64,000 bases of DNA, taken from assembly GCA_951406725.2 (NCBI GenBank), contig OX597814.1, positions 97,402,001-97,466,000 of the forward strand, given 5' to 3'. The translations under genes were made by a program, and so were the position numbers. Positions 1-64,000 of this stretch are shown here, in pieces (the first letter of the stretch is position 1; each line of letters begins with the position of its first letter). Under the pieces are notes generated by a model that did not search any database, was not told where the DNA came from, and worked only from the letters and a program-made list of their open reading frames with translations. The DNA comes from Octopus vulgaris. Lineage: Eukaryota.

Positions 1-109
1 CATTAGGTGTGTATACACCTGTTAAAATAAGTATATGTATGCCATGTATATAGCAGTCTGTAAGTGGATATATCTAAACAGACTCATCTATAATATCAAT
101 ATCTATACC

Positions 110-140
110 ATTATTATATTATTATTATTATTATCATTAA

Positions 141-200
<60 letters not shown>

Positions 201-311
201 CATCATCATAATTTTTTTTTCTTCTTACAAATTTTAAAATATTTACTTATACGTTTGCTCTGGCAGAATATATCTTCAGCTCACCTGTCTGACTGCTATT
301 TGCTCACTTTC

Positions 312-364
<53 letters not shown>

Positions 365-487
365 GTACATATATACATACATACATTATATATATATATA
401 TATACATACACACACATGTGCACACACACATGTGCACACACACATACATACACATGTGCACACACACACACATGCACATACACACAA

Positions 488-522
<35 letters not shown>

Positions 523-528
523 CATATA
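110..528. repeat. Compound microsatellites (ATT)n, (CA)n, (TA)n
   Basis: Direct reading of tandem units; explains ORF-track entries 255-674. Confidence 0.95.
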
Positions 529-984
529 TGGAATGAGAAATACAAGCAATACAGATGTAAGGCAAGTGTGTATGAGTATGGCATTAGTAAAGCCAATAAT
601 AATATATGCTTTGTAAAACGGCCAAAAGAATGAACAAAAGGAAATAAGAAGAGAAGAAATGAAATAATAAACATTAGAGATTAGCAGAAAAAGAAAAGCT
701 ACAGAAAACAGCAGGGAGTGGTTCCAAAACCTAAATTTAACAAAAAAATTTATTAAATTGAAATAAAAACTATACAGTGTTTAATAGATATTCAGATAAC
801 TTAATTAACTAAATCTACATAAGCAGCAAAAAGTAGATAAATAAATATACACATAGATAAATAAAATCTTTCAACACCTTGTGTGGAATTTTTTACAGTT
901 CATGTATTTTGAGGTCACTATTTTCCTTTAATAATTATTAGTTTTGATGGATGCTTCTATGTTTGTAAAAAATGCAGCCGCAGC

Positions 985-1570
985 TGCAGGTATGGCTGTA
1001 TGGTAAGAAGTTTGCTTCCCAAACCACATGGTTCCAGGTTCACTCCTACTGTGTGGCACTGAAAGGAAAATGTCTTCTACTATAACCTCAGTCCTTTCCA
1101 CTGGAAGTACAAGGCCTCAAATTTTGGGGAAGGGATTAAGTCGATTACATTGACTCCAGTGTGTAACTGGTACTTATTTAATTGACCCCAAAAGGATGAA
1201 AAGCAAAGCTGACCTCTGCTGAATTTGAACTCAGAACATAGCAACAGACGAAATACTGCTAAGCATTTCACCTGGCATGCTAACAATTCTGCCAGTTTGA
1301 GTCCAATCAAACACTTGCTCGACGGAAACTTGAAGAAGACTGTCATATCTGTGTGTGTGTGTTTATTTGTGTCTGTGTTTGTCCCCTAACACTGCTTGAC
1401 CACTGCTTGATAATTGGTGTTGATGTGTTTATGTTCCTGTAATACTAAGTACTAAGCTTATATAAAAAGAGAAGTATAAGGATTGATTCACTTGCACATA
1501 ATTCCTCAGTGCAGTGCCCCAGCATGGCCATAGTCTAATGACTGAAACAAATAAGAAGAAAAATAAAGAT
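985..1570 (+). mobile_element. tRNA-derived SINE (family A) interrupted by a minus-strand family B SINE (~1100-1300)
   Basis: Head tggctgtatggtaag...ggttcactc (Pol III A/B box-like), internal (TG)n and tail gtgccccagcatggccatagtctaatgactgaaac. Same layout as the cleaner copy at 51165-51608. Confidence 0.8.
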
Positions 1571-1582
1571 GCTACAAAAAGA

Positions 1583-1950
1583 TAGCTGTGTGGTTAAGAA
1601 GCTCACTTGGCAATCATATGCTTCCAGGTTCAGTCCCACTGTGCAGCACATTGGGCAAGTATCTTCTACTATAGCCCTAGCTCAACAAATGCCTTGTGGG
1701 TGAATTTGTTAGATAGAAACTGTGTGGAAACCCTTTGTTTATTTGTATGTGTGTGTGTCTGAGAGAGAGAATTAGAGTGTGTTTGTCCCTTACTACCTAG
1801 CAACTGATGGTGATTTGTTTGGTATGAGACCAATAGAATAAGTACCAGTTAAAAATAAGTATTTGGGTTGGCTTATTCAATGAAATCCTTCAAGGCAATG
1901 CCTCAGCATGCTTACAGTCCAATGACTGAAACAAACAAATAAAAGATAAA
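1583..1950 (+). mobile_element. tRNA-derived SINE (family A)
   Basis: gctgtgtggttaagaag...ggttcagtcccactgtg...gggcaagtatcttctactatagcc, then tail cagcatg...gactgaaac. Confidence 0.8.
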
Positions 1951-2617
1951 GAAAAAAGGTAATGCCAATCTCTCAATAAAACTTACAGCATGCTGAGCAT
2001 CATATAGATCTGTAGGGAGAAGGCCATCAAATTGGCTATGGAGGCAACAGAGGTTGTTTCAATGTGGCTGTGGATGAAGAAGTGATGCATTGATGGGAAG
2101 TTACTACCTGGAGTAATACAAACTGCTAACTGGGCATAAGCTGTGTCTGATCAGCACTGGCTCGTTGTTCACATGGATGAAAGCATCTGATTTTTGAAAG
2201 ATTTAGTCCATCTGTCATCAATGACTCTATCATTGATGATGTGTCCAGGTTCATTATATGATGATGAATAGGAAAGAAAAAACGATTCTGACAACAACAT
2301 TTTCTTATTAATTATTAGTCTGTTTTCATCAATGTTTAACGTGAACTTTTCCATGCTTACATGGGATAGATGGAATTTATAGAGGCAGATTTCTTATGGT
2401 TGGATGCCCTTCTTGTCACCAGCCTTCATCTCTTTCCAACTAAGGTAATGTTTCCCCATGAGAAGACATGTCTTAGAATATTGGAAATGAAGGACACCTT
2501 CATGATGGTGATACTCATTTACAATTATAATGTGATGTCACGGAAAGGAGATAGTAATACACATGCAAAAACATGCACACACATATCTGTCTATCTGTCT
2601 GTGTATCTATCTATCTA

Positions 2618-3008
<391 letters not shown>

Positions 3009-3499
3009 TCACTCATGCATACATATGCACGCATACATACACACATGCATACACATACTCACACATGCATGCATATATACATACAGTCAGATAGACAATG
3101 GGCTTCTTTCAGTTTCCATCTACTAGATCCACTCATAAGCCTTTAGTCAGTCTGAGTCAATAGCAGCAGACAATTCCCTAAGGTGCCACACAATGGAAAA
3201 GAACCCAAAACCTTGTAGTTGGGAAACAAACTTCTTACCACACAGTCATGTCTGCATCTATACTTTATATTTGTAAAATATACCGACATTTTGAAAACCA
3301 AAAACGAGATTGATATTAAAATTACATTTCCTTTTTTTTTATTCGTTAATGTGTCTTGTAATAAAAGGTAACAAGAGACAATCTAATTCTTTTGATTGGT
3401 TTTTAAAGATAATGCACAATAAACATTCTTAGTTGGCTTTTATAATATAATTATATTATTATTAAACTACTTCAACAACTCTACCTTTATCATTTTCCT

Positions 3500-3972
3500 C
3501 CTCATCATCATCATCTTCCTCCCCATCATCATAAATATAAATCATTGTTGTCAGCTGCATTGATGATAATGATGACCACCAGCACCACTGTAATTATCAT
3601 CATCACCATCATCGACATGGTTGTCATCATTGTTGTCACCATCATCATCACTGTTGTCATCAACACCACTGTTATCATCCTCATTGCTATCATCATCATC
3701 ATCAACACTGTCATCATCGTCATCATCATTGTCATTATCATCATCATCATCATCAACATCATCATCATCATCATCGTCATTGTCATCATCATCACCATCA
3801 TCATCATTCCCCCCATCAGTTGTTGCAGCAGTGTCATCACCATCACCGCCAGTGGCAGCAACAGCATGATGACGATGATCGTCACCATTATCGCTTTCAC
3901 CACCACCATTATCATCATCATCATCATCGTCACCGTCATCATCATTGTCGTCATCATCATTGTCATCATCTC
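3500..3972. repeat. Degenerate (CAT)n trinucleotide tract
   Basis: About 470 bp of cat/cgt/tgt/cac units; produces poly-I, poly-D, poly-M and poly-S ORFs in different frames. Confidence 0.9.
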
Positions 3973-3979
3973 CTTGTAG

Positions 3980-4076
3980 GTGTATAAAAATAGGGAAATC
4001 AATTGCACAAACAAAATTTCTTTTGCCTTCCACTGTGGCTGACAAAACAGAGCAGATAGCAATGCTTATAAGATAG
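3980..4076 (+). other. Possible terminal coding exon of an unidentified gene
   Basis: Acceptor ctccttgtag|G, open frame CIKIGKSIAQTKFLLPSTVADKTEQIAMLIR*, then non-repetitive sequence with AATAAA (~4363, 4591). No homology recognised. Confidence 0.25.
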
Positions 4077-5039
4077 TATAATCTGTTGGAGTATATTTCA
4101 TAATTACAAATCACTCAACACAAGTCACTAGTAAGGTGAACACAAAGAAAGCTATACTATTATGCAACCGATAACTGTCAGCTCTGTTTTCCATCTGTGG
4201 TCAATGACAGCTTCAACATGAAACTGATCCGCATACTTTTATTTGTATCTTGTATTGTTGATTGATGAAAGTTTTCTTTAACGAGAAAATGATTCTTTCA
4301 CTATTAGTAATTTTCCACGGGCTCATTATCTGCTAATATTTGTTTTTTGAAGAGACAGATTAGGCAATAAAATCTGATAGCAAAGTAAACAGATCTCAAT
4401 GTACTTCTAAGTAGTTTCCCTCCAATTGGTCTAATCTTGAGTTTAAGTAGCAATTTTTTTTTAATCAAAGCAAATGTGAACATAGAAGTTAGAATTAAAA
4501 TGATAATTATCATAATTTTTAATAGTATCAATGGTAGCCTTCTTCTGGTTGAGTTGTTAATACTAGGTCAATCTTTGTATGAGTTAACTCAATAAAGGGT
4601 GGGTCATGTAAGGTAATTATTATGATAGAGAAGTTCTTGGTGGATGTATGGAGTGTATGGTTTGGCATGGTCTCTATGGCTAGATGCCCTTCCTATTGAC
4701 AACCACTTTATAATATTCCTGGATGCTTTTTATTTTTTGTGACACCAGCAATAATGTGGTTGCCAAGTAACTTGCAAGACAACATAAAGAAGGAAAATGA
4801 AAAAAAAACCCTTTGACTGAGTAGGAGTATATTTGATAGAGAGGGAGGTGACTCTATTCTGGGTGTTCAAGGCTAAAGTATGATAGATGGATAAGCACTG
4901 ATATTTTACTTAAAAGAAGCTACATGGCTGCATTCTGTGAGGATTGGTGAGAGTAGCTGGAAAACATGAACTTTAAATAGAATTACAAATTCTATTCAGA
5001 TTATATCAACATTATTCATTCAGCAGAATTACAAATTCT

Positions 5040-5700
5040 TTTATATGAATAGAATTAGTATAACCTTCATAGAAGAGTGTAGGTGGAACAATCAAGAATG
5101 GCTGGATAAGTAATAGGATAATTAAATGTGTACTAGTAATGACAGTGTAATTGCATCTATGATATCTACCTGTGCCCCATGTGTAGAATTAACTGACAGG
5201 CAAAGCCTTATGTATGCTTCTTTGAGTATTGTTGACAGTGGTATCATAATCATAATTGGCAAAATTCATTGGTTATATCAGAAAATACAAAGACAGGTAT
5301 AATGGTGTGCCTGGAAGCTATGACCATGACACAAGGAATGAAGAGAGATGCAAATCACCTTATCCTTCATAACACTAACATTAGAAAACCATCTTTCAAG
5401 TGTTCACTCAGGTGAGCATTCAGTTAGAATAAGTTTGTACTTTCCAACCAGTAAATAGAGACAAGCAGAAGACTGAATGCCAAATGTTTAACTGGCAGAT
5501 AACTGACTCTGTCAATTGAACTGAGAATGAAGAGGACTTAGAAGCAATAAAAGACAAGAGGAAAGAAAGTATGGCTGATAAAACTTCTAAACATCACTAG
5601 GTAACACCTTTTCAGATATGAGTCAGAGTAGAGAATAAGGACAGCATTGACCTCATGCTGCAAGCCACTGTCCAGGTTTGGTGATGGACAATAGTTGTGT
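5040..5700 (+). pseudogene. Highly decayed RTE-clade LINE, AP-endonuclease region
   Basis: ggtgtgcctggaagctatgaccatgacacaaggaatgaagag = GVPGSYDHDTRNEE, resembling the RTE APE motif GVHGGxGxGxRNxEG. Followed by NTNIRKP...SGEHS-like remnants; many frameshifts. Confidence 0.5.
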
Positions 5701-6176
5701 AGATCGTTATAAAAGCTAATTGACAAACCTGAAAGGAAAGGAAAATGTCAGGTCTATTTATCAAGGATGGAACCTGAGAGTAGCTGATTTGCTAATGTAC
5801 TGTGCCACTTAATTTGTGTTAAACTGAATCCAACAAACTGCTTTAACATCATCACCTGGCCTTTGGGTGTCTTAAATGAAGTTTGCTCTACTGCAAATAT
5901 TCAGGCCACATCTTGGAGGTGACTTTCACCTCCCCAACTCACCCAACTTCAAAAGGATGATGGCCACCTGCCCCTCCTAAGTCTTAGAAAAAATGAGATT
6001 GAGAAGCCTGAACTATGAAATAGTTTGTTCATATGAATCAGAATGTCACTGCAAAGTGTGAATTACACACTTACTATCAGTGACATTAAACCAAAAGATG
6101 CATGGAGATATTACAGTAAGTAGCAGAAACATGACACTGTGTAACTTGATTTTTTTTTCCTTGAGTAGCAACTGTT

Positions 6177-6553
6177 ATTTCCTATTTGCTTACCCCTAGA
6201 ATGTATGAAAAATGGATAATATTTCTTTCAAACTTTGCTTTTGTTACATTTATTCAAACTCTGAAGAATCCTTCTCAACACTACTCCACTATAATCAGAG
6301 ATGCACGTATCATTACCCACTAAGAGACATGCTCAAGTGGTTATGGTCAGACAACTCATAAGCAAATCTGTGGTATTGAGCAGAATATTCACTAATATGA
6401 GATTTCTGCATCAGCAACTTGGCCCTGAACCTGTCTGAAATGTAATGGAAAATAGGTCAGTTTCAAAATATTAATGTCCAAGTCACAAAAGCAAAGTTTG
6501 AAGGGAATGGTAGTCATTTCCTTTGATTTCTAGATAGTAGCAAATAGGAAATA
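6177..6553. mobile_element. MITE with ~75 bp imperfect terminal inverted repeats
   Basis: Left tatttcctatttgct...ttcaaactttgcttttgttac; right gtcacaaaagcaaagtttgaa...agcaaataggaaata. Confidence 0.7.
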
Positions 6554-6809
6554 GTACTTACTGACCAAACACACACAAAAAAAATTATTTTTGTTACACA
6601 ATGTAATAGATAAAGGTGGAATAGTGAAGAGAAAAGGACCAAGATTAAAGTCAAATCCAGTATGGTTAGCAAGGCTATAAAGCAAGGACAGCAACAGGTC
6701 TATCAGAAACTGTTGCTGAGATGTTGAAAACATTAGGCCACAAATAATTCCCATAGTCAAATAAATCTTATGCTGATGAGGAAGAGAAGTTAAATGTTTT
6801 CAAACAATG

Positions 6810-7040
6810 GGCATGGCTATGTGGTTAAGAAGTTCACTTTGCAATCAGGTACTTTCAGGTTCAATTCCATTGCACTGCACCTTGAGCAAGTGTCTTCTAC
6901 TATAGCCTCAGGTTGACCAGTACCTTGTAAATGAATTTGGAAGGCGGAAACTGCGTGGAAGCCCATCATGTATGTATGTATGTATGTATGTATGTATGTA
7001 TGTATGTATGTATGTATTTGTAAATGTGTGTGTGTTTGAG
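6810..7040 (+). mobile_element. SINE family A, 5' half
   Basis: gggcatggctatgtggttaagaag...ggttcaattcc...gtgtcttctactatagcc, followed by (TATG)n. Confidence 0.75.
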
Positions 7041-7544
7041 ATGATGAGGATGATAATGATGAAATTAAGGCATTTTTTATATTTAATGATAGATAAAACA
7101 TCTCATTTAAGAACAAATACTCTAAAATTCAATAAAACAGTTCAAAATTTGATGATGTATTCTTATTAATTTATAAGCTTTTATATAAGCTTCTTAGATG
7201 TAATAAATGAATATCCTATTTAAAACTCTGCAATCAAAATTTAGATTGAAATGTATATAAAATCATGTTCATTTAGATTTTTATTATAAATATTCACTGA
7301 AGAGAAGAGAAAAATGAGAGATGAAGATGGTAGTAAAAAATAAGGAAAATGTTACTGTAATATGATAGATTGCTACTACTGAGATATGAATCTCTTGCTA
7401 TAAAATTATCAGAATGAGAACTACTATAAAATAGGTGTATGTTCCATAGTAATTTGAGCTCTGCTTTTTTTGGTATTATGTAATAGCTATTTCTAAAGAG
7501 TGGATAGAAAATGATGATGGTGTATTTGTTCAGTAGAAATGGAT

Positions 7545-7755
7545 TTCAAATTTTGGCATAAGGCTAGCAAGTTCAGGGGTGTGGGTACGTCACTTACATC
7601 AACCGAAATGCTCAACTGGTACTTATTTTATTAATCCCAAAAGGATGAAAGGTAAAGCTGCCCTTGGTGGAATTTGAACTCACAACATAGAGACAGATGA
7701 AATGCTGCTCAGCATTTTGCCTGGTGAGATAACAATTTTGCCAGCTCACTGCCTT
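7545..7755 (-). mobile_element. tRNA-derived SINE family B (MetaSINE-like central domain)
   Basis: Reverse complement of ggcggcgagctggcagaa...gagttcaaattcc...gcctttcatcctttcggggtcgataaa...agtacc. Other copies at ~9575-9765, 21575-21760, 22685-22890, 35765-35980, 50095-50230, 56045-56260, 59200-59325. Confidence 0.8.
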
Positions 7756-7816
7756 AGTTGTGCAATAGATATTAAAAGTGTTTTGTAATAATATTCAGCA
7801 TTATTATATATATATG

Positions 7817-7965
7817 ATGTTAGGAAGGGCATCCAGCCATAAAAAAAACCAAACCAAAACAGACAATGAAGCATGGTGCAGTCTTCTGCCTAGCCAGCTC
7901 CTCTCAAACCATCTAACCCACACCAGCATGAAAAGCAGACGTTAAATGATGATGATGATGATATT
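7817..7965 (+). mobile_element. 3' end of the RTE LINE family with (GAT)n tail
   Basis: ttaggaagggcatccagcc...aacccacaccagcatgaaaagcagacgttaaatgatgatgat, matching the 3' UTR of the RTE at 10765-12013. Other tail copies at ~9025-9120(-), 13330-13600(-), 14120-14370(-), 15075-15326(+), 25475-25590(+), 27870-27955(+). Confidence 0.75.
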
Positions 7966-10764
7966 GTGACTAAGATGATGATGATGATGATGATGATATT
8001 GTGACTAATTTTTAAATTAGCTCCTTCAAGTTAATCAAAATGAACATTTTATGAAATTCTACAGAAAATTCAGTCAAACTTATTTTTCTTTCAACAAATA
8101 TCTTCTATAACTGAGCTTTATCACTACCTAAAACACTGAAAGCATCATTTTATCATATTTGTCTGCATACTGGATTCTTTTGAGCTCTCTACAAATTATA
8201 TTGCACTCACTGACTTTGTTATAAATATCTGTATCATAACATTAAAATAACATTTATCCATTCACCAGATCATTCTTCTATTTCCAGGCATTAATTTTCT
8301 GTGGCTTTAGATAATCTCTGAAAACATATTACTCCAGAATTGTATTTGCTTTCCTGAAATTGTTAATCTTATTTAATATCTCACAATCTATATTCTTTCA
8401 TTTTTCCTTCACATGAACCAATACATTCTATGAAGGTTACAAAACACAACCATCTTTCCTGCATACACCAGTTAATGCTTTTGATGTCAGTTATTATAGG
8501 CTAAGTTAATTTCTCTTCAATCCCATGTCATAAAACACTTGCTATGTTTCAGTAGCATCATACTTCTTACAGATGTCTGATACAATTTGTCTTCATTAAA
8601 AAAATAAAAGAACTTGGTTGCTAACTAACAGAGGTAGTTTTCTACTAAACATTTATAATTCCACTTAAAACGTAGCCATTATTCTATGAATCATTCTTTT
8701 CTTGTTCCTGTTAGGCAAAATAACATGATCGATCTATTTTCAGACAGTTAAATCTTTAGACATTCAATCTATAGTAACTGCTATTTTTAGCTCTTACAAG
8801 TTTATGAGTTTTGTGGATACTCTTACGAACTGGTGTTAGACAATGGCAATTTGACTTTTATATCTTTTAAATACAAACTTTCCTTCCAAATTTCAGTGCT
8901 AGAGTTAATTTTCCAATGTGAAATGAATCCTCCTCCCCCTCCCCCTCCCCCTCCTCCTCCTCATCATCATCATCATCACCACCACCACCACCACCACTAC
9001 TACCATCACCATAACCATCACCATCATCATTTAATGTCTGTTTTCCATGCTGGCATTGGTTGGACTGTTTGACAGAAGCTGGTGCACCAAAGGACTGCAT
9101 TAAGCTCCATTGCTTGCTTTTTCCACAGCTGAAGTAGATATTGGAGCCTGGCAATTCTGAAAACCAGGACATGAAGAGAACCATTGTAAACATTTACTTT
9201 TACCTAAAGTTCTATTTTAGAGCTCTCATAAAAAAAGAAAGAAATAACACTTGTCTTGAGACATCTTCTCACAGCTGGCCTTTCTGTTGACCACATGGCT
9301 ACAAAGATCAGATGCTTATCAAAATATTTTCTGTGTTAAGAAATGCAACTAAAAGGTGTTTTGTAATTTTTTTTTTTTTTTTGCCAAATATTTCAGAGTA
9401 TTTGCACTTGTAGAAATCTATCATCCTTATCATGTGAACACACTATTACAAAAACACAAGATTAATAATAAATTTCACCCTTCATCATCACATATTGATG
9501 GTGCTAGCCCCATTGAAAGATGAAGGCTAGTCTCCAGTAATTTTGATACAGGCTTGCTCTGTTAATATAGTCCTTTCTACTAAAGGCACAAGGCCTGAAA
9601 TCTGGGAGAGGGGACTAGTTGAATACATCAACCCCAACGTTTCACTGGTACTTAATTTACTGACCTCGAAAGGATGAAAGGTAGAGCCAACCATTGTAGA
9701 ATTTGAACTCAGAAGATTGCGATGGGCGAAATACTGTTAAGCATTTCGTCCAGCTTGCCACCTTGCTCTATTAATATTATAAACAAAGTTTTGTTTCCAA
9801 CAATTTATCAAGACATTACATTCTTATTATTAGTACATGTGAAGAAATCTATTAAGAGTGTCTTTATATTCCAAGTATGCCATCATTTATTCTTAACAGG
9901 TTGTTATGGAAACTTATTTCCTATTCACTTAAACCTAAGCTGTGAACATGCAATAAATGCTGTTTATTGGCCTCTTTTCAACATTAGTATAGGCTGCATT
10001 GCGTAAAAACAGAACATAACAAAACTTATCAACAGAACAAGAATGGACGGACATACACACACACACCCACACACACACAAACACACACACACAAACACAC
10101 AAACACACACACACATGCATACCTATACATACACACATATATTTCTGAATCAAAGATCAAAATGATAAAGAAATCTAAAGAGGACTTTATATGAGTTAAA
10201 TATAACTGAGAGTAAATGTATGTCTGTAAGGGCAATTATGTAAATGCAATGTAATTAAAACTTTATGAGACATAAACATGCTATTTAGATAATTGGCCAA
10301 ATAATTGAGGAGTTATCCATAAATTGAAAGGGGAAGAGAGAGAGAAAGAGGGGGAGAGAGAAAGACAGAGAGAGAGAGATAAAGAGAGGGATAGAAAGAG
10401 AAGACAAATCATACTTTCTAAGATTTGGATTTTTAAAATGTAACCATCAAACTGTTTAGTCTTAACTGATTTTCTCTTTTTGACAGGGATTTTTCTAACT
10501 TTTTTCATGACAGCCTTGGAAATAATGGAGGGAAACCTTTTATGAAAAGACATTTTTCAAAATTTATGATTCTCAAATGGACTGATTTCAGTCAATTTTT
10601 TTGTTGTCCTACAAAACATAAAAACGATGGGAGAAGCCATTTCAGTTAAAAAGAAAAATCTAATATTTTTAGGCAAAAAAAGGTCTGTGATTTAAGGGAG
10701 ATTTAGCTGTTATCTCCAGCAAATTCCACAATCACTAGGTACCTTTCTCAGAATTGCATGTATG

Positions 10765-12011
10765 TCACCATCATCCTCATCATCATGCTAGTATGGGTTG
10801 GACAGTTTGACTGAGGGCTGGTAAGCCAGAAGGCTGCACCAGGCTCTAATCTGACCTGGCAAAGTTTCTACAGCTGGATACCCTTCCTAATGCCAACCAC
10901 TCTGAGAGTGTAGTGGATGCTTTTTACATACCATGAGGGCCAGTCAGGAGGTACTGGCATTGACCATGCTTGAATGGTGCTTTTTATGTGCCACTAGCAT
11001 GGGTGCCGATCAGGCAGTACTGTCATCAGCCATGACAATGGCTTTACTTGCCTCAACAGGTCTTCACAAGTGCAGTTTATTGCCCAATGATTGAAGAGTA
11101 CTCTTAAATGGGCCGGTTATGCTGCACTGGCATAGGCCATGGTTATGGTCTTACTTGGCTTGCCTGATCTTCTGAAGCACAACATATCTCCAAAGGTCTC
11201 AGTCACTTGTCATCACCTTCGTGAAGCCCACTGTTTGAAGATCGTGCTTCACCACCCTATCCCAGGTCTTCCTGAGTCTACCTCTTCCACAGTTTCCCTC
11301 TATTGCTAAGGTGTGACACTTTTTCACATAGCTGTTCTCATCCATACACAACACATGATCATACCAATGCAATTGTCTCTCTTGCACACCACATCGAATG
11401 CTTCTTATGTCCAACTTTTCTCTCAGTGTGCTTACACTCTGCTATGTATGCACACTGACATTACACATCCAGTGGAGCATACTAGCGTCATTCCTTGCAA
11501 GCTTATGCATGTTCTCAGCAGTCACAGCCCATGTATCACTGTTATGTAACATGGCTGTTTGCGCAAATGCATCATACAGTCTACCTTTTACTCTGAGCAA
11601 GAGGCCCTTTGTCACCAGCAGAGGTAGGAGCTCTCTGAACTTTGCCCTAGCTATTCTTATTCTAGCAGCTACACTCTCAGAGCAGCTACCCACCGCTACT
11701 GACTTGGTCACCTAGGTAAAAGAAGCTATAAACTACTTGTAGTTTTCCCCCCTGGCATGTGAAGGAAGCTGTTTTCTGCATGTTTTCGGTGTTTATTGTT
11801 CCTGAGCATTTGCCACACACAAAAACTATCTTCCCAGTTAGCCTTCCTTTGATATTGCTGCACCTCTTATGTGTCCATAGCTTATACCAGCTACATCTTA
11901 TAAAGTTTCTACCTACACCTTTTCTACAGATTGAGCAGAGCCATCTACCTGAAAGGATTTGTGATTTGTCTGCCTTCCTACTTATCAAGACTTTAATTTT
12001 TGCTTGATTGA

Positions 12012-12013
<2 letters not shown>
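10765..12013 (-). mobile_element. 5'-truncated, frameshifted RTE-clade LINE (RT C-terminus with PHD-type finger, 3' UTR, (ATG)n tail)
   Basis: ORF pieces FFYLGDQVSSGG / SESVAARIRIARAKFRELLPLL...KGRLYDAF...MLHNSDTW / RQLHWYDHVLCMDEN...GRGRLRKTW are typical RTE RT thumb and C-terminal motifs. Confidence 0.9.
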
Positions 12014-12056
<43 letters not shown>

Positions 12057-12059
<3 letters not shown>

Positions 12060-12436
12060 TTGCGTCAAAAATTAATTAGCACTTCTCAAATTTCTACATT
12101 AAATAGGTTAAATCAATTAACCTATGAGCTGTTCAAAACGTTTTACGCGATGAGAAAACTTAGTATGGTGTGATTTCGGTCCTTGCGAGGCGCTACCTAT
12201 ATCTATTAAACAAAGGAAGTTTGTCTGCATCCGCATTCCAAGTTGTTGTTGCACTGCTATGTCAACATCATAAGGCTGTAGACTCTCAAACTGCTCTGCA
12301 AACAAAGTTACGTCATCGTTCTGCGCAACAGTGAACTTGCAACAAAGCAATAGTTCGAGATATGGCCACTAGGTGACAGCACATACCTTGAGTGAAGAGC
12401 AAATCAAGGGTGCTAATTAATTTCTGACGGTAGTGT
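12057..12436. mobile_element. Tc1/mariner-type MITE in (TA)n
   Basis: Left tacttgcgtcaaaaattaattagcac versus right gtgctaattaatttctgacggtagtg, with TA runs on both sides. Confidence 0.8.
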
Positions 12437-14808
12437 ATATATATATATATATATATATATAAGTAAATATATATATACACAGCTAACTTTTTCAGTACCA
12501 CTCTACCAAATCCATTCACAAGGGAATTGTCAGCTCAGGGCTATTGTAGAAGTCGTTTACACAAGATGCTATTCAAGAACTGAACCTGAAGCCATGTGGT
12601 TGGGAAGTAAAATTCTTACCACACAGCCATTTTTTACTACACCCTATTGATAAAAAAAAAATATATATTGACAATCTCAAAAAGAAAAGCAAAAGATGCA
12701 AGTATGAAAATGGAAGCAATATATTACCAATTTTGCGATCAAAACAAGAATAATCTAATAATACATGGCATAGTTTCCATAAATGAGATCATATAATGAC
12801 ACTTGGAAATAAACCAAGTACATACAGAAACCAATCTATATTTATAAAATTGCATGCTAATGTATTATAAGTGAGCGATATGTTTGTGAATGCAGTGAGT
12901 GAGGACGTTTTTGAGAAGATATTCCTCAATGAACTCATTCACATCCTTTTGTAAGGCGGGTAGGATGGGGTGTAAATGCTTTACAGTTTAGATGTGATGT
13001 AAGCGGAAAGGTTTGGTGCCATTTAAGCAGAAAAATATTACATAAATATTTATATTAACATGTATATAAATATAAACAAGCTAACATTTGTTTTTTTGTA
13101 AGCGTTGAAATATGTATTGTATTGCACAATACACATTTTAATGCTTCTAATAAAAATAAATGTTAGTTTGGAGAAATTCCAACTATATTTCATGATTTGC
13201 TATCTCAACAGTTCCATTATAGGATCCAGTGACTTAAGACATGATCAAGAGGAGTAGGGGGCAAGGTAGGCACTGCATACATTTCCTACCTAGATCGCAC
13301 ATCCCTGATATATATATATATATATAATCATTATTATCATTTAACATCTGCTTTCCATGCAGGCATGGGTTGGATGGTTTAACAGGAGCTGATAAAGCTT
13401 GGAACTGTACCAGGCTCCATTGTCTATTTTGGCATGGTCTCTACAAATGGATGCCCTTCCTAATGCCAACCATTTTACAGAATGTACTAGGTGCTTTTTT
13501 TACATGGCACTAGCACCAGTGCTTTTTATGTAGCACCAGTACCAGTACATTTTACATGGTACTAGCACCAACAGGGTCACCAAGTAACTTGCATGACAAA
13601 ACTCTCTCAGCTATGAGGTAGGAGTAATAATGGGTGGGGTGATGATTTTGTGCAAGCTGATGAAAGATTAATGGTATAGAGGAACAGGGATAGGTGTCTT
13701 ACTGTGGAGTAGATACATGAATACTCCAGTTGGAAAAGAAAAAAAGAGTGAGTTAGAGAGTAAGATAAAGAGAGTGGGTGAATCAGAGAGTAAAATAGAG
13801 AGAGCAATAGCGAGAGAGATGGTGGTGACAATGTGTCAGGGACATGCCCTCAAAGGACATTGGGATGGGGAGAATAGAGCAGGATAGAGGTGACCTTGGC
13901 AATGATGGAGTGAAATATAGGAAAGACTCAGGGTGGGAGCTGCAGTAGAAATGTGAGAGCATTGAGGGTGATAGTAGATAGGTGAGATGTTAACAACACT
14001 GGGGAGAGAAGGCACAGAAATATATACAGCTACAGGAGAGAAATAGGCACAGATGTGGTTATAGATGTAGGCATGGTTGAGTAGATGTGATAGATGAACC
14101 TGAAAGAAACTAATCATACCATCACCATCATCATCATTGTTTAACATCCTCCTCCCATGTTGGCATAGGTTGGACAGTTTGACAGGAGCTGGCCAGGAGC
14201 CTGTGCCATACTTCTGAGTGTGTTTTGGCATTGTTTTCATGGCTGGATGCCCTTCCTTACACCAACCACTCTGTAGAGTGGGCTGAGTCCTTTTATATGG
14301 CAGTCGCACAAGCAAGGTCAGTTTTGGCATTGTTTTTTTACAGCTGGTTGCCTTTCCAAATGCCAACCATTTGAGAGAGAGAGGGGGGAGAGGAAGGGAG
14401 AGAGAGAGAGAAAAGGAGGGAGAGAGAGAGGCAGAGACAGAGACAGACTGACAGACAGAAAAATAGACAGATAGACAGAGAGTGAGCACATGCACAGACA
14501 GGCAACAAAAAAATTTTATTCCAGACATTTTTGCTCCCTAACCAGCAACTGTTGTCTATGATTGAATGACAAGTCATGTTTCAGCAAGTTGTCTTGCATT
14601 CAAGTGGCCTAGGCCATTGAATCTGTCATAGTAGTAGCAAATAGCTGAAGGCTCCTAATAGTTACAAACATTCAGCTGTCATGCAATTTTCAGGCTATAT
14701 ACATACTACATGTTGTGGTCACTTTAATTTAGCTTTTCAATATTTTAGTTAATCTGACTGTTTGCAACTGTTTTATACTGTTGTAACATTTATACTTTAT
14801 AAACACAC

Positions 14809-14862
<54 letters not shown>

Positions 14863-15332
14863 ACACACACAAATGAGGGTTCTCAGAAAAAGTGGTCAAC
14901 CAGCAAACACGCACATTACAAATACAAGCTGCAAGTAGAACAGTAAAAGTATGCAAGACTTTACCCAGGTTCAAAATGGAGTATTGCTTTTGTTATCTAC
15001 CAGCTCAAATAATTGAAAAGAGAAGAGAGCATACATTCATTTATACATCATCATCTTCATCATCATCTTACATGCAGGTGATACGTAAAAAGCACCATTG
15101 ACCATTGTCGATACCAGTACTGCCTGACTGGCCCTTATTCTGGCAGCACGTGAAAGCACCCACTACACTCTAGGAGTGGTTGGTGTTAGGAAGGGCATCC
15201 AGATGTAGAAACTTTGCCAGATCAGCCTCGAGACTGGTGCAGTCTTCTGGGTCGCCAGCCCTCAGTCAAACTGTGTCCAACCCATGCCAGCATGGAAAGC
15301 AGACGTTAAAGGATGGTGATGATGATATATAC

Positions 15333-15368
<36 letters not shown>

Positions 15369-15434
15369 GGTCCCGGGTTGATTCGGGGTTAACCACAGTA
15401 AATAAGGTACTCAATACATAGCAGAGTAAAATTA

Positions 15435-16078
15435 ATTTATTATATAGAAGGAGCTTCTACAGGACTAGAACTGTTTCATTCAAGAGAAATCTTCAGGAAG
15501 CTAGTTAACAAGAATTGTATTGGCATTTATACATTTAGGCAGGTTTAAAGGGGTGTTGGTGGGGGACTTTTTGGGGGTAGGCATAGCGCAAAATATCATA
15601 CTTGGGGGAGTGGTCAAGGAGTCAGTGTTAAATTAGATAGAAGAATAAATAAAAAGATAAAAAAATATATATATAAAAAAAGGGAATAGAGTTTTAGGTA
15701 AATAAGGAGATTCTCACTTATACCTATGCACATATGTATACATATATACACACACATACAAACATATATACATATACATACACACATACATACACACACA
15801 CATATATACATATATATACACTTACACATACATATACATACCTACACATACACATATATGTATACATACACACACTCACATGCATACACGTATACACACA
15901 TGTATATATACACACACGACCACACATACATATACACACAGAAAAATATATATACACATACACACACATACTCACATACACGCATACACACACAAATCCA
16001 CACACACACATGCACACACAGCACACTAGTCCCTATATACACATATATACACATACACACATATACACACACATACAT

Positions 16079-16142
<64 letters not shown>

Positions 16143-16416
16143 GTGTACCTATGCATACCTACACATACACACATATATATACACATACAAGTACAGACCC
16201 ATTCCCTAATTTTAATTTTATTATTTTCATTTATTACTTTTGTTATCTTTGATCGCTGGTCACAAACATCTTGGCTATGACAGCCAGTCCATTTATCTGT
16301 CTACTGGAAAACAAGCACTCGTTCACTCACGCACACTCTTTAGCACGTACACTCACTCATTCATACACTCATACACATACACGCACGCACGCGTTATATT
16401 CATACATACATACATC
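15435..16416 (-). repeat. Left arm of a ~1 kb inverted repeat (pLTR-like, hammerhead-bearing)
   Basis: Reverse complement of 18085-19081, including the unique blocks 15435-15735 and 16190-16400. Differs by a few substitutions and microsatellite lengths. Confidence 0.93.
15452..15502 (-). ncRNA. Type I hammerhead ribozyme motif
   Basis: Minus strand AGCUUC-CUGAAGA-UUUCUCUUGAAU-GAAA-CAG-UUCUAGUC-CUG-UA-GAAGCU. Helix I AGCUUC/GAAGCU, core CUGANGA and GAAA, helix III ACAG/CUGU, GUA cleavage triplet. Confidence 0.75.
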
Positions 16417-16838
16417 TACATACATTCATGTATATACACATACGTACGCGTACCTACAGATTCATGTCTACACTCTTAGAAGGCTAGTCTATACATATAC
16501 ACCAATAAATATAAATACACACACATACATATACACCTACATACAAATACATACATGTATATATATATATATATATATGTATTCACACATATATACACAT
16601 ATATATACATACATATATATACATATACACATATACACACATATACATATACATACACACATACACATGCATACATATACACACATACACATACATACGT
16701 ATACATACATCCATACATCCATACATCCATACATTTATACACACACCCACACGTATACATATACATACATATATATACGCGCATGCATACACATACAAAT
16801 ACATACACATACGCATATACATATACATACATACACAT

Positions 16839-16929
<91 letters not shown>

Positions 16930-16930
<1 letters not shown>

Positions 16931-17135
16931 CGGAGATGTACTCGCATAGCAAGTAATTTGATCTGAGATCGTGTGCTGAAACGAAAACAATTGCAGCGTG
17001 GGAGGTGTTTATAAGCCATTTAAGAAACACACAAAAGCCGTTCGATTCACTCCAACATTTAAGTTTAATTTGTCAAAATATTTTCGTCGCTAAAATCCGC
17101 GACCTGTTCACTGACAAAGTCCGTGCTGCATCTGT
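16930..17135 (-). mobile_element. ~200 bp Penelope-pLTR/retrozyme-like repeat inserted in (TA)n
   Basis: Complex-sequence island between TA tracts that carries a minimal hammerhead variant. Confidence 0.55.
17069..17118 (-). ncRNA. Minimal type I hammerhead, G3:C8 core variant
   Basis: Minus strand UUUGUCA-GUGAACA-G-GUCGC-GGAUUUUA-GCGAC-GAAA-AUAU-UU-UGACAAA. 7 bp helix I, 5 bp helix II, palindromic AAUAUU helix III, core GUGAACA in place of CUGANGA. Confidence 0.65.
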
Positions 17136-17509
17136 ATATATATATACATACACACACATACATATACATACATACATATACAAATATACGCACACACATA
17201 CATACATACTCATATACACATACACAAGTACATGCGTACCCATACACACACACACACACGCGCATCCATATATACACATAAGTACACACATGCGTAAAAG
17301 TATACATATATCTATGCTTACACATACACACACACAACACGCGCCTCCTTATATTCATACTTACATGCAAACTCAAAAAATAGTAAATAGTAAAATATAT
17401 ATACGCGCAGTTATTCATACATGCATACTCAAAAAATAAATAATAAATATTAAGTATATGTTCGTGCAGTTACCTATTATATAGACGGATACATACATAT
17501 AAACTTACG

Positions 17510-17563
<54 letters not shown>

Positions 17564-17804
17564 CACACACACATATATACACATATATATACATATACAC
17601 TTATATACATATATATATACACACACACACATACACATATATATATATACATACTTACACACATGTACAAATACATACACACATAGATAACTCTACGTAT
17701 CTACATATACATAAACACACGAGCGTACACGTATATGTACATATACACATACACATACACACGCATATATATACATACATACATACACATACACACATAT
17801 ATAC

Positions 17805-17891
<87 letters not shown>

Positions 17892-17987
17892 TATACATGT
17901 GTGCAAACATACATACATACTCATACACGCACACACACTTACATATACATATATACACACACTTACACACATATATACATACACATA

Positions 17988-18020
<33 letters not shown>

Positions 18021-18084
18021 GCATACATACACACACATATATATATATACATACATACACATACACGTACCTATACGTACCTAT

Positions 18085-18362
18085 GATGTATGTATGTATG
18101 TATGAATATAACGCGTGCGTGCGTGTATGTGTATGAGTGTATGAATGAGTGAGTGTACGTGCTAAGGAGTGTGCGTGAGTGAATGAGTGCTTGTTTTCCA
18201 GTAGACAGATAAATGGACTGGCTTTCATAGCCAAGATGTTTGTGACCAGCGATCAAAGATAACAAAAGTAATAAATGAAGATAATAAAATTAAAATTAGG
18301 GAATGGGTCTGTACTTGTATGTGTATATATATGTGTGTATGTGTAGGTATGCATAGGTACAC

Positions 18363-18438
<76 letters not shown>

Positions 18439-19081
18439 ATGTATGTGTGTGTATATATGTGTGTATGTGTATATATGTGTATATAGGAACTAGTGTGCTG
18501 TGTGTGCATGTGTGTGTGTGGATTTGTGTGTGTATGCGTGTATGTGAGTATGTGTGTGTATGTGTATATATATTTTTCTGTGTGTATATGTATGTGTGGT
18601 CGTGTGTGTATATATACATGTGTGTATACGTGTATGCATGTGAGTGTGTGTATGTATACATATATGTGTATGTGTAGGTATGTATATGTATGTGTAAGTG
18701 TATATATATGTATATATGTGTGTGTATGTATGTGTGTATGTATATGTATATATGTTTGTATGTGTGTGTATATATGTATACATATGTGCATAGGTATAAG
18801 TGAGAATCTCCTTATTTACCTAAAACTCTATTCCTTTTTTTATATATATATTTTTTTATCTTTTTATTTATTCTTCTATCTAATTTAACACTGACTCCTT
18901 GACCACTCCCCCAAGTATGATATTTTGCGCTATGCCTACCCCCAAAAAGTCCCCCACCAACACCCCTTTAAACCTGCCTAAATGTATAAATGCCAATACA
19001 ATTCTTGTTAACTAGCTTCCTGAAGATTTCTCTTGAATGAAACAGTTCTAGTCCTGTAGAAGCTCCTTCTATATAATAAAT
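18085..19081 (+). repeat. Right arm of the ~1 kb inverted repeat
   Basis: Reverse complement of 15435-16416; ends just after the hammerhead and an AATAAA. Confidence 0.93.
19014..19064 (+). ncRNA. Type I hammerhead ribozyme motif
   Basis: agcttc-ctgaaga-tttctcttgaat-gaaa-cag-ttctagtc-ctg-ta-gaagct; predicted cleavage after A19058 (GUA). TATA-like tataaat lies ~30 nt upstream and aataaa ~10 nt downstream. Confidence 0.75.
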
Positions 19082-19083
19082 AA

Positions 19084-19135
<52 letters not shown>

Positions 19136-19137
<2 letters not shown>

Positions 19138-19425
19138 AGGCGCAATGGCCCAGTGGTTAGGGCAGCGGACTCGCAGTCGTAGGATCGCAGGCGTTGTGAG
19201 TGTTTATTGAGCGAAAACACCTAAAAGCTCCACGACGCTCTGGCAGGGGGGGGGGGTGATCCCTGCTGTACTCTTTCACCACTCTTTCTCCCACTCTTTC
19301 TTTGTTGGCCTGCTTGCTTAGCCAGTGGGGTGGCGTCATTCAAAGGCTAAAATAATGCGAACGCATTGTGACCAGCGATGTGTAAAAACATCTGATGGTC
19401 TGGTCGGTCACGTGATCACGTGGTA
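19136..19425 (+). mobile_element. tRNA-derived SINE (family C), B box deleted
   Basis: ggaggcgcaatggcccagtggttagggcagcggactcgcagtcgtagg (tRNA-like head); body ends ggtcacgtgatcacgtg before (TA)n. Confidence 0.75.
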
Positions 19426-19467
19426 TATATATATATATATATATTCACTCATTATATTATATTATAT

Positions 19468-19514
<47 letters not shown>

Positions 19515-22500
19515 ACTGACTCCATTCCTCTCTTCAATAAATGGCCTTATGTTAAACAAAAAATTAATATCTGAGTTGTTGATTCCTGGTGAAATATGAA
19601 CTCTAAATGTGAGGTTACACACTCTAAACATCTAATCTTACTCTTGAAAAAAAGCATCAGCAATTGTTTCTCATAGTAGAATGAAGCATGGCAATTTGGA
19701 AAAGGAATAAAAAGTAACAATTTTTCACGTATATGCATACATGGTGACTGTGTGAAATGAAATAATTGGAATTGAGGAATGAAACTAAGATTACAAACTT
19801 TTGCTGAGTGTTTATCATTTGAAATAACAGTGATTTGTGAGTTTCTTGACATTGCCAGTGGACATTAATTATACCAATGAAATTTCAGTCTTTATTTTCT
19901 TTTTATCTCACTTTTGTTGCTAGCTGCTTTAACACACTGTATGTAACTTGTCATTAATTTACATTAACATCTGTAATTGATAGTTACTTGGTTACTGTTC
20001 GCTACACCAAATCGTCTGCACATAATTATTTATGCATGAGAATAATCAAAGTTAATAATTGAATCTGTTTCTCTTATCAGAATGTTGTATATTTAAATGA
20101 AACTATTAATGAGGCAAAATCTCCAATCAAATAATGCACAAGACTACTGGCTCATATGTCATGGGTCCTTATACAGCAAGAAGCCTTTAATTATCACTTG
20201 CTAAGACAATTTTACATACCCATTTTATTGACATGGTAAATACAAACTTGGTTTTTGTTAGAAAGATACCTGCAATTGACTAGTAATCTCTCACAGGAGA
20301 CAATTATCTTTCATCCACATAAAGCCAAAAAAATCTTGTGTAATAGAGACAGGCATGGACAAATAGTTAAGACATTTACTATGCAGTCATTTAATCCCAG
20401 ATTTTATACCATTATGCAGCATACTATGAAAGTGTCTTATACTCTAGCTGACGAAGTGAAATAAAGAAGATGAATACTGTGTAGAAGTCCATCAGATGAA
20501 TTGTACTTGTAATTCAAAGAACCAGCCTTGTCACTCAGTGTCACAGCTGATCTACTAAGGAATATTATTAATAATATAAGTGCCTATCAAATAATCAGTT
20601 CCTTACATTGTAATATAAGAAGAGTAATTTCCATTAGTACTGGAACTTACTCTTCTTAGTTACATTGTGTACCAGTAGTCTCTCATGATTGGGAACTTAA
20701 GTGAAAGAAATGTTGTTATCCTTTATAGTAAAACCTTTTAGACTGGGAATCTTCTAGCTAAATTTTCCATATATAAGTCAATATATATTTAACTTTCATC
20801 TCTTGGATTGAAAATTTTCTTTTAAACTGGTCCATTGACTGTTCACTCTCCAACCTACATTCTACAAATCCTATTAAGGTTGTCTTAAGATTATTATTTT
20901 TAAGCATGCAGTTTTATGCAAATTATACCAGCTTTTATTTCTTGTTAAATACCTGCGGAAAGCCACCACCCATATGGAATTTCACATTGTACACCAAACA
21001 TGGTGGAAAGTCTAGAAATGTTGGGTGTGGTTGTTCTCTTAATTAAGAAATTTAGAAATTGCTCAACTAACAAGAAAAAAAGCTAAGAATAAAAATCAAT
21101 AATTATATTATGTATGCATGCATTTTATTCAACTCAGTCATTTAGTGATTAATTAGTAAATTTGTATAGGTTTTATGTGTTCATATGAAATAACCACTTG
21201 GGTGTGTTTTCACACATAACATAATTAATTTCATTCCTAAGGTACTGGAAACAAAATAAGATTTTATATAAAGACTTAAATTATTATCAACAGTGAGCAG
21301 AGGTATATGAAACTAATCATTAACTGCAGGCTGTAACGATATTTTACATATTTTCCTAAGGGCAGAGAGGGGTTAGTGTTAGGTGTGGTATTTGCATATA
21401 ATTGATCTAAATACAGACCATACATGTAATTAAATTTGGAATTAGAATTACAATAACTACTAGACTTAGCATAGTTTACCACACATTGTGTTATAGTTTA
21501 ATCCTAGGTCAACCCTGACTGAGTAGACCTATGAACAGAGGTATTCCAGTTGTTAGTATATATTCTGCATTTAAGGTAGCAAGCTAGCAGATTTGTTAGC
21601 ACCCTGGGCAAAATGCTTAGTGGCAGTTCACCTGTATTTATATTCTGAGTTCAAATGCTCCTGAGTGCAAACATTGCCTTTCATTCTTTCAGGGTCAATA
21701 AAATAACTACTACCTGAGTACTGGGATTGATGTGATTGACTTATCCCACTCCCTTGGAATTGAAATCAGTATGTATTCTGCATTTTTTAAAACTGTTTGT
21801 ATATGAAAGACTGAAGTCTCCAGTGTAACTTGAGCACTTTTAAGGCATTGAGTTGAGATCTGAGAGGATCTGGTTCTTAGTAGGTCATCAATTTAGTGGG
21901 TCAAATTGACCATTAGATCGTTAGTATATACTGTATTAGTAAGGTGCATGTGAAGATGAGAATAACCATACTAATATTTTTATAAGTTTCTAAATTTTTT
22001 ATTACTTGTAACATTTGAACTTACATATGTGTAACAATTATTTGAATAAAATAGCTTATGTGAGATAGTACTTTGATAGGAGATTTTGCAAGAAATATTT
22101 CATGAAAATAGTTTATGGTTATTAAAGGTTGAATAAATAGAGAAGGTGAAAACACTTCACCACAAAATTGCCTATAGAGTTCTGTGTAACACATGAGATC
22201 ATTCTGTTTGCAAGTTTAATATCCAAGTTTATATAACATTTAGTCAAGCTTCTAAAATCTCTAACAAAACAATCTTGCAGGAAAATTTACAAAACTAACT
22301 TTTAGGTCTACCACTAATTTGATTACACACCTGCTGATCTGATTGATTGAACCATTTCACATAGGTGTATTTTATGTAAACACGGTTAAGTTCTCATAGC
22401 TGGTTTTTGCCTTTTATGGCAACATAGCTAGACCATGATCTTAAACTTGTGATCTGAGTGAGATGGGTGAAAACTAAGCTTTGATACACACTCTTACTGG

Positions 22501-22614
22501 TCAAGTGGTTAAGCAGTCTCCTTCATTGTCTCCTCTACCATATTATAGTGAGTAGTTCTGTCAATGTTATTTACACACTTAAACATGTTTACCTCTGATA
22601 TAATAATGTGTGTT

Positions 22615-22671
<57 letters not shown>

Positions 22672-22890
22672 CAATAAACAGTAATGGCTTCAAATTTTGG
22701 CTCAGAGCCAACAGTTTTGAGAAAAGGGAGAAGTCGGTTACAGTGAATCCAGTACTTGATTGATATTTATTTTATCAACCACTGAAATCAACTTTGCCTT
22801 TCATATTTTGAACCCAGAATATAAAGATGAACAACAATGCCACTAAGCATTTTGTGCAGCAGGCTAATGATTCAGTCAGTTTATCACCTT

Positions 22891-22967
<77 letters not shown>

Positions 22968-22968
<1 letters not shown>

Positions 22969-25234
22969 GGAAGGCACCTGGGCATGACAAGATCCCCAAC
23001 TTCTGGTTGAAATATCTAACAGGAATGCACAAAAAGCTGGCTGAAAACTTTAACAACGTACTAGCAGAGCCAGAGACAATGCCTGAATGGCTCACGAAGG
23101 GGAAAACCATCTTAATTCCCAAATCAAATGAAACAGAAAAACCAGAAAACTACAGACCAATAACCTGCCTCCCTACTATGTTCAAGGCATTTACTGCAGT
23201 GATATCACAAAGGCTGAACAAGCACCTGGACGAAAACAAACTGTTCCCAGAAGAGCAGAAAGGATGCCGCAAAGGCTCATATGGCTGTAAAGATCAACTA
23301 ATGATTAATAAAGCCATAACTGAAGACAGCCACAGAAAGAAGAAAGGCCTCAGTATGGCCTGGATTGACTACAAAAAGGCGTTTGATAGCATCCCCCACA
23401 CATGGATCCTCGAAACACTAGCCATTAACAAAGTAGCACCAACAATCATAAAATTCATAGAGCACTCTATGAATAAATGGCAAACAGTCCTACACCTCCA
23501 AACAAAAGAGGGACTCATGAAAACCAAAGACATCCCCATTAGAAGAGGAATATTCCAGGGAGACACGCTCTCTCCACTCCTTTTCTGCTTGGCACTGTCA
23601 CCTCTATCTGATATGCTAAATAGAACTGGATGCGGATATAAATGTTACGGCAAAACGATCAGCCACCTTTTATATATGGATGACCTAAAACTATACGCTG
23701 CAAATGACAAACAGCTGGAAACACTATTAAAGACAGTTCATGGATTTACCAAAGAAATAGATATGAAATTTGGATTAGAAAAATGCGCCAAAGTAACCAT
23801 GAAAAGAGGAAAACTAGTTAAGAGTAACAACATCACACTAGATAAAACCAATGAAATAAAAGAATTAGACCAAAGCCAAACTTACAAATACTTAGGAATC
23901 CATGAACTAGATAAGACACAACACACACAAATGAAAGAGAAAATAAAAAAAGAATATTATAGACGAGTTAGATCAATACTAAACACAGAGCTCAATGCTA
24001 AAAACAAGATAATAGGTATCAACACTTTAGCTGTCCCAGTTATAAGTTACAGCTACAATATCCTTAACTGGACACGAAATGAACTGACCAAAATAGATAG
24101 GAAAACAAGAAAAATAATGACAGGATCTAGGATGCATCACCCAAAATCTGACATAGAAAGACTATATATACAACGTATAGAAGGTGGTAGAGGCCTTATA
24201 CAGCTGGAAAACTACTATAAAATAACCACCATAGGACTGCAAAAATATCTACTTCAGAAGGAAGGAAAACTGATCCAGATAGTGGCAAAACACGAGCAAA
24301 ACAAAAAACTGTTCTCAGTATTTAAGGAAGCTGACAAATACAAACAAGAAATCATACCACCTAATAAACATGAAGAAGAAGAAGAAGAAGATGAAGAAAC
24401 AACAAAAGCTATAAAACAAATGAAATCCAAACTAAAAACAGAACAGCAACGAACCATGATAAAACGATGGCAAGAAAAGCCCCTTCATGGTAAATACTGC
24501 ACTAAACTAAACGCAAAAGAAATAGACAAAGAAAAATCCCAGCAATGGTTGAGAAGCTCAGGACTCAAAGCAGAAACAGAGGGATTTTTAATTGCAGCAC
24601 AAGACCAAAGCCTCCCCACCAGAAATTACCAAAAACATGTAATGAAAAGAAATATTACAAGTAACTGCAGAATATGTGGAGATGGACAAGAAACAATAAA
24701 TCATATTATCTCTAGCTGCCCAGTCCTGGCTAAGAAGGAATATATTCACAGACATGACAGAGTTGGAACCTACATACATTGGAAGCTATGCCAACATTAT
24801 GGAATAACAACAGAAAAAAGATGGTATAGGCACACACCAGAAAAGGTCACAGAAAACGAGAAAGCAACCATACTCTGGGATATGCCGATACACACAGATA
24901 GAGAAATTAAGGCCAACAGACCAGATATAGTTGTCAGAGATCATGAAGAAAAAAATGCTTTTTAATTGATGTATCAATACCGGCAGATGACAACGTGTCT
25001 CTAAAAGAAATGGAGAAACTCTCAAAATACAAAGACCTGGAAATAGAGGTAACTAGAATGTGGAATCTGAAAACAGAAACAATTCCTATCATAGTAGGTG
25101 CATTAGGCATGATAAAAAAATATTCAGACAAATACATAACAAAAACACCAGGACTTACAAACACATATAACATACAGAAAATTGCACTACTAGGCACTGC
25201 CCACATCCTACGCAGAACACTTTCCATACAATAA
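22968..25234 (+). pseudogene. Reverse transcriptase - zinc knuckle - restriction-like endonuclease ORF with one -1 frameshift at the A-run 24949-24955
   Basis: WKAPGHDKI, ENYRPITCL, DYKKAFDS, GIFQGDTLSP, YMDD, YKYLG, CRICGDGQETINHIISSC, RHD, RPDIVV; after the frameshift CFLIDVSIP...EKLSKYKDL...LLGTAHILRRTL*. Confidence 0.93.
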
Positions 25235-25337
25235 CCATCAGAGCATCACAACAAATCACAGCACATACCCAAGGCACACAGAGCTGCGCTCAGTAGTGAA
25301 GTGAAAGCACGCTATAAAAATAAAAATAAAACTACTG
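22968..25337 (+). mobile_element. 5'-truncated R4/Dong-clade non-LTR retrotransposon inserted in a (TAA)n repeat
   Basis: RT plus CCHC plus RLE architecture, short 3' UTR ending ...aaaactactg before (AAT)n, and TAA/TTA repeats at the 5' junction. Dong elements are known TAA-microsatellite targeters. Confidence 0.92.
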
Positions 25338-26141
25338 AATAATAATAACAATAATAATGATAATATTTGACCATTCAGAATAAAGACTAAGGAAAGAATA
25401 AACCAATTAACAATAGAACAAACAACCTTAAATTAATATTGATATACATTCATATTACGTTATTCAGAAACAGGTGAGAATTGGCTTTAGGAAGAGCATT
25501 TGGCCATAGAATATCCACCTGAACAAATTCTGTCCAACTCATGCAAGAGTGGAAAAGTGAACATTAAAATGATGATGATGATAATGATTCACTGTCATTT
25601 GTTGATTACCTTATTACATTTACTTATGTATGTACTAAGATGCTATTTTTTTCTTGAAGATATAACAAACTACATAATCCAGTAACTAACATAATTTGCT
25701 CCTTATGTAACTACATACATTTAACAAGTCAATAACCTTCTAACTTGTTCGGTTAGTTAGACACATTTTTTTTGTTTTTGTTTTGCATTTCTTGCTTTGT
25801 TAAAGCTCAACAAATTTATGTATTAGTATGTATGTCATATAATATATATGTATGTGTTTGCGGTTTGAAAGTACCTAAAGCTATTAAACAAATACCAATC
25901 ATAGTTTCACACAAACCTCAGCATGTAAACTAAAACATTCATTATATCTGATATCGGAAGTTACATAGATAGCCTCCCCATGGAATGAAACTTGGGGGTT
26001 GGTTATGCTCCAAGTTTTCTCAAGCCTATGCAGGTAGCAATCCAATGCTCTCTTTCAGTTTAAGTCTGTGTAGAAAAAAATTTAAATAATCATTTAACAG
26101 GCACATTAAATTTACCCATCCATTTGTAAACTAAATTATCA

Positions 26142-26536
26142 CTAGCAGTATCGCCCGGCGTTGCTCAGGTTTGTTTCGACCTTTTAGAATTGGAAATTTT
26201 GAAAAGTAAAAATTTTGCATTATGTAGCTTGTTATTCTCTTTAAGTGAACTTTTTACTGGTTGAAATACACTGAAAAATGGCGACACAGCAGTCAAAAAA
26301 TCGTAAAAAAATAGGGATTTTCATAGAAAAAAAGCACCTTTTTGATGTAAATAATTTTTGGTGTTAACATGGTCCAATTTAAATTTTTTCTTCTACAGAA
26401 GGAAGAGCAAGCCTTCTTCTATCATACTCTCAATTTTGGTCAACTTGCGCTGTAGGGTCTCGGAAGAGATAGTGTTAGTTGAAGGCTACCAAACCTGCTA
26501 TACACAGACAACTTCAGCTTTATATATATAGAGAGA
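26142..26536 (-). mobile_element. Non-autonomous Helitron
   Basis: Minus strand starts TCTCTATATATATAAAGC, has a subterminal hairpin-like (c)ctgagcaacgccgggcg and ends CTAG. Inserted between A and T. Confidence 0.75.
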
Positions 26537-26744
26537 TGTTATGTGATATTTTTCGGTAGAATGGCATGGTTAGCTGAAGTTGGTGGAGAAAAATAAACTT
26601 GAAATTCTTTTTGTTTTCTATTATAATGCTTTACTGAGAATCTGAATATTTCATCAATATATACCACAGAAAATGCTTATGTTTATTATACATAAATGTA
26701 TACAGATATACAGCAGAGATACATCCAAACACAAACACATATAG

Positions 26745-26759
26745 CATGTGTCTATCTAT

Positions 26760-26841
<82 letters not shown>

Positions 26842-27098
26842 GTCTGTCTGTCTATCTGTCTGTCCATCTACCTATCTGTCTATCTGTTTATCTATTTCTC
26901 TATCCATCCCTCCACACATATACATACATACGCAGAAACATACACATATATACAAACATCTCTCTCGCTCTATCTCGGTCTCGCTCTACATATATATATA
27001 TATATATATGTATGTATATATATATATGTGTGTGTATGTGTATGCATATATATATGTATATATGTATATATATATGTATGTGTATGTGTATACATATA

Positions 27099-27147
<49 letters not shown>

Positions 27148-27215
27148 CATATATGCACATATACACACACATTTAATAGTACATACATGCATGCACATAC
27201 ACATATACACACATG
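26745..27215. repeat. Compound microsatellite (TCTA)n/(TA)n/(TG)n
   Basis: Direct reading. Confidence 0.95.
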
Positions 27216-29964
27216 ACTTTGGAGAGGAGTGAAATATGCTAGATGTCCTCAATACAGGAAGGATATGACCAATGAATAAGTTGGTGGTTTAGGTTCAGAG
27301 AGTTGTAGAGGAAGCAGGTTTAACAGAACAGAGAGGAGAAACTGTAAGCCAGACTAACAGTTAGGGAAAATTTTGTCCAGAGATAAAAATGGAGGGAACT
27401 TATGCTGATTGGAAAGTAATAAAATGAGAGCATAAGGGTAAATAAAAGAAAGACTGGCTTTTTAAAATAAACTATTGGCAATTGCAGGTGAAGAAGGTGA
27501 AGAAGAAACTAATGTTTGACATGAATTGGAAAGATATGCTGTAAAATAAAAAAAAAAATTCAAGTAGAAATGAATGCAGAGCTCAAGGAATGTAAGTAAC
27601 TGAAAGAAAAGAAAATGAAACATAAGAAAATGGAGCAAAACTTCGAGCAGAAAGGTTAAGAATTGCTGAAATGAGACAGAAACAAATCCCATCCTTTTTT
27701 TTATGAGTACTACACAGTAATGCAGGTGTGGTAAGTCTGTTGTATACACACACACACACTTGTATGCATGTATGTATATCTGTATGAGTGAGTGTAAATT
27801 TATGTCTTCATGCTTTGACATTGCATTTCATTGTCATACAAGAAGTGTCATTCATTTTCAGTATTCTGGGAAAACATGTCTGGCCATAGAAAATTGGCCT
27901 CAAAAAACACCATGCTAGGATGGAAAAATGAACGATGATGATGATGATGATGATGCAAGTAAATAAATAAATAAATAAAAGTCCCAAACTACCAGTGGCT
28001 GCTTTTGTGTTAATTCTTTTTTTTTTTTTAATAATTGGGTAAATATTAACATTATCATATTAACTAAATATGTTTATAAACCAAATCAATATGCTAAAAC
28101 AGAAAAGGATGAAATAGATTTAGTCTAAAATACTGTTCTGATAGAAAGACTAATGGCATTAATGACACATTAAAATACATAAATAATAATGGAACATTCC
28201 AATGATAAAGTAACCACATAGGCACTACAAGCATACCAGCTGATAAGGAATTTAAAAGTTATGTAATTTTGTTGAGATAAGTGGCTCAAAAGATCATTTT
28301 GTCTCATACAAAGTTGCAGAAAAGTGACATGAAACATGGAACTTCCTTAATATTTAACTTTCATCATGTTTTCATTTCTTCCTGTATTATTGTTTTTCTC
28401 TATATGAAAGAAATATGTAACAAGGATTGTTTCTTACATTGCAAAATGCATGAAGTTAGAAATCAATATTTGTAATTTATACTGAAAATACACTTTTCAT
28501 CAATTTTATTAAACAAGTTGGCCTATGCTAAAATATGTAAGGTAATAGTTAAGCTCTAATGTATGCAACAAGCATTAAACTCAACTGAAAATAATTAAGC
28601 AACAAGGACAAAAAAATAGTATTCCATGGCAAATATTATTTCATTACTCAAACAAATATGGGAGATAATTCTGAGCATGTTTTGTTCTTATTATGACCTC
28701 ATTATCAATTTTACTAGTCTTCCTCCCCCTTTTTTTTTTGTTTTCCTCACACTATTTGTTTCTTACATTAAATATATCAATACTGTCATAACTATTGTTT
28801 TTAACATGTATGGTTTCTCTGAGTCATTGATTCTCAAACTGTTATTTTTCTACACCAAGAAGTATACAAACTTGCACATTTAGTGATTTTTCTGCATCAC
28901 TGCTTCAGCAAATAAGCTGAAGTTTGTGCTTTGCTGATAAGATCAAAATGTGTCCTGCATAGCTACATTTACTCAACAAAAAAGATTAAAATCAGTTACT
29001 GTTTCTTTTATTGCAGTAAAAAAATATTTCTAGAAAACATACCGCATTAAATTTGTTAACACAAACGTAACTATTAATCAAATGATGAAGAATGGTGGCA
29101 TGTTAGAATTGTTGGAGCTTCAGAGAAAATGCCTTGTGGTATTTCTGGTTCTTATGTCTAAGTCCAAATCCCACCAACCCTGTCAAAAGACTTTGGTGCC
29201 TGGGGGTGCTTCAGAATATTCTGGGTGGGTACTAATTTGTATTGCAAGAAGAGTTTTGTAAACTATATTTTCTAAACCTGAGGGTACACTATGGAATAAT
29301 GAGGGGGGAAATGCCCTCCAGTGCACCATCTTAGTGATGGTAGGAATCTCATTAAGGCCAACGTTGATTTTTGTCCTTTTGGAGTTGATAAAATAAAATT
29401 CCAGATAAATAAAAGGGTCAGTATATATGCCTAATTGTCTTCCCCCCAAATTCTGGTAATCTGCCTAAATTCATTAGCAAATAGTACTACAAAATGTTCA
29501 CATTGTACAATAATTCATTCTGCTGCAGAGATCTACTGTTTAAATTAGTGTTTTTTATTTGCTTCAACCATCATACTGCAGACATGTTGAAGCCCTACTT
29601 TTGAAGGGTTTAATCTATCAAGTTTGGTATCTATTCTATCAAACTTTTTTTGCCAAACTGTTAGGTTACGGCAAAGTTAACAAAACATCATCAACTGTCA
29701 AGCAGTGTGAGGACAAAACACAAAGACACTCATGCACGCATACATATAGATATAAATATACATCTGTATATTTGTGTAGGCGCATATAAATAAACACACG
29801 TGCGCTCACGTACGTACGTATATATGTAGGCAAATCGAATATTAAAAGTTGAACAGTAATAATCGAACATTAAAAATTAAAAAAATAACAATAACAAAAC
29901 AAGAGGACATACACATGGAATGTATTAGTTTAACACTCAGGAAAGGTGGAAAGAAGAGTGGATT

Positions 29965-29997
29965 TTTAACGTTTCGAGCATAGCTCTTCATCAGAAA
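29965..29997 (-). ncRNA. Minimal hammerhead motif in a ~230 bp repeat (29840-30065)
   Basis: Minus strand UUU-CUGAUGA-A-GAGC-UAU-GCUC-GAAA-CG-UU-AAA; palindromic ACGU helix III. Confidence 0.55.
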
Positions 29998-31159
29998 GGA
30001 AAACGGAAAAGTCCAGAGAAGGAAAATTTTCATGAACAGTACGTGTGTAGTTACATGGTTGAAGTATGTATGTATATATGTATGTATGTATGTATGACAA
30101 GTTTCCACAGAGCATCTGTCAATCAAATTTACTCACAAGGCATTGGCTGTCAACAAAATCGATTTTTCCATGCTTCTTGAAATTCGCCAACTCTACATCT
30201 GATGTTCCTTTACTTTTCGCTCTTTACTTTCCTATTTTTTTGTGCATTATTCTATGAACTATACATGCACTTTTGGCTACCTTTTCTGATGAGTTGTAAT
30301 GCACCCGAGCACTATATGCAATTAGAGCATTATTATTATTTTAGGTATCAGGGGATGAATAAAGTCAGTTGAATCGACTCAATTTTGTGAAGATATAAAT
30401 TCAAAATATTGAGGCATAAAACTAAATAAGTGTAGGATATTTTAATATACTATCTGTTACTTCTTGTACCGTTTTGAAATTAAATGTTTGCTTTCAAACA
30501 GAAAATTGTAAAAATATGTAAATGGTAGCAACAAATTTAGCTTAAAAAAATTAATTCATTTAGCATTCAAAGCGAATTTACTTTCAAATGTATATCTTCT
30601 TCATATTATATTAACATCATATTAATATTTACTGAGTAGGGTAGTGGTGGAACATTTCATAACTAAAACAAGATAAAATGCTCACAACCGTTCTTCCTTC
30701 TCTTCCTCTCTTACGCCTTCTCTCTCTGCCTAAAAAAATCATACATACATACGCACAGACACAAGCACACACAGATTACATACAATTTTATAATGAGACA
30801 AACACTTTGATTCTGATACTTCATACAAATACTCATCTCTTTATTAGCTACTGAGGGCCCAAATACTAAAACACGACTGTGTGTGCGTGCGTATGTGTAT
30901 CGCTGTGTCTTAATGTTTCTTTGAACTCGCAAGAACAAAACATTTGTTACAATATAAAAAATTCTAATTGAAAAACGAATCAAGAAAAGAAACAAAATTT
31001 TCATTATGTAACACAACATCATTAGCACTAAAATATATAATTTTATCTTTAGTTCAAGGTTACATGTTCAAATGAGGAAAAATTTAACGCGAGCTATTTC
31101 AACAGAGATAATTGAATAAAATCTTAAGCTACAGACGGGTTAGCTGACGAAGAGGCTTT

Positions 31160-31576
31160 GAATCTTTTCGGTTTGAATGGCAGTTTTTCTAGCGTTGTCA
31201 TATGAAATTGTCACCCATAATTATGACCCTAGTATTGATCTATTGCATTTCAATCTGTTTTAGGGTTAGGGTTAGGGGTTATGGGAAGGGTATCTTTTTT
31301 TCTTCAGCAATGTAAATAAACCCAATCTGTTTCTTAAACGAGGAACATATTCATACGGCACAGAATGTTTTCACCTCAATATACGTCATTGATTGGTTGA
31401 AATTGCAGAAATTGAAGAAAAAAAAGCAACAAATATCTTACAAACTATAGAATTTTCTCAATAAAGCCAAGAGAAAAAGATGTTTTCTAAACACATAATA
31501 CCTGTATACGAAGTTTAAAAGTGTTTAGTTACGTGGCAATTATTTTAAAAAACTGCCATTCAAACCAAAAAGATCC
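31160..31576. mobile_element. MITE with ~28 bp TIRs, 8 bp TSD and internal TTAGGG units (Merlin-like)
   Basis: TIRs gaatcttttcggtttgaatggcagtttt / aaaactgccattcaaaccaaaaagatcc; TSD gaggcttt at 31152-31159 and 31577-31584. Superfamily inferred from the GG end plus 8 bp TSD. Confidence 0.85.
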
Positions 31577-32050
31577 GAGGCTTTTACTTAATCAATCGAC
31601 CTGTAGAATTGGATGCGAAATTTCCCAACCATCTTAAAAGAGAAAACACAGTCTGTAAACTCTTTTTATATACAATATTTCTGATAATTAAAAAAAAAAT
31701 GGTTGGTAACGGCTAAAATGTCAATGATAATTTATGTATGGTATTTAAAGGCTGCCTGGCAAATAAACAACAGTAAAATTGGATTTTATATTAATACTTT
31801 CGAAAGTACATACATACGTACACACATACACTTTCTTTATATTGGAACTGAAACAGGATTTGCCTGAGGACTTGAGTTTCACACCACTGCGATCATCGGA
31901 CGGGAATGCAGTGGCGCGTGATTCGAGTTACAAGACAAGCTCTCAATTTCAGTAACACACATACACACACACGGGTGCTCAATAGACACTCTTACCTCAT
32001 TCTTCCTACATAAACCAACGTACGAATGCGTATGCGTGTATGTGTTTGTG

Positions 32051-32082
<32 letters not shown>

Positions 32083-32414
32083 CGTGTACATATACATACA
32101 TACATACATACATACATACATACATACATACATACATACATACATACATACATACATACATACATACATACATACTTACATACATACACACACATGTGTA
32201 TTATGTGTAGATACACACATATGCATGTGTGCGTATGTATGTGTATACATCATCAGTAAATCATAAATCCGAAAAAGATTTTTTCTTGCTGCTCTCTCTC
32301 TCTGTGTATATGTATGTATGTATGTATGTATGTACGTACGTGCATACGTATGTATGTATGTACGTACGTGCATACGTATGTATGTATGTATGTATGTATG
32401 TATGTATGTATGTA

Positions 32415-32640
32415 TAATGCTTTATTATAGATCCCTGTCAGTAGATTTACAAATCATTTTCGTACACTAGAGCTTGGGAAAACAAATTCTTGACCTCCCA
32501 TCCACCCCACTACCATACACATCAACACCGTCCCGCTCGGCCTAGCCCCAACCCCGCTCTAAAAGCATTTACTTCATACACCATTATGGCATTTGTCCGT
32601 TCTTTGTGAGCATGCAAACGTGGATTCTTCATATTTAGTT
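32415..32640 (-). mobile_element. Probable retroelement 3' end with AATAAA and (TACA)n tail
   Basis: Minus strand ends ...gggatctataataaagcattatacatacatac; family not recognised. Confidence 0.4.
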
Positions 32641-33381
32641 ACATACATACATACATTTGTAAATGGTCGTGGTCACCATTATAGATAATGGTCCGTGGTG
32701 CGTGTTGTGTCCATCTAATGTTGACTTATATCAGAAGGCTGAAATAATGCATATAATGTGCCAGTTGGAAAAGAGAAAGACAACCACGTAGAAGGCTTAT
32801 GAAAGATTTATTGATATTATCTGTGTGGGTTGTATGTTTGCAGTTAACCATGGTGAAGTAGTTCACGAAGAACAGCGCTATGTTAGAACCTGTGCAGTGT
32901 TGCTGGTGCTGTGCACGTAGAAATGTTGTTGACGACGTTGGTGAAAGACATGATGGTGGCGACGAAGGTGGAGGTCGCTGTAATGCTGTTGGACGAGTGT
33001 TGTCTGACGTCATCGCTGGAACTGGCTGTGTCGTGTGGTCTGTGGCTAGACCTTAGAAGGTCTGGAACCAAAGATATCGAGAAGAGAAGTTGAGTTTTTA
33101 TAAGTAACAGTAGGCCCAAATTGGAGAACAAATTGTTTCACGTGATCTTATTTAGGGACTTCTGTTGGTTAGGTTGCATATTGGCGCGCTAGAGTAAGAT
33201 ACAATTTGCGCCAATACCAACCAATCAGAGTGGTGGACACAACAGGTGTCCAAATAACAGCCAAGGTTAGCTGTTAACTGCTACGTTGGTATGTCTGTAT
33301 ATATAATAAAGGAGAGAGGAATTTCACTAGGGTGTACGCTACACATACATAAGTACATACATCACGTAGACGATATTTTCA

Positions 33382-33610
33382 AGGCGCCGAACTGGCAGAA
33401 ACGTTAGCACGCCGGGCGAAATGCTTAGCGGTATTTCGTCTGCCGTTACGTTCTGAGTTCAAATTCCGCCGAGGTCGACTTTGCCTTTCATCCTTTCGGG
33501 GTCGATAAATTAAGTACCAGTTACGCACTGGGGTCGATGTAATCGGCTTAATCCGTTTGTCTGTCCTTGTTTGTCCCCTTTGTGTTTAGCCCTTTGTAGG
33601 TAGTAAAGAT
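33382..33610 (+). mobile_element. SINE family B, well-preserved copy
   Basis: aaggcgccgaactggcagaaacgttagc...gagttcaaattccgccgaggtcgactttgcctttcatcctttcggggtcgataaattaagtacc. Confidence 0.88.
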
Positions 33611-33993
33611 ACAGATATTTCCAACCGAGCCATTTCAACTGTATCTATTCAAGTGCTTCAATTCTGTGTATGTACACATTTATTCGATTACTGACATTTA
33701 TCAATGGTTATCAATGTTTTGATGCACCATATTCTATAATTTGCAGAACTGTGGGCATTTTTGGCGACATGGGTATTCTAATAACTTATATGATTTAATA
33801 TATAATACTTCGTTATATAATATATTAATTATATATTATCTTATAAGTTAATATGTAACTTATAATAATATATTATATGTTAATTAATAAACACATTACA
33901 GCTGATAACTTCGAAGAAATAACAGCCATGTCTAAAAATGATAATTTATCTACATCTAATCACCAGAACCTCACAAGGTACATCCACTGCAGA

Positions 33994-34838
33994 CACTAGC
34001 GTAGCTAGTGTGTACCGGCCGGGATGGCCCTTCCGTTTTCCGTCCCCGGACCCTACAAAAAACACATCTTGCCTACAGCAGACCCAAAAGTGTCGCCCGA
34101 GGCGCGAAATTTTTTCCCACGAGAGTTCCGGACTCCAGTAATGAACTCATTTGCATACAGCTAACCAGAGCTCACCTTGAAAATCCATGTACTGTATACT
34201 GCTACGGTACAACAAGTCAGGCATAGAATGATGTATGCCACTCTGTGAGTACAGCATAGCAGGTCTCACATAAGCACCACATTCCCCCTCCACCATCCTC
34301 ATAGATCAACTGAGCACCATCTCTATACAGAGCTAACATTAGGTACCTATGCTCAGACTGAGATTTGTGATACTGCATGTACCCATTGATATATGCAAGG
34401 AGGGCGCAATACGACACAACGCCATATTGATGACGATGTTTCCAGATTAACACCAACATTTTAAATAAGGAATGTACAGAATCAGTAAAAAAAATTAGGA
34501 AACTACACTCATTTATATTTTCTTGTAAATTTCATAAATTAGCAACATTTATGGCATAATCGGTGAGCAGCTCACCATTCACTTTATACACTAAATTTCA
34601 CATTTGTCACCCCTATAAACCCGTTTAGAACAGTTAGATTTTGCTAAACACATTTTCCATTGAACTCAAACAGAGTATTTTCGTGACTAGGTGGACACTA
34701 GTTTGATAGTTGAGCTCTGATTGGCTGTATGCAAATGAGTTCATAACTTGGATCCGGAACTCTGGTGGGAAAAAATTCGTGTCCGTGGCACAACACCCCT
34801 ACCGCCCCTGGCGCTCCACCCGCTTAGCTACGCTAGTC
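33994..34838. mobile_element. hAT-type non-autonomous element with 8 bp TSD and internal inverted repeats
   Basis: TIRs cactagcgtagcta / tagctacgctagtc; perfect TSD actgcaga at 33986-33993 and 34839-34846. Confidence 0.88.
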
Positions 34839-35024
34839 ACTGCAGATACAATAATCGATCATTATATGCTTTAAACGGAACCTAGTATACTGCACAACTA
34901 TAATCATGAATAACAAACCTCTACTTTATCATCGTGTGCATGTTTAGTAGCTAAAGACACTACCAACACGAATATTTTCTTCAACTAAAATATAAAGATA
35001 TTACTTCAGTTTCTAGATAGAAAG

Positions 35025-35400
35025 GCAGACCTGGTTGTGTAGTTAAGAAGCATGCTTTACCACTACGTGGTTGTAGTTGGGCAAGTGTACTTTGCTATAA
35101 CTCCGGGTCGACCAATGCCTTATGAGTGAATATGAGTAGTCGGAAACTGTAAGGAGGGCCGTCGTATAGTTGTGTGTATGTGTGTGTGTCTTTTTGTAAG
35201 TGTTTGTCCACTCTCACTGCTTGACAACCGGTGTTGTTTGTTTCCGTCCTCGTAAATTAACGGTTCGGCAAAAGAGACCGATAGAATAAGTACCAGACTT
35301 ACACATAAGTACTAGGGGTAGACTTGTTCGACTAAAGCCTTTCGTGCTGGTGCCCCAGCGTATCCTCAGTCCAACGACTGAAACAAATAAATGATAAAAC
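35025..35400 (+). mobile_element. SINE family A (tail repeated at 35477-35525)
   Basis: Head, (TG)n and tail as in 51165-51608. Confidence 0.75.
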
Positions 35401-35992
35401 ATACATACATGCATGCATACATACGTACATATGCGCGCGCGTACACACACACACACACACATACATACATACAATGTGGTGCCCCAGTATGGCCGCAGTC
35501 CAATGAGTGAAATAAATAAAAGGTTAAAGCTAGATGGCCCTTAGAGTTTAGAAATATACTCCTACAATATTAAATAGAAAATATTAATATTCGCCAGAAC
35601 TTGTCAGACCAATAACAAATCATATTACTTATATACATTCGACCCTACTAAAATTTTCTCCTCAAAAATGAATTTATCGATCCGTAACTCTGAACTGGAT
35701 TTCTCTTGCAAACATAAAATCCTTAAGACACTAAAAATATTTACACCTATCATATCCTTAAAAAAATGGTTTCAAATTTTGGCACAAAGCCACCAGTTTT
35801 GGGGAAAGGTCTAAGTCAGTGTAACTGACTCCAGTGTCCAACTGGTACTTATTTTATCAAACCCCAAAGGATGAAAGTCAAAGTCGACCTCTGCGGAATT
35901 TGAACTCAGCACGCAAAGACGGACGAAATGTTGCTAAGCATTTTGCACGGCTTGCTAACGATTCTGCCAGCTCACCACCATAATTAATAATA

Positions 35993-36023
<31 letters not shown>

Positions 36024-36029
36024 CGATGA

Positions 36030-37268
36030 TAATACCCAGAGCTCAAAGAGGTCGAGGCTTGTTCCAGTTTGAAATCTCTTACAAAACTACCTCAATTGGA
36101 CTGGCAAAATATCTTGAAACAACTAACGACTGGATGCTAAAGCTCGTTGAAAACCATGTGAAACGTAAGAAGCTTCATTCTGTTATAAAGGAGAGCACAA
36201 AATTTTCTAGTAAGTTTATGTATAATACGCATTCTAGTGAGTTTATGTAAAATAGACATTTCTGAAAATGATAATTTATCTAAATCTAACCACCAGAATC
36301 TCACAAGGTACATCCTGCATGATGGAAGTGCAGCAACTGTAGTTGCAAAGAAGGTGAAATCAATAATAAAGCAAAATGCGTTTGAACAACTGGCTGATAT
36401 GTGGCCCATAGCAAACAAGCTGATGTAGACCAGAAGTACACCCATCAGTAGCTACAGAGCTCAGGGCTAAAGGCAGAGAGTGAAAGCTTTATCTTGACTG
36501 CTTAAGATCAGGGCATATTGACTTGGAACTATCAAGCCAATATGATGAAAAATGGTGTAGACGCAAAGTACCAATAGTGCACCGATTGGACCACGTAATC
36601 TCTGGGTGTAAGGTTTTAGCGCCTGTAGAATTGGATAATGTGCCGGCATTATAAAATCAAAACTGCGGATAAATAGAACAATCACCACTCTGAAGCTGTA
36701 ACTGGAGGAGAAAATGTATCGATTCTTTGGGACTTGCCATCAAAGCAAATAAACCATATTGTGGTGAAAGACCAAAAAAAAAAAAAAAATAATAATAATA
36801 AAGTCTGTCTATTGACTGACTTGAGCATACCCTGTGACCATAATATCTCGGCAAAAGAATTTGATAAGCACAGAGAATATGTGGCATCTCAAGACAGTTA
36901 CAATACCAGTGATTGCAGGAGCACTTGTAATGATCAAAAAAGGGACTGAAAATTATTTAAGACTGATCCCTGGCTTACCACCCTGCAGGAAGTCCAGATG
37001 ATTGTCTTAACTGTTACGTCACACGTACTGAGAAGAGTATTGTCGCTGTAAATTTTCTTTCTTTTTTTCCCCTTTATTTTCTTTGCTTACGCTTTCCGTT
37101 TTTTATTTTTCCTTTTCTCTTTGTCGTTCTTCCTCTTTTTCACATGACTTTGTAAATGAACAATCTGGTGTGTTTATTTTAATGGCCTACCAATATATAT
37201 AGTGCGTATCTCTGCCCTAGGTGTCAGGAAGACACTCGGCAAGAAATGGAAACAGAATTGAAAGAAGA
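36030..37268 (+). pseudogene. Decayed R4/Dong-type LINE 3' half
   Basis: IPRAQRGRGLFQFE, SGLKAESE..A*DQ, DLSIPCDHNISAKEFDK and LRRVL* motifs, collinear with the 22968 element; ends in (TAA)n. Confidence 0.82.
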
Positions 37269-37378
37269 TAATAATAATAATAATAATAATAATGAGAAGA
37301 AGAAGAAGAAGAAGAAGAAGAAGAAGAAGAAGAAGAAGAAGAAGAAGAAGAAGAAGAAGAAGAAGAAGAAGAAGAAGA
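37269..37378. repeat. (TAA)n followed by (GAA)n microsatellite
   Basis: Direct reading. Confidence 0.95.
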
Positions 37379-37384
37379 ATAAGA

Positions 37385-38340
37385 AGACTCCCATATAGGT
37401 AATAGCGAAGAAAGTTTATTAAAAGCTGCTACAATCACAGCAAGAGAGGGAAACCAAAAAAACAAAAAAAAAAACAAACCCAAACGAAGTTTAAAAACCA
37501 GAAAAAAGAACATAAATTATCTGATTGGCAGGAGAAGACGTTGCATGATAGATTCCCAAAGATAGTTGCAACAAATAGTAGTAGTGAGACATGGTCATGG
37601 TTGCAGAAAGGAAAGCTGAAGAGGGAGATAAAAAATTTGTTAGTAACTGCACAAGATCAAGCGATTAGGACTAATTGGATAAAAACCAAGAAAGACAAAA
37701 ACCAAGTAGATTCCCAATGTGGATTATGCAAATCAAAAGATAACATCGTTATTCATATAGTAAGTGAACGTAGCATGCTAGCGCAGAAAGAATACAAGAA
37801 AAACATGACAATCTAAGGAGATTAATTGACTGGGAGCTATGTAGAAAGCTAAGATTTGAACATACAGATAAATGGTATGAACGTGAACCTAGCAAAGTAC
37901 TAGAAGGTAAGAGATATAAGATGTTGTAGGACTTCAACATTCAGATTGACAGAGTAACAGAAGTTAGAAGGCCTGAGAAGAGAAAGTGTCCGATAATTGA
38001 CTTTACAGTCCTAGATGATGAAGACATCAATATGAGAAGTATAGAAAAAATAGCAAAGTACTAGGACCTCACTATCGAATTACGGAGACTTTGGAATGTG
38101 AAGGTAAAATGTATTCTTAGTAGTTTTAGGTGCATTGGGAACGATCCCTAAAGATCTGAATAAATGGACAGAGGAAATAGGTATAAAACTTAGTTTAGTA
38201 CAGCTCCAGAAAAATAGCGTTATTATGGACAGCTAGGATACATAAGAGGGATTTTGGCATCTAAGGTTACTTGTTGTAGCCCGATGTTAGGATTTTTTCT
38301 TTTCTAACAGTCTAGTCTGTTGAGTGTATATAAAAATAAT
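37385..38340 (+). pseudogene. Decayed R4/Dong-type LINE 3' end (third, divergent family)
   Basis: WQEKTLH...WSWLQKGKLKRE...AQDQAIRTN...CGLCKSKDNIVIHIVSE, then DFNIQID...RRP, IIDF and ALGTIPK motifs; ends at taataat. Confidence 0.82.
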
Positions 38341-38344
38341 AATG

Positions 38345-39651
38345 ATAAAAGAGAACCTTACCACTTCATCTAACCATACATTTACATATTTTTATTCAGC
38401 TATTACTCTTCTAATGCTGACTTTAATTTCCCTCTGTCATTTTTCACTACATTTGTATCTCACATATGACGTATATTTTCTAAAAATGTAATATTTTAGC
38501 AAGTTTTTCTATATGATTACTATTTGGATTGTTTATTTCTGTTTTTACATTAAAGGTGAAAATGGAAGAAAATGAGATGCATTTTCCTCTTTTGATGCTC
38601 TTTTATTTCCGGAGAGGTAAAAACACTGTAAAAGCAAGAAAGGAAAAAAAGCTATGTGCACTTTCCAGAGATGGTGCTATACTTGAGAGGACTGTTCGTA
38701 AATGGTTCGCTAGGTTTAGGAATGGAAGTTTTGATCTGAAGATTATGAACGTTCCGGCAGGCTTACAATCGTTGATGATGGTCAAACCGAAATGCTAATC
38801 AACAATAATCTCGGTCACACAACTTGAAGCATCGGAGAAATACTCCCCATGCCTCACATGAGCATTATACGGCAACTAAAAGCACTTGGATACATGAATT
38901 GCTATGATATTTGCATACCTTGTAATTTAACGAAAAAAATTTAATGGACCAATTGAGCGATTCTCTGTTCAACCACAACAAAACTACTCATTTTTGAAAG
39001 GAATGATTACAGGTGATGAAAAATGAATTGTTCACAACAAGGTAGAGCGACTGAGGCCCATGAAACAAAAACAAAATGAACCACACCACCTTTAATCACT
39101 CTAAAAGCCGGTCAGTATCCGAAGAAGGTGATGCCCTGTATCTGGTGAAATTAGAAGGGTATTGTGTTACGAGCTCCTTCCGCAAAATCAGGCATTAAAT
39201 TCGGATAATTATTGTCCCAATAATTAGACCAATTAAAGAATACAATAGATGAAAACCGTTCAGGATTGGCCAATAAGAAGAATGTCGTCTTTTTCAGGGC
39301 AACACTAAACTTCATATTTCCTTGCAGACCCGGCAGAAAGTGTTACAGCTTGACTGTAATGTCCTACCATACCCACCATACTCACTTAAACTTGTACCTT
39401 TGTATTACATTTATGTATGCGATCATTACAAAATTCTCTTAATGGGAAAAGTTTCAATTCTTTGGAAAACTGTAAAATCCACTTAGACCAGTTCATGACC
39501 TAGAAAGAAGCCAAGTTCTGGGCGGATGGTGAAAGGTAATAGAACAAAATAGAACATATACGGCTGAATAAAGTTGTGTAAATATCTAAAGATTGCTTTT
39601 GAATTTTACATAAAAAAAAAAAACGGTACGAACTTTTGTTCCAACCCAATA
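38345..39651 (+). mobile_element. Decayed mariner (D,D34D) transposon
   Basis: HFPLLMLFYFRRGKN...ERTVRKWFARFRNGSFDL (HTH), MITGDEK and HPPYS motifs; right TIR aaacggtacgaacttttgttccaacccaata (39620-39651). Left TIR not found. Confidence 0.9.
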
Positions 39652-40199
39652 TTTATTGAGTGCTTTTTTCGAGTAATGTTTTATGTACTTTATCTACAAC
39701 CATACATAAAATACATACACACACACACACGATAATACATAGATACACATACAATACATACATACATACATACATACATACATACATACATACATACATG
39801 CATACATGCATACATGCATACATGCATACATGCATACATACATACATACATACATACATACATACATACATACATACATACATGCATACATACATATACG
39901 TGTGTGTAACCATTCAGATATAACGCATAAATATGTGGACATAAGTCAATTGACCGACAGATATAAGCTTTAAGGTCATAAACTAGATTAATTTAGAAAT
40001 TACATCCAATGAAAATAATAAAACAGGATAGTCCATGGATTAATCAACACAAGAAAATATCATTACAAAGTGGTTCTCTGATCACAACCCACACACGCGC
40101 GTGTGCACACACACACATGCATATCTATTATTTATTTATGCATATATTTTATATAAAAGTGTGTATGTATGTGTGCATATAAATAGTAAATAATTTATA

Positions 40200-40279
<80 letters not shown>

Positions 40280-40376
40280 AATCCAAAACACGCGAAGAAC
40301 AAACACAAAAAGCAACAATGCGAGGACGTGGTACATGTAAATTATTAACAGACGCTCAGGGAAGGAAAGAAATATG

Positions 40377-40411
40377 GTTTAACGTTTCGAGCAAAGCTCT
40401 TCTTCAGAAAC
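40377..40411 (-). ncRNA. Minimal hammerhead motif in repeat 40275-40470
   Basis: Minus strand GUUU-CUGAAGA-A-GAGC-UUU-GCUC-GAAA-CG-UU-AAAC; helix I GUUU/AAAC. Same family as 29965. Confidence 0.6.
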
Positions 40412-41243
40412 AGAGGTAAATCCAATAGAAAAGGAAGACGGGGGGAAGGGTGTGGTAAAAATACGCCTACTATTGCATATATGCGTACAGGACGTCATCA
40501 ACGGTTAAAACAACGTGAAATACGTAAACAAACGAGTTAAATACGTAAACAACGAGAAAAATGGAAAACAGGACAAGTAAACACAGAAAAGACCCTTCAA
40601 CTGTTGTCGGCTGTCAATCTACTCCTCATTTCGAGATCGATGTTTGTGTATATTATAAATATTTTTTTTCAGGATTAAACGAAAGGACAACAAACGTAAA
40701 ATATGACACCTCTATATATAATTTTTAAAAAAGTGTAGTAAATAAGCAAATATATACTAAATACGCAGGGGAACAGAAAATACAGAAAGTCACCAACTCT
40801 TCATCAGTTATAGGCCAGAGAGTCAAACGCAGTTTCAGCCATTATTGGTAATATTACTTCCACTCTGGAGACACCGACAAGAAACTTGCTAGAATGGGAG
40901 CAAAACATAACAAAACAAGACTGGCTCGAGACAAGAACGTTAGTGGAGGGATGTGGGATAAAATAATAAACAGAATAAAGGCTTAGGGCCACACGGAGAC
41001 AACAATTAATAATGATGATACATATACAACAAAAAGTTTTGGGGCTGCAAGACAAGAAAAAAGTGGGTAACGCGAAGGAGAAATGAAGACTGTCCTAAAG
41101 AACTGTAGACACGGGAGGAGTAGAGTGAGGAGCTCAGAAAATCATGTCTAGTGTGGTTGAAGGAAACGCGAAAAAGAACGACAAAGCCTTAGGTTTTCAC
41201 GTGTCACGTGATAGTGGGAGGGGGATAACAGAGAAATACAGAA

Positions 41244-41281
<38 letters not shown>

Positions 41282-41591
41282 AGAGAGAGAGAGAGGGAGA
41301 AAGAAAGGAAATTAAGAGAAGCAAAGTAAAGGAAAGAGACAGAGTGGCACAAAAATATTCTAACAATATTTCTACAAAGGGATAAAAAATTAATAAGTGC
41401 GTGCATTATATACCTATGTATATCAATATAGTAATACATATAAATTTGACATGGGCGATTCTTTCTTGTCTTGAGATTCACGGTCAAAGGGCTAGGTGGA
41501 ATTGCGCGAAAATTTACACAGATGTGTAGAATGATCCGGTGGTGTTGCTGGGCTTTGTATTTTTTCATGCCGCCCATGGTTACCGAGATAA

Positions 41592-42066
41592 TCTACTACA
41601 ATAATACTCTTGTGTTTATGAATGAGAAAGGAAGGGGTGTTAAATGAAGAAAGAAGGAAGGGGTGATGTCATACTTGGCACTGGGATTATGAAAATTGCA
41701 GACTGAAAAAATAAATCAAACAGCGTTTCAACTCTGCGTAAATATATGTGTGTGGATGTAAAAAGGGTGGGATACGTGAATGTGTGTGAATGTGTGTGTG
41801 TGTGTGTCTGTGCGTGTACGCGCGCGATAGAAGTGGGATGGTTCATGCTTGTTCGCTTAGTATTTGGGTTTATTTTTTAATTTGGTTGAATCTCGGTTGG
41901 TCATTTTTTTTGTTGGTCAGTTATTTTTAGCGTTTTGACAGAAAAAAGTCATTCTAGAATTGTTTTTTCACGTAAGCATGCCCAAAAATGTCGAATGCTT
42001 ACACAGAACAGGTTTCACAGCCACGTCATCCAAACCAACCAGGTGAAGCCGGCCTTAGCTGCGAGT
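41592..42066 (+). mobile_element. Non-autonomous Helitron
   Basis: Starts a|TCTACTACAATAATA and ends with hairpin-like ccaggtgaagccgg plus a degenerate CTAG (cgag|t). Confidence 0.55.
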
Positions 42067-42073
42067 ATATATA

Positions 42074-42520
42074 CTAGCTTAAGGTGACCCACTCTACGCA
42101 CGGGTGAGGGTGTGGCTGTTACATTCTATTGCTTCCTTTCTTTTTCTTATCGCCACATTCTCCCTCTTTGTTTCTCTCTCCTTTCTCTCTCACTTTCCCA
42201 CTCTCTTACTCTTCCTTTCTCTCGGACTCTCCCTCGATTTCTCTTACTCTCTATCTTTCTCTATCTATCACTCTCCCATTTATAAAGAATTAGATTTCCG
42301 CGCTTAAATTATAAATCCGGTTCCACTTTACCATATTGAAAATTTGATTGAAATCAGGCAAAAGGTGTCGAATCTAGATCCCCAAGTGTCCCCAAAAATC
42401 AATAAAATCTCCGTTTTCACACCAAAGCAACCACTGTATTGCCCCAAAACGTCTCCCAATCAATTTATCACCTCAAGTTACCCGCTCCTGTAAATTTCAA
42501 TCCCCTTCCATATATATATA
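42074..42520 (-). mobile_element. Non-autonomous Helitron
   Basis: a|ctag followed by hairpin acccactctacgcacgggt (3' end on the minus strand); runs into (TA)n. Confidence 0.55.
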
Positions 42521-42689
42521 TATATATATATATATACAAATATATATATAATAATGATATAAATAATATATAAATATATGCATATATACATACATATATG
42601 TACATACCTACATATATATGAATATATACATGCATATATTGGTACAGGACATAAAAAAACGTTGAACAGAATGAGAAACGATAACAACA

Positions 42690-42945
42690 TAAAAACAAAA
42701 ACATCTCCCAAAGAACCTGACGAACCTGCCCATAGTAGATGTAGGCGTTTTAAATCAAAGCTGGACCTCTTCCTGTCGAGAGTCCCAGATGAACCTACCT
42801 CACGGCAAGAGGTGCAAATTAGGGTAGCTACATCAAACTTCATTCTTCACCAAGTGCCACATATTGGAGGAGGCTCTCAATAATAACAGTGTAGCAAAAC
42901 GGCGGTGCATCAGCATGGCCGCAGCTCTGAGCTGAAACTACAGAA
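42690..42945 (+). mobile_element. CR1-group LINE 3' fragment
   Basis: FKSKLDLFLSRVPDEP...SNFILHQV (compare FKKSLDKFLQTVPDKP...NNSLLEW at 43107-43220), followed by a 3' UTR ggcggtgcatcagcatggccgcagctctgagctgaaac. Confidence 0.75.
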
Positions 42946-42948
42946 AAA

Positions 42949-43012
<64 letters not shown>

Positions 43013-43014
43013 CT

Positions 43015-44098
43015 TAATATAACTTAGAATAACTTCGAAAGGTTTTAGCCAGTATTGGCCCAGGCCATGTCTAACTTAATAGCACCACCTGGCGAAGTCT
43101 TTCAATTCAGAATTTGGGCACCAAGGCCCATTCGAGCAGAGAGTTATTGTTTGAGGAGACATATCCGGGTGTGGGTGGTTTGTCCGGGACTGTTTGAAGG
43201 AATTTGTCCAAAGACTTCTTGAATTTTGTGTGGTCAGTTTCTGTTTTGACGTGTCCTGGTGTAATGTTGAAGAGAGCGGGTCCAATTGAGGTGAAATAAT
43301 TGTGCCGTATTGTTGTTATGAGATACGATTTAGATTTTTGTTGTGGACAGATGGCACAGGGTCCAAGTCTTGGATGTATTTTGAAGGTGATACCAACATC
43401 ATTTGGACAGTGCTGATGGAATATTTTCCTCATCATACAGATAATGTAGCGTTCACGGCGTCGTTGGAGTGCATACAGTTTCAGCTTTTCCCGTCGACCC
43501 CAGTAGTCAAGGTCTGACATGCCATCTATCTTTTTCGTGATTTACCTTTGGGGAGCTTCAACTTTCATATTATTCCGTTTCGTGTAGGGAGACCACAGTG
43601 GACAGCAGTATTCAAGGTGAGGTCGGGCAAAAATGGAGAAGAGAAGGATAATGGTGTGGGAATCTCTCGACTGGAAGGTTCTGATAATCCAGGAGCACAT
43701 TCTGCGGGCCATGTCAACTTTGCTGCTTATATGTGTAGCCCAGTTTATGTTGTTGTCCACAGTTATTCCCAAGTCTCTGATGTTGTTAGACGCCATGAGA
43801 GTTTCACCAGAAGGAAGGGAGTATGGGAGTTTCGGAGCGTCCTCCCTTCCAAAGTGGATCAATTCGAATTTGTCTTCGTTTAGCAACATGTTGTTCTTTT
43901 CCGACCATTGGACAACAGCCAGTAGGTCTGACTGAAGGTTTTTCCGGTCATCCACGCCATTGATGACCTTCTGAAGCTTGGAATCATCAGCGAAGATTCT
44001 GATGTTACTGTGCTTGATGATGTCAGTGATGTCATTAATGTAGATGATGAAGAAAAGTGGGCCCAACACAGTGCCTTGTGGGACATCACTACTGACTT
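43015..44098 (-). mobile_element. 5'-truncated CR1-group LINE; RT ORF 44098-43107 with one in-frame TAA (43542-43544)
   Basis: VPQGTVLGPLFFIIYIND, IFADDSKL, DLGITVD, RPHLEYCCPLWSP, LQRRRER. The two listed ORFs are in the same frame. (TA)n on both sides. Confidence 0.92.
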
Positions 44099-44139
44099 TA
44101 TATATACAAATACATATAGATATTTATAAATATATATTT

Positions 44140-44178
<39 letters not shown>

Positions 44179-44226
44179 CAAATATATGTACATATATATA
44201 TATATATATATATAAAATCAAATATA

Positions 44227-44282
<56 letters not shown>

Positions 44283-44787
44283 TATGTATACATATATATA
44301 TATAATAATATTTATGACCATACCCAAATATAAACTGTCGATTCTATCCATTCTAAACAAACACTCTCCTGGAACCTTAGATTTGGTAGTTGATAAAGAA
44401 TGACTGATACATTAAAAGTGAATCACAATCCTTTACAAGCTATGACTTTAACAAACTTCATACAGTTCTTAGAAGTGAAGTATATTTTAAGTTACATTGA
44501 TAGCAACATGGACTTTTTCCCTCTTCTTGCTCTATTAGAGAATTTGAGTGAAATTATTTTAATGTGTCCAACTGATTAAAAAAAATTATTTATGAGGATA
44601 GCCCTATATTTAAATTGATGTAATGATTGCATTGTTCAATTAAATGGAGCCGCTTAAAACGGTCGAACTGCATCACCTCTTGATATCCTGTTGCTTATTT
44701 TGATTTTATTCACCTTACTTTGAGTTGTACGGATAATACCGCACTGACTTGGTGCTTCACCTTAAGTACCTAATTCAACTGTATCTC

Positions 44788-44863
<76 letters not shown>

Positions 44864-45439
44864 GGATGGATGGATGTGTAAATATAAATATATACATGCA
44901 TACATACATATATATATACATATATATATATAAATATATATATACGTATATATATGTATATATATACACACGTATATATATGGATGTGTGTGTGTGTGTG
45001 TGTATGTGCATATATATTGCAAGTGTGAGAGAGAGAAGGGGGAAGGAGAGAACGCAACCTGTAAATAATCCTATATCATAACGAATAAAAGAAACAATAA
45101 ACTTTGTAATTAAAGATATACTACAATCCATCAAAAGAAACCTATATTGACGAGTCATTTCAGTGCATTTCCACAGCAAATTACAAGCTATTTACACAGG
45201 AAAATCCGCAACATTTGTCATATGAACCATATCAAAGCAGCGATGGACATATCCCAGTAAATGGATGAAAATGGAATGGAACAAGAATTAACAGGAATAT
45301 AGAAGTACCGTAACAAATGAATAGTTGCAAAGTAGAAGCATTGAGAAAACTATTAGATATTGGTTTTAGATTTTGGCACAAGGTCAGACCAATGCTATTA
45401 GATATGCTGTGTTTTTCAAATAGAATTATTGTGAATTTT

Positions 45440-45804
45440 TTAGTTAAGAAGGTGTTGTTAGTTGAGAAGTTTGTTTCCCAACTATGTGATCTTAGGTTCC
45501 GTCCCACTGCGCGACACTTTGGAAAAGTGCCCTCTATTATACTCCCAGGCGACCATGAATGGATTCTTAGTAGGGAAGTAAAAGAAGCTCGTTGGGTGTG
45601 TGTGTGGGTGTGTGTGTGTGCTGCTTTTGTCCCCCCATGCCACCGCTTGACAACCGGTGTTTACGTTCTCGTAACTTAGCGGTTCGACAAATGATACAGA
45701 ATTAGTATCAGACTTTAAAAAATAAGTACTAGGGGTGGTTTCTTAGACTAAACCCTTAAATGCCTTGCTCTCCCTCGGCCGCACCCCAAAGACTGAAACA
45801 AAAG

Positions 45805-45805
<1 letters not shown>
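45440..45805 (+). mobile_element. SINE family A
   Basis: Head ggttccgtcccactgcgcgacactt, internal (TG)n, tail ggccgca...gactgaaac. Confidence 0.72.
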
Positions 45806-45871
<66 letters not shown>

Positions 45872-46529
45872 TATGCGAATGTAGAATATATGAATATGTC
45901 TGTATACAAGTATATATTCTTATATTAATACAGTATCGACTTTTATGTAATATATTGAGTTGAAGATCATCAATCAATTGAAATTATTTTATTAATTAGT
46001 GGGCAAAAACTCATTGTAAGTGTATTTAAATTTTTTATAAGTCAACAAACAACTGAGACAATTTCAGTTAGATCGGTTGATCGAAATTTCTAGACAAAAC
46101 AAACAAAGCAGGTCAATGTTTCGTTGAGGAGGATCAGCGGAAATATGCCCGTTGCTTTTACCAGTTAGTTTTAAAGCCCAGATCTACTCCAATCTGTATT
46201 GTCTTTCTTGTCTGTTATTGTCCAAAAATTTCGATTAATTGATCTTGGTGGAGTCATCTCCCTTGCTTTTTGTTTTTAGACTTCAAATATTCATAGAAAA
46301 TTAGTTGTTTTTTTTCCCACTAAAAGTATGCATAAATATATGTCATGTTGACCAGAACTATTCTTACTTCCATTAATAAAGAGATCATGTGCCTCCTGCC
46401 AGGAGGTCTGACTGAGTCGCCTATATCGCTAAGAGTAATAATAGATGTGAAACCAACGCTAACGTCCTGAACAGCCATAACCAACGATTACATAGCATGC
46501 CTGTATGTATGTACGTAAAAAAAAAAATG

Positions 46530-46823
46530 GCATTCCGTCGCTTCCGACGATGAGGATTCCAGTTGATCCAATCAACGGAACAGCTTGCTCGTGAGATTAA
46601 CGTGCAAGTGGCTGAGCATTCCACAGACAGGCATACCCCTTCACATACTTCTCAGGGAGATTCAGCGTGGCTGGCCCCTTGAAATACGGGTACTACTCAT
46701 TTTTGCCATCTGAGTGGACTGGAGTACCGTGAAATAAAGTGTCTTGCACCACGCCGCCGAGAATCGAACTCGTGACCCTACGATCGCGAGCCGAATACCT
46801 AACCACTAAGCCACGCGCCTTCA
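46530..46823 (-). mobile_element. tRNA-derived SINE family D
   Basis: Reverse complement of the 52118-52442 type (ggcgcgtggcttagtggttagg...gagttcgattctcgg). Confidence 0.85.
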
Positions 46824-47329
46824 CAAATGCATGTATGTATGTATGTATGTATGTATGTATGTATGTATGTATGTATTCTTTATTGTAGTAGATTCCATTG
46901 TTTCGCCATTTGGTGTCAGAGGTATCCCCTAAAAAGTAATCACGCTGACAATCTATTCTTATGCAGAACAGTAACAGCTGTACTTTTTCTACCTTTTCTA
47001 AATGCATTTAGCAAGGAAAATAACAGCTTTAACCTGAAACCGAAGCCGCTTCTCAAACTTGATCCACTAGAAACTTATCTTCTATTATATGACTTCCGTG
47101 TTAAATATTATGTCAATTACTTTTACCCTTTACAGTTCCTCACAAATGTATGGCGAATCCAAAACGACTCCTCTATCATCCAATTTTCCATACATCTCAT
47201 TGTTAAATTGATGACTACACCATCTTTGATGTTAAAAAGCTTACAATTATTGAAGACCCAAAAACTTTCGTACAAACTGAAACTCTTGTAATTTCAGAAA
47301 CAGCTTGTATTGGAACAGCACAGTTCGTG

Positions 47330-48010
47330 TTCACATAATTTTACGTGATTGGGCAGCATGTTGTTTATGAACAACATAATAACGCGCCAGCTTCAGCATT
47401 CAATCCTCAGAAGAGAAATTGGTAAAAATAGCCATACCCGTTATCTACAATTCGGTTTTCGTGCCAGAATGTTAGGTAATGACTGTAAAAGTATGATCGT
47501 CAAAACAAGCAGCCAAAATGGAGATCTTCGAAAGGATCTCTGGAGTAACGTTAGACGACCGGGTGTGTAGCTCGGAGATCAGGGAATTTCTCTAGGTCGA
47601 GCTGCTACTTCTCCGTGTTGAGGGGGTCACAGCTCCGGTACAATGAACATGTGATTAGAATGTCGCAGGAAAGAATCGCAAGACAGATTCTTCAAGCCGA
47701 CAGGAAACGAAGGAGTTCACTAAGAACGAGATGGTGGGATAATATCCATAGCTTCAGTAGGTCGCGCTTGGGAATCCAGCAGGAAAGTCTAATAACAGTT
47801 GCTTCTGATCCTACGGGGAAGATGCCCAAGAACCGCTAGCGTAGTTAGAGTGTGTTGCGTCCGGAGCAGCACTTCAGTTTGCCGCCTTCATGCCCTAACA
47901 AAAAATACATATTGTGCTACCACCCACTTCTAGCTACGTTAGTGCTAAGGACCCTACCCACCACGAACTTCCCAAAAATGGTTGGCAGAGAAGATGGATG
48001 CGTGGACGAA
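47330..48010 (+). pseudogene. Decayed RTE-clade LINE 3' region
   Basis: QLRYNEHVIRMSQERIARQIL...RTRWWDNI, matching the RTE C-terminal LRWxGHVxRM...RW motif. Confidence 0.7.
47834..47944. mobile_element. Tiny hAT MITE nested in the RTE relic, same TIR family as 33994
   Basis: TIRs cgctagcgtagttag / ctagctacgttagtg; degenerate TSD ccaagaac / ctaaggac. Confidence 0.7.
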
Positions 48011-48595
48011 ATATATCCGTAAGCTTAAATCTTGTTTCTCTTTAAGTTGTCGACCGTACACTGCTTATCCCAGTTTGAAGCCATTTTTTTTTTGATATGA
48101 TATAGCCTCAGAGACTATAGTTTCGCTACCGATTTGCTTTAACTACGAAATAGCTATAACTGATAACAATGCAGCTATTATCAGCCTTGAAGAACAATTA
48201 CCAACTGAGCAAAACACAACAGTACGTCCATCTTTTACAAGAGACGTTTTAAGGAAAAAGAATATGACAAATGTGGAATCATCACCAACTTCTGCAGAAG
48301 TTGTTAAATAAAAAAAAGAACCTGCCAAAATCATTAATTCTGAGTTTATGTAAGCAGTATACTTTGTATAGTTTTTATATAATGTTAAGTTTTCCTAATA
48401 GCAGAACAGCTCTTTTTTTCTAAGCTTTCCTGACAGCAGAAAAGTTGTTTATTATTATTTTTCTTTTAAATTGTATTCTCAACAACGTAAGTACATAATC
48501 TATCGTCCAGCAACATATATTTTCTTATATTTCGTTTTCCCGAATGGGTATTTTTATGTATTCAATTTTGATCTGTCATGCGCTCCACGTGCGCG

Positions 48596-48660
<65 letters not shown>

Positions 48661-51076
48661 GCACGCACACACGCACACACACGAATACCAGCTCAATGCA
48701 CGTGACAGCTGAGTAATATCTGGCTTTTTACAATCTGCAGTATTCATTTTACCCGCTCTTAACTCAGCATTAATTTAGAGCATGTGATAACATGAAAGCA
48801 GATCATATATGTAATTTTGCCAAATATTAATATCATTGTTCACTTCATCAGACCCATTTGTATGAAGGCTCATGCCCTGGTTATTTATTTTCAACAGACT
48901 TTGTATGACAGTACAACTCACAAATACACTTGCATTGTTCAAGTTTATTCAGTCTCTTTTGACTCGGAATAATAACCGAACCAGAAGAGAGTCAATGGTA
49001 TTAAAATAAAATACTAATTCTAAAAATAATTTCTCCTTTCCGTTTGTTTTCCTCGAAATAGCATTATTTACATGTATTTGATGCTTAGATACAAAGTCAG
49101 CTTCACAGAGATTCAGATAAGCTTATGAAGAACGTTAACAAGAAGCTAAATGTCATATTTAGAAAGTAATGGTAGGGGTGGGATGGACTGAATTAACTTT
49201 TTTTTTGTTTTTGTTTTTTGTTTTTGTTTTTGTTCGTATCTATGAAATTTCTGATTAATTGTTCCAGTCTGAATCGACATCCTTATTTGATTTCTTGCCT
49301 AACAGAAATGTCCGAGTAATTGATGGTAAGGAAAAAATCGATCGAAATTAATTGTAATAGTGGTAATGTGGCTTGGATTGATGTTTCTAGATTTTGCTGT
49401 AACAGTTTTCTTTTTTCCTTTTTCTTTCTTCTGATCATTGCAAATGGGTAGCCATTTCTAATTGAAATCAACTGTATTGTTCACATAATTTCTTTGTTAT
49501 TTATTTCTCTTTAACATAGGTGTGCTAAATAAACATAACTTATGAGAGTATAGAAAAGATTGAGCGAAGTTCATGCCTTTCTTTTGAGCATTAGCAAAGA
49601 AGGTAGGATAAAACATGGTTACAATAAGGAATCAGAAATGAATCGGAGACTGCTTACCTGGAACGATCGAAGCAGTGATGAGCTTTTCTGTATTATTAAT
49701 TTCTATTGACTATTTACGAGACTAACTTTTATAGTTGATTAAACCCACCTCATTATATAAAATAACATTTTCTTTAATCCTAGATAGGTCAATACTAAAC
49801 TTTTTTTTTATTCATCTCGAACTGTATTTTCCAACGAATCCTTAAAAAAAAACACTATTTTATATTTGGGATAGATTTGGTAGATATTTCTAGCAGATAG
49901 AGCGATCATGTGGAAGCTTCCGAGTTAGCTCACAACAAGGATAAATATCTTGTTCAAAAAGGATTAATAGAGAAAGTCGGCCTGATTATTAATGAACTAG
50001 GGATATAAAGATGCCAAACTGAATATAGTATGTTGTCTCGCGAGTCCGGTAAAGACGGTATTCCAATTTCTTGTAATATGAAGAAGCTGTTCTGTGTTCA
50101 AATTCCGCCGAGGTTGACTTTGCCTTTCATTCTTTTGGGGTCTATAAATTAAGTACCAGTTGCGTACTGGGGTTAATCTAATCGACTGGCCCCCTCCCCC
50201 AAAATTTCAGAACTTGTGCCTAGAGTAAAGAAAAAAAATATGAAGAAGCTGCGCAGAAGATTTGTTTATAGTAATTAAATGTTTGAGCGGCACATTAGAT
50301 GACTCCCTCCATGAAATTGACATTACCTGCACAGGTGCAAAGTGTCAAATGCCAAAGTGATCGCAGAGCAACGTTTAATGAAATGTTTTGCTCAAGAGAC
50401 ACAACGCACCACCCGGTCCGAGGATCAAACCACGATCTTGCGAACGTGAATACAACGCCCCTAACCACAGGGTCACGCACCCTTACACCAAACTAGATAT
50501 AGTAAAGCTTCAAGTACGGTGTATTGTCGTCTCAACCATCTTTACACCTTCCATTTGTCATGGATCAGATGGTTGATACCTCTGACTTTCAATGTCATTT
50601 TGGCATTCTGACAGTAAAAAATCTATTAAAACTATCAGAAGCCTAGCAATAGTAGGAATCCTTCTGAGGGTTAAACGATATAAACAAATAAACACTTTCG
50701 CAGGAATGTGACACAAGCAAGTTCAAAAACCTAGTCTTAGGCGTCGTGACAGTGCTAATAACAATATTAAAAATAATGTTATAATAACCTTGGCACCAGG
50801 CCACAAATTTCGGTGGAGTAGAATAGAATTGTATGACCTTTGCATTTTCCTCAAAGGCATTGCCAGTAAGTAAAGTGAACTGGAATCGACTTGCCAAAAC
50901 CTATTTTTCGCTCTACGGCACTCGTCCTCTTTTCTCGTGATATTAACAACTAAATATATTTTTATTAATGTTTATACCGTTTCGAAAAGGTGAAAACAAA
51001 GCTTCGAAAACATATACTAAATAGTATATTGCAAAAGTAATGCCAATATTTTGAAGCGACATGTAATCAATTAGAT

Positions 51077-51320
51077 CAGAGGTTCTTAAACTTTGTAATA
51101 TCCTCAGCGCCCCACCCCTATTTTTATGTGTAAATAAATATTTTATATTTTACTAATTTATATAGGAGTGGCTGTGAGGTAAGTAACTTGCTTACCAACC
51201 ACATGGTTCCAGGTTCAGTCCCACTGCGTGGCACCTTAGGCGAGTGTCTTCTACTATAACCTCGGGCCGACCAAAGCCTTGTGAGTGGATTTGGTTGACG
51301 GAAACAGAAAGAAGCCAGTC

Positions 51321-51402
<82 letters not shown>

Positions 51403-51809
51403 TGAGTCTGTATTTGTCCCCCAACATCGTTTGACAACCGATGCTGGTGTGTTTATGTCCCCGTTACTTAGCGGTCCGGCAAAAGAGACCGATAGAATAA
51501 GTACTGGGCTTACAAAGAATAAGTCCTGGGGTTGATTAGCTCGATTAAAGGCGGTGCCCCAGCTTGGCCGCAGTCAAATGACTGAAACAAGTAAAAGATT
51601 AAAAGATATACTATGAATCATTTGGTATTTAATATAATATTATATAATTTGTATACAATACTATATTAATATTATAAATTCATATTTTATACAAACTATA
51701 TTAATATTATAAATTCATATCTTTCCTCTGCTTTCCTCCAAATGCCTCGCCAATCTGGACCCTCTCAACGCCCACCGGAGATGGGATGCGCCTACTTTGA
51801 GAACCTATG
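51077..51809. mobile_element. hAT (Charlie-like) non-autonomous element with 8 bp TSD
   Basis: TIRs cagaggttcttaaact / actttgagaacctatg; TSD aattagat at 51069-51076 and 51810-51817. Confidence 0.85.
51165..51608 (+). mobile_element. Full-length SINE family A nested in the hAT element
   Basis: ggagtggctgtgaggtaag...ggttcagtcccactgcgtggcacc...(TA)n(TG)n...ggcggtgccccagcttggccgcagtcaaatgactgaaacaagtaaaaga. Confidence 0.9.
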
Positions 51810-52117
51810 AATTAGATCAACTCGAGTACTTTATGATGCTTCTTTTATCGCCCCGAGAGAACAAACAAGTTCTAATCATTGTCACTCTCATCTTTAGAAA
51901 TACAGTTAGATATAATATCAACGAGGAAGTTTATCTGTGGTCGTTCGAACCGCTAAAAATGGCATCTTAATATCTCTCAGAGCAAATTCCACAATCTTTA
52001 AAAAACGGAGAAAGGACACATTAGAAAAGTAGTCTGAGATCATACAAAAAGAATGTCTTTGATTATATGTCTGCTCGATTAGCGTTGACTTAGAACTACA
52101 CAACAGTATTAGCAACT

Positions 52118-52442
52118 GTGAGGGCGCGTGGCTTAGTGGTTAGGGCATTCGGCTCATGATCGTAAGGTTGTGAGTTCGACTCCCGGCGACGCGTTGTGTC
52201 CTTGAGCAAGACACTTTATTTCACGTTGCTCCAGTCCACTCAGCTGGCAAAAATGAGTTGTACTTGTATTTCAAAGGGTCAGCCTTGTCACTCTCTGTGT
52301 CACGCTGATTATTCCCGAGAACTACGTTAAGGGTACACGTATCTGTGGAATGCTCAGCCATTTGCACGTTAATTTCACGAGCAAGCTGTTTCGTTGATCG
52401 TATCAGCTGGGACCCTCGTCGTCGTAACCGGCGGAGTCTTTA
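52118..52442 (+). mobile_element. Full-length tRNA-derived SINE family D with 10 bp TSD
   Basis: A box tggcttagtgg, B box gagttcgactc; TSD attagcaact at 52108-52117 and 52443-52452. Confidence 0.92.
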
Positions 52443-52504
52443 ATTAGCAACTAATACGAGGAGATTTTTACAGATGCACCTTGTGTAACATTGTAATTAT
52501 TATT

Positions 52505-54912
52505 AAGGCAGTCAGTCAGCAGCATAGTTAACGCGCCGGAAAAAAAATGATTAGCGGCGTGTCGTCCGGCTTAAATGTTTTGAATTCAAATTCCGCCGAG
52601 GCCGACTTTGCCTTTGATAAAATAATGTACCAATCAAGTACTGGGATTGATGTAATCGATTTACCCCCGTCCCTTAGGAACTGCTAGCTTTGTGCCAAAA
52701 TTAGAAAGAATTATTAAGGCAGCGAGCTGGCAAAGCCGTTAGAGCGTCGGATGAAATGTTTAGCGACATTTCTTCCGGCTCTTAACGTTCTGAGTCCAGA
52801 TTACACCAAAGTCAACTTTGTCTTTCATCCTTTCAGGTTTGATAAAATAAGGTACCAGATAAGTTCTGAGATCGATGTAATCGACTAATCTGCACTCACA
52901 AATGCTCGGCCTTATGCCAAATTTTGAGACAATTTATATTTAGGCAGCGAGCTGGCAGAATCGTTGCTGCGTCGGACAAAATGCTTGGCAGCATTTCTTC
53001 CGGCTGTTATACTTTGGCCTTCATCCCGTTGTGGATTGATAAAATAATTACCAGTTGAGTACTGGATTTGATGTAATCGGCTAACACCACATACCCTGAA
53101 ATTTCAAATCTGCATATAATAATAAAAATAATAATTCTTTCTAAACCAGCAACTTATAAGGGAATGGAAAGCCTACTACATTGACTCCGGACTGGTATTT
53201 ATTTTATCGATCCCGAAAAGACGGAAGACAAAGTTGTCCTCTTCTGGATTTGAGCTCAGAACGTAAAGAGCCTGAGAAAACGATTCTGTCAGCTTGCCAC
53301 CTTCAAAATAATTGTTTCAATTTTTGGCACAAAGCCATTAATTAAGAGGAAAGGGTTAGTCGATCAAATTGACCCAGCTAATGACCGCTACTTTATTTTT
53401 ATCGACCCAGAAAGAATGAAAGAAAAGTTGACTTTGGCGAGATTTTAACACAGAATGTAAAGAACCGGAAGAAGCATTTTGTTCGGCGCACTAACGATTC
53501 TGCTAGCTTGCCTACTTCTAAGATAGACACTTTCAGTGGAAAGATAATGACAAGAAATTGTAGCGGCTAATTTAGGAATTGATCTAATATCATCGTTCTA
53601 AGTAAAATCTTTAGAAAAAGGTTAAACCTAAAATACGAAGTTTCAATGAGTTTGGAAGAACAAATATTTGTATCAAGAGTATCGGATTGATACAAACAGT
53701 AAAGTTACTAAAAAAAATAAAGAAAAAACAATGTGTATGTGTGTGTGTGTGTGGGGGGAATATAGCTGTTATTTCTGATATGTTGAGCTTCTTTGTTTCC
53801 GAGAATTTTAGTGTTTCTTTCTTTTTGGTGGCACTTGGATATTTTTTTTTTTGAATGAGTTATTAAATGAGTTATTAAAACAACCTTGACTTAATAAGAC
53901 CAAGAAAGCTGCATTCTTCATTGATGTTTCTAATAATGACATAAAACGAAGAGCAGTAATTTGTCTTCATCGTTAAAGAACTGAAGGAATCAATATTAAA
54001 ATTATATGTGTGAACTGAAGTATTAAAATATTAAGTACAAACCCTTCCCATTATTTAACGATTTTCTTGAAGCATCGTAATTTCTCAGGAGAAATCATTC
54101 CTTTGTAATATCTCGATGGGAGTCCAAAATATAGAACATTGAAAAGCTTGAAGAGCAGTATCCAGAATTATTTATTCAATTTCAAATCTTTTGATAATAA
54201 TAATCATTTCTACTATAGGTACACGGCTAGAAAGCTGTGGTAATGTGGGTAGAGAAGGGTTAGTCGATTACATCAACCCCAGTGATCAAATGGTACTTAC
54301 TCTATCGACACTAAATTCTCCGGCGGAATTTGAACTCAAGTATTAATATTGTCCTTTCACACTTAGTCGGAGTGGGTAAGTCGATTACATCGACCACAGT
54401 ACTCAACTGAAACTTATTTTATCGACCTCCAAAGGATGAAAGACAAAGTCAATCTCGGTGGAATTTGAACTCAAAACGTAAAGAAGGGCGAAATGCCGCC
54501 AAGCATTTTGTCTTGTATGCTAACGATTCTGCCAACTCGCCGCCCTCCAGCGTACTAATGTAGTTTTAATACTATCTACTATCGGTACAAAGCCTGGAAT
54601 TTGGAGTTGGTGGCTTGTCGAATCCCAATATTCAACAGGTATTTATTTTATCGAACCCCGAAAGGATGAAAGACAAAGTCGACTTCGGTGAATTTGAACT
54701 CAGAACGTAAAGATCCGGAAGAAATTCCACTAAGCATTTTGTCCGGCGTGCTAACAATTCTGCCAACTCGTCGCCTTTATGGTTTAAAATTTTAGCACAA
54801 GGCCAGCAATTTTAAAGGAGGAGTAAGTTGCTTGCGTCGAGCCCTAGTGTTCAGCTGATACTTTCATCAAAATAATGAAAGACAAAGTTGACATCGGTGG
54901 AATTTGAACTCT
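52505..54912. mobile_element. Cluster of ~9 SINE family B copies
   Basis: Three plus-strand copies head-to-tail (~52505, 52715, 52942), two minus copies (53135-53515) and four minus copies (54205-54912). Confidence 0.8.
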
Positions 54913-55458
54913 GATGATAACAGTAATAACTACGAATAAAACATTTTGCTGTCTTACCGCAAACTTTAGTAAATTTGGCACCGTTTTCAATAAAGTTAGA
55001 ATTAAATAAATGTCAAATCAATAAGGTTCGTTTGTTTGTTTGTTTGTTAGAATATGAAATAAGGTGAAGAAAAAATTTACAGGTTTATTACTGTTTGACA
55101 CAATACGCCAAGTGAAGACGTCATAATATTTCTTAGGTAACCATTTTTTGAAAATGCTAGTGGATAGGAAGAATCAATACAGTCTCGGACAAAATGCTTT
55201 GTGGTCAGCTTCGTTGTATCCACGGGGCAAATAAATACATAGAGTCCTATACTGCTTATTTATTGACAAAATACTACAACATATTTAGGTCAGAAGTGGG
55301 CCCCTACACTCACGAGGAACCTGGACAATTGCTCAATGTATCCGTACCTTAAGATTTTCCCTAATGTCGATATTATTTTACAGCTTTCCGTGAATAATAA
55401 AATATATACCAGTGAAATAGTGGAGATATTATGATTGACTAGCTCCACCTTCAAAACA

Positions 55459-55602
55459 TGTGGTTAAAAAGCTCGCTATGCAACTACCTGGCTTCGAGTT
55501 CAAGCCAGCTGTGTGGCACACTTTGGTTCAAGTATCTTCTGCTATAGCCCCACACCGACCAATGCCCTGTAAGTTGGTAGACGGAAACTCTCTCTCTCTC
55601 TC

Positions 55603-55643
<41 letters not shown>

Positions 55644-55890
55644 GGGGGGGGTGCATGCATACGTATTTATGTAGGTATGTATTATGTGTCTTTGTGTTCT
55701 GTTTGTCCTCCATTACCACTTGACAACCAGTGTTGGTTTGTTTGCATTCCCGTAAATTAGGGGTTTGGTAGAGACTATAAAATAAGTGTGACACTTAAAA
55801 AGGTTCCTGGGGTCGATTTATTCCTCTGAACTTTCTAAGGTGGTGTCCTAGCATGGCCGCAGTCCAATGAATGAAACAAGTAAAAGAGAA
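55459..55890 (+). mobile_element. SINE family A lacking its first ~15 nt
   Basis: tgtggttaaaaagctcgct...gagttcaagcc...tail ggtgtcctagcatggccgcagtccaatgaatgaaac. Confidence 0.8.
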
Positions 55891-56584
55891 AAATGTGAAA
55901 GGGATTTCCTTAAAGTTCTTTTATATTTCATTAGAAATAATATTACAGAATCGAAATCAAGATATTTAAGATTAATTGCTTCTTTATATATTTAGATACG
56001 ATACTGGCTTGATTAATTGCACTTAGTAAATCATATAATGGTTTCTGGTTTAGGGCATAGCGTTACCAATTTTGAGGGGAGGGAAATTAGTCGATTACAA
56101 CAACCTCAGTACTTAACAGGCACTTTATTTTATCTCGGAAGGATAAAATGCGAAGTTGACTTCTACGAGATTTGAATTCAGACTGTAAAGAGCCGGAAGA
56201 GATACTGCAAAGCATTTTTCTTTTTTTTTGCGACGCTCTAATTATTCTGACAGCTCGCCTCGTTAAAAAGAACTCTTAATACCATCAATCAAATGCTAAA
56301 AGAAATAACATGAGGTTTGGTGCCAAAAAATAAACAGAAGCGCAGACTGCGTCTCTGGAATATTATTTCAGAAAGAGACAATCATTTTGCTTTCAGTTAC
56401 AGAGTCATCTTTGTGAGTTGCAGAAAACTTTACCAAATGCAGAAGGCCAGCCAGCAACCATGAGTGAGGAATAGAATAAAATGTCTTTCTCATTTGGTTA
56501 ATCCTCTCCTCACTATTTCGACAAATATAGCAGAAGCGAAACATGTCCAGAGTTGTCTGTCGTATTTGCCGTGAAAATTAAAAT

Positions 56585-56915
56585 ATTCTTTTCTACTCTA
56601 GGCACAAGGGCCAAAATTTTTAGGGAGAGGAGCCCAGTCGATTAGATAGACCCCCACTACGCAACATGCGGCCTTGGGTAGATGATAGAAATCATTTCTG
56701 TTTTGCATATACCTAGGTGCAGACATAGCTGTGTGGTTAAAAAGCTCGCTATGCAACTAGCTGGCTTCGAGTTCAAGCCAGCTTAATTTATCGACCTCCG
56801 AAAGGATGTAAGGCAAAGTCGACCTCAGCAGAATTTGAACTCAGAATGTAAAGACAGACGAAATACTGCTAAGCATTTCTTCCGGCGTGCTAACGTTTCT
56901 GCCAGCTCGCCGACT
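56585..56915 (-). mobile_element. SINE family B carrying a ~115 bp foreign insert (56666-56783)
   Basis: The family B consensus resumes on both sides of the insert. Confidence 0.78.
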
Positions 56916-57627
56916 TCGAAAATTGAAATAATATTGTTGGTCTAGTTCGTTTTATTCACCAAAATGTTTGTTAAGATATTGTCACAGCGATTTTAATTAA
57001 TTTCCTAGATGTATGACTTTATAATGGCATACGGAAAATGATTTACTGTGGAAAAGGAACTTGTACTCACTGGTAAATTCGAGTCATCATGTATTTAGAT
57101 TTCAAGTACTAATATCTAGAAAATACATTTTAACTAACATACTGCAAGTATATTCTGTGCATGGTTTAAGTTAACATTAATATTTCAAATTTGTAGGAAA
57201 AATGATATAGTATTATGCGCATACTTTTATCATCTGGAAAGTTAGTATATCGGTTATTTTAATATTTTTAGTATAATTCAGTTTTACAAAACTAAGAAAA
57301 AAAAAAAGAATATATGTATATAATGAAAGAAAAGCAGCCATACAGGATGTGACTATAATCATTTGCATCATCAAGCTAACAAACCTAATAATTTGATCCA
57401 AATATCAGTTACTAAAATAGCATTGAGCTAATTTTCTCAATTTCCGAACTAATATTTCTACCATGGAAAATATTATGCCCAATGATAAAACGCCAGTTCG
57501 GAAATACAAAATACAATTATAAAAAAGAAGCAAAAAAAAAAAGAAAAAGATATTTCAGATACAAGTGCAGATTGGTCAAATAGGTAATTTTGACGGGAAA
57601 AAATGTTCCTTTCTATATAGACGTGCA

Positions 57628-57683
<56 letters not shown>

Positions 57684-57729
57684 CATACATACATACATAC
57701 ATACATACATACATACATACATACATACA

Positions 57730-57772
<43 letters not shown>

Positions 57773-57997
57773 ATGTATGTATGTATGTATATTTATATGA
57801 GTGTGTACATACGCACATACATACATACATATATATTTGAGGCTAATTGTCAGTATCGTTTGAGCGTCGGATAAATCACTTTGGAGTAAATCGTTCCGAC
57901 TCCCAAATCTTGCTGCAGTCAACTCTACCTTGCATTCTTACGAAATGAATAAATCAAGAACTAGTTTTGTTCAGGGGTTCGATTATTATCTTTCTCT

Positions 57998-58108
<111 letters not shown>

Positions 58109-58289
58109 GCTATATCTATGTATCTAGCTGTCTCCTATGGAAGAAATTAACTGTGGTTGGTCTTGGAGAGGAACGCGTTCTGCCATGTCTGCAATATATC
58201 CAAGAGACGCCGTATTTCACGACGGTGCCCCTTCGACTCCATCAATGTGTAACGAGCATATGGCTTATATATATATATATATATATATG

Positions 58290-58322
<33 letters not shown>

Positions 58323-58343
58323 GTATATATACACATACATACA

Positions 58344-58428
<85 letters not shown>

Positions 58429-59529
58429 AGAATTTAAAGAGAGAAGAGCAAAGAAGAGAGAGAGGAGGGGAGAAGCCGCTTGTGACAATTACGGATATGG
58501 TTATCAATCTGTTATCAATCTGTTACCCCAGCTTACAATATTTTGCGCTTACAGAAATTGTACACTATTACCACTAATTTCAGGTTACAGTCTGTAATTT
58601 CATCTTTTCGGTGGCTTTAACAATATAAATCACGCTTTTTGATTTGATTTTTACAGGTTTTTCCATATTAGTGAGATCGGTGTAAGATGTTCTTTAGCTC
58701 GAACATCTGTAGACCAATAGTTGAAAGACAAAATGCTGCAAGAGGGAAATCTAGATTTCTGAGAAGGAATAATTTGAATAAGCATTTAGTGCAAGTTTTG
58801 GGGGATAAAGTACAGTAGTAATGGCGAAAGGAGAAATAGGTGTATCGTGTGAGATAAGATGGAGGTGCGGTGTAGCCTGTAAATTTAGAGAACCAGAAAT
58901 GTCAAAAGAAGGAAAATGTATTCACGAGTCTCTATTTGTAATATGTTGACGATTAAGTCATTACTAATCAGCTGGATGACTTTCTATTCCATGTATAATA
59001 GAAAAGGAGACGGGCTGACAACTCAGAATTTACGATAATTATGCACAGTTCAAAAGTGATATAATTTGGCTCGTGGATGACAAAACATCTAATGTTTTAG
59101 GCACTTCTCTTCATCGCAGTGTGATGTTTTCTAATGGTGCCAATCACCACTTTCCTCAGACACTACTTTTTATTTCAAAGCAACTGACAGACTTACTAAA
59201 ACGTTGGACAGATTGCTTGACTAGCAATCGTTTCTTCGCCCTGAGTTCAAATTCTGCCAAGTTCATATTTGCCTTTCATTCTTATTGGGTCGATACATAA
59301 AGTGCCTGTTTCTACTGGGGTCAATTCTTCTCTTCCTTTTCCTTTTACTCATTTTTGTGTCCTGTCTTTCTTTCTGGAAGAATAAACTGTGGTCAAACCT
59401 GAAGAGGAATGAGATGCCCAAGATACACTATATGTCACGATAGCGCCCCTACAACTCCATCAAGGAGTTAAGGCTCCAAGGAAAAACACGACTATTTATT
59501 TTGACTATTTACTTTATTTAATTATACAT

Positions 59530-59915
59530 AATATTTCTAACAAAGAATTGCATACGCTCTCGCATCAGCCTGCAGCCTCCCACCTCACAGCTATTCGCCG
59601 CATGCGCTTGCACGGACATGTCCTCTGCCTCCCGCCAGATCATCCTACGAGGGCCATACTCTCGTTCAACGCAGCAGCTGCGAGATGGAAGAGGTTCCGT
59701 GAAAGGCTCCGCACCAAACGGCTCGACGTAATTAATGGAGATCTCCAGATGTTTGACGTTATCTTGGAGGATGAAGGGGCGCTGGCACGGTTCCGCCAGC
59801 GATGGGGAGCACTGGTGAATCTGGTCGGCTCTAAGCACGCTGACGCCTCTGGAATCACTAACCTGGGATGTCTCTAGCCCCATCAAGCAAGAGCATGAAG
59901 CAAGCAAGCATAGTA
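59530..59915 (+). mobile_element. RTE-clade LINE 3' fragment with (GCAA)n tail
   Basis: IRRMRLHGHVLCLPPDHP...RWKRFRERLRTKRLDVI...RQRWGALV; locally GC-rich; ends gcaagcaagca. Confidence 0.78.
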
Positions 59916-60089
59916 GTGAAGACATGTTATAATATTTATGAGGTTGAGTTACATTTAGAATGTAATTGGATTCTAAACTATAAAATTACATATTTACTGT
60001 TAACAAGAAAAACAATATATTTCATATATAATTTTACCGATTTATAAAAAGTAAATAGATTATTTCATATTTTGAATTTGTTTTGCAAG

Positions 60090-60371
60090 GATTTTTATCT
60101 GAAATACGGTTTCATATCAGCTGTTTTGAAAAAGACAGAAAAATAAGCAACAACTGGTGAGTATGTTTATAGGTTTTATCTGTTATGACTCTCCAAAATA
60201 TAGCAAGATTATTTTATATTTATTTTTTACTGTTTAATATCTCTCTTAACTTAAGCAGGATTTCACCCCAGACTATTGGATTCTTTTTCTTGTTTGACTG
60301 AGATTTTAATAATCAAATACATACTGCCGTCAGCTGTCCATTTCTCTTTCTATTAAATACAATTTTAAAAG
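60090..60371 (+). pseudogene. Two candidate exons (60090-60156, 60259-60371)
   Basis: ttttgcaag|G...CTG|gtgagt and cttaagcag|G...AAG|gtaaat; phases match. Reads FLSEIRFHISCFEKDRKISNNW-ISPQTIGFFFLFD*DFNNQIHTAVSCPFLFLLNTILK. Confidence 0.35.
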
Positions 60372-60634
60372 GTAAATATTTATCATGTTATTGACAAAAG
60401 ATTAAAATAAGTTACGTATTTTACCTTTTATCTTTTACTTGTTTCAGTCATTGGACGGCGACCATACTAGGGTACGACCTTGGAGGGTTTAATCGAACGA
60501 ATCTCCCTCCATTACTTACTTAAAGTTTGGTACTTGTTCTATCGGTCACTTTTTACCGAATCACTATATTATGGGAGTGTAAACAAATAAACACCGGTCG
60601 TCAAGCGGTGGGTGAACAAACACACATATACACA

Positions 60635-60720
<86 letters not shown>

Positions 60721-61752
60721 TGTATTAGACGCATGTGTTTTGACGGTTTCTTTGGGTTTTTTTTTCCTTTCAACAGCAATGTCTCAAAAAATCATCCAGG
60801 TTTAATAAGCGAAGTCAAGCATAACGCATTAAAACCTTTTTTTCATGCGCAGCTGAAATAGGGTAGCATCTAATATTCCAGCGCGCCTTTTAAGCCATCA
60901 AATACAGAATATATATATCCTACCTCTGAATCGTCTCTATAGCATTTTCGTGAGTTTTCTATACAAATAAACTGAATAACTAAAAGCATAGACAAGTCTC
61001 ACATTTCTTGTGATAAAGTCAAACTCACTTTTTGAATATGGATCGTTTATTTTGGCTAATCCTAATGACAAAGTTGTAACGTTGTTATTTTCAGTATATA
61101 CTCATATTGCCAATGGAACCTATTAAGTGATAGTATATACATCCACAAATACCAGACAATCAATTGAATCAATTGCTCTGAAAGTATTGACTGCTGGATA
61201 TACAACCAATGACTTTTTTTGTTTCTTTAGAAACAGAAAAATAAATAGTTCTAAATTAAGCTAACTGTTCTAATAATAGAATCGGTATTGATTTTCTTAT
61301 GTTTCTTTTTGAATTTCCTCCTTCCGTTGAAATGTTCGCATCGTTTAATATATATGTTTTTAATTCTTTATATTTGTAGTTTTCGATAATCGTATTTTTA
61401 GAAACTTTCCGGTAAATTTTAATTTAACAGAAAAACAATAACACCACGTAATCAATCCTTTCCTTTTACCATCCAATCTATATTTCTATACCACATTTCT
61501 AGCTATCAATTTACTTGTTCTTCGCAGGGATTTTTGACGTTTTCTATCAGTCAGTAAACTAGAATACACGAGCCATCAAACAATTTCTTTGGGGACGTAA
61601 CTAATATACAGCGGATATCAATAAAACTCGTATTATTCTTTGCCCGTTTCTTTTAATGATTTTATGAAAAATTGCGCTTTTGTATCGGAAACAATAACTT
61701 ACACATCTTTACTGGATGTGTAAGTAAAAAAAGAGGTGATATACCCAAATCA

Positions 61753-61911
<159 letters not shown>

Positions 61912-63716
61912 TCATGCCACTGCGATCTTCAGGCGAAACACTATATCTACTGCCTTGCATTGAGTAACGTACGTGTGAGTGTGTGTAAGTATGTGTGTGT
62001 ATGTATGTATGTGAGTGAGTGTGCGTGTGTATGTGTGTGTGTAAGTGTGTGCGCGCGCGTGTGTATGTAAATATTCATTGATGCCTTGCTTTATTTGTGA
62101 AATAGAGGGAAATTACACCAAGGGAACGGAGAGACAGAAATAAAGATAAAGTCGTAGAGAGAGAGAGAAAGAGAGGGAGAGAGAGAGTAATATAGAGAAA
62201 AGGGTAAATACCTAGTTCCCTATATTGAGTTTTAGTTCGATATCACCCCTGATTAAGCATATCCATTGGAAAATTAGTTCCAGTGATGACAATCCTGTCT
62301 TTTAAATTGGGACAGTATTATCTGCATTATATAATATAAGGTCATTTCTAATATAAGGTATTCAGGAGTAGGCTGTTTAGAAGAAGATTTAACAGCTACA
62401 TCCAGAAACTCAAGGGAACACGTAGAAGTTCTCTCTCATTAGACAACCTACCGGATTCCGAACTGGCTGGACCCACAAACCATAGTTGACTAACGGGATA
62501 ACATAAGACTCGACACTTAAAACCAATATATATTAACATATATTACATAGTATCAAGTTTAAAAACATACACTCACACAATACTGTATTACATAGAGTTA
62601 TTAAAAATATATAGGGCATTACACAAACGTGAAGAGTAAAGTAAAATAAGACGAACAACAGATCAACCGTCGTCATAACCAATAGTTCCTCGCCACATTT
62701 CAAATCGTCAGACTATGCCGTTTATTCAACAATATTTTAGAAAATAAATTTACATACATGCAAACATACTTGATATACAACCACACACACACACACACAC
62801 ACACATACTCACACATACTCACACATACACTCACACACACACACACACACAAACACATACTCACACATACACTCACACACACACACATACACACTCACGC
62901 ACACACGTTAGGGTCTCACATATACATGGTGAATTAAAAATCTTCATTTAACTACGATTATTCTTGTAGTGTATTGGCAAAGATTTTAGAACATGACATA
63001 AAGTAGTTTGCAGTATTTGTTCTAGATCTTCGTGTCTCTGAGTTCAAATCTAACCCTTGTTGGGATAAAAAAAAGTCCCTTTCCAGGGTGGTGAATGAGC
63101 AGAATTGTCAGAGCATCCGACAGAATGCCTTGCTGCATCAATTCCAGTTCTTGTGTTTTCTGAGTTCAAATTCTGCTGGACAGTACCTACGTCCAGGATC
63201 AAATACCTGACCCCAGGAGCATCCCACGCAACCCACACTTGGCCAACATGGACAAACCATCTTAAAACATATATAAGTGATGAAATTTCATGCAGTGGTG
63301 GTTAGAAAAAAACCCAAAAAAAACTAGAGTTCTCTGAAATCTGAAAACAGTAATAAAGGGTGATAACTGTAATGATATCAGCTAACAACATTTTATGGGG
63401 GGCGGGGAATAGAAAATTTACATAAGATGTGGATGTTGTTTTCAAATCCAATTGATGAAAGCTGCGGATATGTTTCAATCTTGTTAGGTTTTATCTATTC
63501 AATTCAGTTCGATATAACATTCATGAGTGAGAGTGAACGCGCGCTTGTTGAACTGAGATTATTCTAAAGCTAATTTACAACATTAAATTTACTAGTTGAA
63601 TAAGCTTGAAAAAGGGTTAGGAGAAACTTGAGTCTCGTACGTTATAATACATATATATATTGACTTGAATTGAACCGGTTTCAGCTCATGAGCTGTAGCC
63701 ATGCTGGGGCACCACC

Positions 63717-63935
<219 letters not shown>

Positions 63936-64000
63936 ATGTGGTGTCTGTGCTTGTCTCCCTTCATCGCTTGAGAACCGATGTTGGTAACTTAGCGGTTCGG

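What the first reader, a model, noticed from the sequence alone, without database searches (positions are those of the whole stretch)
15364..19081. ~1 kb inverted repeat whose two outer ends each carry a complete type I hammerhead ribozyme
Seen: arms 15435-16416 and 18085-19081 are near-identical reverse complements around a ~1.7 kb microsatellite spacer. Each arm, read outward, goes C-rich tract, TATAAAT, AGCUUC-CUGAAGA-(helix II)-GAAA-CAG..CUG-UA-GAAGCU, then AATAAA. The left arm has ~70 extra nt (15364-15434) beyond the shared end. No protein is encoded. Known: Penelope-like elements carry hammerheads in their pseudo-LTRs and often insert with inverted pLTRs, one with a short extension; retrozymes are non-autonomous hammerhead retroelements. 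Inference: this is a non-autonomous, microsatellite-filled, self-cleaving retroelement. Unlike minimal PLE hammerheads, helix III here has 4 bp plus a loop, so it could cleave as a monomer. Helix II is weak (3 bp plus a U-U).
Basis: partly seen in the sequence, partly recalled or inferred. Interest (0 to 1): 0.85.

Follow-up and report, generated by a model that had tools for sequence, protein, structure and literature searches.

The report
Penelope retroelement copy exposes twin-primed mechanism
This inverted repeat is a truncated copy of an abundant, protein-coding Penelope-like retroelement, and the ends of its thousands of genomic relatives suggest that both arms were likely copied from sense RNA whose cap sits on the first base of the hammerhead motif, which would help settle how these elements replicate.

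Summary
Observation confirmed; interpretation partly wrong. The arms (about 0.5% substitutions) end in type I hammerhead motifs, and only the left arm has the extension. But arms and spacer are the 3.1-kb microsatellite-rich 3' UTR of an autonomous Penelope-like element. The parent has an intact 713-aa RT/GIY-YIG ORF with Hydra-clade hallmarks, and the genome holds 6,651 hammerhead cores. Inverted pLTRs with one tail, U10.1-U11.1 and a 4-bp helix III are all published. The copies add mechanism. 60 of 62 inverted pairs carry exactly one tail. At least 35% of cores start at the first base of helix I, 29 nt below a TATA box, often with an extra G (41 of 73 sites at (TA)n; 0 of 86 promoter-bearing copies), a likely cap footprint, also seen on both arms of palindromes and in a second repeat nested in the spacer. 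Copies starting at the cleavage site are rare. Only 1 of 26 ORF-bearing copies stops at the cap, so long copies likely use a circular, jumped or read-through template. Monomer cleavage is doubtful: a hairpin hides the site and helix III is predicted to favour dimers. No RNA or cleavage data.

The parts
15325..15363 (.). (TA)n target site, left flank
15364..15430 (-). PLE 'tail': sequence between the two priming sites; in the parent it continues into the 5' UTR, with the ATG 182-183 nt from the first hammerhead base
15436..15441 (-). AATAAA; AT-rich proximal end point used by tail-less arms
15452..15502 (-). Hydra-type type I hammerhead motif, left; predicted cut after A15458; A15502 is the inferred capped start
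15525..15531 (-). TATA box 29 nt above the inferred start
15532..18076 (-). long arm: 3' part of the parent's 3.1-kb microsatellite-rich 3' UTR (the shared arm up to 16415 plus the 'spacer'), 5'-truncated about 830 nt after the parent's stop codon
16929..17133 (-). nested 205-bp copy of a second PLE-like repeat in (TA)n, starting at its own inferred cap site
17069..17118 (-). minimal hammerhead motif of the nested repeat, with a swapped G3:C8 core (GUGAACA) and palindromic AAUAUU helix III
   Evidence: read from sequence; activity untested
18077..18084 (+). 8-nt locally duplicated filler at the inversion junction
18085..18984 (+). short inverted arm: last 0.9 kb of the parent's 3' UTR, including the C-rich tract
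18985..18991 (+). TATA box
19014..19064 (+). hammerhead motif, right; A19014 is the inferred capped start; predicted cut after A19058
19055..19073 (+). predicted 8-bp hairpin that covers the cleavage site and the 3' strand of helix I
19075..19085 (+). AATAAA and the tail-less end merging into (TA)n
19086..19102 (.). (TA)n target site, right flank

Best explanation
The locus is a 5'-truncated, inverted insertion of an autonomous Hydra-clade Penelope-like retrotransposon in a (TA)n tract, likely made when both nicked target strands primed reverse transcription on sense RNA at two neighbouring sites just downstream of the hammerhead motif and the two cDNAs were then likely joined head to head. 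Shown: identity with the parent's 3' UTR, the intact parent ORF, the (TA)n target, one tail per inverted pair, and a 5'-end hot spot with an extra G at the first base of helix I. Inferred: (1) the TATA box starts a capped RNA at that base; (2) one strand primes at the AT-rich site after the hammerhead (no tail) and the other at the end of the tail; (3) short single-hammerhead RNAs stay uncut, so RT runs to the cap and leaves G-marked solo copies and roughly 190-bp palindromic mini-elements; (4) long copies such as this one come from a template in which the 3' UTR is continuous with hammerhead and tail. My preferred form of step 4 (about 0.4) is a full-length RNA whose two hammerheads cleave as a dimer and circularise; a template jump from the cap or read-through RNA are the alternatives (about 0.3 each).
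For: Parent structure at L046/L051: inverted arm, ORF fragment, 3' UTR, hammerhead, tail, 713-aa ORF. Homologues at about 40% identity carry GIY-YIG (P0041, E 1e-5, above the Pfam cut-off) and RVT_1 (P0088, E 9e-6, below it). Hydra motifs are all present. One tail in 60 of 62 fetched inverted pairs; the tail arm is longer in 8, shorter in 6 and similar in 8 of 22 by a rough skew estimate, so priming looks symmetric. 676 palindromes are joined at the 5' helix-I AGCT, against 15 at the 3' AGCT and 29 single-core foldbacks. 972 copies have G before AGCTTC, and all 30 inspected begin there. At (TA)n junctions the base before is G 41, C 11, A 8, T 13 of 73 sites (hand tally). 80 of 100 listed arm ends in spaced palindromes carry G (hand tally). 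0 of 86 promoter-bearing copies have G there. The TATA distance is invariant in 100 of 100 listed. The nested family shows the same: G in 16 of 34 sites, C 2, A 0, T 16, with a TATA-like box at -30 and native T. An untemplated 5' G is read as a copied cap for L1 and SVA (PMC4859970 passages). Internal priming at two sites that bound the tail, extension of both strands and use of uncut RNA were shown in vitro for PAc (PMC11167929). All 5 shared internal hammerhead variants fall in N7 or loops II and III (p about 0.002).
Against: No RNA 5'-end or cleavage data. In 20 of the 30 G-loci inspected the G could come from the inverted arm; only 10 are unambiguous. An extra G could also be terminal-transferase activity at an uncapped end. 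The sister 712-aa family gave no G signal among 100 listed matches, though the pattern was confounded by a native AT tract. Only 1 of 26 ORF-bearing copies stops at the inferred cap (p 2e-4 against 35%), which rejects a single linear capped template and forces step 4. No subfamily chimeras across the hammerhead were seen in about 40 informative copies, so a jump between RNAs is not shown. There is no compensatory covariation within the family, which is too young. The 62 pairs were picked from search lists, not at random. P0001 itself has no significant Pfam or PDB hit, and the clade call rests on motifs and reading by eye, not on a tree.
Confidence: 0.8

Rival explanations
1. A non-autonomous, retrozyme- or MITE-like family that replicates as the whole inverted unit.
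For: The window has no ORF. Thousands of short ORF-less copies exist, 676 of them with an identical junction.
Against: Arm lengths and junctions differ from locus to locus (6 to 7,399 nt between cores). Arms and spacer are collinear with an ORF-bearing parent. The identical-junction palindromes occur in several subfamilies, as expected if each arose anew. Animal retrozymes are described as tandem units (bioRxiv 2026.07.22.740005 part 1).
Confidence: 0.05
2. Head-to-head structures arise by self-priming (fold-back) on an antisense template, as proposed for rotifer Penelopes.
For: Palindromic junctions are common. The model is set out in PMC3846280, which also leaves a sense template open. The two arms of a palindrome are nearly always of one subfamily (49 of 50 listed).
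Against: Fold-back copying would not explain the two different outer ends (60 of 62), nor an extra G on both arms separated by filler bases. The stronger GTTAAC palindrome a few bases upstream is used in only 1-2 of 50 listed loci.
Confidence: 0.1
3. The 5' hot spot is an RT pause or an RNA processing site at the edge of the folded hammerhead, not a capped transcription start, and the G is a terminal addition.
For: The hot spot coincides with helix I. ORF-bearing copies pass it freely. No G signal in the sister family.
Against: Fixed 29-nt TATA spacing while the bases between diverge among subfamilies. In the nested family the G-marked start lies 15 nt outside helix I and 30 nt below a TATA-like box. 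No G at the cleavage-site junctions (0 of 17 matches).
Confidence: 0.15
4. Assembly or fold-back read artefact.
For: Long inverted repeats in microsatellites are error-prone.
Against: The arms differ at 5 substitutions, split 2 and 3 against the parent. The ends differ by the tail, a rule shared by 60 of 62 loci, and the junction has a filler.
Confidence: 0.01

Closest known systems
Hydra clade of EN+ Penelope-like elements (Craig et al. 2021, PMC8557442), e.g. Hydra-1_Obim, Hydra-1_Amil
   Same: Single ORF with RT and C-terminal GIY-YIG; RWK-type motif (RWR), DKT, CxCX5C linker, CxxC and CxH, no internal CCHH; (TA)n target; hammerhead with U10.1-U11.1 and 4-bp helix III; inverted 5'-truncated copy.
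   Different: Unit of about 5.4 kb with a 3.1-kb microsatellite-rich 3' UTR, whereas Hydra elements are generally under 3 kb. Loop III is 8 nt and palindromic, against 1-3 nt in every Hydra row of File S2. It is not Hydra-1_Obim: different hammerhead and protein, and two exact peptide probes were absent from the supplement.
Inverted-pLTR-plus-tail insertions of Adineta vaga Penelopes (PMC3846280) and PAc of Anolis (PMC11167929)
   Same: Head-to-head pLTRs, tail on one end, AT-rich target, two adjacent end points bounding the tail, hammerhead near the ORF start, uncut RNA as template.
   Different: The tail is about 60-70 nt and non-coding here (30-40 nt and partly coding there). Both end points have AT microhomology with the target. 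In the parts read, neither paper reports a cap footprint or cap-terminated mini-elements.
L1 twin priming and untemplated cap G (review PMC4859970, passages)
   Same: Second target strand primes a second cDNA; small indels at the inversion junction; extra 5' G marks a capped RNA.
   Different: Here both primers start at nearly the same place, so the arms duplicate each other; in L1 the two parts are successive segments (recalled).
Non-LTR retrozymes (bioRxiv 10.64898/2026.07.22.740005, part 1; PMC7229834 listing only)
   Same: Type I hammerhead, no ORF at the locus, PLE origin.
   Different: Retrozymes are short tandem units; this is an inverted, variable-length truncation of a coding parent.

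Membership tests
EN+ Penelope-like element | single ORF with RT and GIY-YIG endonuclease | tested here: met
   713-aa ORF in the parent L051; aligned homologues hit GIY-YIG and RVT_1; P0001 alone has no significant Pfam hit
EN+ Penelope-like element | pLTR with hammerhead, partial tandems, inverted 5'-truncated copy, tail at one end | tested here: met
EN+ Penelope-like element | target-site duplication | tested here: inconclusive
   (TA)n on both sides hides it
Hydra clade | RWK motif and DKT instead of DKG | tested here: met
   RWR and DKT in P0001; RWK in most aligned homologues
Hydra clade | CxCX5C linker, CxxC and CxH near the end, no CCHH with cysteines inside GIY-YIG | tested here: met
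   CNCPDKTTC, CDLC, CMH; one unconserved cysteine only between the VY and YIG motifs
Hydra clade | (TA)n insertion preference | tested here: met
   3' ends
Hydra clade | generally short (<3 kb) | tested here: not met
   2.1-kb ORF plus 3.1-kb 3' UTR; a tendency in the paper, not a criterion
Hydra clade | RT phylogeny with named Hydra members | not tested
   reference proteins were seen only as supplement text; no tree built
Nematis or Neptune clade | CX2-5CxxC linker and CCHH motif | tested here: not met
   my first guess of Nematis was from recall and was dropped
Type I hammerhead ribozyme | conserved core CUGANGA, GAAA, UH with three helices | tested here: met
   U10.1-U11.1 is a known active mismatch (PMC3088659 section 8)
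Type I hammerhead ribozyme | Rfam model match | tested here: not met
   among rows shown
Type I hammerhead ribozyme | variation confined to free positions or compensatory | tested here: inconclusive
   5 of 5 shared variants in N7 or loops; no compensatory pair within the family; the sister family has different helices at the same place
Type I hammerhead ribozyme | self-cleavage | not testable with these tools
   folding predicts the monomer is mostly off
Non-LTR retrozyme | tandem non-coding units, each with a hammerhead, replicating as a unit | tested here: not met

The most novel reading that the evidence does not exclude
This genome preserves a fossil record of the whole Penelope cycle. 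The pLTR TATA box caps the RNA on the first base of the hammerhead. In full-length RNA the 5' and 3' hammerheads pair through palindromic loop III, cut as a dimer and circularise, so RT runs round the circle and makes partial tandems. Thousands of solo pLTR ends, including this window's left arm, make short single-hammerhead RNAs that cannot cut; these are copied in trans by twin priming into cap-marked palindromic double-ribozyme mini-elements. The ribozyme thus acts as a length gate, and the family spreads a 3-kb microsatellite cargo with each long insertion.
Probability: 0.35. Interest if true: 0.82.

Novelty: new member of a known kind. Interest (0 to 1): 0.58.

Why it matters
How Penelope-like elements make inverted and tandem insertions, which strand is the template, and what the hammerhead does are stated as open in PMC3846280 and PMC8557442. 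A young family with thousands of copies, an intact ORF and sharp end signatures turns these into single experiments. It predicts the exact capped base, the two priming sites, uncut templates for short copies and a continuous template for long ones. It also shows a route by which a retroelement seeds long microsatellite tracts and kilobase inverted repeats (potential double-stranded RNA) through a large animal genome. The locus itself is ordinary for its class.

Tried and rejected
Rfam scans found no hammerhead. Unconstrained folding gave no significant z-score. Pfam and PDB searches with P0001 were empty. Nematis as the clade was a recalled guess, rejected. Expression: no RNA holder is on record, and the four runs laid were contigs only, so they say nothing on starts, ends or cleavage; not used as evidence either way. 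The cap-G test in the sister 712-aa family was confounded by a native AT tract and showed no G signal in the 100 of 1,325 matches listed. The search for an ORF belonging to the nested 205-bp family found none: 2 matches, no ORF, and tblastn of P0001 on 34 loci was empty. The test for subfamily chimeras as a sign of template jumping found none. Three look-ups of earlier scan findings were empty. Four literature searches for a cap footprint or strong-stop products in PLEs listed no such paper. [quoted passage not shown] I also did not see the repeat-library supplement of PMC13282606, which may already catalogue the family.

Full report
Observation. The window lies in a 2.8-Gb, microsatellite-rich animal genome; that it looks like an octopus is my recall, not a tool result. 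The inverted repeat is real. Arms 15431-16415 and 18085-19085 differ by 5 substitutions and about four microsatellite-length indels, and the outer 253 nt are perfectly complementary. Both carry the TATA box, hammerhead motif and AATAAA as described, and only the left arm has the extension. Rfam does not score the motif (none among the 150 of 226 rows shown), and unconstrained folding is not better than shuffles.

What it is. The hammerhead end had 998 first-look candidates, and the 40 scored were 99-100% identical. A core pattern has 6,651 matches against 84 for the control. Locus L046/L051 shows the parent: an inverted arm, a 5'-truncated ORF, a 3,125-nt microsatellite-rich 3' UTR, hammerhead, extension, 5' UTR and an intact 713-aa ORF, P0001. 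The window's left arm and spacer match that 3' UTR (94% over 1,595 nt, 90% over 976 nt), and the right arm matches its last kilobase. The junction has an 8-nt local duplication (18077-18084). P0001 has 1,118 homologues among 8,000 scored candidates, mostly about 40% identical; aligned ones hit GIY-YIG and RVT_1. It carries the features that Craig et al. give for the Hydra clade: RWR, DKT, CxCX5C, CxxC and CxH, no CCHH, (TA)n target (PMC8557442 section 11). Their File S2 lists U10.1-U11.1 and 4-bp helix III in many Hydra hammerheads, so these features are not unusual. The 8-nt palindromic loop III and the long 3' UTR are. Inverted pLTRs with one tail are the typical published structure (PMC3846280 part 1; PMC8557442 passages).

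What the copies show about the outer ends. Among the inverted pairs in my fetched loci, 60 of 62 have exactly one tail, 1 has none and 1 has two (loci were chosen from search lists, not at random). A rough skew estimate puts the tail on the longer arm in 8, the shorter in 6 and similar arms in 8 of 22 longer pairs. Both end points have AT microhomology with the target.

What the copies show about the 5' ends. 676 loci are perfect palindromes joined at the AGCT that opens helix I, against 15 at the AGCT after the cleavage site and 29 single-core foldbacks. 972 cores are preceded by G. All 30 inspected begin at that base, but in 20 of them the G could derive from the inverted arm. At least 2,324 of 6,651 cores (35%) thus start at the first hammerhead base, while 2,776 extend past the TATA box. 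At (TA)n junctions, where no arm can supply it, the preceding base is G 41, C 11, A 8, T 13 of 73 distinct sites (75 matches, 2 duplicates dropped, hand tally). Native copies have T, C or A there and never G (0 of 86). In spaced palindromes 80 of the 100 listed arm ends (50 of 133 loci) carry G, often on both arms. Starts at the cleavage site gave 17 matches, none with an extra G. Starts 3-30 nt upstream are scattered: about 17 of 100 listed, against 30 with G at +1. The TATA box sits 29 nt upstream in 100 of 100 listed copies while the bases between diverge. The unrelated 205-bp repeat nested in the spacer repeats the pattern: native T and a TATA-like box at -30, G in 5 of 6 truncated copies, and G 16, C 2, A 0, T 16 of 34 sites (42 matches, 8 duplicates dropped). 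The sister 712-aa family did not show it, in a confounded test. An untemplated 5' G is the accepted sign of a copied cap in L1 and SVA (PMC4859970 passages).

A result against the simple model. Of 30 loci holding the ORF start, 26 reach the first hammerhead base. 23 run on past the TATA box, 2 run about 10 nt further and only 1 stops (p 2e-4 against 35%). Long copies therefore do not come from a linear RNA that ends at the cap. They need a circle, a jump or read-through. No subfamily chimeras were seen across the hammerhead in about 40 informative copies.

The ribozyme. All 5 shared internal variants among 170 copies fall in N7, loop II or loop III (p about 0.002). One of them lengthens the loop III palindrome from CUAG to ACUAGU. 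Predicted helix III is -1.4 kcal/mol as a monomer and -12.8 or -15.2 as a dimer. An 8-bp hairpin over the cleavage site leaves helix I about 2% formed in the RNA that starts at the inferred cap. This fits the dimer model for PLE hammerheads (PMC4209133 parts 1-2; PMC6765202 passages) and the in vitro finding that uncut RNA is the main template (PMC11167929 parts 1-2). It does not fit free monomer cleavage. Activity is untested.

Mechanism. Shown: parentage, target, the one-tail rule, the 5' hot spot with G, and pass-through by ORF-bearing copies. Inferred: a capped start at the first hammerhead base, priming by both target strands at two sites on sense RNA, head-to-head joining by microhomology or filler, and uncut short RNAs giving mini-elements in trans. 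For long copies such as this window I favour dimer cleavage and circularisation (about 0.4) over a jump or read-through (about 0.3 each). Arkhipova et al. proposed self-priming on an antisense template and left a sense template open (PMC3846280 part 4). Extra G on both arms and two different outer ends favour sense RNA with two primers.

Novelty and score. The element is a new member of a known clade, not found in the Hydra supplement. It may be in the repeat library of PMC13282606, of which I read part 1 and passages but not the supplement; its main text does not mention hammerheads. Searches listed no report of a cap footprint or cap-terminated mini-elements in PLEs, but key subscription papers are outside the library. 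Other papers seen: PMC2377424 passages (D. virilis Penelope has a TATA-less internal promoter, unlike the reading here), PMC3088659 passages and section 8, bioRxiv 2026.07.22.740005 part 1. Interest 0.58: the locus is ordinary for its class, but its family makes open questions on PLE replication directly testable.

Noticed in passing
window 16929-17133 (-); L126-L137, L176-L195: A second high-copy repeat (2,206 first-look candidates) with a minimal hammerhead motif whose core is swapped to G3:C8. It forms inverted pairs with one tail and has a microsatellite-rich upstream region. PMC3088659 section 8 and PMC4209133 report U3:A8 as the natural swap, and G3:C8 appears as an engineered rescue in PMC11167929. 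No parent ORF found.
   Followed up: partly
L103:1613-3750 and many loci: Sister Hydra family (712 aa, 43% identical) with dozens of open 727-codon frames. Its hammerhead has a 2-bp helix II closed by A-A with a GCAA loop, and a helix III that needs a dimer.
   Followed up: partly
L061, L064-L067, L069, L073, L076, L078: Nine copies of the family share an open frame of exactly 506 codons, so a broken source copy may have been mobilised in trans. Only 2 of the 44 close matches listed have frames of 718 or more.
   Followed up: no
L046:5595-5805: The parent's 3' UTR carries a nested ~200-bp non-microsatellite piece that resembles sequence seen as an independent repeat beside L006; it is apparently cargo.
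   Followed up: no
L051:5364-5438: The downstream hammerhead of the intact copy has a small deletion at helix III, and its 3' UTR lacks a segment, so the two units of this tandem differ.
   Followed up: no
window 22926-24965 (+): 679-aa frame with non-LTR reverse transcriptase motifs (family not tested).
   Followed up: no
window 43107-44123 (-): Broken LINE-like reverse transcriptase frames.
   Followed up: no
window 1130-1297, 33390-33557, 54377-54544: Dispersed ~170-bp repeat in both orientations, 81-86% alike, probably a SINE.
   Followed up: no
window 19137-19420: A SINE-like repeat follows the right flank; similar sequence lies beside L026 and L029.
   Followed up: no
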